A stretch of 63,033 bases of DNA, filler included, from Jimgerdemannia flammicorona (lineage: Eukaryota), in NCBI GenBank assembly GCA_003990765.1. It is 2 parts of 2 records of this genome, joined end to end, with 100 filler letters (N's around TTAATTAATTAA, not from the genome) between each part and the next. Parts side by side here need not be neighbours in the genome. Positions count along the whole stretch, not along the records: positions 1 to 31,477 come from RBNJ01000394.1; 1 more part is not named here. One strand, written 5' to 3'. The notes under the pieces are model-generated. The model saw nothing but the letters and a program-made list of their open reading frames with translations, did no database searches and was not told the origin of the DNA. Both the position numbers and the translations under genes were made by a program. This document shows positions 1-63,033 of the stretch, in pieces; within the stretch, counting starts at the first letter, position 1, and each line of letters starts with the position of its first letter.

Positions 1-30
<30 letters not shown>

Positions 31-32
<2 letters not shown>

Positions 33-163
33 ATTATTACACTATATAGAGATCATCACACTATACAAGAGATCATCATATAGAAATCACATATTTTTGG
101 AGATTGTTACCTAAGAAGAAAACTGCTAAATTGCCAAATCATCTCATATAAGAAATCTCATTA
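31..163 (+). mobile_element. Left part of an older LTR (family D) interrupted by element B; continues at ~13253-13455
   Basis: 31-163 and 13253-13455 both resemble the family D LTR region at ~33460-33793 (motifs atatagaaatcacata, aaattatcactatac, taactagaggctcaag). Confidence 0.6.
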
Positions 164-634
164 TATTATGGCTGATCTGAATTAGTAACATGAAACAGAG
201 GAATTAGACATTTGATCACAGTATCTGAATCTGATTCCCAATATAGCTTAGCTTCATAAATAGCAGCCATATTCCACAAAGTGCAGAAACTTTAATGTTT
301 GCAAAGATTTAGGAGATGTTAGAATCTTCACGATCAGTAAAATCTTAGCAGATGTTAAAAGATTCAACACTTGTGAAATGAGCCATTACTTAGTCATCTT
401 ATAGTTAGCAAAACTTATATAAATAACCCAGTATCTTAGAGTGAATAAACCTCAGATCAAAATAGTTCAAAAGTAAGAAGATAGTAAAGGAACTAGTAAG
501 CTTGCAAGCAGATATACTTTGAACTTACCCACCCTCTCCTGCAACTCAAGAGACTCTATAAGAGTTAGAATAGTCAAGTTTTCAGGATATAGAAATCCAA
601 CATACTTTCAAGAGTAAGCATCCACTGTATTACA
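164..634 (+). repeat. 5' LTR of element B
   Basis: Direct repeat of 12782-13252, same length, ends ...TATTACA. Confidence 0.92.
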
Positions 635-804
635 ACTTAATGCCCATTGGCTGGTGATTCAAGATGAATACCTCACTTTCAAGCTAAACAACAAACAACT
701 GCCCCTACCCGAACAACCATACAAACTGAGCCCCAATACTCAGATAAGATGGATATGAGACCACCAGTATTCTATGGATATACCTCAGATAAATTAATCA
801 TCAC

Positions 805-2296
805 TGTAAGAGGGTTACTTTTTAGGGTGACCGTTATGTAGTTCTGGAAGGGTTTTCTAGATATTCTGGATGTTCTGGAAGACCGTTTTCTTATGGTCAA
901 GATCAATTTCATATGGAGTACATCCTCTATGCTTATTGATTTCAAGATTGGATTGATGTCTCAACCAAAGTCCTTTTTCGGACTAGTTCTAGATGTTCAG
1001 GATTTTCCGTATTTTAGGAAGTTCAAGAAACTAAGACCAGCTTAGTTGAATTGGTGTATCGCTGCAGACAATACCCAATTAGGAAATTTCATGACAGAGT
1101 TAGGAGTAGGACCTAACAGGGAGCAGATTTACTTAAGAGTGGTTTGTGGGTTATGGAATAGGTTTATTTGCTATTCATGATATTGCTATACTAGGAGTAT
1201 TTGTGTGAGGGAATATTGTGGGGAAGTGCTCAGGAGTTGTGTTCGGATTGTTCAAGTCTGAGATTCTGAGGTCTGGGGGAGGGGGTATTTATACTAGTGA
1301 GGGGCTATCTGGACTAGGCTAGATATGGATATAGCACTAAGTGCTTTGTTGAGTTGGAATGCAGTTATGTAGTATAAGTGTGATCTGACATGTCAAGAGA
1401 TCGTCTGACTGCTGAGTCAGTTCACAGTCATGTCGTACAATGCTAATCTAACTATACTATGACTGCTAAGCTATTTATAGATTTAGGCACTGTCTGGTTA
1501 GTCTTTGATGACATCACTATTGATGACATCATCACTGGCAAAGTCTGAGCAGTTTTCTGACTTCTAACATCATCAGTTTTCAAGATGTCGTCACTTCTAT
1601 CTCTTGTAAGATTAAGACTGTCCTTGGTGGTGGTGGTTGTACAAGGGTAACAGGTCTTGGTTCTCTTTTTTTTTGGTCTGCTAGTGCATTTGCGAGGACT
1701 GGCCATTCTCGTCTAGGGCAAGGGCTCTCAATGTCGTGGCTGGGGGTTCGAACCTCTTGGAAATGATATTTTCTGTAATCCGAGGCAATTTCTAGTAGTA
1801 ATATCTGTCACATGGATGGCTTGAGATTGGTTTCGACATTGTCGGCTTTCTTGAGTTCAGATGTAGTGTCCGTCACTCTCTAACGGAGGTGACACAGATA
1901 AAGCGAACAGAGTTGTTCAAATGTGTTTTGCTTCTGCTAAGTAATGAGGTCTTGTATAGTCATGGTATATCTTGGTCTTGAGTTGATAAGTGCAGTTCGT
2001 GAATCTTTTGATGGGTGAGATAGGGTTCTTCTTGTCTTGATTTGAGTTTGGTACTTTTGGTTTCTTTTATAATAGTACAGTACACCAAACTAGCTATAGC
2101 AGTTCAGAGTCAGTCTTATGGTTGTAGTACTTCTTCTAGTATTCTTGTATCTTGGCGGTGGGTTCTCATGCTTGCTGGCATATTTGTGTAACCAGATGAT
2201 CTCTTCAGTAACTTGTTTTGTAGTCTCACATGTAGTTTCCAAATTAGTCCTGAGGATACCATGCAATTTTGGTGGCTTGGAGGTTGTGTACTTACA
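805..2296 (-). repeat. 3' LTR of element A
   Basis: Direct repeat of 5688-7179; adjacent PPT at 2298-2310. Confidence 0.95.
1701..1767 (+). ncRNA. tRNA-like (possibly Asp-GTC-derived) Pol III cassette inside LTR A, copy 1
   Basis: A-box-like TCGTCTAGGG, B box GGTTCGAACC (1745-1754) in a T-arm-like stem, ATGTCG loop, TTTT at 1769-1772. Too short or imperfect for a canonical cloverleaf. Confidence 0.5.
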
Positions 2297-2309
2297 ACTC
2301 TCCCCTTCT

Positions 2310-2455
2310 TAGCTTTCGACGTCCTCGTCGGGGCCTTCTAATTTGTTCTGGTATTGTTGTACCATTTGGATGGTTCTTGTGACTATATTTGTTGAGGATT
2401 TGTTCAACCTTGTATTCTTCTTGGTCATTAATAATGACAGGTGCAGATGGTTCTG
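2310..2455 (-). pseudogene. Chromodomain N-terminal remnant of element A
   Basis: Translates APVIINDQEEYKVEQILNK, resembling the start of chromovirus integrase chromodomains; directly before the PPT. Confidence 0.65.
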
Positions 2456-2459
2456 TGGT

Positions 2460-3045
2460 TCAGTTTGGAAATGTGTCTCGGACCTTCTGGAGTAGTGGTC
2501 TGACACGGCTGTCAACTTTGGAAAAATCTTCTTCAGAGTTCTCAGGTTCTCCTTTGGATGGTCGGATGGAGATGGCAAAGAGAGGGCATTTCTTGGCCAA
2601 TTTCTTGAGTTGTAGCTTGTTGATGTGGGTGATCTTTGGTCCAGGGTCACTAGAGTTGAGTGAGTCCTTTTCGCCTTGTAGTTTGAAGTTGTGGCATTCT
2701 TTCTTGATGGTCAGGGAATGGTTTACCCAATCGATCATGGGGTTCTCTTGTTTCAACCATGGAGTCCCAAGGATGATTTCATTATCAGAAAGTGGTACGA
2801 TTTGGAGGGTAACATGTACTCAGTAGTCACCAATTCGGAAGGGTAAATTGCAGACTTCTTTGCTAATAACATGTGAGGTTCCATCAGCTGTAGCAACTGC
2901 TTGAGTTTGCTGTACTGGGGAGGTGAAGACCTTGAGTCTATTGGCTGTCTCTTCATTAATGAAGTTGCCTGAGGCACCACTGTCTATCATAATCTTAACA
3001 GGTGCTCCATTGACAAAAGCTTTAAGGGTGAGCAGTTTGTCTGAT
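2460..3045 (-). pseudogene. Aspartic protease and pre-RT linker of element A
   Basis: IMIDSGASGNF, ILGTPW...IDW, ending LLQKVRDTFPN; TGA stop at ~2820. Confidence 0.9.
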
Positions 3046-3254
3046 CCAATGCTGGTGATTTCAGTTGTAGGAGCTTTCCTTCTATTGGTTCTTCTTTGAG
3101 CCAGTTCGTTGACACAAGAGAAGCAATCATCAATCATTCGGGAAGAATACATTCCAATACCATGAGGGCATCGGCCACTTGGTACATATCTATCTTCGAT
3201 CTTCTTGTAGAATTGTTCTTCTTTGCTCATGATAGGTTGGGCTGGGGCTTTGTT

Positions 3255-3655
3255 TGATGAGCCAAATCCTTGGGATCCTTGGATGGTGGGTAGTAGTTCA
3301 GGGACTTCCTTGACTGTTAGGGTTAACTTGATTTTTTCGAATAGGATCTGGGCGATGCAAAAGCCAATAGGGATCTTGAAGGGTGTCCAACTGTGGTTTC
3401 GGATGAGGACAATGATTTCGCCTGTGTAATCTTCGTCAATGACTCCTCCTTCTACTGAGAGTCCTTTCAGTGCTAGGCTGCTGCGACAGCATATTCTTCC
3501 AACATGTCCTTCATGGATTTGGATACTGATTCCTGTATAGACTTGTTTGACTTCTCGGTTGGAAACTGTAGCTTCTTCGGCTGCATACAGGTCATATCCG
3601 GCTGCTTTTTGGCTTCCTTTGGTTAGGGCCTTAGCAGTTTGTCTTAACTTGACAA
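3255..3655 (-). CDS. dut: Trimeric dUTPase domain of element A (within ORF 2820-3755)
   Basis: Motifs AGYDL, RSSL, GVIDEDYTGEI, RIAQ-like CIAQ, GSQGFGS. Confidence 0.93.
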
Positions 3656-3739
3656 AGTCTAGTGTTCTGGTGGTCAGGTTGTTGAGGTGGTACAGAGTTG
3701 TAACAGTTGCTCGTGTTGCTGTTCGGGGTTTTTGGTTGG

Positions 3740-5650
3740 GGCAGGCACTAGCCATGTGTCCTGTCTTTCGGCAATAGAAGCATACTCCGCTTCTTCGAAG
3801 TTCATTCCATTCACCCTCAGTAAGTTTCTTGAAGGTACTGGACTGGGTAGGTTCATGATTTCTGGGTGTCCAAGAGGTGGATGTGGAGGGAGCTCAGGAT
3901 GCTTCATGCTTGGGTTCTTCTTTCTTGGTCCAAGTCTTTTCCTTGTTGTTGAATTGTCTTCAGGGCAGAATTGGTCCAGCTGTTAGGATTCGCTTGACCA
4001 TGGTCTTGATTCTTACTAGGCACCATTGTTGGTGATCGCAACCAACTGGGCGGCCTTGTTCTCAGATTTTTCTAGTAAGCCATTCAGGTAGTGCATCGAA
4101 TAAATGGTCTGCTCTTGTACCATTTCATGCTTCACCATTGGTGATATATCCTAGGCCAACAGTGTTTAGGAGTGACTCGAGTTTTGTACAGAAAGTTTCG
4201 AATTCTTCCTTGCCATGTACATCGAATTTGAGGTTGCGGAGTTTTACTCGAGATTCAGCAATCATGGTTTCACTGTGGTATTGAGCAATTATGAGTTGTT
4301 TGAGTCCAGGGGCTGCAGGATGAGCTCCATATCCTGGGCATTGTTTGCTGCATTCTGGGCAACTACTGCAGGTCGGGTATCCCATGTGAGGGGTTTTTCA
4401 GGAAGGGTTTGCCACCATTCTTCGGCAGGTCCTCGGAAGAATGTAACAACTCGGCGGACATAAGCTGTAGTTGTAGCAAAGAGTTATTCTAGGGTGTGGT
4501 CTTGATTGTTTGTCAGAACGCGATCAGCAACTCGCTCATTAGTCCATTGATTGGCTTCGAAGTTGGTGTCAACTACACTAATGAAGCTTTGGACTTCTTG
4601 TGCAGTACTATTGAAGGTAGGTAGGCTCAGATTTTTGGTAGGTCGGGTCTGTTCAGCTAAGGCAGTAATGGTTGCTGCCATTATAGCCACTTGGGCTGTG
4701 AGGTCTAGAATCTGTTGGTTCACCATATTGTTTACTGGAGGCGGCTGGACTGCCGGTAGTGGTGTTACTGGTACTACTTGAGGTATAGGTGCAGAGTGTG
4801 ATGGGGTTCTTTGGGTCTGTGTAAGCTACTGGAGTAGTAGTTGTGGGTCTGGAGTGAGGGCTTGATAGATAGCTGTTTGTTGCTGTATAGGTGTATTCTG
4901 TCCTGATGGATGTGTGTCTCCTTCAGTGGTATATCCGGGATCGAATTCGGTGAGATACTCCTCCTCTTCTTCAGTTTGGTCCCCATGTAATTGGGTTTGC
5001 TCGGCATCAAAATAGACAGAATCAGTTGTATATCTGATTTCAGACGGACTTAATTCAAAGTCAAGTTCAGGTTCGGTATTGATTTCAGATTCAGATAGGG
5101 CTGTAGCAGGACCTGCTTCAGGTTCGGGGTCAGGTAGTTGATGAAGGGTTTCTCTTGCTTCTTCTTTGAGAATATGGCGGGCCTTGCTGTTCTGAAATCA
5201 GTAGTATAATGTGGTCTTGGTCCTGGTGCAGTGAAAGTCGGTAGAGTTGAGCCACTTGGCTACAGAGGCTTAGGCTTCGTGAGGAACTAAGGCTAGAAAG
5301 ACTGTTGCTGGTTGTCCTAGGTCACTTGGATTTGTAGAGCTGACAAAACTCTTGTTGAGAAGAGTAAAGAAGACTTCAATAAGACCTTCTTCATCTTGAC
5401 TTGCTGGGTATAGTGCAAGAAGTTTAGTGAATAGGGTTTCGCCTATTTGCTGGTTTAACCGGAGTACTTCTTTCTTAGAATGAAGTTTATCCCACTTGTT
5501 GCAGGTGTGGAGGTCAAATTGTCCTTGTACATCAGGTTCAATTCTCTCCAGATTGTCAGATTGTTCAGATAAATTCCAGTTCAGAGGTTGGGCTTTATAC
5601 CAACTTGTAGGAATTCGCAGAGGGGTTTGTAGCGGGGTGAGGAAGCATCT
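3740..5650 (-). pseudogene. Gag of element A with long N-terminal extension and CCHC knuckle
   Basis: CFYCRKTGHMASAC at ~3740-3785; capsid-like FFRGPAEEWW; reading frame traceable with few stops from just after the PBS. Confidence 0.8.
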
Positions 5651-5673
5651 TGAAGCGGAATTGGATTGTAAAT

Positions 5674-5684
5674 CGCTGCTACCA
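5674..5684 (-). promoter_or_regulatory. Primer-binding site of element A, initiator-Met tRNA type
   Basis: TGGTAGCAGCG 3 nt inside the 5' LTR; matches the 3' end of eukaryotic tRNA-iMet (TGGTAGC). Confidence 0.8.
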
Positions 5685-5687
5685 AGT

Positions 5688-7179
5688 TGTAAGAGGGTTA
5701 CTTTTTAGGGTGACCATTACGTAGTTCTGGAAGGGTTTTCTGGATATTCTGGATGTTCTGGAAGACCATTTTCTTATGGTCAAGATCAATTTCATATGGA
5801 GTACATCCTCTATGCTTATTGATTTCAAGATTGAGTTGATGTCTCAACCAAAGTCCTTTTTCAGACTAGTTCTAGATGTTCAGGATTTTCCATATTTCAG
5901 GAAGTTCAAGAAACTAAGACCAGCTTAGTTGAATTGGCGTATCGCTGCAGACAATATCCAATTAGGAAATTTCGTGACAGAGTTAGGAGTAGGACCTAAC
6001 AGGGAGCAGATTTACTTAAGAGTGGTTTGTGGGTTATGGAATAGGTTTATTTGCTATTCATGATATTGCTATACTAGGAGTATTTGTATGAGGGAATATT
6101 GTGGGGAAGTGCTCAGGAGTTGTGTTCAGATTGTTCAAGTCTGAGATTCTGAGATCTGGGGGAGGGGGTATTTATACTAGTGAGGGGCTATCTGGACTAG
6201 GCTAGATATGGATGTAGCACTAAGTGCTTTGCTGAGTCAGAATGCAGTCACGTAGTACAAGTGTGATCTGATATGTCAAGAGATCATCTGACTGCTGAGT
6301 CAGTTCACAGTCACGTTGTACAATGCTAATCTAACTATACTATGACTGCTAAGCTATTTATAGGTTTAGGCACTGTCTGGTTAGTCTTTGATGACATCAC
6401 TATTGATGACATCATCACTGGCAAAGTCTGAGCAGTTTTCTGACTTCTGACATCATCAGTTTTCAAGATGTCGTCACTTCTATCTCTTGTAAGATTAAGA
6501 CTGTCCTTAGTGGCAGTGGTTGTACAAGGGTAATAGATCTTGGTTCTCTTTTTTTTTGGTCTGCTAGTGCATTTGCGAGGACTGGCCATTCTCGTTTAGG
6601 GCGAGGGCTCCCAATATCGCAGCTGGGGGTTCGAACCTCTCGGAAATGATATTTTCTATAATCTGAGGCAATTTCTAGTAGTAATATCTGTCACATGGAT
6701 GGCTTGAGATTGGTTTCGACGTTGTCGGCTTTCTTGAGTTCAGATGAAGTGTCCATCACTCTCCAATGGAGGTGACACAGATAAAGTGAACAGAGTTATT
6801 CAAATGCGTTTTGCTTCTGCTAAGTAATGAGGTCTTGTATAGTCACAGTATATCTTGGTCTTGAGTTGATAAGTGCAGTTCGTGAACCTTTTGATGGGTG
6901 AGATAGGGTTCTTCTTGTCTTGATTTGAGTTTGGTACTTTCGGTTTCTTTTATAATAGTATGGTACACCAAACTAGCTATAGCAGTTCAAAGTCAGTCTT
7001 ATAGTTGTAGTACTTCTTCTAGTATTCTTGTATCTTGGCGGTGGGTTCTCATGCTTGCTGGCATATTTGTATAACCAGATGATCTCTTCAGTAACTTGTT
7101 TTGTAGTCTTGCATGTAGTTTCCAAATTAGTCCTGAGGATACCATGCGATTTTGGTGGCTTGGAGGTTGTGTGCTTACA
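5688..7179 (-). repeat. 5' LTR of element A
   Basis: Direct repeat of 805-2296. Confidence 0.95.
6584..6650 (+). ncRNA. tRNA-like Pol III cassette inside LTR A, copy 2
   Basis: Same cassette as 1701-1767; GGTTCGAACC intact. Confidence 0.5.
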
Positions 7180-9183
7180 ATTACCTTCATTGATGATTTT
7201 GAGCAGTATACTGCTGTAAGAACCCTGACAGCAGTACAGCAAGTAGCCCTCATGCCCTTCAGCCTATGAGGTCCTGCCAGAGTAGCATTTACAGCCACAA
7301 TCTATGTAGGAAATGATGCTGATGCTATACTGACAGTATAGAAGACCTGGCTCCAAAATACATATTATACAGATGAGATTAAGCAAGTCCTGAAGGATCA
7401 GCTCAACACAACATACCAAGAAATGAGTGAGGATCCAAACACATTCTATACCAGAACTTGATATCAGATAATCCTTGCAGATTATGCTGCTGCTATCCAA
7501 GATCAAGTAGCCGAAGCAACCTTCATAAAAGGAGTTCACCCAGAAATAGCTATGGCCATCTGCTCATCACCAGTGATTCTGGATCTGCCACAGAAGGTCA
7601 CCTATGCTCAGTGATACTGGATAGCCAGACACCCACAAGACCATACAATAGAGAGAGTTACAGGAGTCAGAATCGAGGCACCTAAGTCAACCAGTGTGAT
7701 CCCCACCACAATGATCAATCAAAACACACCTCAGCCCAAAGCTACAAAGCAGTAAAAGAACAGTGACCCTCTGGAGGAACTTACCAAGAGGTTCGTGGAA
7801 ATGACTGCCCACTTGGGGGATATAGTAAAGGAGATCAGAGAAAGAGACCACTACTCTGTCCAGAAGTTTGCTGTCACCTCAGACAAGAAGAAAGACACCT
7901 GCTATACTTGTGGAGAAGAAGGCCACTACTCCTATGAATACATGAGCAAAACCAAGCACAAGGCTCAACCAAGCAATGCTATATGAAACAAGGAGCAGAC
8001 CAATACAATTACCTTTGAGAAAATTGGAGATTCTGATGAAAAAGAATAGGAGGCCTATCCTGCTCAGACTACCAAGAAGGATGTTCACAAGGAACTCTAC
8101 AAGAGATCACCAGGAAGACCCAAGAAGAACCCAGTAGAAAAGTAGATAGAAACAGTTACTGAAAGCCAAGCTAAAGAGATGGACCAAGATATAGAGCTGG
8201 AGCAAGCAGTTCAAGATATTATCTGAGGAACTACCCCAGCCAGCAAAGGAGAAAAAGAAAAGAAACTTTGCAAGACCAAGACTTTTAAGTACAATATCTT
8301 CAAGGACCTTAGCCAACAAAAGGTCAATGCAACCTTTGGTCAGCTTGCAGAAATCCCAACATTCAGACAACAAATGAGGTTCAGACTTGCTGAAACAACC
8401 AAGGAGCAAGGATGGAAGATAACCGAGGCCAATAACATTCAAGAGGACTCAGGAGAAGAAAGTGAAGACAATCGCAAAACCTCTACCTATGTAATATGTC
8501 AAATCGAAGATAGAGTTTTTAATGCTATCATCAATACTGGAGCAGGAGGATGTCTTCTCAGCAAGAAGGCAGCAGACCACCTAGGTTGGGAGGTTGAAGA
8601 AGTAACTAAGTTGGTATTTATCACAGCAGATGGCACAAGAGCTACCCCTCTGGAAAAGATCTGAGATGTCCCCATCAAGATTGGAGAAGCAACCATCTCA
8701 GTAGACATGATTGTAACCAATGCCACTAACTATGACATCCTCATCAGCAATCAATGGCTTCACAAAGCTAGGGCAGTAATCGATCTCAATGCCCAGAAGA
8801 TGCAAATCACCTACCAGGGACAGAGGATACGAATTCCCATCAATATCAACAAAGGAGTCTTGCCTGACATGGAAAAAGAAGAGAGCGAGCAGGAGGAAGC
8901 TTATATGGTAACTATTCCAAAGAGGAAAGTAGAATGGATAAGTAAGGAAGAATAGTGCAAAAAGATCGCAGAAGACTATGCACCACAAGGAGTCTGTTCT
9001 CACAGGATCAAGATGTACTGTATAGAGCATGTCAATGATTGCTATCAATGCACCATCAGAATCAGAAAGATTCACCAGGAAAGAAGACAGAAGGCTCTCA
9101 AAAAACAGATTAGAGAAGAAAAGGAGGAGGAAGATGATGAACCACTAGCCCTTCTGGAGGATAGTGATGATGAAGAAATCAAT

Positions 9184-9600
9184 GTCAAGATTCAAAGAAC
9201 CCACCCTGATGCAGTTCTGCCAGAATACAAGTCAGAAAATATAGCTGGAATAGACATTACTACAGTAGAAGAAGTCATACTGGAACCCCAGACAACCACC
9301 TTACTCGCAACTGGACTGGAAATGACCATTCCAAAAGACCATGTTGGGATCCTCAAGACAAGAAGCAGTCTGGCCAGAAGCAAAATTACAATTGAAGGAG
9401 GAGTCATCGATTCTGACTATACTAGAGAAATCCTGCTCATTGCTAGGAATCACAATCCTACAATTCCATTCTCAGTCAAGAAGAAGGACCAATTGGCACA
9501 GATGCTGATCTTTCCAATCCTATAACCAAGGATCATAGAAGTCAAGGATCTGGAGGAAACGAAAAGAGAAAAGAAAAGATTTGGATCCACAGGAAGAGGA
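9184..9600 (+). pseudogene. dut: dUTPase domain of element B, between protease and RT
   Basis: AGIDI, TRSSLA, GVIDSDYT, LAQM, RFGSTG; stop at 9523. Confidence 0.9.
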
Positions 9601-9839
9601 GTATTCATCAGCACCAAGATCACTGAACTGAAGCATAAGAAGGAGGAAAGCACAAACAAGTACAGCTATATCATTGGAAATGAATTCCCACTCAAGGAGG
9701 AACTCAAGAAAATACTCTATGAATTTGAGGATGTCCTTGCCATGGACTTCAAGGATATCAAAGAAAAGACTCCATACTACTATCACAAGGTAGATACTGG
9801 AGACACCAAACCAATTTACTAGAAGGTAAGACCTGTCCC

Positions 9840-12290
9840 ACCAGCCTACCAAGAATGGCTCAGAGAAGAAATCAAGCAGATGGAAGAAGCTGGTATTATC
9901 AAAGAAGCCAGTAGTCCCTGGTCTTCACCAGTTATACTAGTCCCAAAAAAAGAAAGCAAACCTGGAGAATTTGCCCCAAGACTCTGTGTCGACTACAGAA
10001 AGCTCAATGCAGTTACCAAGAAGGATCACCAACCACTGCCCCTCATCAGTAACATCCTTATAATACTGGGAGATGAAGCATAGTACTGTAGCACCTTGGA
10101 CTTATACTCAGGATTCCACCAAATCGGACTCACAGAGATGGCAAGTAAAAAGTCAGCCTTCATCACTCCAGACGGAACCTACATCTACCTATGAATGCCA
10201 TTCGGGATGTGCAATGCACCAGTAAGCTTTCAGCAAATGATGAACAAAATCTTTCACTATAATATGGGAAGATGGATGATAGTCTATGTTGATGATGTAA
10301 TCATCTACAGCAAGACACCTGAGGAACATCTGCAGCACATATAGCAGATAATAGAGAGACTAAGACAACATGGCCTTTACTCAAACCCAAGAAGTACAAG
10401 TTTGCAGAAATTGAGATCTCCTACCTTGGCCATGTTATCAATCAAGATGGAACATACACAGACCCTCTCAAGATACAAGCAGTAGCAGCATACCCAAGGC
10501 CCACCACTGTTACAGAAGCTCAAGCCTTTATGGGACTTGCCTCCTACTATCACAGATTTATTAGAGGATTCTCCAACATTGCAGGTCCAATCTATGAACT
10601 CAATAAGAAGGATACCAAGTTCCAGTGGACTGGCAGACAACAAAAAGCATTTAATAAACTCAAGATCAGACTAACTCAGGCACCTATCCTCAGATGATCC
10701 AATTGGACTCAAGAATTCATTCTGCAGACAGATGCAAGTGCACAGGGACTAGGAGCAGTCCTAGCTCAAAAGGAAGACAAAAAAGAGTATGTCATTACAT
10801 ACCTTAGCTGTGGAACCCGAGGAGCTGAAAAAGAATACAAATCCTACAAGTTGGAATGCCTTGCAGTCATCTAGACTGTGGAAAAGTTTCATTACTACCT
10901 GGCCAGAAGACACTTCACCATTCAGATGGACCACTCAGCTCTCACCTAGCTACTGACAACTGGACAACCTAAAGGAATCTATGCCAGATGGATAATGAAG
11001 TTACAAGCCTATGATGTAACCATCGTACACCACCCTAGAAGAACAAATTCCAATGCAGATGCTCTCTCACAGATATCTTGAAATACCTTCAACCAACAAA
11101 TCAATTATGAATAAGGAGCTCTACTACAGAATTATCACATATCTGGAACAGCAAAAGATACCCCAACATCTGGAAGAATGGATGCAAATGATTATCAACA
11201 GAACATGGAAACAATTCGAAACTGATGGACAAATACTGAAGAAAGGAAAACTACTAGTCATACCAGAACACAAGAAGGAGTAAGCAATGAAATCAGTACA
11301 TATCTAGGAGGAATGAATACATATGACAAGGTAAGAAGAATGATATGGTGGCCAGAAATGGAGGAAGATATCAGACAATTTGTCAAAACCTATGACAAAT
11401 ACTAGAAACAGAAGTAAGACCAACAAAACCAAGCCCCAAGATCAGCACACATAGAACCAGTACTATTTGCCCATATAGCAATAGATGTAATCAGCCCTCT
11501 ATCCTTGACCCTGACTGGTAACCAATATATCATTATTATCATAGACCTTTTTATGAAGTGGATAGAAGCAGGACTCCTCAAGGAAGCCAATGCACAGTCA
11601 ATTGCCAATTTCTTCTACAAAGAAATCATCTGCTGATTCAAGACCCCAATGCAAGTAACTACAGATAGAGGAACAGAATTCATGAACCAGCTCTTTGAGG
11701 TTCTCTACAAGAAGTACAAGATCTAGTATATTTAGACCACAGCCTATCACCTTAAGGAAATGGACAAGCAGAAAGGACCAACAAGACTCTCAAGAATGTT
11801 ATTGCCAAGATCTGTGATAACTATGAAAACTGGGATCACTATCTACCAATAGCATTATCTGCTCTCTAGGATATCAGATCACAAAGTACCCACTTTATCC
11901 CTTGAGAGATGCTGTTCGAAGAAGAAAGTTCTCGAGAAACCCTATTGTCCAATGGAGACACTATATGGAGACATATGGATGGAGAAATACGGAGACTATA
12001 CTAAATCAGAAAGAAGGCTGAGAATTACATAATGAAGGCACAGACACTACAATGGAAGAATGTGGAAAAAACCCACAAGCCCCTAGAGATTATCAAGATA
12101 GGAGACAAAGTTCTGGTATATCAGAACATAGTAGAAGCCTCATGGTCATGAAAACTGGAGCCCAAGTGGGAAGAACCTTACCTTGTGCAAGATATAAAAG
12201 GAACCACCTTTTGGCTATGAAATCTCTCAGGCACAATCATCCCCACTACCATCTACCAAAACTGACTCAAGAAGTATCATGACCAGTTAA
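9840..12290 (+). pseudogene. RT, RNase H and integrase of element B
   Basis: SPWSSPVILVPKK, LCVDYRKLN, MPFG, YVDD, LQTDAS, integrase core and GPY/F-like tail. Confidence 0.93.
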
Positions 12291-12359
12291 TGAAGTAATA
12301 CTGCTGCTCTCAGAATTACTAGCACAACCCAGCAAGCCATTGAAAGACAGTGATGTTCC

Positions 12360-12740
12360 ACTAAGCCACCAACAATAGAAGAATCCTTTGATAGTATCCA
12401 GAGTATAGTGCAAATATACTTGTCATGAATCTCATATTTCAAGGCCTACCAGAACCAAACTGAGTTCCAGGAATACTTCAAGTTGGGACAGCTACTGAAT
12501 TCAAGACCAAAGATGGAAAAAGAAGACTGGATCAGAGAATGTCAGCTCTCTTATATTCAGATCACAATTGCAAAAAGAGTGCACAAGTTATTCAAAGATA
12601 ACAAGTCAGCCTTAGCCCATTTCTGAGGAGTAACCCCAGGAGACTTTGGATATGTCAAGAGACAACATTGGAAGGACATAATGATACAAATCACACAGTA
12701 TAAGGAAATACAAATCATAGAAGTCTGGGAATTCGAGTGA
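12360..12740 (+). pseudogene. Accessory ORF of element B between integrase and 3' LTR
   Basis: About 125 codons with two TGA (probably ex-CGA) stops: EYFKLGQLL...ITIAKRVHKLF...GVTPGDFGYV; similar to the LTR ORF of C. Confidence 0.65.
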
Positions 12741-12781
12741 ATAGAATGCTCCTGAGATGAATCACCTATTCAGAAGGAAGA

Positions 12782-13252
12782 TGTGATGGCTGATCTGAAT
12801 TAGTAACATAAAACAGGAGAATTAGACATTTGATCATAGTATCTGAATCCGATTCCCAATATAGCTTAGCTTCATAAATAGCAGCCACATTCCATAAAGT
12901 ACAGAAACTTTAATATTTACAAAGATTTAGGAGATATTAGAATCTTCATGATCAGCGAAATCTTAGCAGATGTTAAAAGATTCAATACTTGCGAAATGAG
13001 CCATTACTTAGCCACCTTATAGTTAGCAAAACTTGTATAAATAACCCAGTATCTTAGAGTGAATAAAACTCAGATTGAAATAGTTTAAAAGCAAAGAGAT
13101 AGCAAAGGAACTAGTAAGCCTGCAGGCAGATATACTTCAAACTCACCCACCCTCTCCTGTAACTCAAGAGACTCTGCGAGAGTCAGAACAATTAAGTTTT
13201 CAAGATACAGAAATCCAATGTACTTTCAAGAGTAAGCATCCACTATATTACA
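12782..13252 (+). repeat. 3' LTR of element B
   Basis: TGTGATGG...TATTACA; preceded by PPT. Confidence 0.93.
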
Positions 13253-14068
13253 ATATATAAATTATCACTATACTCAAAGAATTATCCTAATAAGGAAATT
13301 GACTGTTATATCTAAATTGACTATTATATTACTAAATACTAACAAGGAATCTTAGAATATTTTGTTGTTTTTTGATAAAGTAACTAGAGGCTCAAGTCAA
13401 ACTATATTAACCCCCAATCTTGTAATTTGCCTTCATTGAGTCAGACACATTATAATATATAGAACTTCTTTAGTAAAATCTTCTTCTTAATATCTTTTTA
13501 GTATTTTTTTCATTTTGAAAAATTCTTCTGAATTCTTCTTTCAGATTTTGTATAAATATTTTTGCTTAGAAATTATTTAAAAATACTTAAACTTTTAGTA
13601 TTTCTTCAAGCTACTTTAGATTTACTAGAACTTTTAAATTTAGTTACTTTTTCTTAAAGAAACTAGAACAGTTATATTTGATAGTAGTAGTGAAGTTATA
13701 TTTTATTTATTATGAAATCTCATATAAATTTATAAATTAGTTATAACTAATCATATATATAAACTTAAAATAATTAATAAAGAAGAACTAGTCTGACTGA
13801 GTTATACTGAAAAAGAGAAGTTTATTTTAATAAATATAGAGGAAATTCTAAATAGTATAATATATCAGATTTGAAATTTATAAGTATAACTAGAATATCA
13901 GTAAATTAGAGATCTATAGCTCATCTAATAATTATATTTACTGTAATATAATAGATATATATTAGCAGAAGTATAGCAGATTTCTTTATCTTAAATACTT
14001 GATCTTCTTCAACTCCTTGGAGTTCTCAAATATAGGAGTAAGTAAGTTCAAAAGTATTTGCTTACAGG

Positions 14069-14073
<5 letters not shown>

Positions 14074-14142
<69 letters not shown>

Positions 14143-15208
14143 GAACTCAATGTCTTGCGGATTTTTATTGGAAGGAAACCTAGACTGTATAGGCCAAAAC
14201 CCTCTCCCACCACCCACCAAACACTGCCCCCCCATTAACCTAGGCTAGCTATTATCTAGCAGCTCAACTATACCAGGCGCAGCAGGGTTGATGAGACCCA
14301 TACCTCATTCTATACACCATGCTCTCCCTACTACCAGGAGAAATCCAACTATATGCCAATGACCAAAAGTATACATATACCCGAGAACCCAATATATGTA
14401 CAAGACTATGTCCAAGCTGAATAGAATAGCCCCTGCCACTCCAAAGAGAATGATAGGCAGAAAAAAACCCTCATCAAAATACAACACAGTGGGTAGGGCC
14501 TAGTTCTCCTAGTTGAGGTGAGTAAAGGACTTACACATAAGGCAGGAGGAAACCCCTAATACCCCACTACTCAAGTCTGCAGGCCTTGATCACATTACCA
14601 TATCAGCTCCTGGTTCCAGTTGAGTACAGCCAAGATACCTGAAATGGGTAGCCTCGGGCCCCCCAACCCCCCCTGATGACTGGGGCCTAACCTGCCTGAC
14701 TGCCAAAAGAAGCTGAGAGTGACACCTACCACCTAACTGTGCTGCACCAATCAAAAGGCCCCACTGAAGCAGCACCTGCCCCAGCCCCAATAGCTGCCCC
14801 CAGTCTGGTACCCTACTGGTTCACCATTATCATCCTTCCTTCTATCTGTAATGGCCATCTCCTCTCCCATCCTGACAACACTCAAAAAGCAGTCACCTAT
14901 GCCAGAACCATGCTCACCGGAAAGCTTGCCAAAGCCAGAGGGCTCCATTATAGGCACTGAGAATCTATAGGTAATCTACACTGAGCACTTGACACCCAAG
15001 GTCGGCTGACTCTCTATATAGCCCAAGATATACCAAGACACTATCTTGTTAATGATAGCAAAAGGAAGAAAGTGCTGCACCAAAACAGATGCACTCCAGA
15101 TGCAGCTAAAGATACTAGAAACTATGAAAAAGTGAAGAAGACACCAATCTGACACCAATAAAGGGGTAACTCATCACCATTGCCTCCCTCTTACCATGCT
15201 CATGCAAG
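14074..15208 (-). mobile_element. Poly(A) non-LTR retroposon (SINE-like or LINE 3' end), copy 1, in E 3' LTR
   Basis: Poly(T) 14074-14139; AATAAA on the minus strand just upstream of the tail; ~16-bp TSD TGCTTACAGGYTTACT at 14059-14074 and 15209-15224. Confidence 0.88.
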
Positions 15209-17422
15209 TGCTTACAGGCTTACTAGTTTCTTGTCTCTTTACTTAAACTATTTTAATTTGAGAGATTAGTACATATCTGAGAGATCTATATATCTATACT
15301 TTCTATACAATCATACAAATCATATAACTGAGAGATTGAGTAACTACTAAACTATAATACTATACTATATCAGAAATTAGATTTAGATACTATAATCAAA
15401 TGTCTATTCTTTAATTATTATTTTTAATTTAGATCAATCATTATAACTTCTTTCTAAATAAGTAATATCATCTCTGAATCTTATTCAAACTTCCATACTT
15501 TAACCAATTATGTTTTTATACTATATAATCTACTTGATTATATTTTCTTAATAATATCTCTTTACCTATCTAAAATATCTTAGGACTACTTCTTAGAAAT
15601 AAGTCAGAGTTTACTTATTATTCTTAAATAGTTTATAGTCCTATATGACTATAGTAATCTGGATGTAGAATATCTGATACTTTGTAATCTATTCTTCTTT
15701 AGTTATGTCTTTCTTATTTAGCAATTTCTCCTACTTGAAGTACTTCTGAAACTCAGAATAATATTAGTAGACTCCAAAGTATAAGATTTATATATAATAG
15801 GTAAGTCTGCATAATACTTTGAATACTATTAAAGAATTTCTCTATAGCTAGTGGCTTAGTGGAATATTATTGTCTTTCTATATCTTACTAAATAGTACTT
15901 ATAATCTTAAGAGTCAGAGTAGTACTTCATTGGTTAGCTATAGTACTTCTTGAGTTGATTTTAGTAAATAGTAGTAAAGATAATTATACCAGATAGTTTT
16001 TATAACTAAAAGATAGTTCCTTTTATATTTTATACAATATAAGATCCTTTTTACTTGAGCTCTAGTTTTTGTAACTATGAAGCTTTTACTATATTCTGAT
16101 ATACTAAGACTTTATCTCTTATCTTGATAATTTCCAGAGGCTTATAGACTTCTATATTATTCTATTACAATACCTGTACCTTGATTATGTAATCTTTAGT
16201 CTTTTTTCTTATTTGATATGATTACTATATCTCAGTATCTATATATTTCCATACTATATCTCTATTTAATAATAGGGTTTCTTCAGAACTTTCTTCTCTA
16301 TTTAGTAATTCTCAGGAGATGAAATAAGTGCTTTGTAATTATATATCCCAGAGAGTAGATAATATAATTAGTAGATAGTGATCTTAATTTTCATAGTTAT
16401 TATAGATCTTGATAATAATATTTTTGAGTATTTTATTGGTTCTTTTAGTCTATCTATTTTTTTTATAAATAAGCTGTGGTTCAAATGTGCTGAATCTTAT
16501 ACTTCTTGTATAGAACCTTAAAGAGCTAGTTTATAAATTCTGTTCTTCTATCTATTGTTACTTACTTTGGAGTCTTAAATTAGCAGATGATTTCTCTATA
16601 GAAGAAATCAGTAATTAACTATGCATTGGCTTCTTTGAGAGATTCTGCTTCTATTCATTTCATAAAGAGATCTATAATAACAATGATGTATCAGTTATCA
16701 GTCAATGTCAAGAGTAGTGGACCAATTATATTCATTATAATCTGAGCAAATAGTACTAGTTCTATAACTACTAATTCTGGTATCTGGTTTTACTAATCTT
16801 ACTTCTGTTTCTGATATATATCATAGGTCTTAACAAATCATCTAATATCTTTCTCTATTTCAGACCACTATATTATTCTTTTTACTTTATTATAGATATT
16901 TGTTTCTTTTAGATAACTGAGTCTATGTTCTAATATAACTAGTAGTTTTTCTTTCTTTAGTATTTTTCCATCAGTTTTGAATTATTTTCAGATTCTATTA
17001 ATAATCATTTGTATCTATTCTTCTAAATATTGGGATATCTTTACTATCTTAGATAAGTGATAATTCTATTGTAGAGTTCTTTATTCATTTTGGTTTTACT
17101 GATTGTGGGTTCTTTGGGTATCTAAGAGAGTATATCTGTATTAGTATTAGTTATTTCTGAATAGTGCATAATGGTTATATTATAAGCTTATAGTTTTATG
17201 ATCTATCTAGTAAATATTCCTTTCAGTTAGCTTATGATCAACAACTGGGTAAGAGCTGAATAATTAATTAGAATAGTGAAGTATCTTCTAGCAAGATAAT
17301 AGGGAAACTTTTCTATTACTCAGATGACTACAAGATACTCTAGCTTGTAAGATTCATATTCTCTCTCTCCTCTATAGATTCTTTAACTGAGATATATTTG
17401 ATCTTATACTTCTCTTATATAT

Positions 17423-18948
17423 TGTAACAGTGACCCCAGAATGATGACATTAGTACAGAAGACAGCCTTTCCTTGCAAGCCACCAGATCAAAGTACAAGA
17501 AGATCATACAGTATACAAGATGAGCAATGATGACCAACTGTGAGTCATTGTGACTACAGTATAAGCATCCTGAAGAATATAAAAGAAGGATTAAGGAACC
17601 ACAGTAGCAGCAACCAACAAGAACCACTAATCCCAAAATAGCTCAAAGACTTACCACAAATGAAATGCCTGCTGCCTGCCAAACCTCAAGATCAAGGAAT
17701 CACCAAGGGATCTTGGTCGAGGAAAGGATGTTCCAAGACATCAGAAGAGCTGTGGGGACCTGCTCAAGAAGGACAGTATCAACCTGGGTACTACAGACCC
17801 TTATCACTTCATTCTCTACTACTGTGAAATAGAAACAAGGATCACTATTGCTACCAAATGCCTCTAAATGTGGCAGGAGTACAAAATAGGAAACCTCCTC
17901 TGCCAGGAGTTCCCACAGACCAGTATCCAAGAGCTACAAGATGCCACTCCTATGAATATATGTAAAACAAGGACAGCTAAGAAGATCTATCAGATCTTCA
18001 GGCATGTATCATAATTGATCCCCAACTTGGAGTATGTTAGAGTCTCAGACTTCAGAGACCTGACATCTCACCATATCAATGCACTAGAAGCCAGGGTGGC
18101 TATAGAAGCCCAGTCTACTATCACCCTCAACAGCAAAGAAGTAGAAGACTTCTGGCACTCTATCCTTCAGGACAACTCAGACCAATTCCTGCAAGAATTG
18201 ATCTCAGTATTCCAAGGCCCAAGCATCCAGATTAGACCTCTCCAAGACTCCACATTTGTTCCCTATTTTGTGGAAGAGAACCTCATAGACTAGAGAGCTC
18301 CAGATCTTGTTCTCGATTTCCCCACTGAACATAATGATGTCATCAGTGATGATGTCATCCCATGTGACATACACGAAATGTGTGACCTATATGACGAGTT
18401 CATAGATCTCATCTCCTTCAGTAATGATGATGATGAGGATGAAGCTCCTATAGTCCTGAACTTTCTGCTCTAAGTTCTTTGTTATACTGGATAATACCAG
18501 CATCGGTATTCTCATGTAACACTGGATAATGCCAGCACCAGTATTCTGAGGTGATGCAAAATTGTTCCAGCACTGGCATTTTGATGTGACACTAAATAAT
18601 ATCAGTATCCTGAACCTGTACAACCACCAGTGCCAGCCCTGGAACTTAGTAGTTTTAGTTATTAGAATTTATATTTAGCTTTATATCTTAGTAACCATTG
18701 AATTATATATTGTATAAATACCCCTCTTATTTCCTCTGAAATAAAGTCAGTCAAGTTCACTTATACATATTTCCTTACAAGCAATCTAAGAGATAACAAG
18801 ATAGTTAAAGATAAGAAGTTTGAGGACTATAAGACCTTGGGAAGATACTCCAATAAGAACTTACTTATAACAAACTTGAGTTAGTCTAAGAGATATATCT
18901 TGAAGAGAATCTGGTGTATTTGAAGGACTCAGCGACCACTATGTGATA
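17423..18948 (+). repeat. 5' LTR of element C
   Basis: Direct repeat of 24620-26114 with an extra ~30-bp internal duplication near 18485; TATAAATA at ~18713 and AATAAA at ~18740. Confidence 0.93.
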
Positions 18949-19068
18949 ACTTGGTGTCCATTGGCTGGTGATTCAAGATGAATCCCTTACTTTCAAGCTG
19001 AAAAACAAACAACCTCCACAATAACTACCCTGACTACAAGAGTTACCCCTACAAGAATTCAAGACAAG

Positions 19069-22000
19069 ATGGAAATGTGTCCCTACACATTCTATAGATA
19101 TACTACTGAAGAGTCAATCCTGACCTTCATTGAAGACTTTGAACAATTCGCCACTGTATGAGCCCTTAGTGTGGATGCTCAATTGGCCCTTCTACCAGTC
19201 AGCCTCAGAGGACCTGCTAGAGACAAGTTCAATGCAGCCACCATTGCTGATGCTGGTGCAGCCAAACTTACCAATATGAAGGTCTTCCTCAGAATAACAT
19301 ATTATACCAAAGAGATCAAGCAAGCTCTCAAGGATCAACTCAATACTATCTGCCAGGGACTTAGTGAAGATCCCAACTCATTCTATACCCAAATTTGCCA
19401 CCAGATTGTCTTGGCTGGCTATGATGACCACCTCAAGGAACAAATAGTGGATTCAACCTTCCTCAAAGGAGTTCACTCTGAAATTGCCCTAGAAATCTGG
19501 TCTACCCCAGCTGCACTGACCTTTGATCAGAAAGTGGTCTTTGCACAGAGATATTAGACTGCCAGACACCCTGCCAAACACTCAATAGAGAAAATAACTG
19601 GCATCAAGATGGAGCTATCAAAGCCAACTAGTATCTTACCTGCCACAGTCATAAACAGACAACCAACCCCACCTACCCCCAAGACAGCCAAAGCTGACCC
19701 AGTGGAGGAACTTGCCAAGCAGTTCACTGAGATGACTGCACACCTTGATGATGTTGTTAGAGAGGCCCAAAGTGCTAACAGGAGACCAGTGCAGATATTT
19801 GTAGCTGCTACAGAAGAATACAATATCACATGCTTCAGATGTAGAGAAGAAGGCCACTATGCAAAGAGTTGCATGACCGAAACAAGATACAAAGCCCAAC
19901 CAAACAATGCTAGCGGAACCAGAGAACAAACCAATGCAGTAGTTATTGAGGAGATTGGTGATACTGATGATGAAGAATACTATGAGGAGCTTGAATTCTA
20001 CCCTGCTACTAAAGATACCAGAACCTGGTCCAAGCCCTATGACAAGAAGAGCAACAGCAAGCCAGTTGGAAGACCAAAGAAGACCCCAGCTGTCACTATT
20101 CAAAGTAAGACCCAACCCAAGAAGATTGATCAAGACATAGAGTTAGATGAAGCTGCCTGCCAAATTATTGAAGGCACTACTCCAGTCTCAGGAGAAAGTG
20201 AAAGCAAGGAGGAACAGAAGCTGTGCAAGACCAAGATCCACCAGTATGATATCTACAAGGACCTCAAGGAACAGAAGGTCAATGCCACTTTTGAATAGCT
20301 AGCTGAAGTCTCTGCCTTCAGACAGCAGTTGAGAGTAGGACTTACAACTACTGCCAAGAATCAAGAGTATAAGATTGTAGAAGCTCACAATGTACAGGAA
20401 GAATCTGAGAACTCAGGTGAAGAATCCAAAGACCAGCACAAGACATCAGCCTATACCTCCTGCCAGATCAAAGACTGTATCTTTAATGCCATCATTGATA
20501 CCAGTGCTGGAGGATGCCTCATAAGCAAGAAGACAATTGATCACCTAGGTTGGGATATTGAAGAGTCCACCAAGATGGTCTATGTCACAGCAGATGGTAT
20601 ATGAGCTACCCCCCTTAGCAAAATCTGAGAAGTCCCCATTAAGATAGAAGGAGCTACCATCCCAGTAGACATAATTGTTACAAGTGCTACTAACTATGAT
20701 ATCCTTATTGGCAACCAATGGCTTCACAAGGCCAAGGCCATCATTGACCTCAATGCCCAGAAGATGCAGATCAACTATAGAGGAAGAAAGGTACAAGTCT
20801 CTATCAATGTCCACAAAGGAGTCCTACCAGACATGGAGGAAGGAGATGGAGAGGACACAGAGGTCTTCATGCACTTGGTGAACAAGAACAAGAGCAAGAC
20901 ACCCAAGCTCACAGATGAGCAGTGGTACAACAAGATCATCAATGGGTATGCCCCTCAAGGAAGATATCCCCATGGTACTAGGATATACTACTCTGAATAC
21001 CTGAATAACTACTGGTCCTATATCAGTGAAATCAGGAAAATCCACCAACAGAAACATGAGCAAGAAGCTGCCAAAGCAAAAAGGAAAGCCGAAGAAGATG
21101 ACCAGCCCCCAGAGCTTTAAGCTGACAGTGATGATGAGGAGGAACAAGAATCAGACATCACCCTCAAGGTCAAGAAGTTTCACCCTGAAGCCAAGATCCC
21201 AGAATACAAGACTGAAGGAGCTATAGTAATAGACCTTGCTAGCATTTAAGATGCTACCCTCAAACCACAGACCACCACCCTACTTGATACTGGAATTGGA
21301 GTCAAGTTACCAGAGAACTATGCCAGAATTATCAAGACCAGGAGCAGTCTGGCCAAAAGCAAAATCTCAGTTAAAGGAGGAGTAATTGACCCTGATTACA
21401 CTGGTGAGATCTTCCTCATAGTTAGAAATCACAACCACACCACCCTCTTTGAAGTCAAGAAGCATGACAGGATTGGCCAGATGCTGATCCATGAAATCAA
21501 GAAGCCTAAGGTCATAGAAGCCATTGAACTCATCAAGACCAAAAGAGGAGAACAAGGCTTTGGATCTACTAGAAGAGGAGCCTATGCTGCCACCAAGATT
21601 ACTGAACTTGAGTACAAGAAAGACAAGGACCAGAACAAGCATACATATACTATTGGAGAAAACTTTCCCCTGGAGGAACAACTTCTCAAGATCCTATATC
21701 AGAATGAAGGAGTACTTGCTACAGACTTTAGAGATATCCACAATCAAGAGCCCAAGTACTATCACAAAGTTGACACCAGTGATATCAAGCCCATCTATCA
21801 GAAAGCCAGACCCATACCATCTGCCTACAGAGAGTGGCTGCGAGCAGAACTCAAGAAAATAGAAGAAGCTAGAATCATCAAGCAAGCTATCAGCCCCTGG
21901 GCCTCACCCATTGTCCTAGCCCCGAAGAAAGAAAGCAAGCCTGGAGAGTTTGTACCAAGACTCTGCATTGACTACAGGAAGCTCAATGCCATTACCAAGA

Positions 22001-24264
22001 AGGATAGGCAGCCCTTGCCGAATATTCAAGAAATCCTTACCACCCTTGGAAACAAAACCAAATACTACACCACCTTGGATCTGTTCTCAGGCTTCTATCA
22101 GATTGGTCTCACTTAAGATGCTAGTGAGAAATCAGCCTTCATCATACTTAATGCCACCTATATCTATCTGCGAATGCTATTTGGAATGTGCAATGCCCCA
22201 GCAAGTTTTCAGCAAATGATGAACAGAGTCTTCAGCAATGAGATTGGAAAATGGCTCTTTGTCTATATTGATGATGTGATCATCTTCAGCAACACTGCAT
22301 GGGAACATGTCAATTACATACAGCTAGCTCTCAAGAGCTCTACATCAAGCCCAAGAAATGCAAGTTTGCAGCTCAAGAAATCACCTACCTAGGACACCTC
22401 ATCAACCAGACTGGAATCCACACGATCAAGGCTGTTGCAGCCTACCCAAGACCCAGAACAACCACAGAAGTCCATGTCTTTCTTGGACTGGCTAGCTACT
22501 ACAGAAGATTTATCAAAGGATACTCCAACATTGCAGCACCTATCTATGAGCTACTGAAGAAGGAGACCAAATTTGAATGGACCAAAGAGCACCAAGAAAC
22601 CTTCAATAAACTCAAGATCAGGTTGACCCAAGCACCTATCCTCAGAAGATCAGACTGGAACCTAGAATTCATCCTGCAGACAGATGCACATGCTATAGGA
22701 CTTGGAGCAGTCCTAGCTCAGAAGAAAGATGAACATGAATATATCATCTCCTATGCAAGCCAAGGTACCCATAGAGCAGAACAGAACTATGAGTCATGCA
22801 AGCTTGAATGCTTAGCAGTAGTCTGGGCAGTAGATAAGTTCCACTACTACCTAGCTGGGAAACACTTCACCATTTAAACAGATTATTCCACTCTTGCCTG
22901 GCTATTCCACACTCTGAACCCCAAAGGAATATATGCCAGATGGATCTACAGGCTGCAAGAGTATGACTGTACTGTCAAGCACCACTCAGAAAAGACCAAC
23001 ATCAATGCTGATGCACTCTCAAGGATACCCTGAAACACCCCCATCAAGACTATTCAACATGAATAAGGAGCTATACTATGGATTAATCAGCTATCTTGGG
23101 CAGCAGAAGATGCCCAATCACCTCAAACCCTGGACAATCACCATCATCAACCAGACTTGGAAACAGTTTGAATTAGACAACACTACACTCAGAAAAGGAG
23201 GAAAGCTAATAATACCTGAACATAAGAAGTATCAAGTAATGAAGGAAGTACATGAGCAAGGATACTTAGGAGGAATCAACACATACGACAAGGCAAGAAG
23301 AACCATGTAGTGGCCCAAGATGGAAGAAGACCTGTACCAATTTGTCAAAGGGTGTGATAAGTGCCAAAAACAGAAACAAGATCAGCAAGACCAGGCATCC
23401 AGGTCATCAAGAATTGAGCCTATCCCCTTCCACCACATCACAATGGATATCATTGGACCACTACCAGTAACACTATCAGGAAACTGCTATATTATAGTTA
23501 TTATAGACCTCTTCACCAAATGGATAGAGGCAGGAGCATTACAAGAAGCCAATGCTCTCTCTATAGCCGACTTCCTATATCAAGAAATCATCTGCTACTA
23601 CAAGACACCAAAGCAAATCACAATAGACTATGGAATGGAATTTGTCAATAGATTCTATGAGATAATATATCAGAAATACAAGATCCAGCACATCAAGACC
23701 ACTGTGTACCACTCTCAAGAAAATAGACAGACAGAGAGAACCAACAAGACCCTCAAGAACATTCTAGTGAAGATCTCAGAGACATATGAGAATTGGGATA
23801 ACTATCTCCCAACTGCCCTCTCTGTCCTATAAGACATATGGTCACAGAGCACACATTTTACCCCAAGAGAGCTGCTCTTCAGAGAAGAAGATTCTGATGG
23901 AACCTCAGCCACAAATCTAGACCTAACTTGGAGACGGGTTGATGCAGAAATCTGGAGACTACACCAAATCAGGAAGAAGGCTGAAGATTATATCACTAAG
24001 TCACAAGCACTGATAAGGAAGAATGCAGAAAAGAATTACAAGGCCCTAGAACTCATATGAATCAGATAAAAGGTTCTACTATATTGAAATATGGTAGAAG
24101 CCTCATAGTTGTGAAAACTGGAGCCCAAATGGGAAGGACCCTTCTATATACAAGATATCAAGGGAACTACCTTTTGGCTTAGAAAAATCTCAGAGACCAT
24201 ACTGCCTACCACAGTATATAGGAACAGGCTCAAGAAGTACCACAAACCTATACAAGAGAAGTAA
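19069..24264 (+). pseudogene. gag-pol of element C, including dUTPase (~21165-21570)
   Basis: Continuous domain order interrupted by transition-derived stops and a few indels. Confidence 0.93.
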
Positions 24265-24619
24265 AATGTGATGATCACCCATGAGGTTCTAGTCTGTGAA
24301 TCATAACAGTATGTCCCATGACCAGCAGACTATCTGTCTGGACCATTCTCTAAGAGATATGGCACTGGCAACTACTCATCTGTAAGACTTTTGAAGTCAG
24401 AGGAGTTTGAACCATCAACTGATTGGTCAAGATCAGAATCAGGCCCTTGCTCTATATGAAGGGAGTGACCCTTCACCATCATGCCAAAATACAAAGGGAA
24501 GATACTAGCTTATAAACACCACTTTTTGATCCCTTGCTAGAGGTTATGGGATCAGCAATTTTTTCAGAACTGGATCAATGAATAAGGATGCTCGAGAAGA
24601 TCCTTATTCAGAAGAAAGA

Positions 24620-26114
24620 TGTAATGGTGACTCCAGAATGATGACATCAGCACAGGAGACAGCCTTTCCTTGTAAGCCACCAGATCAAAGCACAAGAAGA
24701 TCATACAGTATATGAGATGAGCAATGATGACCAACTGTGAGTCATTGTGACCACAGTACAAGCATCCTGAAGAATATAAAAGAAGGATCAAGGAACTACA
24801 ATAGCAGCAATCAATAAGAACCACCAATCCCAAAATAGCTCAAAGACTTACCACAAATGAAATGCCTGCTGCCTGCCAAACCTCAAGGTCAAGGAATCAC
24901 CAAGATATCTCAGTCAAGGAAAGAATATTCCAAGACATCAGAAGAGCCATAGGGACCTACTCAAGAAAGACTCCTAGTGTCAACCTGGGTACTGCAGACT
25001 CTTATCACTTCATTCTCTACCACTATGAAATGGAAACAAGGATCGCTATTGCTACCGAATGCCTCCAAATGTGGCAGAAGTACAAAATAGGAAACCTCCT
25101 CTGCTGGGAGTTCCCACAGGCCAGCACCCAAGAGCTACAAGATACCACTCCCATAGATATACACGAAACAAGAATAGCTAAGAAGATCCATCAGATCTTC
25201 AGACATGTACCATGGTTGATCCCCAACTTGGAGTATGTTAGAGTCTCAGACTTCAGAGACCTGTCATCCTGCTGTATCAATGCACTAGAAGCCAAAGTGG
25301 CTACAGAAGCCCAGTCCACTATCACCCTCAACAGCAAAGAAGTAGAAGACTTCTGATACCCTATTCTTCAGGACAACCCAGACCAATTCCTGCAAGGATT
25401 GATCTCAGTATTCCAAGGCCCAAGCATCCAGGTTAGACCTCCCCAAGACCCCACATTTGTTCCCTATTTTGTGGAAGAGAACCTCATAGACTGGAGAGCT
25501 CCAGATCTTGTTCCTGATTTCCCTGCCAAACATAATGACATCATTGGTGATGATGTCATCCCACACAACATATGTGAAATGCATGACCTATATGACAAGT
25601 TCATGGATCTTATCTCCTTCAGTGATGATGATGATAAGGATGAAGCTCCCATGGTCCTGAACTTTCTGCTCTAAGTTCTTTGTTACACTGGATAATGCCA
25701 GCACCAGTATTCTGAGGTGATACGAAATTGTTCTAGTACTGGCATTTTGATGTGATACTAAATAATGCCAGCATCCTGAACCTGTACAACCATCAGTGCC
25801 AGCCCTGGAACTTAGTAGTTTTAGTTATTGGAATTTATATTTAGCTTTATATCTTAGCAACTATTAAATTATATTTTATATAAATACCCCTCTTATTTCC
25901 TCTGAAATAAAGTCAGTCAAGTTCACTTACACACACTTCATTGCAAGCAATCTAAGAGATAACAAGACAGTTAAAGATAAGAAGTTTGAGGACTATAAGA
26001 CCTTGGGAAGGCACTCCAATAAGAACTTGCTTATAACAAACTTGAGTTAGTCTAAGTGATACACCTTGAAGAGAATCTGGCATATTTGAAGGACTCAGTG
26101 ACCACTACATAATA
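24620..26114 (+). repeat. 3' LTR of element C
   Basis: Direct repeat of 17423-18948. Confidence 0.93.
24862..25674 (+). pseudogene. ~270-codon accessory ORF within U3 of LTR C (second copy ~17665-18472)
   Basis: One frame from ATG 24862 to TAA 25674 with a single TGA at 25354 that is TGG in the other LTR. Confidence 0.75.
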
Positions 26115-29100
26115 ATATATAAGAATAGCTTCTAGTCTAATTGAGCTTGTATCTATCTGTAAGATAAACTCTTGAGATAAGTCAGATCTCCTCAAGATAG
26201 GTATTTGAGTTAAACAGATCTTAAGATATTCAAATATTTATTATTTTCTATCAGTCTATTGGAACTTGATATCTTTTTTAAACAATTTATAGATAAAACT
26301 TATAATGTTAGATAAATCTCTTATAATAGATAGTGAGTTCTATAAAGACTTGAGCTTCAGTAACTATAGTAGATCTTAGATAGGCTTCAACTATTTAAAT
26401 CTTGATAGAGTCTATATAAGTTCTATTCTAATTAATAATATATCCAAGATGGAAGATCTCAATTTCTCTAAACTTATACTTCTTTGACTTGATAAATAGA
26501 TTATAATCTCTTGTTTCTACAGAATTCAGTGAATATAATCCAGATATTTCTTAACTATCTTACTGTAGATAACTATATCATCTATATAGATCATTATTAA
26601 TTTTTTCATATCTTCTCTAAAGATCTTATTCATTATTCTTTGAAAACTTACTGAGATATTACACATTCTGAATGATATTTATAGGTAGACATAGATTTTG
26701 TCTAGAGTGATAAAGACTGACTTTTTGCCAGCTTCTCTGGTAAGGCTAATTTGATAGAATTCTGAGTATAAATCTAAGATAGTATAGTATTATACTTTAT
26801 CTTTTAGTATCACTAGAATATCACTAATAAGGGATAGCAGGCAGTGATCCTTCTTGGTAACTTCATTCAGTTTTCTATAGTCTGTATAGAGCCTTGAGAT
26901 AAATTCTCCTGGCTTACTTTCTTTCTTTAAGACTAGTATAATTAGTAAGAACCAGAGACTGATGGTCTCTTTGATAATATCAGCTTCTTCTATTTACTTG
27001 ATTTTCTCTCTGAGCTATTTATAATATGCTGGTGGAATTATTCTTACTCTTTAATTGATTGGCTCAGTGTTTTCTATATCTATATTATAATAATAGTATG
27101 GTATCTTTTCTTTGATATTCTTAAAATCAGTGAAAGAACATCTTTGAATTTATATAGTAGTTTCTTGAGTTTCTTTGAATAAAAATTCATTTTCAATAGT
27201 ATGGCTTTACTTATCTATAATTTCCTCCTTTTTGTGGTCTAATTTAGTAATATTGATACTGATAAAAACTCCTCTTCTTATATCCAAATCCTCTTCTTTC
27301 TTTTTTCATTTCCTCCAGCTTCTTGACTTCTAAAATCTTGAGTTATAGTACTAAAAAGATCAGTATTTATATAAGTTAATTCTTCTTCTTAATTGCAAAT
27401 GGAATTATGAGGTTGTGGTTTCTGATAATAAGTAAGATTTCTCTAATATAATTAGAATTGATAACTTCTCCTTCAATCAAAATTTCACTCTTGGCTAGAC
27501 TACTTCTTATCTTGAGTATTCTAATATAGTTCTTGAGAATAGTTATCTCTAGTCTAGTTGTGAGTAAAGTTGTTATCTGAGGTTTGAGAATTATCTCTGC
27601 AACTGTAACAATATCTATTCTAGTTATATTTTCTGAATTATATTCTAATAGAACTATATCAGAATAAATCTTCTGAATCTTGATCTTAATTTTCTCTTTA
27701 TCATCACTATCCTCTAGAAGGACTAGTGGTCTATCCTCCTGATCTTTCTTTTCTTACTACTTCTGTCTTCTTTTCTTCTTCTCATAATAAAGCTTATAGA
27801 TCTTAATAATATATTAGTAATACTTATTTATATGTTTTATATAGTATATTCAAATTCTATGAGAATATACTTCTTGTAGGATATATCTTTCAGTAATTTT
27901 GTATTAGTCTTCTTTACTAATCTATTTGATCTTCTTCTTACTTGCTACCTTTTTTATCTATCTTAGAGAGTACTTCTTTATTGATATTGATAATAATTTA
28001 CATCTTTGTTCTCAGTAGAAAATCTGTATCTTCTGGAAGTTTATATCAATTATATATAGTTCTGGTCTTATATGTAAATCCACTGATTGCTAATGAGGAT
28101 ATCATAGTTGATAATATTCATGATAATTATATCTACTAAAATGGTTATTTTTCTGAACTTGATAGGAATATTCCAAATTTTTCTCAGAGAGATAGCTCTT
28201 ATACTATCTGCTGTAATAAATATCAATTTTATAGCTTCTTCAATTTTCCAACTTAGGTAGTTTATAGCTTTCTTACTAAGAAGTTATCCTTCTGCTTCTT
28301 TATTAATGATAGCTTCAAAGATTCTATTCTCAATCTGATAAATAGTATAGACAGAGATCTTATAGTTATCTTCTTTACTTTCTTTATCTGAATCCTCCTA
28401 TATATTATTAGTCTCAACTATTTTTCATTCTTGATCTTTGACTGTTTCTATAAGTCTCAGTCTCATTTGCTATCTGAAGGTAAAGATTTCTATCAACTAT
28501 CTAAATATTATATCAACTTTTTGTTAGCTGAAATCTTTAAAGATATTATACTTAAAGGTTTTACTCTTTTGCAGCTTCTTCTCTTTTTTCTCTTCACTAG
28601 TAGGAGTATTGTCTTAGATAATATCTTTGACTATTTATTTGAGCTCCATATCTTGATTTATTTCTTCAGCTATATTTTTAATTTCTGTAGATACTTCTAC
28701 TTATTCTTCTGCAGGTCTTTTGTAGGATTTCTGATAGATATTTTTCTTAGGAATAAGAGTTAAATAAGCTTTCTATTCTTTCTCTTTCTCTGATTCTTCA
28801 ATTTCTTCAAAGGTGATAATATTAATCTGTTCATAGTTCTTAGTAATATTGCTTAACTGGGTCTTATACTTGGTCTCACTCATATATTTATAGAAGTAGT
28901 GGTCTTCTTCTCTATAAGTATAGCAGATTTCTCTCATCTTATCTATAGTAGTGGCAAACTTCTTAATAAGTTCCTTTATAGAATTATTGTTTTTTTTTTA
29001 CTGCTCTATAGTCTTAGATTAAGATATGTTTCAATTGATTACTATTATAGAAATTATACTAATTATCTTAAGTACTTTAATTCTGACTTCTGTAACTCTT

Positions 29101-29441
29101 TCTATTATATAGTCTTAAGAGTATCTGGCTATCTAATATTGCTAAGTATAAGTTATCTTCTATACTAAGTCTAGAACTATTAGTATTAATCAGATTGCTA
29201 TAGCTATATATCTCTGGGTAAATTTCTTTTATAAAGGTTACCTTAGCTATTTGATATCTAATAATATTAGTATAATTAGCTAAGATTATCTGATAACAGA
29301 TTTAAATAGAAATTATTTAAGTTTTTATTCATATCTTAGTAGATACTATTAAGTTGATACTTTAGAGCTTATTTAATTTTATCTATATAGTAGATAGTTT
29401 ACAACTAGGCCTTCTAAGCTATTAGTATTATAGCATTATTG

Positions 29442-30631
29442 TTTTTTTTTTTTTTTAACAGACTCAAAGTCCTATAGATTTTAATTAGAAGGAAATCTAG
29501 ACTATATAGACCAAAACTCTCCTCCACCATCTATCAAGCACTGCTTTCTCATTAATCTAGGCTAACTATTGTCTAGTAGCTTAACTATGATAGGCATAGT
29601 AGAGCCTATATTGGCCTGTATCTCATTCTATATACTATGCTCTCTCTACTATTAGAGAGAACTCAGCCATATACTAATGACTGAAAGTATATACCCAAAA
29701 CTCCAATATATGTATAAGACTATGTCTAAGCTGAATAGAATAGCTCCTGTCACCCTAAAGAGAATGACAGATAAAGAAAAAATTCTCATTAAAGTATATT
29801 ATGATAGATAGATCCTGGTTCTTTTAGATGAGATAAGTAGAGGACTTATACATGAGGTGAGAGGAGACTCCCAATATCTCACTACTCAAGCCTGCAGGCC
29901 TCAATCACATTGTTGTATCAGCTTTTAGTTCTAGTTGAGTATAGCTAAGATATCTGAAATGGATAGTCTCAGACCCTCTGATCTCCTCCAATAACTAGAA
30001 CCCAATCTGCCAAATTGCCAAAAGAAGCCAAGAGTGATATCTACTATCTAACCACTCTGCACCAATCAAAAGACCCTACTGAAGTAGTACTCACTCTAGT
30101 CCTGATGACCACCCCCAGTCTGGTACCCTACTGGTTTACTATTATTACCCTTTCTCCTATCTGTGATAGCCATCTCTCTTTCCAATCCAATATCATCTGA
30201 AAAGCAGTCACATATGACAGAACTGCACTCACTGAGAAGCTTGCTAATACCAAAGGGCTTTACTATAGATATTGAGGACCTACAGATAACCTATACTAGG
30301 CACTTGATATCCAAGGTCAGCCAATTTCCTACATAATCTGTGATACACTGAGATGACTCTTTATTGGCAATGACAAAAAAAAGAAGATACTATACTAAAA
30401 TAAGTATACTCCAGATATAGCTGAAGGTACTAGAAACTGCAAAAAAGTAGAGAAGACACTGATCTGATACTGATAAAAGAGCAACTCATCACCATTGCCC
30501 TTCTCTCACTATGCTCTTATATATAGGCACAGCAAACTAATCTGAGATAGAGAGGATAACAATAGAAGAAAGAGGACTTAGAAGATTGTTTATCAAATCT
30601 TGTGACTGGTAAGATAGTAGAGAAAAGAGTA
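29442..30631 (-). mobile_element. Poly(A) retroposon copy 2, in E gag
   Basis: Homologous to 14140-15208; poly(T) 29442-29456; 16-bp TSD TAYAGCATTATTGTTT at 29429-29444 and 30632-30647. Confidence 0.85.
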
Positions 30632-31477
30632 TACAGCATTATTGTTTCTAATATAAGTTATAACTATAAATGTAGCTCTTGCTAGTTCTCAGAGACTGAA
30701 TGATATTAGAGCTACTTGTTATTATATTGATAGTCTTTATAGTAGTATATTACTCAAAATTATCAAGAAAGATATATATTAATTAATTTATTAGAGGTAT
30801 ATTTATAAAATACTAATAGTCTTATATCTATCTTATCTGGATATCTCAGTTCAATTTGAGTATATATATATTTAGGTAATAGTAGTTGTTTATTATTTAG
30901 CTTAAAAGTGAGATATTTATCTTAAATTACTAGTCAATGGATATTGATAAAAGTGTAGCAGATTTCTTTATCTTAAATACTTGATCTTCTTTAACTTCTC
31001 AGAGTCCTCAGATATAAGAGTAGATGACTTCAAAATATATATATCTGCCTACAGACTTACTGATTTCTTATCTCTTTATTTAAACTATTTTGATCTGAAA
31101 TTTATTCACTTTAGATACTAGAGATATTTATATATATAAGTTTGTTAGCTATATAGTAGCTAAATTAAGACTTCTTTTTCTATAAGTCATTTTATACAGT
31201 TAAGAGATCAGTATATCTGTAAAATCTATATAGCTGAGAGATTTATATATCTGTACTTTTTATATAAGCATATAAATCATATAACTGAGAGATTGAGTGA
31301 CTGCTAAATTATAATACTATATATATCAGAAATCAGATTCAGATACTATAATCAAATGTCTATCTCTTGATTATTGTTTCTAATTTAGACACTACTAACT
31401 TCAAGTCACTCAAACTAAATATATTTAACAGTTACTGAGAAGAATTGTCTTTTTTTTTTTTTTTTTTTTTTTTTTTT

Positions 31478-31577
31478 NNNNNNNNNNNNNNNNNNNNNNN
31501 NNNNNNNNNNNNNNNNNNNNNTTAATTAATTAANNNNNNNNNNNNNNNNNNNNNNNNNNNNNNNNNNNNNNNNNNNN
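31478..31577. other. Assembly gap / artificial contig linker
   Basis: 44 N + TTAATTAATTAA (stops in all six frames) + 44 N = 100 bp. Confidence 0.97.
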
Positions 31578-31779
31578 AGTCTTTAATCAAGAGAAGGTGG
31601 GAGGGGGGGGGGAGAGCCCTAGATGGATCATTTAGGAGTGGGAAAAGTGTTTTAAGTAACGAATAGAGGGGAATAAAAAATATATTAAAAAAGGAAGGAG
31701 TCTGAGTAACTATAAAAAAAAAAAAAAAAAAAGAGAATAGTTCTCTATATATAAGTCTTTTGAATATTCTATACTATTA

Positions 31780-32215
31780 AACTAAGAGACACCAATATCA
31801 TCTATACTTAAGAAAAGAGAAATATCGGGATACATCTCTATGACAATATTACAAAATCTACCATATCTTTCTAAATATACTAAGTATTCAAAAAATCAGC
31901 AAAAACCTCTTTTCAAAAGGAAAAATGATGTTCTATAATAATAAAGAAATATATACATATAAACAATATAACTATATATGATTTATTAAAAATAAGATAA
32001 TGATAGCTTTGAAATATAGTAATCTTTATATGATTAATAGGATACTGAATAGTACAAAAGTCTCTATATATATAACAACTATATCTAATATACTGATATA
32101 TCTAATATATAGTATCAATACTTAGAACATATTGGCAAATTAAGTCTTAAAAGAATGATCTGAAGTAGCTTAGTAAATAGACTACTATTAGATATATACT
32201 TAGAAGATATTTTCT
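31780..32215 (+). mobile_element. Decayed Ty1/Copia fragment (gag-pre-integrase region)
   Basis: ~32113-32185 reads as eroded WHQRLGHIGKLSLKRMI.SGLVNGL, similar to the Copia WHxRLGH motif. Confidence 0.5.
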
Positions 32216-32224
32216 CAGATAAGT

Positions 32225-32800
32225 TCTTTCTCTACTATCTTACTGGTCACTAGGTTTGATAGACAATCATCTGAGTCTCCTTTTTATAACTTATACTCTC
32301 TTTTCTTAAGTTGGTTTACTATATCTGTTGTATGGCAGTAGGAGAGTAGCAATGATAATAAGTTTTCTCTTTATCAGTATCAGATCAGTGTCTTTTCTAC
32401 TTTTTTACCATTATTGATATCTTTGGCTATATCTAAAGTATACTTATTTTGTTATAGCTCTTTCTTCCTTTTTCTATTACCAATAAGATATCATCTGATA
32501 TTTCACAGGCTATATATAGAGTCTGTTGATCTTGGGTATCAAGTATCAGTATAGATTACCTACAGATCTCTAGTGTCTATAGTAGGGCCCTCTGATCTTT
32601 GACAAGCTTTCTGGTGAGTGTAGTTCAGATATAGATAACTGGTTTTCAGGTAGAGTTGGGATGAGAGGAGAGATGACTTTTATAGATAAGAGGAAGGGTA
32701 ATTATGGTAGAGTAGGGTTCTAGGCTAGAAGCAGCCATTGGAGCTGAGATAGATGCTATATCAGTAAGATCTTCTAATTGGTAAAAGATGGTTAGGTAGT
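32225..32800 (+). mobile_element. Poly(A) retroposon copy 3 (5' half only)
   Basis: Reverse complement of ~30050-30630. Confidence 0.75.
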
Positions 32801-32891
32801 AGGTAGTATTCTAAATGAGTCAATCCAGATGAGATTCTACTTATAATTAGCCAAAGATACTAAATCAGATTTATGATCTATATCTAAAGAA

Positions 32892-33012
32892 TATATCTGT
32901 ATCTATCAGATCTATCTATACCTATCAGATATACTTGTATTCATTAGATACACCTGTGCCTATTGGACACACCTATACTCATTAAACATATCTATACTCA
33001 GTGGATACACCC
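32892..33012 (+). repeat. 19-bp tandem repeat, about 6 copies
   Basis: Units like TATATCTGTATCTATCAGA / TACACCTGTGCCTATTGGA, differing mostly by transitions. Confidence 0.8.
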
Positions 33013-33464
33013 AGTTACTCTCTTCTCTAAATAGCATTACTGTATATTCTATATAACCACATAGTGACCAGATAGTAACTACAACTATATAAAAATACTT
33101 TAGAGATAAGAGTGAATAAAATTAGTCTAAAATTGAAATCAAAAAGCCAAAGAAAAGTCTGCTTACTATACTTTAAGAGATATGTCTGCTAAAAGTCACT
33201 TGATCTAGGAAAGATTATAATACTTAGGAGAAATATCTACTCTAAAGTCACTTTCAGAAGATTCTAAGCTCAATGTTCTTTTTTTACTCTAGTTTACATT
33301 CTGATATAAGAATGAGAAGTCTATTATCTAAGTTATTCTATTAATTCAGAAAAACTCAATTATCTGCTATTTTCAAATAATCTGTATCATCTGAAATTAT
33401 CTATCAAATTTACCAACTTGCTACTTAATAAGAAAGTCTGTCAAATTATCTATATAATGAATAA

Positions 33465-33565
33465 GTCATCATATAGAAATTATATACTTTTGGAAGCAGA
33501 TTATTATATAGAAATCACATACTTTTGAAAGCAGATTGTTATATAGAAATTATATACTTCCGAAA
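33465..33565 (+). repeat. 35-bp tandem repeat, about 3 copies
   Basis: Unit ATTATTATATAGAAATCACATACTTTTGAAAGCAG. Confidence 0.8.
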
Positions 33566-36500
33566 CCCATCATACTATATAGAGATTATTATACAAATTA
33601 CCACTATACTTAAGAACTAGCTTAATAAGAAAATTACCAGAATTGTCTAGAGATATCTAATATTGTCTTACTACTAAATACCTATAAGGATGTCAGAAAT
33701 TATTAAATATTTTATTATCTTTGATAATATAACTAAGAGCTCAAGGTGATCTATATATAGTAGTAATTTATCTCTATTGAGCTAGTATATTATATTTGTA
33801 AGCTCAACAGAGAAGATTTTCTTTAAATCTATGTAACTTTTTAACTCATAGAAACTCAATAGCCAAACTGAATATATTTGATATAATACCAATCTCTATC
33901 ACTATAGAAGAATGAGGTATTATCAGTATTTTAACAGAAAGAGAAGTAATTATCTCAAGACTTACTAATTACTCAATATCAGAAGGATTTCAACCAGAAG
34001 CCAGCACAGTACTGAATTCTCAATCAGTACTAACAGATCTATCATTAGGAGATCTAATCTAGTCAGATTAATCAGACAATATAGATAGCTCTATTAGAAA
34101 CTTAATAAGCTTGTATATGAATTTTAAAATATATTGTACAATCCTGATTTCTCTTTAAAACTCCATCAGTCTCCTCTATCAATCACTATCAGGACCAGTA
34201 ATTACGGAACTAAAAGACTAGAAATAGCTACTTTAGAGATACTCAGATTTACTATATCTTAAGATCAATAATACTATCTTCAGAATACCTAAGTAATTCA
34301 ACTCTAGCAACAACTCAGAAAGTAAATCAGAATCAGAATTAGAACCAGAATCAGAACCAAAAGATAGTGATGATAAAATAATCAATTTAATACTAATTTT
34401 ACAAGATACCTAGAAGAAGACCCAAGAGAATTTCTTAATAGAATTGAAAAAATTACAGCTCTAAAGCATCTCTTTGCTCAGAGAGAAGTCACTATCTACA
34501 AGACTCAACTTAGAGAACCAGCTAAGAGAATTTTCAATTAAATAGTATATAATATATATTCATATTGTAGAGCAGCTATTTAAACAACACTATTTTGGAA
34601 AGAAGTAATGAGGGCCATAACTAATCATTTTATCAAAAAATATAGAGATAATGAACACTGCCATAATACTTAAAAATCTATTATAGAGATAAAGATAATT
34701 ACTTAGAATACTCTTCACTAGGATCTAGAAAAGAATTTATGCAACTGAGTTCAATATCATGAATAGAATCTTATCAAATATTATCATGTATATCTATACT
34801 CTGGAAATTAGAAAGTCTGAAGAATAAGTAGATACAGCTCAAAGATTTTTCAATATCAGATAAGAAACCATCTAGAGTAATTTTGATAAGAAAGATAACA
34901 AGAAAGACCTCATGGTCAAAACTCTATAAGAACTTCTTTAAGAATATAGAAAACCAGAAGAAGAAAAGTCTGCCTAAGAGTGGAAGAAAGAGAGAAAGGA
35001 AATCCAAGACCTCAACTCTAAGTTAGACTAATTGGTTGAACAAATTAAAAAACTCAATATATGTAAAAATTAGAGCTACTTACAAAACAACAGAGAGCAT
35101 ACATAATGAAGAAATCAAGACTACATATCTACTTAGAGATAATAGGTGCTATTAGCAATAAGAAGAAAGAAGATACTTAGTTTGAAATAGAACCCAAGTT
35201 CAATGCTTCAACTGTGGATAGTTTGGGCACTATATTATAGAATATAATAATAAAAAAGTGATCAAAGAGACTCAGAACTACCAAATTAAAAGAAAGCAAT
35301 CCAGTACAAAAAGACTGAAGCTCACTCTGTAAAAGACTTTGAAAAAGAAAGTAATAGTAAAGACTATAATATTCTAGACCAATTCTCAACCAAAGTCATT
35401 ATGAAGAAAATAGTCTACCCAGCTGAGAAAAGAAAGTAGACCATTCAGAAATACTAACAGAAGAATTATCTAAGAAAAAAATAAAAAAAAATAAAGAGGA
35501 GTAAGTTGAGATATCTCTCAGGTCTCCCTTAACCTTTATTTCAAAAACAAATAAACTACTATTAGAGAATAAAGAAATGAAACAAGATGAATAAGAGTCT
35601 ATTGTTCCAAAGTTATATTCCAAAGACCACATCTAGATATATCTATAATGAAGTCTGGTAAAAGATTCAAGAAGCCAAGATAAAAGTCTCTCTTCTATAG
35701 TTCTTATAACTGATATCTGCTGAGATTTGAAACAAACTATTAAGAACCACTAGGTTCAGTATTGGCTAAATCTCAATTCCATAATAAGAACCAGTACTGA
35801 CTACTATCCAGCCATGTCTTTGAAGCAGAATACGATCTTGACCATGCTGAATCTCCGAGGTATGTCTGAACTAACGGACTGAACTGTGTGAAGCAATGGG
35901 GGCGCGGCTGTGCAACGGGAATCAAGCTCACGACGTGTGTGTGTCGTCCCCCCCCCTCCTCCTCCTGCTTCATTTTTCTCATGGAACAGCATCAGCGACG
36001 AGGGGGCATGCGCCTTAGAAGTGTTAAAGAGTGTGGTTGTCGAGATGTAACTCAATCTATTGTACCCTATACTTTATTCGGATTTGTCATACAAGTTTGC
36101 AACCTCGGAGTATCGTTATATAATTACTTTAGGGAGTATTATATAGGGCGTGCTGCAACAAAACCAGACAAAGTGAACATTGTGGCTAGATGACACAAAT
36201 CAGATGAATGTTGACAGTGACCTTAAAGGTCCCGAAGTGCCGAGAACTGTCACCTTAGCAGAAGACGGTGGTTAACTAACATTTGACAACAAATCTGTTG
36301 GAAAATTTCTTAGCTTTAGTTTGTCGATCCCTGTGTACAAAATACCTTGTATAGATATACCATCCTTTTCCAATGTTGTCACCAGAGTTTGAAGTACAAT
36401 TCTCACGTCACTCATAACAAGGTCTACGAAATTCTTACGTCATTAAGTGGCTTATTACCAGAAAATTTACCTTTTGTTTTTTTACCTGTTTATCCTCTAG

Positions 36501-36723
36501 CCGTTACTGTGAGTATTAGGGGTTGCTTTATATTTTCGTTCTTCACCCTATACCTATGTCCTCTTTTTGGGGCTGATTTTTCTGTTTAGTGATTATCCTA
36601 AAAAAAGGACGTACAAAACCCCGCACTCTCGGAAACTTTACTACGGTTAGATATTTTCTTTCATGATTGTCTACGATTCATCCTCGAACAATTTGTCTAA
36701 CTTGGAGTGTTATTTGTACAGTC

Positions 36724-39700
36724 ATGGTCTGGACTATGCTTGAAGGCTACGAATGGGATGAGGCCCCATTGATCGAAGCTGAGAGTGTCATGGGTCTCAA
36801 AAGAGAAATCAGGAAAAAATTGGCACCGAAAATTCTCTCCGGTGAAAATCTCAAGGCCCTCGAGCGTCTTAAAATACGTCTGGCATTGGGTGAAATGTCT
36901 AGGGGTGATTATGATGAAGGACTTGGTATTCTATGTGGAGATATTGACATCTCACTCAAGGCCGTGAAGGAGGGGTCGCCTGTGGATACCGCGAAGCACC
37001 TCGAACCACGAGCTTCGCTTGTCTCTGTCCTCCAAGAGTTCGAAGTGTCTGTGGAGAATCCGGCTGATATAAACGCGGTTCGAGAATCGTTCAACAAAAA
37101 CATATGTTTGTTTGTGTATTTGCCGAAGGGTAAGTTCCACATTTACTTCGATCCCTTATCCTTCGCCTCGCACACTTACTATCACTTGATTTCTAAACTT
37201 CCTGCCTTTCTCCCTTCCATTTATCCTCAATCCTATCCATCCATCGACTCTTCTATCCATGGCATCCATCCATATCTAAACTTTGTTTTGTACATTCATC
37301 CATCCATCCATCCGATTGCTACTTTATCACATACATTTTGATACTCTTTTGTCTATTTCTTTTGCCTCGTTCGTGAATTGCTCTCTGTCACCATCAGCAG
37401 CTCCCCAAGGTATGTATTTCGTTGTTCCTTTTTGCTATTCTCCTTGGTTTCTATGCTGACTTTGACATCGACGTACTCATCGATTTTCGGCAAGCGGTGG
37501 CGTAAAAGAACATTTCTTAACTCGTTTCGAAACCACTCTCTTATTCTTTCATTTCTTTCCCGCTCGCACCAACGTTACACTTCTTTCGTCGCCATTTTAT
37601 TTCTTAACCGTTCACTCTTGCTCTTTTGCAACTTTTGCCTCCCTCTCTCCATTGCCAACTAAGGTACGCATTTGAATATATCATGCGCCTCTTTCGACGT
37701 TCTATTTAATTCGGCAAACATGTAAACCTCATTTCTTCCCTCATTTTCTTAACGGCCCACTCTTTCTATTTCATCTTTGTCCATCCACTCCGACTATTCC
37801 AGGTAATATATATAATTGTTATAATTATTCCGGAAAACCCTACTTTTTGAACGTCAGCGAACGGCTTGCAGTTTCATTAAACTCTGCGCTACGGAGAATC
37901 TAGCGTTGTTTTGGGTCTTAGGAGCGGGGGGGGGGGAGGATCGTAGGAAGAAATCATGAAAGGAAAGGACAACGTTCAATATCATCCACTCATCCCACTC
38001 CATCCATCTTTCACATTTATCATCTATTACCAATTCGCTTACCATCATAACATCAGAAGAAATCCCAAAAATAAAGCTCTCAAGTGAACAGAGCAAAGAG
38101 GCAGTAGAAACTCTTATTGACAAGGTAGCGAGCTGTCACTTGCCTCATACAGTGAACATGGAGGCAGTAAAGAAATATCAGAAGGAAAAGCTGCGAACTT
38201 TCTGTCCATCTAACCCTCTACCACATGGCATAAAAGCGGAGAGCCTGAGTCTGCCGATGTTTGGACAGGTGTTACAAGATAGAGAACCAACGCCTCGTAT
38301 TGGAGAAAAGAGGACGTTTTCGCAATACGTTCAAGCCGACATCGACGTGACTACTAATCACTACGTAATAGCGATGGTTGCTCGATCAGGTTCGGGAAAA
38401 ACAGCGACGGTGGTTGCTCTGGCAAAGAAACACTTTGTCATATATGCCATGTGCACGTTCCGAGGTTCTAATACCCCTGATTTCAAAGACGCCAACTTTA
38501 ACAACCTCTCCATCGATGTCGAATACATGAAGGATAATCTTAGACGGGAATTCGATCGCCAATCAGTTGATTCAATGCTCGAATACGACAGAGCTCTAAA
38601 AAGGACGACAATGAATCGCGTCGAGCTTGAATTTTTGGCACGCTTTATGTTCTTGCTATTTCTTTTCGACAAAAAGAATCCTCAACTCGAGCCGGAGGAA
38701 TTCTTCCGCGAGCAGATGAACGGTGGATCCCGGACAATCCAGAATCTAGTTAACTATCTAAAAGTTTATGACCCAGTGGCGATCACGTATATGCTCAACC
38801 ATGTGGATATGAAGTTGAAAAAATACCTTAATAACCGCGGACTCGTAATTGCGGTGGACGAAGCGCAAATAGCAGAGGATAATATCTTGCATGGCGAACT
38901 GATCTCGACGACAGGGGTAAATTATCTAAACTCTGGCCGGATAAAACCCTCCGACGTTTTCGACCACAAGAATACAATACGCTCAGAATATCGCCGTGGG
39001 TTTCTCACTTCCTTGCGTGCAGCTCTGGACGGCTTGAGAGCTACGCTAGTTGTGCTTGGGACATCGTTCTCACTCTTAAATGCCGACCACGTGTATTCCG
39101 TATCCAGCAAGCCCAGAGAACGACATATTCGGATTACCAATTTCCCCACGGCAAATGAGGATGATGTGGGCATTATATTAACCTCACTCCTCGACATGTC
39201 GGGCTGTGATATACCAAAGGACAAGAAACAACGGCTTGCCGGACGATTCCGATACACTACATACATAATCGATGCGATAACTAAAGTAACTTTACCAGAA
39301 ACGAAGTCCAAGCAGAAAATACTGAATGAAGCGATTACTGCGGCGGAAGAAAAGGTGAAAAGTGATGCACGATCCAGTGTGACGAAATTACTGCAAGGCA
39401 ACAGGGGGCGAAACGCGCATTTGCTCTGTCGTATGCTTATCTCGTTCAAGCTGAAGGATGGCCACATAACCTTTCCGCAAGAGGAAGATGTCGACTTTAT
39501 AAACAATTCCTTATGTGTACTTATCGAAGACGACAACGAGAAGTATTCCATTAGCATGAAGGAGCCACTTATTGCTGAGGTGGTGGAAGAAGAGTTGAGA
39601 AAGTTAAATATTGACACCGAATTCTTCGAATGTTTCGATCAATTTAACTCGACGATCGTCACCTACGGCATAAGGTCGCCGCATAGAGGAGTGATAATCG

Positions 39701-40374
39701 AGACAATATATGGAGAAACCTTGAAGTGCTTCGCCGGCATGATTATTGAAGATCTGCCTTTCGTCAGGAATATTAAAACTATTCTTCCTGCATGGTGTAA
39801 GTCGACCAAGCTTCGAGTGGAAAAAATTAGAAGAAGTGGTAGTCTGAAAGAAGACATTGATTACTTCAAGAGTCCTTCAGATAACGAGGGGATATATCCA
39901 CATCATGAAACGCGGCCGGACTACATGTCGCGTTTACGTAGAGAACTGAAACACGGCCAATCTGGCCAACCACCTGAAGAAATCGAATACTGGCTTAGTT
40001 TTGCGAGCAAACTGCAGACTAATCCTGTCGATTCTTCAACAAATGTCTCGAACACTTTGTCCAGCGACATAAGATACTGCTTCTCAAAAGCAGATGGGAC
40101 CCCGAATGCGCAGTTAAAAAAATGTCGGCAGCTGTTTGAGGACTTAGGCTACCCTAGCAAGATCAAGGGCATTTTACGAATCCACTTCGTGTTTCCGAGC
40201 GTCGCAGGTGGCACTCCGGCAAATGCAGTCGTCGGGGAAGATGTCCTTGTCTATATCGATATCAAAAACATGGATACCTTCTTTGACGAGACCATCGCAG
40301 CGCGCGCCAAGGAGGTTCCGATTGCAAAGAAGATGATCAGATATTTGATAAGTTCAAAGGAGGAACTAGATTAG
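36724..40374 (+). CDS. Crinkler (CRN)-like protein: N-terminal ubiquitin-like header, P-loop NTPase, C-terminal restriction-endonuclease-like domain; multi-exon
   Basis: Exon ~36724-37129 (VMGLKREIRKK...CLFVYLP, then GTAAGT); probable micro-exon 37398-37409; long exon ~38057-40374 with Walker A ARSGSGKT, Walker B LVIAVDE and RPD...FASK. Start exon uncertain. Confidence 0.8.
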
Positions 40375-40503
40375 TTAAAGAATCGGAGATGCAGATGCAA
40401 AAGTGGTTGCCTTAATAACTGGTGTTCATGTCGCAAAAACGGAAGGAATTGTACTGAATGGTGTGTTTGTGAAACATTCTGTAATAATTCTTATACTTTG
40501 TAA
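40375..40503 (+). other. Tesmin/CXC-like Cys-rich domain in frame directly after the CRN stop codon
   Basis: TAG, then LKNRRCRCKSGCLNNWCSCRKNGRNCTEWCVCETFCNNSYTL*. Confidence 0.8.
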
Positions 40504-40849
40504 AGAGGGTGGAATACGAAGAGTGGATTGCTTAAAACAATTTTCTTGATAATAAAAAATTTTGAGTTTGAAGATTATTTATATTTTAATTATAAAATAA
40601 TTTAACAAGTAAATAATAAAAGAATAAATATATTATTCACTTTTAATAAGTATTATTAGAGTATAAGATATTTTATATAACTTTATTAATTATATAGAAT
40701 ATTAAATTATATTATATGTAATATAAAATATATAAATAAAATTTAAAATATTAAACAATTTTTTAGAATTATAAATATAATATTTTCTTAATACTAAAGA
40801 TTATTTTATAATTATATATTAATTTTTAATTACTAATATAATATTTATA

Positions 40850-41585
40850 TTTTTTTTTATTTTATTTTACAACTTGAAGTCTTATAAATTTTATTAGAAG
40901 AGAACTAGAATATATAGACCAAAACTCCTCTCTGAGCACTATATCTTTATTAAATCTAAGCTATCTATTATTCAGTAGCTCAACTATATCAGATACAGTA
41001 GCATTTATAATTATCTATATCTCATTCTATATACTATGCTCTTTTTATTATTAAAGAGTAACAATTATATACTCATAATTAAAGATATATATCTAAAACC
41101 CTAATATATGTATAAGACTATACTTGAGTGTTTTATATAGTCTCTACTATCTCAAGTAGAGTAATAGATAAGAAAAATCTCCATTAAAGTACAAAATAGT
41201 AAGTATGTAGTACCTTGTTCTTCCTAATGATATAGAAGAATACTTCTAATACTCCACCACTCAAGTCTATAGACCTTGATTGTATTACTATATTAGCTCT
41301 TGGTTTCAGTTGAATATAGTTAAGATATCTAATCTAGATAGCCTCAGATCTCTCAACTACCTTCAATAATCAAGGCATAATCTTATAAATTATCAAAAGT
41401 AGCTAAGAGTGATACTGACAATCTAACTACCCTACAACAATCAGAAGGCCTCACTGATATTATATTTGCTCTAGTCCTGATAACTATCTCTAGCCTATTA
41501 CTCTACTAGTTTACTATAATTACTCTTTCGCCTATCTATAATTATTATCTCTTCTTCTATTCTAACTCTATTTAAAAAATAATTA
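40850..41585 (-). mobile_element. Poly(A) retroposon copy 4 (3' part, eroded)
   Basis: Homologous to 14140-14890; T-rich tail at 40849-40869. Confidence 0.78.
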
Positions 41586-41586
41586 C

Positions 41587-41622
<36 letters not shown>

Positions 41623-41665
41623 GGGAAATTTTTTTTTTTTTTTTTTTTTTTTTAATTTTTTAAAA

Positions 41666-41705
<40 letters not shown>

Positions 41706-41715
41706 TCTTTATAAC

Positions 41716-42153
41716 TTACCTCCAATTCTGTAAATATTTTTTACTACAACACTCCTGCTCTTCAACTGCACATTTTTTCTTATTGAAAAATTCTACTAAA
41801 GTTGCTTGAGTTATATCAATCTTTTTTGGTACTTTTTCCTTTGGTAACTTTTCATCTACTTCAAGATCTTGATTATAGAGTAGTTGATAATAAGTATCAA
41901 ATTGTGCAATAAGTTCTTCAGAAACAGTAATGTTAATAATAGCCTCTGTTTCTGAAATAGTAGAGAGAGCAGGTGAAGGAGAAGGTGTATGATGTTCATC
42001 ATAATGTTCATGATGTTCATCTTGATCAATATCTGCTTGCTCAGCTATATTATCACTAGATGTAATAAATTCTATAGCAATATTTTGAAATTCTTCAATC
42101 AGAGTAGTCAACTCAGGATGTGTTTCAGAAAAAATAGTCTCCAGAGAAGCCAT
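41716..42153 (-). CDS. Acidic, CpG-free ORF, probably the N-terminus of a TE-derived gene cut off by a poly(T) tract
   Basis: 145-aa ORF ending near a Cys cluster and a GTAAG donor; no family recognised. Confidence 0.35.
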   Translation of the reverse strand: MASLETIFSETHPELTTLIEEFQNIAIEFITSSDNIAEQADIDQDEHHEHYDEHHTPSPSPALSTISETEAIINITVSEELIAQFDTYYQLLYNQDLEVDEKLPKEKVPKKIDITQATLVEFFNKKKCAVEEQECCSKKYLQNWR

Positions 42154-42489
42154 GGTGAAGTTGGATGAGATTCAGAATTTGTCGGTTGATTGAAGGGATA
42201 TGTCAATAATCATTGTCACGCATTATGTCAATTTTCATAATAATTGTTTTAACTTCATATAGAATTTTGTGTCACACATTGTTATATACCAATAAAATGA
42301 TACGTGACATCTTGTTTCTTTAATCATACTAAGCCACCAGAAGTAAGATTTTAAAAGTGGCGACGACATATGTCTATATCTTGTGACGTTGAGGGCGTGA
42401 TTACGTCATTGCTGGGCATTTGGTTTCTGGGCGCATGGACAACAGAATTCCTGTTATCATCTCTCTCTCCCCTGGACAACCTAGAGCGA

Positions 42490-43976
42490 ATGGCGACCCC
42501 CCAAAATCTACAGGAACGCACTCTATCTTTGGTCAAGGTGCGTCTTCATTGACCTCTACTCCTCTGTGGACAACAGCATCATTCATCCCAAAACTACACG
42601 TTCGCTTTCATTCTATAGCACCCTCAGTTCTTCTGGTGGCTAGGTCACCTGACGCTCCTCATCCACTTCGCCTTATATCTTTTTACCGTTGTAACATTCC
42701 GATCCTATGCCGGCTATTATCATCGTGCCTATCTTGGTGCTCTAGTTTCGTATGGTGTAGTTGTCTACAAATCGTTCGGCGTAAGTCGGCTTTTTCATTC
42801 GCCTAGTTATCAATGGCAGGTTTCTGGGCATCAGCCACACATTTGCGCGAATGTGTACCTCGAACCAAGTGCTAACTCAAGACGAATACGGACTTACTGC
42901 TTGGTGTTTATGCCAACGCATCCTGAATTCAGTACAACACTTCGGGGTACAATTTGGTAGACAATGCGATCAATGTTGAGCCAATGCCTGGATAAACACA
43001 TTTGATATATACGTTATTTGGAAGATGCTATGTTTGGGGTTGTGATTGACAAAATACTATTCGGGCTTCTCTCGCACGCGATTTTCACTCGGGCAACAAT
43101 CTTAGCGTTGCATTTTCATCATACTAGATCGGTATTTGAAATTCTTGCTAAATATCTTACTGTTTACATCCTTCATTAAAGGTTCCGCAATTGTCGATGG
43201 AATATGCTCAACGATTTTTCATGGATGAAAACGTTCAATACCTTTTCCTTGCATTTTACTGGTACTCGAACTCGCCAATTTTAGGTTCGTATCCCGCCTT
43301 GTTAGTCTTCCTTTTTATCACATCGGTTGATATCTCACATAAACAATTCTCCTATATTCCTACAGTCACCTTGATACCCTTCGCGACCTTTTCGGCATTT
43401 CACACCTTGGGTTACCTCCGTACCAATATCATTCCCACTTTTTTTCCGACGAACGCGACATCGCAGGCCACCAATAGTGCCGCTTCCTCTTCTGCCCCAA
43501 CATCGTCTGCCGGCTTTCCGACTCAGATTTCTCTAGCCATCAAGAAGTGGACTGACCAAAACTATGGCCCTGCAATGCAATTTGTAAGCTATATTGAAGT
43601 GGTCGGTGTCATGGGCCGCTTGCTCTTGGGGGCCATCACGTACGTGACTGTTGGTTTCTTTATTGAATATATCAGGTTCAAGAACCGATGTTTTGTGACC
43701 ACTTAAGCTTACTGCTCGCGTGTATGACTCTTTAGCTTCCAGACATCGTTCCTGGCTCCCCTTGTTTATGCCCATTTCCTGCGTCTGCGGTATTTTATGT
43801 CCTCTTACACCCGCGATGCCCTCCTCAAAGTGTCGGCCAGGTTGGACACGCTCCTACTCCCTCCGACCGCAGATGCTCGAATTCCCCCTGCTGTTGGCAA
43901 GGTTTACGCAACTATAAAAAGCCTTGTGGTTCGGTATGGTCAGAGTGCCGTGCAACAAACTCAATCTGCTCGTTAA
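42490..43976 (+). CDS. POM33: TMEM33/Pom33/Tts1 (UPF0121) ER-nuclear envelope membrane protein, 5 exons
   Basis: MATPQNLQERTLSLVK / HPQFFWWLGH...AYLGALVSYGVVVYKSFG / ...DENVQYLFLA / TLIPFATFSAFHTLGY / ...YAHFLRLRY; GT-AG introns; TAA at 43974. Confidence 0.9.
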
Positions 43977-45259
43977 TGGGATTGATTGGAACATTATCAC
44001 CCAAAATGCAAAGCAAGGCTTTCTTTAGTCGAGTAGTACGCTTTTTTGGTTAGGTGTCAATGGAATATATTTTCGAAAAGTGCGTGTCATTGTATGAGTT
44101 GATCTGTACGCCTTTTCATTCGAACATTTGCATGATAGCATTTACCCTTCCCTACCTGTTCCTTTTATATACAGGATAGTTTTTTTTTTTTTCGGTCGGA
44201 TTGTTATTTTTAGCTCCAATGATACATGATTTTGATGATCAGTTCTTGAGCAACTCTCTGACATAGAAATGTTGACATGGAACCTGACAGCTCTTGGAAC
44301 TCTGCGTAAATTATTCATTGATGTGCGATATTTTGGTGTTGGCTTTCAAAGGTGTGTTTCCTCTTTAATCTTCAGATCATATGGTGTATACTGCGCAGAG
44401 TAAATGAGGCGAAGTTTATCTGGATTGGTACCTTATTAAAAAATTTCATCTCAAATATGCAATGTCCGTCACAGAAACCGGGATGTCGACTGCAGCACCT
44501 GCAAGTAATTAGGTATCATCAAAAGCTCTTTTTTCCATGCATTACATCACAAATTATTTTTTTCTTCAATAATTTCGTTTGTCTCATTTTCTTTTCTTTT
44601 TTCTCATCATTAATGTGTCTGCTGCTACTAAATCATTTTAAGTTATAGTTTTCATTATTCTGTAGTCTCTATATTACATACTGTTACTTTTTATAGATAA
44701 TTTTTTTGTCAAATATTAATGTAATTAATACCAACTTAAGAACAAATTTAATATATTTAGTATAAAATTGATTTAAAAAAATTATTTTAAGTATTACTTT
44801 AGTTATTTAAACTAATAATATAATATTAAACTCTTATAATAATATTATTATAAATAATAGTTTTAGTTAAAATTATAATATATTTTTTAAAATATAAATA
44901 ACTTTTTTTATAAAAATAAATTTATTATAAATATTTTTATAAGATTTAGTATTTACATATTATATAATTATTTATTATAGTTAATATGGATTAATATATT
45001 TATAAATTACTAATATGGGGCGTGCTACAACAAAACCAGACAAAGTGAACATTTGACGTCATATTTGTCCGTAGGATTTTTCAATTGATAATTGGTTAAG
45101 CAATCCGAAAGATTGATATCATTTCCACATGAAAATGGCATACTGGTTATTGTTTTATCTGAATTATTGGGTCTGTAATAAACCAGTGTTCGGGAATAGG
45201 ATTTATGTCGAAATAGTATTACCATAAGAAAGAACCACGACGTAATTAATATAAAGGGA

Positions 45260-47690
45260 TCAGCCATTGAGGAACAGAGAAATGATCACATCTATATATT
45301 GAAATGTCCGACATTTCGACCGCAATTTTTTAGGAATCACTTGCTTCCTAATTCTTTTGCGTGAAGGTGTCGTGAAGCTTATAGGAAGTTGAATATCAAC
45401 CTTGCGTTTTGCAGGACCAATCCCAACTTTCTTTAAATTCAGCGGAATGTTTTGGATCAGACGTATCGTTCTTTCGAAAAAAAGATGTGCAAAATTAATT
45501 TGAGGTATGTAATAGAAGACAATTATCGAAAAATGCTAACGATTAGCTCTAGAACGATTTCTACATCCTCAGGAATTTCGAACAAATCTATCTTCGTGAT
45601 CCTTGTTACATATCCAGCGGGGTTGTCTAATACCATAATCATCAGCACAAGACCTAGAAAACACAACAAGATTATTTAAGCTGCAAAAGCGAAAGGGACG
45701 GAACTGAAAATTTTCAAATCATACCTCCGTGTATATATCCCACTGTTTCGAGTTTATGGACGACATTCGGTTGCCATTTGACACGCTCAGAGATCGAAAA
45801 GCATATCACGGAGCATTTTTGGTAATTTCAGCCCGCTTTCGGCGAGCCACTTTGTGCCATTTTCGCCGTGATAATATCTTCCAACCTCTGCAGCGCCAAA
45901 TTCTAGTGCACGACCACTGGTACTTTTCCTAATTGCGTCGCCCCGTCTACCAATCACTTTCCTTTCTGTATGGTCTTGCTTGCGGCTCTTGTTTTTTCTG
46001 TTACTGCTAGAAATGCTACACGACTCTCCTCTATGGTGAAGATAGCAAATGATGAGAGAATCGTCTCGATGAAACATAACCAGCAAATCTCTGCAAGCTA
46101 CCTTGCAACATCTATTCCTCTAATATCTCCAAAAACTTTGTCTATGGTGGGACCCCAAATATTTAGGTTATACCACGCTTCCAGGTGGTTCATGCAGAGA
46201 GGATTTGGCTGCCTTTCATATAGGTGGACTCTAACAGATGAACTTAATTTAGTGTCAGTTATGTATAATTGTCACACATCAACGACACTTACAAATTCTG
46301 CACAGCATAACAGATCATATCAATTGGGAAAGCTTTCTGGGCATCATAATTAGCATCTCGTCGTCTCGCAAATTGGCTAATCGCGTCACGAATTTCACCA
46401 ACACTGGTCTATAAAAAAAAGGTTGAGATTAGTCAATCGTATGTGCAAATATGCATTATGTCAAAAATGATCGATCATCAGTTACCTTTGAGAGCACTTC
46501 AATACATTTTTCAGTATCATTATCAAGCACTATATCATCCTTGGAATTTGTACATTCTAACTCCTCCCTTTCTTCGTCAGTAAATAGTGCACAGATCTGT
46601 TGATCTTTCAGATCAATGATGAAAGAATGCACCGAACTATTCCGAATAAAAATAAAAACGAAAGGCTAGACTTACTTTTCAAAATGACACTGCATTCCAT
46701 ACTTGTATAGAATGTCCTCAACTTTCCGTCCTGACTTGAGCTTCCATTTTGAACTATCGTCCATGCTCTCGAACATCGCCTTATACTCCCTCCTTGATAT
46801 ATCCGTAAGAGGTGTTCTCGATATTCTGGATGTGCCCTCTACATCTTCATAATCTTCGTCACTATCCTCATCCCCTTCGTTTTCGTTATGATTTAGCTCC
46901 ACATCGATACCTTCATCATCTTCGAAACCATAGTCTTCGACAACATCCCGATCACTATCAAAGCCTTTGCTTCCATAAAGCGAACTTTTCTTTGATCCTT
47001 CAGCCAAAACATCTGCTTTCTAAATCCGAGCAGCATTAGACAAAAAGAAAGGTATTGATTACAATTAATACGATGCGACCATACATTGAGTCAAAGACGA
47101 AATGTTGTGATACTTACGCGATTATCGCTATCCAAAAATCCTTCGACATGTCGAGAGACAAGAAATCTTCTCTTCTGCTCCTCCGTCGACTGTGAACAAC
47201 GTAGTCATTAATATAAATATCAATGTATTATTGGAAGGCATCTTTAGTGCGGCTGTACATACTTTCTGAATATCTGTGGCAACGGTATCTATTCGATAAC
47301 GTATGCTTTGACTGACATAACTTTGTATAGCTCTCTCCGTGGCACTTTCCAACTGCTCCAACGGCTAAAGAATTTTGAACGCAACAGGAGCATATCAAAT
47401 GTTTGCCCTCGATTTTATTACCTGGTATTCACGCAACCGTTTAATAATGGATCTATATCCACGAGAAATCTCTTTCCTTGAACTTAGGTCATCTAATAAA
47501 TCGAGCCACAACCGCTCCACATCCCCAACGGATTCCACAGGGATTTTCTGTATAATGATTTGTTGCACGAAGAGTTGATATGACCAGTCGTTTATGTTAA
47601 TAGCAGCCAGTGCTGGGTGAATATCCGTCGGTGGTTTGAAAGGTGGAGTATCCGGTGTCAAAAACACACTGGGTCGTGCGATCTTGTTGA
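45260..47690 (-). CDS. Multi-exon protein with putative PD-(D/E)XK-like nuclease domain of a fungal-expanded family
   Basis: Exons encode KWKLKSGRKVEDILY, SVHSFIIDL, GESCSISSSNRKN...GRRGDAI...LEFGAAEVG...K.PKMLRDM, MVLDNPAGYVTRI, PISFTTPS. 5' end uncertain; may be partly disrupted. Confidence 0.6.
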
Positions 47691-47767
47691 AAGGCCAATT
47701 GTTTACATTGTGGCTTATCGAAATTAAATATATGTATATATACAGTCGTGTGCAGCACGATAAGATC

Positions 47768-48050
47768 ACAGCTCTGTCTCTTCCTGCGGCCCTGCGGCGA
47801 GGAAGCCGGAGCTGCGCGTTTATGAACTATATGCGGCCCTGCGGCGATATAGTTCCTCTGGCGCACCTTACATCAAATGCTATTGCGGCCCTGCGGCGAT
47901 ATAGTTCCTCTGGCGGCCCTGCGGCGGATAGCCTCTTTGTGGTAAGGTCAGAAGGTAAAACGGAACAACGCTGCGGCCCTGCGGCGAGCCTAGTTCTAAG
48001 ATGGTCTTCAATCGTTGTGCGGCCCTGCGGCGACAAATGATTTGAAGCCA
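47768..48050 (+). repeat. Array of hairpins with invariant 14-nt loop GCGGCCCTGCGGCG and variable complementary stems (candidate structured ncRNA)
   Basis: Loop copies start at 47786, 47833, 47885, 47913, 47973 and 48019; flanks are mutually unrelated inverted repeats, several with G-U pairs. Confidence 0.85.
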
Positions 48051-49417
48051 TGTTCAATATACTGATTGTTGATCGATTTCTTCGGCAAGAAACATGACCT
48101 CCCTCCCTAAAGCCCTCCTCATCTCGCACAGATGAATTACCAGCCTCGGGAGACGATCGTATAATACCTTCAAAATGTAGTCTGATCATCTTGATCATCT
48201 TAAAGTTGCTGCATTCGTCGTCAAGATTGTTCGGGTAATGCTTAAAACTAAAGTGGAATCTTTATTGTTTCCTTTTTTTGATGTCAGTGCTAATGTGTTT
48301 AATGTGCCTATGCAGAAAATAAGAAAGAGCGACAAAGAAGATATTCGATGCTGAGAACACGATACCGACTGGATGTGTGATGCTCAGGAAGAGACGCGTA
48401 AGAATACTGCACCATCCATCTTTTTTTTTTTCTATAGTAAGGAGAATGTGCCTAATTGACTTTAGTTGTTACTTGCCTGCAGATTGTCAAACTTACATGA
48501 ACCTAAGAATGATGACGACGAGGCCAATCCTATATTTTGATGGTGGTGCCTGTATTGGTGTTGGTGAGAGATGGGCTGGGCGATGAACGGGAGAATGCCA
48601 AAGAGCAATTTTAGAAACGGAAAGGTTCTTGGTATGGGAAGTCATACTATGGAGGGATATAGCTTTGATAATTATGTATGACACAGAACTATCCCTATAT
48701 AAAATATACATATGAAACTAATTTACATCAAATCTACTATGGAACTAAAGAACTATAGAAGCATCTTGAAAAAAGAACAAGGAGAGAAAATTACTCCTAA
48801 TATTTTCTAAATATTTAACATTAAAGCTATTTAAGATTATTTGGATAAAGAGAGAATTATCTATGAAATTTATCAACAATTATATATCAGTTCTGATAGA
48901 GATATAAATATTACTTATTAAGAAGATACTTCTGAACAAAGTTAAGAGAAATTGAATTCAAAGAAGTGAGAATTATCAGAAACTTCAGAAGAATTAAGAA
49001 AAAAAATATATATATATAAAGAGTAAAGATATATAGAGATAGTCCTATATATTCTTTAATATATTATATAGAGAAAATTTAACAAAATTAGACAAACTAT
49101 ATATAAAATATAAAATATATAATAAATAATACAATTATAAATAAATATAAGAAAGTTTTGTAATTTTTAAAAGTAGACTATAGCTATAGTTATTCTATCA
49201 AAATATCTAAAGAAGAGTTTGCTAAATTACAGAAAGTCTTTTAAGCTCTTAGTAAACTTAAATAAGATATTTTCTTAATAGTTCAACTGAGATCTATAGT
49301 TAGGAGAGTGATCAATACTAGTTGATGTTTTAAGAATAAGACTTATATCAATAAAAGAACTATCTACTAGAATTATAATATGTACTCCTATTTACTAAAA
49401 AAAACTTACCTTAATAT

Positions 49418-49830
49418 TATTATATAGTAGATACTAAGTCCTTCAAATATATCAGATTTTCTTTAAGATATATCTCTTAGACTAACTACAAGTTTGTTAT
49501 AAGTAAGTTCTTATTGGAGTATCTTTCTAAGGTCTTATAGTCCTCAAACTTCTTATCTTTAAACTGTTTTGTTATCTTTTAGATTGCTTACATAAAATTG
49601 AGTATAAGTGAACTGAGAGAACTAAGGAGACTGACTTTATTTCAAGAGATATTTATACAAAATATAATTCAATAGTTGCTAAGATATAAAGCTAAATATA
49701 AATTCTAATAACTAAATAAAATACTGGAATATAGAAAACTTCAATTATAAGTACAAATTTGAGTACTTGTATAAATAGTTATATAAGTTCAAGATACTAG
49801 CAGATTTTAGTTATACATATAAGAAAAGGA
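49418..49830 (-). mobile_element. Eroded LTR fragment (U5/R end) of family C
   Basis: Reverse complement of ~18600-18948. Confidence 0.8.
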
Positions 49831-49861
49831 TACTAGAAGAATTTCTGAGTTATATCTGATT

Positions 49862-50140
49862 GGCTGTTTATTTTTGCAGACAAATTTGCCTGTAAAATTT
49901 TTTAAATTTTTAAATTTTTTCAAAAAATTAATTTTTCAATATTTTTAATTTTTTTTTTTTATCTTATATTTATTAGTAAAAGTATTAAAAAAAAAAATTT
50001 GAAAAATATTTTTAAAAAATATTTTAGATTTTTTTTTTGACTTTATATTTATTAATAATTTTTTTTTTTTAAATAAAAATTATATATTATTTTTATTTTA
50101 TTTTATTTTTTTGCAGGCAAATTTGCCTATGTTACAGCCT
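49862..50140. mobile_element. Possible MITE
   Basis: Ends GGCTGTTA...TTACAGCC; two subterminal palindromes CAG(G/A)CAAATTTGCCT; very AT-rich interior. Confidence 0.4.
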
Positions 50141-50249
50141 AAGGGATAAAAGAAAAAAACTATTCAAATTTTAGTTTCTTATCAAAAAAAGTTTACTAAT
50201 ATCTTTCAAAAATCAATAAAACTATCACTTTAGAAAAAAGTCAACTATA

Positions 50250-50545
50250 CATAATATTAATATAATTTCAGAATCAGTATCTCTATATAAATCTATTTAT
50301 TCTATCTCAACCCAAACTGAATCTCTAAGATATTAAAAATACTTCTTAATAAAGGATATATTGAATCAAGTATATTCCTTCTATAGAGTACTAATTCTAT
50401 TTATAAAAAAAGAAGGATGAAATATTACAAATATATTTAAACTACATATTACTTATTTAACAAAATTACTATTCAGAACCAATATCTCCTGCTTAGTATA
50501 AAAGAATAATTTACTCAGCTCTACAAAGCAAAAGTGATAACTCTA
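50250..50545 (+). mobile_element. Eroded Gypsy reverse-transcriptase fragment
   Basis: Reads as degraded LLDKGYIE.S.SP...ILF.KKKDG.L..C.DY..LNKITI.N.YPLP.I. Confidence 0.7.
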
Positions 50546-50619
50546 AGAGGAGATTCTAGCAAATATAAATAAATGAAAAAGATATATAAAAAACTGCCTT
50601 CAAAACAAGATATGGAACC

Positions 50620-52206
50620 ACCGTCGTAGCAATCCCCCACGCGACCCGCAACCCCGCAACCTCCACCAAAAAACGCAATCCACTTTACGTACTCGGGATC
50701 TTTAGTGACATTCACGGCAGTTGCCTCCATATCCTCAACCCCGTGCACGTCCTCCAACTCCAAATCCTCCAACACCTCCCTCAAAATCTGTGCCCCTCTC
50801 CTCGCCCCGCCCGCCCGTCGCATCTTCTCTCCCCAGAACACCGTACGCCGCCCGAACGGCTCCTCCAGCACCTCGCCTGCCCGAAACGTCGCCCGTCCCG
50901 AACGGTAAGCCAAATCCCAGCATCCACTGCGCGATCCGCCACCTCGTAGCAGTCGGATCAGTACGGTAGAATCAGCTAGGGAATGCCATAGTACACAGCC
51001 TCGTTGAATGAGCTTGCCCCGCCGTGGTTGATGCTCATCGTTACGAGTGGGTGCGCGCGCGAGGAGAATTTCCGGAATCCACGAGACCACGGATAAGCAC
51101 AACCTCGTCGTGTTGGTGCTTCGAAATTTTTGCTCTGAGACAGTCTCCACCAACGCCGAGGCAAGGTTCGCGAGCTGACTCGGTGGCATACGTACGACGG
51201 ACCCGAGAGAGATGAGGACGACGCGCTGGTCGAGTTGATCCACTCTACGATCGTGTCGGGCGTCATCCTTGTCGTCGTCGACCCCAGCTTCGGCGCGGAG
51301 CGGAAGAATGGCGCCGACCAGGTGCACATTGGGTCCGTGCATAAGGGGTACTCAACCCCTCAGACGCAGGTGGAGATGATGGTACGTGCGCGCCTCAAGA
51401 TCTTGATTCTAATATCAAATTCCCCCGTCAGCACAAGCTTGACCTTCCCTAGGCCGTCGAAGAGCACCGATTTGATTACAAACAGAGGAAGGACGTACTT
51501 CTCTATGAAGACTTGGAGGAGGTCGAAGAAGTGGAAACGTCGCGGGGAGATGCTTATGCTAGGTGACTCCAGGATTAACGAGTCTGTTGCGCTGTGCCAG
51601 ACGCTTCGGAAGCCGGGCATGATTAGTGCGACGGCTAAAAGAGGGGGGATTCAGACATGATTGTTGGTGCGTTGTGGGTTTGTTAGTCGTCGCGGAGAAT
51701 GTATCCCAGCCGGGGTCCACCCTCAAACGGAAGGAAAAAATCGAAACTCAATGATTCGCCACATCATACGCAACCCACGTCGCCGAATCCGCTACCATCA
51801 ACCTCGGCCTCCCCTCCTCCAGTCTTCATCAGCCCTCCATGTAGATTCAGGTAAACTTAGGCTCCAGCGTGAGCTTTAACATATCAACCCGAGCTCTTAT
51901 CACGCCCGCGCCGTCTTTACACATGTCCCTCATGCGCACTTGCACGTCGAGGTCGATGCTACTGTTCTCGTTGCCCAGGCTCGCGAACCGTATCCCGGCA
52001 CGCTCCACCTCCGCGCGTCGCTCCTCCGTCGTTGCGAACCAGATTGGATAAAGCGGCGCCCTTTGAGAGTTCTTGAGCGACGCCGAAGATGGGGTTGAAT
52101 TGGCCCGGGTGCGATATGGTCGCGAAGAGGATCGGCGCTGGTGAGACATAGCCTCGGGCGGGAGCATGAGACAGAAGAGGCCGAGGAGGACGGGTGTCAG
52201 TCGCAT
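50620..52206 (-). pseudogene. UDP-glycosyltransferase (GT1/UGT) pseudogene
   Basis: Signal-peptide-like start, ILFATISHPGQFNPI, WFATTEERRAEVERAG, VLISLGS and the UGT signature SWIP...HPLVTMSINHGGASSFNEAVYYGIP, spread over shifting frames with in-frame stops. Confidence 0.82.
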
Positions 52207-52697
52207 TATGGGAAGTGAATTCGAGTGCGGATTGAAGTGGCCGAGTACCAGAGCCAGGATTAAATATTGGATTCCCGCTGAGGCGCAATGCCCCCGCATC
52301 TTCCTGGAGGTGCGGCATGACATCCCACAAGGTGATCTCGGAACTCGTGCCTCGGGTTGGTGGTTGCTATGGTAAAATGGGAACAATTTTCCTTGTGACG
52401 ACAGAGTTGATGCTATCTGGCAAAAAAAAAAGTTGACCCATATCCAATCAATCGCTCCTAACCCGAATGGGCAAAGTCGACGAATTTATTGATAGAAAGA
52501 GAAGAAAAAAAAAAGAGTTTAAGCAAATACATGGCATGCGAGGTTGCAAGGTATTGCACAATACGACATGGCAATGAATCGATCCTGCAAGCACAGCTAC
52601 AGAAAAATACGACATAAATGGGCGCATAAAACAGCTAAAAGTCAACCAACCACAGAATTTACATAATATCGCTAAATCTTAACGCCTTTTGTTCACA

Positions 52698-54548
52698 TCA
52701 CTTCTGATAGATCGCCATCACCCGGCTCATCTTGCCCGCGAACGCCACAGACTCCTGCATGGCCTGCGCGGCGTTTTGTACCACCGCCGATACATGCTCC
52801 GGGTCCTGGTTTGCGGCTGCGGCGCATGGTTTGGCCAAATCCTTGAGCCGCTTCCAGGCTAGATGCGAGATCGTCACTTCCGACTGGTGCGTCAGTCTAC
52901 CGCTGGAGGCCGTGTCTTGGTCAACGGAAGTAATGGTTACTTTAAAGAGTTCATTTCTGCGGAAGAGGGAAGAAAATGAGCCATATGGATGGGGTCGCAA
53001 ACTTCGTCGTTATATGAAGTGCCTATATAAAAAATGGTTGGTGGGCTTCGGGGCCCAAGCTATCAACAGCAGACTGAAAACACTTCCGTCTTACCGATAC
53101 TGTCTCTTCCTCTGATATTCAACGCACTCAAACAAGATTTCGCTCGAGTCAACGAACCGCATTCTCCTTCTGTCATCAACGCGCGCCAACTGCGCCTGCC
53201 GCGTCTGCACGTAGTCACGGATCAACCGGTCCCCACTCGCACCACCTCGTTCCACCGCTGGGTCCCGCGACGATAAGGATAAACGGTGATCCACCGAGTT
53301 TAAGTACGGCTCTACGAAGGATAGGATCGCTATGCGGCGGTATCGATCTCGGAGCTTTATGAGCTGCCAGCGGCCTGGGAGGGGGAGGGGGGGTAAAGAG
53401 GATTATGGACGGAGATATAAAAAGAGAAGGAAATTGTAGGAGAATACACGAAAGAGAGCTGACAACAGTTTTAGGGAATTAAACAGCGAAACATATCAAA
53501 ATAATAATAATGCAATACCTCTAATATCATCCCATTTAAGATAAGCAGTGGTACGACGATCGTGTAAATTGGAAGTATAATGAACGACTATAACATCTTC
53601 AATCTTTGAATTTTCAAAACCTGTATCGAAAACAACGGGGGGTCGTCAGTTTCACTTTCGCCAACCCTTTATCCGCCCCTAAATCAAATACTCACACCCC
53701 ACCTCACCTTCTAGAAACAACCAATCCGCCAACAACGACATATCCCCCATGGGCAGCCCGACCCTAAACCAAGACCGTATAGGCTTCCCCACAACCTGCT
53801 CGCACCACTCAGGCACGGTCATCCCTCCATACCCGCTTTCGGCCTCGACGTACGCGACGGGCACATCCGCAAACAGTTGGTGCCCGAGCCGGATCTCCAG
53901 CGATAGCTGCTGGTCTGGCACGGCGGCTGCGTCGCGGATCTCGCGTGCCACACTCTCAAGGCATGACGGCGCCGCCGTCGTCTCGCAGAAGGTGTGGTTC
54001 GCTGGATCGGACGGGATGCCGTCGGACGCAAAGTGGTGCGGGCCCCCGCCGGCGTTGTGGTAGTAGTAGGTAGTGGGAACGGGTGTCGGTTTTGAACAAA
54101 TGGCTTTGTATTGCACCGAGGGAGATTCGGCGGGCACGAGCGGACCGACGCCGTTGGTGGGAGGTGAGTAAGATGCGGCTAAAGGGTAAGGGATAAAGTG
54201 AATTGTTTCCTGTGGGCGTAAGGAATGAGAGTAATCTGGGGAATCGCGGAGCTCGCCCGGGTCGACGTCGCGGTTGAGGATGACATATACAAGGTTAGGG
54301 TTGAGGAGGCGGAGCTGGCGCTCACGGTCGACGGCCCGCTTGATGATGGATTTTGCCTGGTGGACAGAGGCGGGGTCGCCGCTCCGGATCACAAAGCGAC
54401 ACGCATTCTCTTCGTTATTGGTGTAAATCTGGACGCCGGTGCTTTTGCTGCGGAGAGGGAGGGTTGAGGGGGGGGTATTCGGGAAGCAAAGGAGGTTGGG
54501 AAGTTTGAGAGATGAATGTTGCATAGAATTTCGTGACAGGCGGCCGAA

Positions 54549-54596
<48 letters not shown>

Positions 54597-54715
54597 AAAA
54601 AAAAATACGCGAGAGCTTACGCAATACTCTGTATGCCGGAACCCTTCTTTCCGATAACGTATCCAGCAAATTGCTTTGGGAGGGCGATTGAATCTACGAA
54701 ATAAACGGGCTTCAT
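52698..54715 (-). CDS. KH-domain protein, multi-exon, with uncharacterised C-terminal domain
   Basis: MKPVYFVDSIALPKQFAGYVIGKKGSGIQSI (GxxG loop), intron 54620-54450, SKSTGVQI...VHQAKSII; last exon ends ...MAIYQK* at 52698. Confidence 0.75.
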
Positions 54716-56658
54716 GTTGTCGGAAAGAGGCGAGGAGAGATGGGACGACTCCAGCGACGAGCGAAGGGGCCACATAAAAAGGCACGATGGTCCCGTGATG
54801 ATCATAGTCGCAGAGGTTCGTCATCATGTTTCAGCCAGCCGCTCTCATCACTTGCTCACATTCCTATTCCCGCGATAAGGTGCCTTTCGATATATTCCAT
54901 TCCTTGTCCACATCGCCCCATCCCCCCGCGAGCAATTTGCAGCCTATTGTCTGCTCCCACTGCATGGTCGCACAGACCCTGCGAAAGCTAAACTGCACCC
55001 CGAGCTTCATTTGAATGATGGTTGTGTATTTTATTTGATAGAAATCATTGATCCCGGCCTCTGAGCGACTCGGATGCCCTCCTTGGTTGTTTGCTTCAAT
55101 CGTTGATTTATGGCTTCGTGGCGTTCCCTAGTTCATCTCATCTAGATGCTTCGGCAGAAGTTACCTGATTAATACGGGTGCGATGGCGTTACGAAACCCT
55201 GAGCCGCCGATTCTCCGCCAAAGCGAATTCAACCTGGTTGAATAAATTTTCCATGCGAGATAGTGAATAGCTTTTTGTTGAACCAAGCTTGTGTTGGTTT
55301 ATCCCTCCACATGACTTGTTAATTTACCTGGTGTCACCACGCTCCGACAATAGTTACACAAAACCTGGGTATAAAAATATCGTTTTATTGCGTGGTTTTA
55401 CGTAATCGAGTGCAAGCGATCTAGACATAAATCATTTGCCCTTTAGGTGTGGCGTCATTCCTGTTGGGAGTTCCAAGCGATTTCGCTCTACTATGGGTCC
55501 CAATACAAATAGACGTAAACAAAACTTTAATTATAATAAAACGGCACATATTTCAACCTCTTGTTTACACCTATTTGAATTGGGGCCCATAGTACACACA
55601 ACGCTAGATGGTTTTCGCCGTTGAATTTCGATTGTCCCACTCTCTGTCACAATGCAGAATGGGATTTTATCGAGGCCGGCGTTATATTATTCAAAGAGTC
55701 TTTGTATGACGGGAGCAGCGAATGGAGTGAGTCGAAGCCATCTTCCCATCACCGAAAATCGACCATATTAATCTCAAGGCCTTGCGCAGTGAAATGAATA
55801 CATTGGTTGCTTCATAGAAATACCTACTCTGCCTCGGCGTTTATGAGTAGTTCTATTTTCATATTCCGCTCGCTTAGGGAACCCACTGGATGGAGGTCAT
55901 TATAATACTAATTCGTCAATAACTAACTGCTAAAAGTATTATGGCACAATATTTATAGCCAAAAAGTCAACGATCGACCTTTTTTCAGAACCGGACCTCG
56001 CTTTGAGTAAACACTGCAAATGGTGAGAGCACCGCGATACATCTTAAACATCTCTGAATACTTCCTTGTTTTCATTCTTGTGTGTCAAACTCCGAGTGTG
56101 GCCGGATTGTACTGCAATTTGGGTAGCGTTTTATCTCGGGGTGAACGAAATTAAGGACCCCATGTGCATGATGTTTACACATGGCGAGTGAATCTATTTT
56201 CTTATTGTAATCCGAGCTCTGGACCCCATGTGATCAGATTCGAACATGGAAATATAGGTTTTTAGCTGGCCCGATTTATCAACCTTCGGAAACCTTCCGT
56301 TGACTATCCAACTCAGCAGTTCGGCACCTCCAAACCTTCTTGCTCTTTTCGGCAATCTCCGCCTGTCAGGGAGGGAAGACGGGTTGTGGCTTCTTCCCGT
56401 TTTCATCGCGTGGTCTAGGTTTCGGGGGTCACTGAAATCTCGGGTCCCGAGCCCCGAGTTATTTTAACGTATACATATATTATACACCCCTTTGAGAAAT
56501 CACGCGTTGTGTGACGGACATATTGTTTCAGGGGCCCTGGGTTCCGGGGAGCGAATTAATGTATTTGGTTGAACTGCACGTCTCGTATAAAAACCTCTCG
56601 TCAACAATCCATTGCCCACGCACGACCTCCCCCCCACGAACATTTTATACTGCACAAC

Positions 56659-57253
56659 ATGGCATACCCCGCGCAATCTCCAATGCAACAGAAGCTGGAC
56701 TACAATCTCGGCGAACCTAATCAGCTCCCGCAGCCATGGAAGCACGGCCTGTTTGATTGCTTCGGTGACTGTGGACTGTGTAAGTACCCTCCTTCTCTCC
56801 TCCAGAACCTTCCCACCCTCTTGCTAACCTGAATCCTTATTTGTTTGGCTCATTCCTCTCATCGGCGACAGGTTGCCAGACCTGGTGCTGTCCATGCGTC
56901 ACCTATGGCCAGACCAAGGAGAAGCTCCTCGGTGACGGCAGCTGTTTCTCCCAGGGCGCCATTTACTGCCTTGTCGGTTCCTTCACTGGCCTCTCATTCA
57001 TTCTCGGTTTCATGAACCGTGGTGAAATGCGTGCGCGCTTTGGCATAGCGGTATGCATCTTCCTTCGGTTGCTTCCTGTCAAAATCTCCTCATGCCCTTT
57101 TTTTAATGATTGTTTATTGTACATCCACAGGGTGACTCGTGCGGCGATGTTTTGACCCACTGCTGCTGCGGCTGTTGTGCTCTCATCCAAGAAAACCGCG
57201 AAGTCAACGCCAGGATGAATCAGAACCACGAAGTCAACGCCGGGATGCAATAA
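56659..57253 (+). CDS. PLAC8 / cornifelin-family Cys-rich protein, 3 exons
   Basis: WKHGLFDCFGDCGL / CCQTWCCPCVTYG...RGEMRARFGI / GDSCGDVLTHCCCGCCALIQENREV; GT-AG introns. Confidence 0.93.
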
Positions 57254-58391
57254 TGCCATGGAAACAATACATGTATATTTATATAGCTCACGTGTTCCCG
57301 TCTTGCACGGGAAATTATGTAATGTACACAAACGCTGTTGAATCAAAAATAAGGTTGTGTCAAAACTTGGTGCTCCTGGCTTTTGGAATGTTCGGCCGAC
57401 TACCCAACTTGGCCCTTTACACAAACATCAAATTATGAACCACCGTACTTCCTGAACTTTGCCTCCATTTTTCTGTGCAGGTTGCCTTGGTACCTACTTA
57501 TTTCCATCGTGCTGTACATCTGACATATGTAAAATATCACTAGAGAAACCGAACCGTTGCTGAGCTCCGCCGGACCCGCTCCAAGCCGTCAAACACATAT
57601 CCTTACACTCAACCATATACCGCGGATGCGGGTGCAGGTGCGGTGCGGGTACTGGTGCGGGTGCAGGCGCAATACGGGTGCTTAGGGTGCTTGTGGGCCT
57701 CCTCGTCCCCGGTTTTTGATTTCCTCAGGAAAGATCATGTCCCTCTCCTCAGAAATGACAGCGGCATCGATCTCTGTGAGCTCAAACATGTCCTCGGACG
57801 ATGACATCCTCGAGCGAGTTAGGCGCCAAGCAGGTTTTACGCTACGGAGTCTTGGGCGGCGAGGTCCGCGGAGTAGAATTCGGTTTCGGTGCGTTCAGGT
57901 GGTGCTAAGAGATGAAGTAGTTGTTAAAGGGGAGTCTTTCGTCGAGGTCTACTAAGGCGAGCCAGAGTAAAGTCAAGGACGTGACCGTCTAGAACAAACG
58001 ATATAGTGTAAAAAAAAAATGCCTATCTTTTTCTACCTCTGTATCGGTGGAAACACGCGTAACGGCAGGCATACCCGACAAGGTGGAAAAGGACAAAGAT
58101 GAGGAATATGCTTTCAGGATCCCCCCAACACCTCTTATTATCCTTTATTATATTCTTGTATAGAAAAAAAATTATCATAGTTAAGCTTTTTGATACCAGT
58201 TTTTATTCAAAAATCTAATAAAAAGTGATGAAATGATCTTGTGCCTAACGATATGATAGAAACCAATTCGCTTTGATCGCAACTGTAATAACAACCAACA
58301 ACCGCTTGAGTCAGCAATCAGTTATCAAACATTCGCAGTTTGAAGTGTACGATAATCTCAGGAACAAGTTTCACATAAGCAGAGCCTTCAC

Positions 58392-58429
<38 letters not shown>

Positions 58430-58763
58430 ACACCGTTCCAAGCTGCGCCAAGATCCCATGCTTCGATAGGTTCTCGAGCTTGCACGGCCGAAGTATCGTG
58501 GAACTTATATCTACTGTGGCGTCCGTTACCAAACAGAGATTTCAGTATTTGCATTCCAGGATGCACAGGTCTAGAACTTACCACCAAACGTATCTTCTTT
58601 TGTATGCAATTAACCTCATATAGTCAGCGCTGAGGTTCGAAAGTCGCACGATATCCGTATTTGTATATAAAATACTTTAGCAACGTGAGGGTATGGAAAT
58701 AGAAAGTCGCGTGCATATATTATAATGAAGACGTGATTCATGCTTAAGCCACTTTTCTATTCT

Positions 58764-59330
58764 TTGACGGAGGAGTTAGAGGATTACTCATTCCCGTTAC
58801 ACAAATTGCTCACTCTTGACGGAAGTCGAGGATTACTCGCTCCCGTTTACACCGTTAACAAGTAGCTCACTCTTGACGGAGGTCGAGGATTATTCCCGTT
58901 ACGCTACAGGTCGCCCACATTACACTATTAGCTCTCCCTTGAGGATTACCCCCTCCTGTTATCGCGGACTTCACGTTACACAAGTAGCTCTCAAAGACTC
59001 GAGGATTACCGTTGCTCATCATGTTTCACTTTTTTTTTTTTAACGGACCTCATCATGTTTCACCGTTACACAAGTACTTCACTCTCGAAAATTGAGTCAA
59101 AGTTACACAAATCCATTCCATCAACTTAAAGTTAAAATATGTTACATCTCCAAAGCGTTATAAACCCATCACGCTTTACCGTTACAAAAGTGGCTCACTC
59201 TCGAGGATTGCTTCTCATTAACATCACGCTCCACCGTTACACAAGTAGCTCACTCTCCCATTAACACCGTTACGCAAGTAACTCTCGGATTTCCCGTTAA
59301 CACTGAATCACCATTACACAAGTAGGCTCA
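58764..59330 (+). repeat. Degenerate minisatellite of GAGGATTAC and CCGTTACACAAGTAGCTCACTCT modules
   Basis: About 8 copies of the CCGTTAC...TAGCTC motif; three 50-60-bp units begin TTGACGGA. Confidence 0.75.
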
Positions 59331-60439
59331 GTCAAACTTCACCCCAGTATCTGCAGAGTCAAAGTTACACAAACTCTTCCCATACAACCTCCACTTCGGA
59401 GATCCCCAAACAACCAGTCTTCATTTCAACATCTCACAAAAATGCTCAACTTTTTCGCCTTCTTCACAACTTTCTCGCCTCCGCTGATATGCCGTGCCCT
59501 GCCGCATCTTCTTGCTGCGCCACGAAGATTAGACAGACCCAGTGAATCTCACCCCGTCCGTTTACGGCAAGAATTCGGAATCAACATGGACAACCTGACC
59601 TACATCCTCCACCTCGAAACTGGCACCCAAATGCTGATCCCATAGGCGTAGTGCTCCCGAACGGCGACACCTTCCTCCTCAAGCAGACTCCACTCCCACG
59701 AAGCACTCGTTCCCGCGTTATTGGACAACCCCCCTGGGGGAAGCTACGCGCTCTGCGATGTCGGTGGGTGAGAGGGAGTATCGTGTGGGCTTTTGGGTAT
59801 ACTTTGCACACAGTTATGGTGTTCTATGCGATTGCAATTTTTTTTGGACGGAAGTGCCGATGCCACCAGTTGTAGTTGATAACGTATTATTGGTGTATCC
59901 TATGATAACAACCGTGCTTATTTGGTTGGATTAGGCCGATATTAGATGCAGCCATAGAAAGATATAATACGAATACTTATTGTACGGGTTTCTTTACCTT
60001 TTTTGATCATTGGCCCATTTTAGGGAGGGTTTGACATCCAAATGGGGGTTTTTTTTTTTTTTTTGATAACTGTATCAAAGGAGAAGGTGCCAAAAAAAGC
60101 CATCATATCTGAGACAAACTCCTGAGCATATCCTGTGATAATTTCACGTGATACATATATGATCGTCGGTCAACTGAAATAAAGGGGCCTCGATATTTAC
60201 CTAGCATGACATTACGGCATACATGATAGGCATATAATTACGCGGGCGGCAGACGGCACACACGCTCCATCACATTCAAATACAAACCCACACAGAGTCT
60301 GGTTACAAGCACAATTTATCTCATTGCGTAAATACGATTGAGTGTGACAATGTGCACGCAGGTAAACGGTCTCGCATCATTTATTTTCCTTATGTCCGTT
60401 GGAGGGTCAGTATAATGAATGAGGCGAGTACTCTTTTTT

Positions 60440-61330
60440 TATACATTATCCTGCTATTAAATTTTATTTTATTTATTTATAATATATGCTTGGTTTTCAA
60501 GACTTGAATTACTGTGCAATTAGATGTAGTGGGTAGAGTAGTTTTTATAATAGTAAGTATATAAATTAATATAACTTATTGATTTAGTTTAACAATTATA
60601 TTAAACTACTTTAAATATCTTTTATACTAAGATTTTAAACTGTTATTTATTTTATTTAGTTACTAAGATATTTATATAAGATATAATACTATAATTACAG
60701 TAATTTTAATAATAATTAATATATTACTTAATACTCTCAATAAATTAAATCAAGTACTAATTTAATTAAATTAGATCTCATTGTAATACATATATTAATA
60801 AACTAATTAAAAAAAATTAATAATAATTAAAATTAGTAATTATAAATTGATATTAAAAAATAGTAATATATATAATTTAATTGAATTTAACTATAATATA
60901 TAAACTAAAATATTTTTTTATATAGTTTTATATTATTAATAAATTAAAGTTAGTTTTTAACTTAAAAAAGCTAAACTATAGAAAATAAATACTAATTTAG
61001 TTTACATTTATTAAATTAATTGAAACTATAATATAAAAACTTAAATATTATTTAGATAAAAATTTATTATAAAATTTAATTAATATTATTATTATTATAT
61101 CAATTATTATTATATCAATTATTATTATATCAATTATTATTATATCAATTATTAAAAAGTTATACATAAAATAATATATTTAAAATAAATAAATAGATAA
61201 TGTATTATATGATTAAATTAGTAGTTAGATTAAAAATATATAAATAAAGAATATAAAAGGCTAATTATATATATGTACATATATATTCGAGATAAAATTT
61301 ATTTTGTGTTTTTCTTTGTTTTATCCTTTT
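60440..61330. other. Extremely AT-rich island, probable fully eroded TE, with TCAATTATTATTATA x3-4 at ~61095-61155
   Basis: Abrupt compositional borders; short inverted match TACATTATC (60442) / GATAATGTA (61196). Confidence 0.5.
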
Positions 61331-62184
61331 TATTATAGTTCACCAGAAAAATTTCACCAACTTTGGCGCAACGTCTTGGTTAACCGAAGGTTTCTCGCAT
61401 TGGAGATTGTGTAGCAATCCACTCATGAACTTCGGCCTAGGGTGACCAACGGGTTATTCCACTTAAAACCTTGTCCCTGTGCAGTCGGCTCGGTTGACAC
61501 AATGTTTGGCCATCGACACCCCAGCAACTGGAAAACAAACGGGGCTTCACGTCGAGGTCATCTCTGAGTAGATTTGAGAAGAACACTACCTTCCTTTATT
61601 TGTTTGCACCGTCGAGAGTTTCCCGTTACACCATTCGCAATCGTGCAGCAAACTGCTTCTTCAGGCTGCAAGGCGGTGACAATCGGCACCCCATCTACAT
61701 CCATTCGGCTTCAAGCAAACCATCGATTATATTTGCTTATGTTGTTTTGCGGAGGTGTTGATGAGAACGTTGCAATTAGCGTGCTAATAAAGATGACGTT
61801 TTGGACACTCCCTGGCCTCTCAAAAATACCAAAATTCTTTACAGAGTGAGCGTCGTTCTGACCGGTGTGGAAACTGCAGTATCAGAAGGGGCCGGTACGA
61901 CGACGTTCCGACCGAAGGACTGCACGACAGGACCGGCACAAGGCATTCCGACCGATACGATGATGGCGGTGTGGCGGCGTTCCGGCCGATGCGGTCACGA
62001 CAATGCGAGGAACGACAGACACGCAGGGGTTCGGCGCCAGCAGTGCCAGGAAGGTAATGTTCTACCTGCTACCGCGAAGAGATGGACTAGGACAGATACC
62101 GTCGAGAGGGTTGTGATGGTAAGTTGGGGACTGGGACGGCGGCAGGTTGGTTGGTGGTTGGATTCAAAACGACGATGCCGTGGT

Positions 62185-62249
<65 letters not shown>

Positions 62250-63033
62250 GTTGTAGCCACCATTATTTATATAGTATGGGGGATCGTTTTGACTCAAGTG
62301 CCACAGGTCTTAACAAGTCGATGATTCACCTAGGACATTGTAAGCAGGCAAATCCTTAAGAGTCATGAAAGTTAGAACCTTGGTCTCGTTAACAGGTTGT
62401 ATATACCTGTAGATAGTAGATCTCATAGGAATATAGGATATCATACGACACATGGACGAGTACGCTAAATTGGGTTAGCGTATATGGAGATCTTCCGTCG
62501 AATGTTGTCTTCATTTAATAATGAAATGACGGTTCCATGTATCTTATTATAAATAACAATTTGATTCAAATTTATAGAATAGTGAATATTCTGAAAAACA
62601 AGTGTTTTTACAATGTAGACATTACAGATATGAATGTGACAGAAAAGCCTCGTTGATAAATGGTTTAATATATTATCTATAAATCTGAGACTTGGAATCG
62701 CTATACGCGAAGAAACCGCTGAACAAAAGTAAATTTATTCTAGCTACTGAATATGTTTCATTACCACCTCGGGTGCGCTTTTCTTTTGGACGTCTGGGCA
62801 AATATTGATGTGCATTTTTTTTTCTTTATTCTTTATTTCTTATTGTTATTATTATTTGGGAGTACGCTTCTCTCTTCATTACTATCCCTGCATGTTTAAA
62901 AGCAGTTTATGATTCCGGCTTTTGCCCTATTATCCCCTTTGTCATGCTAGAACCACCCCTCCCCCCCCCAAAAAAAAAAAAAAGAAATGCGTGTGAGCAG
63001 GCCAACGATACCGGAATGAATAGCTCATGTAGC

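What the first reader, a model, noticed from the sequence alone, without database searches (positions are those of the whole stretch)
1701..1772. tRNA-like Pol III cassette embedded in both LTRs of element A
The consensus of the two copies (also 6584-6655) is GCCATTCTCGTCTAGGGCGAGGGCTCCCAATGTCGCGGCTGGGGGTTCGAACCTCTCGGAAATGA, followed by TTTT. It has an A-box-like motif, a perfect B box in a T-arm-like stem and an Asp-like TGTCGC loop. The B-box CpG survives in both LTRs despite CpG decay nearby. It lies antisense to the element, though the B box is palindromic. Cassandra elements carry 5S sequences in their LTRs; a tRNA-derived cassette could give Pol III transcription or TFIIIC insulation against silencing (inference).
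Basis: partly seen in the sequence, partly recalled or inferred. Interest (0 to 1): 0.7.

Follow-up and report, generated by a model that had tools for sequence, protein, structure and literature searches.

The report
Backwards tRNA relic in retrotransposon LTR
The terminal repeats of an abundant, probably fungal jumping gene carry, back to front, what looks like the worn 3' half of a tRNA gene; it keeps one of the two RNA polymerase III promoter boxes but decays like the DNA around it, so it is most likely a passenger rather than a working switch.

Summary
The motif is real and sits in U3 of both 1,492-bp LTRs of a pol-less Ty3/gypsy chromovirus derivative (at least 631 copies of the motif in the genome). 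Only 34 nt (1723-1756; anticodon loop to T arm) are tRNA-like beyond chance: 12.8 bits, E=0.005 with a host-tRNA profile; 0 of 600 shuffled LTRs reach 12. There is no cloverleaf, and Rfam, ARAGORN and covariance-model support are absent. The A box scores 2.3 bits (host minimum 10.1). The isotype is not Asp: Lys, Arg, Trp and iMet fit better. The B-box CpG is not protected: 29 of 88 copies keep it, against 35 of 86 at a same-context site. Being antisense, it cannot make the genomic RNA as Cassandra does. Unexpected: pol-bearing relatives carry a second antisense tRNA-like tract behind the chromodomain, which raises the odds of tRNA ancestry. Best reading: a passively carried tRNA-derived relic (0.5). 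Rivals: chance match in ex-coding U3 (0.23), working TFIIIC/Pol III site (0.17). The scan noted antisense tRNA relics behind chromovirus pol, and Helenus-type LTRs, in other genomes; not this sequence.

The parts
1723..1756 (+). tRNA-like core in the 3' LTR (tRNA positions about 30-63: anticodon loop C32 U33 NNN A37 A38 at 1725-1731, 5-nt variable loop, T arm)
   Evidence: top hit of a host-tRNA profile in the window, 12.8 bits, E=0.0052; register read from the sequence
6606..6639 (+). same core in the 5' LTR
   Evidence: 6.6 bits, E=0.43; LTR alignment
1742..1758 (+). T-arm-like stem-loop holding the B box (1745-1754; 6628-6637 in the 5' LTR)
   Evidence: motif scan; PWM 13.3 bits, host range 9.5-18.4
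   Evidence: 2.3 bits, host minimum 10.1; lineage differences at the matching 5'-LTR positions 6590 and 6593
   Evidence: 6.1-7.4 bits; LTR background 90th percentile 6.2, maximum 8.8; its CpG kept in 5 of 87 copies
1769..1772 (+). T4 run (marginal Pol III terminator)
   Evidence: sequence
805..2296 (-). 3' LTR of element A, TG...CA, 1,492 bp
   Evidence: self-alignment; termini shared by family copies
5688..7179 (-). 5' LTR of element A
   Evidence: 63 differences from the 3' LTR, 62 of them transitions
800..804 (.). target-site duplication, left copy (right copy 7180-7184; 4 of 5 bases match)
5674..5684 (-). primer-binding site, 11 nt complementary to the 3' end of host tRNA-iMet; same orientation as the cassette
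   Evidence: host iMet genes found; exact match
2298..2310 (-). polypurine tract
   Evidence: sequence; shared by 3' LTR copies
2820..3893 (-). open frame with Gag zinc knuckle, dUTPase and aspartic protease
   Evidence: Pfam PF00098, PF00692, PF13975; 87-92% identical to pol-bearing sister elements
2368..2472 (-). 105-nt remnant between two deletions: about 470 nt next to the PPT (held the pol end and the second tRNA-like tract) and about 2.65 kb of RT/RNase H/integrase
   Evidence: alignments to L065 and L317
1538..2227 (-). U3 interior specific to the A-type LTR; stop-poor on the sense strand, with its own TATA-like motif at 2064-2071; replaced by a different, ORF-bearing U3 in the sister family
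   Evidence: sister shares LTR positions 1-733 and the first 69 nt of U3 only; stop depletion
1286..1293 (-). TATA-like motif, presumed Pol II promoter of the LTR, about 450 nt from the B box and facing away from it
   Evidence: motif in the sequence only; function inferred

Best explanation
The cassette is the decayed 3' half of a tRNA sequence (about positions 30-63; donor unresolved among Lys, Arg, Trp and initiator Met) that became fixed in the U3 of one LTR type of a Ty3/gypsy chromovirus family and has been copied along with it. Shown: location, copy number, antisense orientation, similarity above chance, absence of cloverleaf and A box, context-rate decay. Inferred: it entered as a copy of a packaged tRNA made during reverse transcription, which yields exactly this orientation (that of the PBS), or as an antisense tRNA pseudogene. 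Inferred: with no good A box and pointing away from the element's RNA it is neither a tRNA gene nor the element's promoter, and most likely does nothing that selection maintains.
For: Profile of 27 host tRNAs ranks 1723-1756 first in the window (12.8 bits, E=0.0052; next unrelated 6.0). 0 of 600 shuffled LTRs reach 12 bits and 0 of 3000 shuffled cassettes reach 8. In 267 kb of distinct non-family DNA every hit of 6 bits or more was a tRNA gene. Best host match Lys(CTT) 34 of 47, reached by 0 of 300 and 1 of 1000 shuffles. No protection: B-box CpG kept in 29 of 88 copies against 35 of 86 at the other TCGA site (Fisher p=0.35); 20 of the first 100 of 631 unanchored matches keep it (counted by eye). 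A box 2.3 bits. 82 of 88 copies have 150 nt or more of LTR on both sides, and the other 6 alignments also run into LTR sequence.
Against: Covariance-model scores (6.9-12.2 bits) are at background level. One unrelated 80-nt window of 3138 beats the best pairwise score (42.5 against 41.5). An 8.8-bit profile hit occurs in an unrelated spot of a metagenome locus. The sense strand of U3 is stop-poor, which hints at a coding past. The B-box CpG is kept slightly more often than pooled TCG/CGA sites (33% against 24.5%, p=0.078). Decay of inserted copies does not measure selection on the master elements, and the lineages are too close to test that. None of 27 distant metagenome relatives showed a tract of 12 bits.
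Confidence: 0.5

Rival explanations
1. Chance look-alike: the A-type U3 interior is a degenerate accessory protein gene on the element's sense strand, like the ORF in the sister's U3, and the B box and T stem are accidents of its reverse strand.
For: Stop triplets on the sense strand of U3 are depleted (22-29 against 39-46 expected; 0 of 300 shuffles in each of 5 copies), unlike the R-U5 half. A TATA-like motif precedes the region. The sister LTR holds an ORF-like U3 in the same place. Covariance-model scores are at background level.
Against: All three frames carry stops shared by nearly all copies, and one-base indels are shared by dozens of copies. Differences between lineages show no clear third-position bias. 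No protein relatives: two phmmer hits were repeat artefacts, 0 hits, no Pfam, no match to the sister ORF. It does not explain the second antisense tRNA-like tract.
Confidence: 0.23
2. Working TFIIIC site or weak Pol III promoter in active master elements: the B box (perhaps with the candidate A box 64 nt upstream) recruits TFIIIC about 450 nt upstream of the LTR's Pol II promoter and acts as a chromatin boundary, or makes a short antisense RNA ending at the T4 run.
For: B box scores within the host range. No lineage-level change of the B box among the first 100 of 631 unanchored matches; nearly all changes are C>T/G>A decay. Every element form seen keeps at least one antisense tRNA-like tract: sister behind pol, pol-bearing A-type both, pol-less A in U3. 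B-box-only TFIIIC (ETC) sites act as boundaries in yeast (PMC3395662, start of abstract only).
Against: CpG loss at the context rate; the box-destroying TG variant is not significantly rarer than at other sites (CA:TG 36:21 against 588:488, p=0.22). Non-CpG divergence of the cassette's 5' half equals that of its flanks. A-box candidates are within background. The more abundant sister LTR lacks the U3 cassette.
Confidence: 0.17
3. RNA-level tRNA-binding site: on the element's RNA the tract is complementary to tRNA and serves as the 3' half of a bipartite primer-binding site, as in Ty3, or aids strand transfer.
For: It lies in U3 in PBS orientation; Ty3's 3' PBS segment lies in U3 and binds the T and D arms of tRNA-iMet (PMC5371799, passages). 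The cassette windows give the best duplex with host iMet along the LTR (-49.6 against median -23.4 kcal/mol).
Against: No exact match of 7 nt or more to iMet inside the cassette. The duplex is stronger with Lys and Trp than with the primer and is interrupted throughout; the region is also G+C-rich. Two 8-nt matches to the iMet D arm lie next to the PBS instead. The sister LTR lacks it.
Confidence: 0.07

Closest known systems
Helenus (TRIMp3; Kojima 2024, PMC10886601; parts 1-4 of 6 of the text and searched passages read, supplements not seen)
   Same: Non-autonomous LTR element with PBS, PPT and 5-bp TSD; tRNA-like sequence in both LTRs; GGTTC of box B kept; not a functional tRNA.
   Different: Helenus are 311-1263 bp and non-coding, with LTRs up to 323 bp, and mostly keep TRGCY and YGG of box A; fungal Helenus resemble Copia at the PBS. 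Element A is 6.4 kb with 1.5-kb LTRs, encodes Gag-dUTPase-protease, is a gypsy chromovirus derivative, lacks a good A box, and the tract is antisense. The passages read do not state the orientation in Helenus.
Cassandra TRIMs (as described in PMC10886601)
   Same: [quoted passage not shown]
   Different: Cassandra's sequence is 5S-derived and drives the element's own RNA from the 5' LTR to the 3' LTR. Here it is tRNA-like, points the other way, and could not span 6 kb.
Ty3 bipartite PBS (PMC5371799, passages read)
   Same: tRNA-complementary sequence in U3 of a Ty3/gypsy element primed by tRNA-iMet.
   Different: No exact complement of 7 nt or more to iMet in the cassette; it resembles several tRNAs loosely over 34 nt.
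tRNA-Lys3-gene-like sequence in HIV-1 U3/R (recalled; search did not retrieve the paper)
   Same: A degenerate, inverted tRNA-like tract in U3, read as a relic of tRNA capture.
   Different: There it matches the primer tRNA and was reported to aid strand transfer; here the donor is unresolved and no function is shown.
Extra-TFIIIC (ETC) B-box sites of yeasts (PMC3395662, start of abstract only)
   Same: B box without a good A box.
   Different: ETC sites are host loci with shown TFIIIC binding; here binding is untested and the box decays in most copies.

Membership tests
Helenus / TRIMp3 | TRIM: short (311-1263 bp), no coding capacity | tested here: not met
   6,375 bp, 1,492-bp LTRs, Gag-dUTPase-protease frame
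Helenus / TRIMp3 | tRNA-derived sequence in both LTRs | tested here: inconclusive
   3' half above chance by profile; covariance model at background
Helenus / TRIMp3 | box B (GGTTC) conserved | tested here: met
   present in both LTRs; no lineage variant among the first 100 of 631 matches; decays after insertion
Helenus / TRIMp3 | box A (TRGCY ... YGG) conserved | tested here: not met
Helenus / TRIMp3 | Pol III promoter placed to transcribe the element's RNA | tested here: not met
   antisense to gag and in PBS orientation; T runs follow within 20-300 nt
Helenus / TRIMp3 | Pol III transcription in vivo | not testable with these tools
   needs RNA or ChIP data
tRNA gene | cloverleaf above tRNA thresholds | tested here: not met
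   ARAGORN 0; Rfam none at E<=10 in 700-7300; CM 6.9-12.2 bits; folding z not significant
tRNA-derived SINE insertion | copies outside the LTR, own TSD and tail | tested here: not met
   all 88 pattern-selected copies lie in LTR context; candidate counts for cassette and U3 flank alike, 1651 and 1627 (rough, only 40 scored each); no tail or TSD seen by eye
Ty3/gypsy chromovirus | PR-RT-RH-IN order with chromodomain at the integrase end | tested here: met
   met in relatives with the same LTR (L327: RNase H, rve; L142: SH3, Chromo) and in sisters with RT; the window copy has lost pol
Ty3-type bipartite PBS | exact U3 complements to the T and D arms of the primer tRNA | tested here: not met
   no match of 7 nt or more inside the cassette

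The most novel reading that the evidence does not exclude
A family of large gypsy chromoviruses keeps tRNA-derived B-box sites back to front at its 3' end as working TFIIIC/Pol III elements, captured twice from packaged tRNAs (once behind pol, once in a swappable U3 module), so that every form of the element retains at least one. They would shield the LTR promoter from silencing or make a regulatory antisense RNA: a use of captured tRNA sequence different from the sense promoters proposed for Cassandra and Helenus.
Probability: 0.15. Interest if true: 0.62.

Novelty: new variant of a known kind. Interest (0 to 1): 0.3.

Why it matters
tRNA-derived sequence in LTRs is known from miniature elements (Helenus), where it is thought to be the promoter. 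A backwards tRNA relic in the U3 of a large, protein-coding gypsy element, with a second one behind pol, suggests that LTR elements capture tRNA sequence more often than assumed, in the orientation that reverse transcription of a packaged tRNA would give. If the B box binds TFIIIC it would be a portable boundary present in hundreds of copies. As it stands it is a relic with no shown function, and a caution that CpG survival in one LTR pair is not evidence of selection.

Tried and rejected
Asp identity: rejected. His- or Glu-type D arm register: pattern search for a longer version found 0 matches; host Glu(CTC) scores 28.0. Minus-strand reading of the palindromic B box: weaker (pairwise best 29.0; no 5-bp stem; folding z +0.90). 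CpG retention of 61 of 70 and 22 of 29: discarded as biased, because those copies were chosen by likeness to the window; the pattern-selected set gives 29 of 88. Of 90 loci in that set 88 distinct copies passed the filter. Independent SINE: not supported. ARAGORN at relaxed threshold on sister U3: noise. Protein relatives of U3 frames: P0001 two repeat artefacts; P0002 none among 14 candidates; the third frame was scanned against Pfam only; post-pol frame none among 65 candidates. Homology between the two tRNA-like regions: weak and not in register (3, 2 and 163 of 200 shuffles under three scorings). Exact 20-nt B-box pattern in metagenomes: 0. Distant chromoviruses: 27 loci at 30-55% identity, 19.7 kb behind pol; best profile hit 8.8 bits, upstream of a following gag-like frame; Rfam 0 in 20 of 27 loci; CM nothing in 19 of 27. 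Expression: no RNA holder listed, which is no evidence either way. Contigs of 4 runs laid on the LTR cover it with near-identical copies and add nothing on function. Literature: searches showed no listing on an antisense tRNA-derived tract in the U3 of a large gypsy element; only listings were seen for most, and the library lacks most subscription papers. PMC10730233 passages held nothing relevant. The host lineage was not tested; 'fungus' is inferred from the chromovirus, a mitochondrial-type UCA tRNA and unchecked earlier notes.

Full report
Setting. Element A spans window 805-7179 on the minus strand. Its LTRs (805-2296, 5688-7179) are 95.8% alike, end in TG...CA and are flanked by a 5-bp duplication with one mismatch. 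Of 63 LTR differences 62 are transitions. An 11-nt PBS matches the 3' end of host tRNA-iMet and a PPT precedes the 3' LTR. The inside holds a Gag zinc knuckle, dUTPase and protease but no RT; other full copies have the same layout (L153, L154, L159). Sister elements with a 2-kb LTR share LTR positions 1-733 and the first 69 nt of U3, are 87-92% identical in the Gag-dUTPase-protease frame and have RT and RNase H (4 of 6 loci fetched). Some copies with the A-type LTR keep RNase H, integrase and a chromodomain. So A is a pol-deleted derivative of a Ty3/gypsy chromovirus, presumably moved in trans (inference). The host is probably a fungus (inferred, not tested).

The observation. A short pattern finds 631 copies in the genome. 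The B box scores 13.3 bits on a host-tRNA matrix (range 9.5-18.4). A B box alone appears in 7.4% of 1000 shuffled LTRs, and with a 5-bp stem in 0.4%.

It is not a tRNA gene. ARAGORN finds nothing in the window and Rfam gives no tRNA hit at E<=10 in 700-7300. A covariance model from 27 host tRNAs scores the two copies 8.5 and 6.9 bits, below unrelated hits of 9.9 and 9.2; other copies score 7.4-12.2. Folding is no better than shuffles. The proposed A box scores 2.3 bits against a host minimum of 10.1; a better candidate 64 nt upstream scores 6.1-7.4, in the upper tail of background. Host tRNA-Asp matches 15 of 34 positions counted from the T loop; Lys(CTT) and Arg(TCT) match 24 and Trp 23; iMet scores 34.5 in local alignment, like Trp at 35.0.

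The 3' half is tRNA-like beyond chance. A sequence-only profile of the host tRNAs ranks 1723-1756 first in the window (12.8 bits, E=0.0052; 5' LTR copy 6.6; next unrelated 6.0). None of 600 shuffled LTRs reached 12 bits (maximum 11.4) and none of 3000 shuffled cassettes reached 8. In 267 kb of distinct non-family DNA, all hits of 6 bits or more were tRNA genes. Against this: one unrelated window of 3138 beat the best pairwise score, an unrelated 8.8-bit hit turned up in 27 metagenome loci, and the site was picked from a very large scan.

A second tract. The same background scan exposed another tRNA-like stretch, also antisense, about 130-190 nt inside the PPT and behind the chromodomain. It is present in 17 distinct copies held, of both LTR types, and lies in a 470-nt piece deleted from the window's element. 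It covers model positions 5-59, scores up to 13.6 bits (0 of 1000 shuffles reach 10), reaches 15.5 bits on the covariance model in one copy, and has an A box of 9.9 bits at tRNA spacing with a B box of 9.0. Other copies score 5-9 bits and Rfam gives no tRNA hit. The two tracts do not align in register.

The CpG argument fails. Ten of the 21 CpGs in each LTR are shared by both LTRs. Copies chosen by likeness to the window keep the B-box CpG in 61 of 70 or 22 of 29 cases, but that choice favours young copies. Among 88 copies chosen by a pattern that leaves the CpG free, 29 keep it, against 35 of 86 at the other TCGA site of the LTR (p=0.35) and 24.5% at pooled TCG/CGA sites (p=0.078). With the whole box left free, 20 of the first 100 listed matches keep it (by eye) and 18 of 30 keep an intact core. 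The box-destroying variant is not significantly rarer than elsewhere (p=0.22). This shows no protection after insertion; it cannot exclude selection on master elements. Lineages within the genome differ too little to test that.

A coding past? Earlier notes of this scan describe accessory genes in U3 in this genome (unchecked except that the sister U3 translates as a long frame). But all frames have stops shared by nearly all copies, one-base indels are shared widely, no clear third-position bias shows, and no protein relative was found. This rival stays open at about 0.23.

How it most likely works. Shown: a 34-nt tRNA-like tract with an intact B box, no A box, no fold, antisense, decaying at the context rate, absent from the more abundant sister LTR. 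Inferred: it was captured once, probably as a copy of a packaged tRNA during reverse transcription, since that gives PBS orientation, and has since travelled in the U3 module without a job (0.5). It cannot drive the genomic RNA. A TFIIIC site or weak Pol III promoter in master elements remains possible (0.17): the box shows no lineage variant, and each element form seen keeps at least one tract. A Ty3-like second primer site is unlikely (0.07): no exact match of 7 nt or more to iMet lies in it.

Comparison. It works at most like the tRNA-like part of a Helenus LTR, but is not a Helenus: size, coding content, box A and orientation fail (PMC10886601, parts 1-4 of 6 read; that paper also notes that 'not a few' LTRs hold tRNA-like parts). 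Five searches listed no paper on this arrangement in a large gypsy element; the library is incomplete. The scan has noted antisense tRNA relics behind chromovirus pol and Helenus-type LTRs in other genomes, and no look-alike of this sequence. Verdict: a probable tRNA relic, a new variant of a known kind, interest 0.3.

Noticed in passing
L142:911-967 (-), L077:810-866 (-), L065:2217-2274 (+), L149:1916-1986 (+); deleted at window 2368/2369: Second antisense tRNA-like tract behind the chromodomain, with an A box at tRNA spacing and a B box, in 17 distinct copies of both LTR types; loop reads Val(CAC)-like by eye, best pairwise match host Met.
   Followed up: partly
window 5616-5623 and 5639-5646: Two exact 8-nt complements to the D arm of host tRNA-iMet 30-60 nt inside the PBS, recalling the extended primer contacts of Ty1; each has about a 1 in 10 chance by my rough estimate.
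   Followed up: no
L160:2630-4670; junction at window 1537: Sister family with a 2-kb LTR shares R-U5 and the LTR start with A but has another U3 holding a long frame of more than 300 codons; U3 behaves as a swappable module. About twice as many candidates for the shared half (4197) as for the A-type U3 (1627-2003).
   Followed up: partly
window 1505-1590 and 6388-6473: Several near-palindromic TGATGACATCA-type repeats at the point where A-type and sister U3 diverge.
   Followed up: no
window 1538-2227 (-): Stop-poor sense strand with its own TATA-like motif; possibly a degenerate accessory gene without known relatives.
   Followed up: partly
L151:3256-4740, L066:2105-3084 and many pattern-selected copies: Older copies show heavy C>T and G>A decay outside CpG as well, down to 73-81% identity; TCG and CGA contexts decay slowest.
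   Followed up: partly
window 7180-12300 and 163-800: Element A is inserted into another gypsy element (protease, dUTPase, RT-like and RNase H-like frames on the plus strand; repeat 168-635 / 12786-13253).
   Followed up: no
window 17423-18949 and 24620-26115: A second LTR element with 1.5-kb LTRs 88% alike; no B box in them by the same motif scan.
   Followed up: partly
L043, L044, L046, L053, L059, L183, L187, L188: A+T-rich, partly clustered tRNAs of mitochondrial type, one with a UCA anticodon; mitochondrial contigs or nuclear copies of them.
   Followed up: no

Follow-up and report, generated by a model that had tools for sequence, protein, structure and literature searches.

An array of stem-loops with identical tips and unrelated stems, of putative function, beside a nuclease-like gene in Jimgerdemannia flammicorona

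The array and its neighbouring gene

An array of five imperfect hairpins, here called U1 to U5, lies upstream of a nuclease-like gene in J. flammicorona, a member of the Endogonales (Mucoromycota). We analysed it within a window of 63,033 bases, by which we mean the whole stretch of DNA under study. The gene, which is interrupted by several introns, is encoded on the minus strand. Its conserved exons, located by tblastn and a six-frame listing, lie within 45263..47682 and belong to a Mucoromycota gene family with a PD-(D/E)XK fold. Fragments of the gene match two deposited J. flammicorona proteins, P0001 from one strain and P0002 (BC938DRAFT_479470) from the other, and P0002 is encoded exactly by the window. 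Reckoned from the first conserved codon (47682), the array begins 87 bases upstream, in agreement with the original prediction that it abuts the 5' end of a nuclease-like gene.

The deposited P0002 model translates part of the array. Exon 1 of this model (47872..48051, minus strand) corresponds to residues 1-60, begins with an ATG at 48051, runs through U5, U4 and half of U3, and is followed by a GTAAGG donor. Intron 1 (47683..47871, minus strand) has GT...AG boundaries and contains U1, U2 and the left arm of U3. A search for relatives of residues 1-60 recovered only P0002 itself among 123 candidates at E up to 10, with a query that is blind to arrays with other stems. Relative to the frame of the P0002 model, the six copies of the constant 14-mer described below fall in phases 0, 1, 0, 2, 2 and 1. 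Four of them are inside exon 1 (phases 0, 2, 2 and 1), and the other two are in the predicted intron. Because all three phases are represented, the 14-mer is not a peptide repeat, as had been predicted. In the six-frame listing, the frame of the exon remains open when followed upstream from the first conserved codon and contains no ATG, and the transcript start must therefore be further upstream. The P0001 model opens with 14 residues that are not encoded in the window, so the upstream region of the other strain may differ. Exon 1 of P0002 probably codes for no conserved protein, and the 5' end of the deposited model, in which the array is translated, is probably incorrect. The array itself probably sits in the 5' leader, an intron or the promoter of the nuclease-like gene.

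The protein encoded by this gene belongs to a very large family. With an E cut-off of 0.001, a profile search retrieves 2327 representative proteins, of which 387 remain when the cut-off is 1e-30, and all named relatives are from Glomeromycotina and Endogonales. The window holds a single family gene; tblastn with P0001, P0002 and 157 other family proteins finds matches only at 45-47 kb. The gene has no match in Pfam, no relatives were found in viral contigs, and when the family profile was run against Protein Data Bank sequences, the best E was 0.53. The conserved domain was modelled with AlphaFold in the form of family member P0029, using an 89-sequence alignment (pLDDT 89.9; a 10-sequence model had a pLDDT of 36.7). 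Foldseek returned only weak rows for the P0029 model (best E 0.016), whereas VIA-align matched it to the nuclease domain of BpuSI with a Z score of 11.1 (rmsd 3.8, 154 aligned). The next VIA-align matches are DrdV (Z 10.6), two mitoribosomal proteins (10.4) and HsdR (8.4), and below these comes a long run of restriction enzymes and Holliday-junction resolvases. Twenty-nine chains have Z scores of at least 5, and most of them are nucleases by entry title. An Atlas search also points, weakly, to the PD-(D/E)XK fold. Residues D74, E87, E92 and K104 (P0029 numbering) are nearly invariant in the 89 sequences, and the copy of the gene in the window retains GRRGD, EFG, EVG and GTK. On the strength of the predicted model, the neighbouring protein has a PD-(D/E)XK restriction-endonuclease-like alpha/beta core, and the label originally given to the gene is therefore retained at the level of fold.

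Both deposited models miss the last exons of the gene, P0001 ending at ...MLFDL and P0002 earlier. Extra exon-like frames at 45526-45675 and 45263-45535 (minus strand) resemble the C-terminal part of homologues (DNPxGY...EVP, ...TTP). An open frame at 43152-43706 (plus strand), some 1.5 kb beyond the 3' end of the gene, matches TMEM33/Pom33, an ordinary housekeeping gene. An A+T-rich, decayed transposon relic starts ~650 bases to the right of the array, and pieces of LTR retrotransposons abound throughout the remainder of the scaffold. Polyprotein pieces of such elements at 2820-3893, 8956-9525 and 21250-22116 carry a dUTPase domain beside aspartyl protease and reverse transcriptase, and several diverged LTR-polyprotein copies across the scaffold are 71-96% identical. 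Self-comparison also detects a recurrent simple-sequence tract at 14070-14142, 41583-41714, 54547-54607 and 62186-62247 (85-100% identity). Positions 31478-31577 of the window hold two runs of 44 N.

Anatomy of the array

The constant element of the array is the 14-mer GCGGCCCTGCGGCG. An exact-match scan of the 63,033-base window finds the six exact copies that had been predicted, all on the plus strand and within 47786-48032, where 0.03 copies are expected by chance; six or more copies occur in none of 100 shuffles. No further match with two or fewer mismatches is found elsewhere in the 63,033 bases. Copy 1 (47786..47799), with a T on its 5' side and an A on its 3' side, forms the tip of U1, and copy 2 (47833..47846) forms the tip of U2. 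Copy 3 (47885..47898) is at the tip of U3, where it adjoins the left arm, and copies 5 (47973..47986) and 6 (48019..48032) are at the tips of U4 and U5. Copy 4 (47913..47926) lies within a 28-base insertion and is flanked by G on both sides, not by T and A. In five of the six copies, the constant part is the 16-mer TGCGGCCCTGCGGCGA, in which the T and A enclose the 14-mer. The 14-mer can itself fold into a small cap with four G-C pairs and a loop of three or four bases, at approximately the same energy on both strands. Gaps of 14-46 bases separate the copies, and the constant part accounts for 14-16 of the about 47-60 bases in each unit. Over a 37-base stretch beginning at the 16-mer, the copies are 62% identical to each other when the duplicate is left out.

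The flanks of each tip pair with each other, and the unit-by-unit pairings listed in the original prediction are reproduced by RNAfold. The hairpins are described here without regard to strand. U1 (47769..47814) has an outer 8-bp and an inner 6-bp stem around its tip, with folding energies of -26.3 kcal/mol on the plus strand and -23.2 kcal/mol on the minus strand. U2 (47824..47855) has a perfect 9-bp stem. The arms of U3 (47865..47948), at 47865-47884 and 47927-47948, are interrupted by the insertion. U4 (47962..47997), with 5 + 3 bp, is the weakest unit (-12.5 kcal/mol), and U5 (48001..48051) has about 16 bp with bulges (-20.4 kcal/mol). The stems as predicted by RNAfold include bulges and internal loops and carry 14-base tips. 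A Smaug/Vts1-type CNGGN pentaloop was sought on the minus strand, but no structure up to 2 kcal/mol above the optimum contains it.

On either strand, the outer stem of U3, ACCTTAC / GTAAGGT (47865-47871, 47941-47948), resembles a consensus 5' splice donor. The minus-strand donor in this stem is the donor of intron 1 in the deposited P0002 model.

To measure pairing, the 25 bases on each side of the 14-mer were scored in a loop-anchored manner and compared with 4000 random positions in the window. The score of U1 is equalled or exceeded at 10 of the 4000 positions, that of U2 at 9, that of the outer arms of U3 at 7 and that of U5 at 3. The score of U4 is marginal: it is equalled or exceeded at 318 of the 4000 random positions, and by 11 of 1000 shuffles of its own flank. 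Pairing is therefore individually clear in four of five units. A gap-free alignment took in four units, U3 being left out because the insertion splits its arms. In this alignment, 80.6% of 36 cells pair, compared with 50.1% when partners are shuffled, and none of 500 shuffles reaches the observed value. When partners are slid instead, 36-53% of cells pair. Both sides vary in six of the nine stem pairs of the same alignment. Thus, the stems differ yet keep their pairing, as had been proposed.

The folding energy of the whole 301-base region is not distinguished from that of dinucleotide shuffles (z -0.65 and -0.66 on the two strands), since 24 and 26 of 100 shuffles, respectively, fold as well. 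The signal is therefore the pairing of each unit around a constant tip and not overall stability; shuffled G+C-rich sequence also folds well, and so it is the architecture, not the energy, that sets the array apart. The expectation that the stems would outperform shuffles accordingly stands for the per-unit pairing, is marginal for U4, and fails for the energy of the whole region. Across the window there are 25 hairpins, against 14-24 in five shuffles, which indicates no general excess. A hairpin scan detected no other recurring loop in the window, self-comparison revealed no second copy of the array there, and the stem arms have no matches elsewhere in the window beyond four chance 11-mers. 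Overall, the five imperfect stem-loops are genuine; their stems are unrelated in sequence, and their tips are common to all.

The sixth copy of the 14-mer has a separate history. The insertion at 47899..47926 (plus strand) consists of 14 bases from the right flank of U2 and one 14-mer, and is recognized by TRF with a period of 28. The 31 bases at 47885-47915 are identical to those at 47833-47863, after which the copy re-enters the 14-mer by way of a common GCG. The insertion landed in the tip of U3 and split this unit, which bears out the prediction that the extra loop of this unit is a later 28-bp copy. It is a template-switch product, and template switching therefore acts at the array locus.

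The G-U pairs in the stems were originally taken as a sign of selection on the plus strand, but this is not upheld. RNAfold energies summed over units are -94.6 kcal/mol for the plus strand and -86.7 kcal/mol for the minus strand, so that the two strands fold almost equally, and G-U pairs number four on the plus strand and two on the minus strand. When each arm is aligned with its partner, there are 61 matches and 10 mismatches among 71 aligned bases, with 8 gap columns, and the three transitions among the 10 mismatches equal the chance share. The plus-strand specificity of the array is weak.

The tips appear to have been maintained better than the arms. If the arms were originally perfect copies that then decayed neutrally, about 5.9 substitutions would be expected over the six tips, and there are none. 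The Poisson probability of unchanged tips on this assumption is 0.003 for six tips, or 0.02 if four tips are counted. This is modest evidence that the tips are constrained, conditional on arms that were once perfect.

Finally, an origin of the array as a library-adapter or whole-genome-amplification artefact was rejected. Long palindromes are what these artefacts produce, whereas the array consists of five short ones side by side, and we know of no adapter that contains the 14-mer.

Comparison with known systems

Among known systems, iron-responsive elements are one of the closest in plan. In iron-responsive elements, the loop is conserved and the stems vary. Those of transferrin-receptor 1 mRNA, like the array, are several side-by-side stem-loops in one non-coding stretch beside a gene, and the array shares with them a common apical sequence on unlike stems. 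The tips are unrelated, however: that of the array is 14-16 bases long and has its own small stem, whereas iron-responsive elements have a 6-base loop and a bulged C. Moreover, the array is located 5' of a gene in an Endogonales fungus, whereas iron-responsive elements of this kind are in a 3' UTR and are bound by iron regulatory proteins. No Rfam family, the iron-responsive element included, matches the array, whether the gathering score or an E value of up to 10 is taken as the threshold.

Type III toxin-antitoxin systems (ToxIN) likewise have a tandem non-coding array beside a nuclease-like gene. In ToxI, the repeated units are identical to each other, about 36 bases long and cut by the toxin. 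The fungal array does not contain near-identical whole repeat units, as only the 14-16-mer is common to its units. The adjacent gene does not resemble an endoribonuclease of the ToxN/AbiQ type either, its best structural matches being PD-(D/E)XK nuclease domains. Also, unlike ToxIN, the array occurs in a eukaryote, and its neighbouring gene has introns. The features of CRISPR loci (repeats of 23-50 bases, unique spacers of comparable length and cas genes) are similarly absent; the constant part is 14-16 bases long in a eukaryotic gene context, and the gaps of 14-46 bases pair with each other across the repeat, which distinguishes them from CRISPR spacers.

Integron attC sites and bacterial REP elements, which are paired with a tyrosine recombinase and RAYT, respectively, are also arrayed hairpins, and they are recognized as single strands by shape over sequence. 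In attC sites the conserved bases are at the base of the stem, and in REP elements the stem itself is conserved. By contrast, the fungal array conserves the apex, has no recombinase or HUH gene nearby, and is in a eukaryotic host. The array also lacks the features of MITEs or foldback elements, which are a target-site duplication and constant terminal inverted repeats common to dispersed copies; its arms vary from unit to unit and have no counterpart elsewhere in the window.

We searched for pairs of the constant sequence in other genomes. In metagenomes, pairs of the 14-mer that are 14-44 bases apart occur at 17 loci with a G+C content of 0.53-0.75, and all 17 are tandem repeats without complementary flanks, as judged by eye. 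Pairs of the 16-mer TGCGGCCCTGCGGCGA occur at four loci in prokaryote genomes, all of which are hairpin repeats of Acetobacteraceae, and at no locus in viral contigs. The identical 16-mer in these repeats, which come from Acetobacteraceae and Rubritepida MAGs (L018-L021), is inside a constant upper hairpin. In contrast to the fungal array, this 16-mer is the 3' half of a longer constant hairpin, and stems are alike within one array. Because the 14-mer is also found in 17 unrelated G+C-rich repeats, we regard the identity between the fungal and Acetobacteraceae 16-mers as chance.

The L018-L021 repeats are worth describing for themselves. They are intergenic tandem hairpin repeats of about 58-60 bases on contigs of Rubritepida and Acetobacteraceae MAGs. 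Their basal stems differ by locus (CCCGGAT, GACCGAT and GCCGGCGAT), with pairing kept in each. Judging from these sequences, they resemble a REP-like family in which the stem changes are compensatory.

A literature search found no paper that contains the 14-mer or that describes a fungal array of identical loops on different stems, nor any pertinent paper on PD-(D/E)XK proteins of Mucoromycota. Together with the Rfam result, the first of these outcomes agrees with the earlier statement that no described fungal equivalent is known. In sum, the structure is real and unusual, it is known from one locus, and its function is putative.

Possible functions and origins

We tentatively favour a reading in which the array is a cis-acting platform of loop-defined binding sites that belongs to the 5' leader of the nuclease-like gene and operates in single-stranded form, probably RNA, although we consider this possible and not probable. 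One strand of the array would be transcribed as part of the leader of the gene's transcript, and each stem would merely present its tip. A factor that recognizes the tip would then bind the transcript several times and, once bound, would set its translation or stability. An arrangement of this kind has a precedent in transferrin-receptor mRNA, for which PMC4931119 gives five iron-responsive elements in one untranslated region. By this analogy, the number of tips in the fungal array would make the binding multivalent.

We favour the RNA platform because imperfect stems with 14-base tips form in single strands and because the array lies where a leader is expected. Imperfect hairpins with bulges and tips of this size form readily in single-stranded nucleic acid, whereas their extrusion from duplex DNA is not expected. 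We also count in its favour the identical tips on unlike stems, the unit-specific pairing, the constrained-looking tips and the position 5' of the gene, as well as the first exon of the deposited model, which lies on the array and is joined to a canonical GT...AG intron. That the array is local, with no second copy in the window and no hairpin excess, is counted on the same side. Against it we count the shuffle-level energy of the whole region, the transition share of 3/10 and the small strand asymmetry. The array is, moreover, known from one locus in one genome, the upstream region may differ in the other strain, and the 28-base insertion is also compatible with a function-free origin. Provided that it is transcribed and bound, the array would give fungi a clear example of a multivalent, loop-defined regulatory element, and would offer a first handle on a Mucoromycota nuclease-fold family of 2327 representative proteins.

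Nearly as likely, and thus also no better than possible, is that the array is a mutational by-product without function. Here, template switching and slippage at copies of the 14-mer would have made inverted copies of neighbouring sequence and spread the motif locally. The 14-mer would stall replication because it is G+C-rich, holds a direct repeat and folds on itself. The 28-base insertion is itself a template-switch product, with 31 identical bases and a re-entry at 3-base microhomology. Such an origin also fits the absence of a second array in the window, the decay of the A+T-rich transposon relic that the array borders, the lack of a wobble bias among the arm mismatches and the about equal folding of the two strands. 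Simple fold-back priming from the tip, however, does not yield the observed register, because one G is left unpaired before the closing T-A pair. Decayed arms also imply decayed tips, yet the tips are intact (P 0.003 to 0.02). We know of no process that yields five neighbouring palindromes with unrelated arms and one common centre. If the array did arise from template switching, it would be a compact natural record of one motif that seeded several palindromes.

The remaining explanations are all unlikely. The foremost of them is that the array is a promoter cluster of six double-stranded transcription-factor sites whose palindromic flanks are incidental. The 14-mer contains two CGG triplets as a direct repeat, five bases apart, an arrangement reminiscent of the sites bound by fungal zinc-cluster factors. 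The gene is preceded by six identical sites that together span no more than 250 bases, and the tips appear constrained, as might be expected of such a cluster, but the complementary flanks at four or five of the sites are left unexplained.

Somewhat more doubtful is a functional tie between the array and the neighbouring nuclease, in which the array would be a recognition or cleavage substrate, a guide- or antitoxin-like RNA, or one terminus of an element mobilized by the protein. The array does adjoin a gene of the PD-(D/E)XK fold with conserved acidic and lysine residues, and the size of the family (2327 representative proteins) is as expected of selfish or defence genes. However, the two are seen as neighbours at one locus only, the window contains just one family gene and one array, the arms match nothing else in it, and the unit is flanked by neither repeats nor a target-site duplication. 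Nor does the array show the features that define type III toxin-antitoxin, CRISPR, REP/RAYT and attC systems. The antitoxin, guide and recognition-array roles suggested in the original prediction were drawn from adjacency at this one locus; they do not agree with the features of type III toxin-antitoxin and CRISPR systems, and they are not supported. The stronger proposal that the array and the PD-(D/E)XK gene are one module of a kind undescribed in eukaryotes, in which the fixed-apex hairpins would be the nucleic-acid partner of a fast-expanding Mucoromycota nuclease family (its substrate, a guide-like or immunity RNA, or a mobile-element end), is less probable still. If true, the variable stems would carry specificity or would record past events.

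There is a similarly small chance that the array represents subterminal repeats or a remnant of a transposable-element end. Some DNA transposons have direct subterminal repeats of 10-20 bases, and the scaffold is rich in transposons. Nevertheless, the window has no second copy, and the array is associated with neither a terminal inverted repeat nor a target-site duplication. In transposon families, the arms are constant and the interior is variable, and the array, with its variable arms and constant centre, is the opposite.

Least probable among these, with the module, is that the array is a real coding exon on the minus strand encoding residues 1-60 of P0002. The ATG at 48051, the open frame and the GTAAGG donor would suit an exon, and each strand has one largely open frame across the array, of 90 of 94 codons on the plus strand and 73 of 93 on the minus strand. 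The three phases of the 14-mer, the lack of relatives of residues 1-60 among the 123 candidates and the different start of P0001 nonetheless argue against it. Frames of this length are also obtained from shuffles that preserve structure: 25% of them give a minus-strand frame of at least 73 codons, and 6.6% give a plus-strand frame of at least 93 codons, a stricter threshold than the 90 observed.
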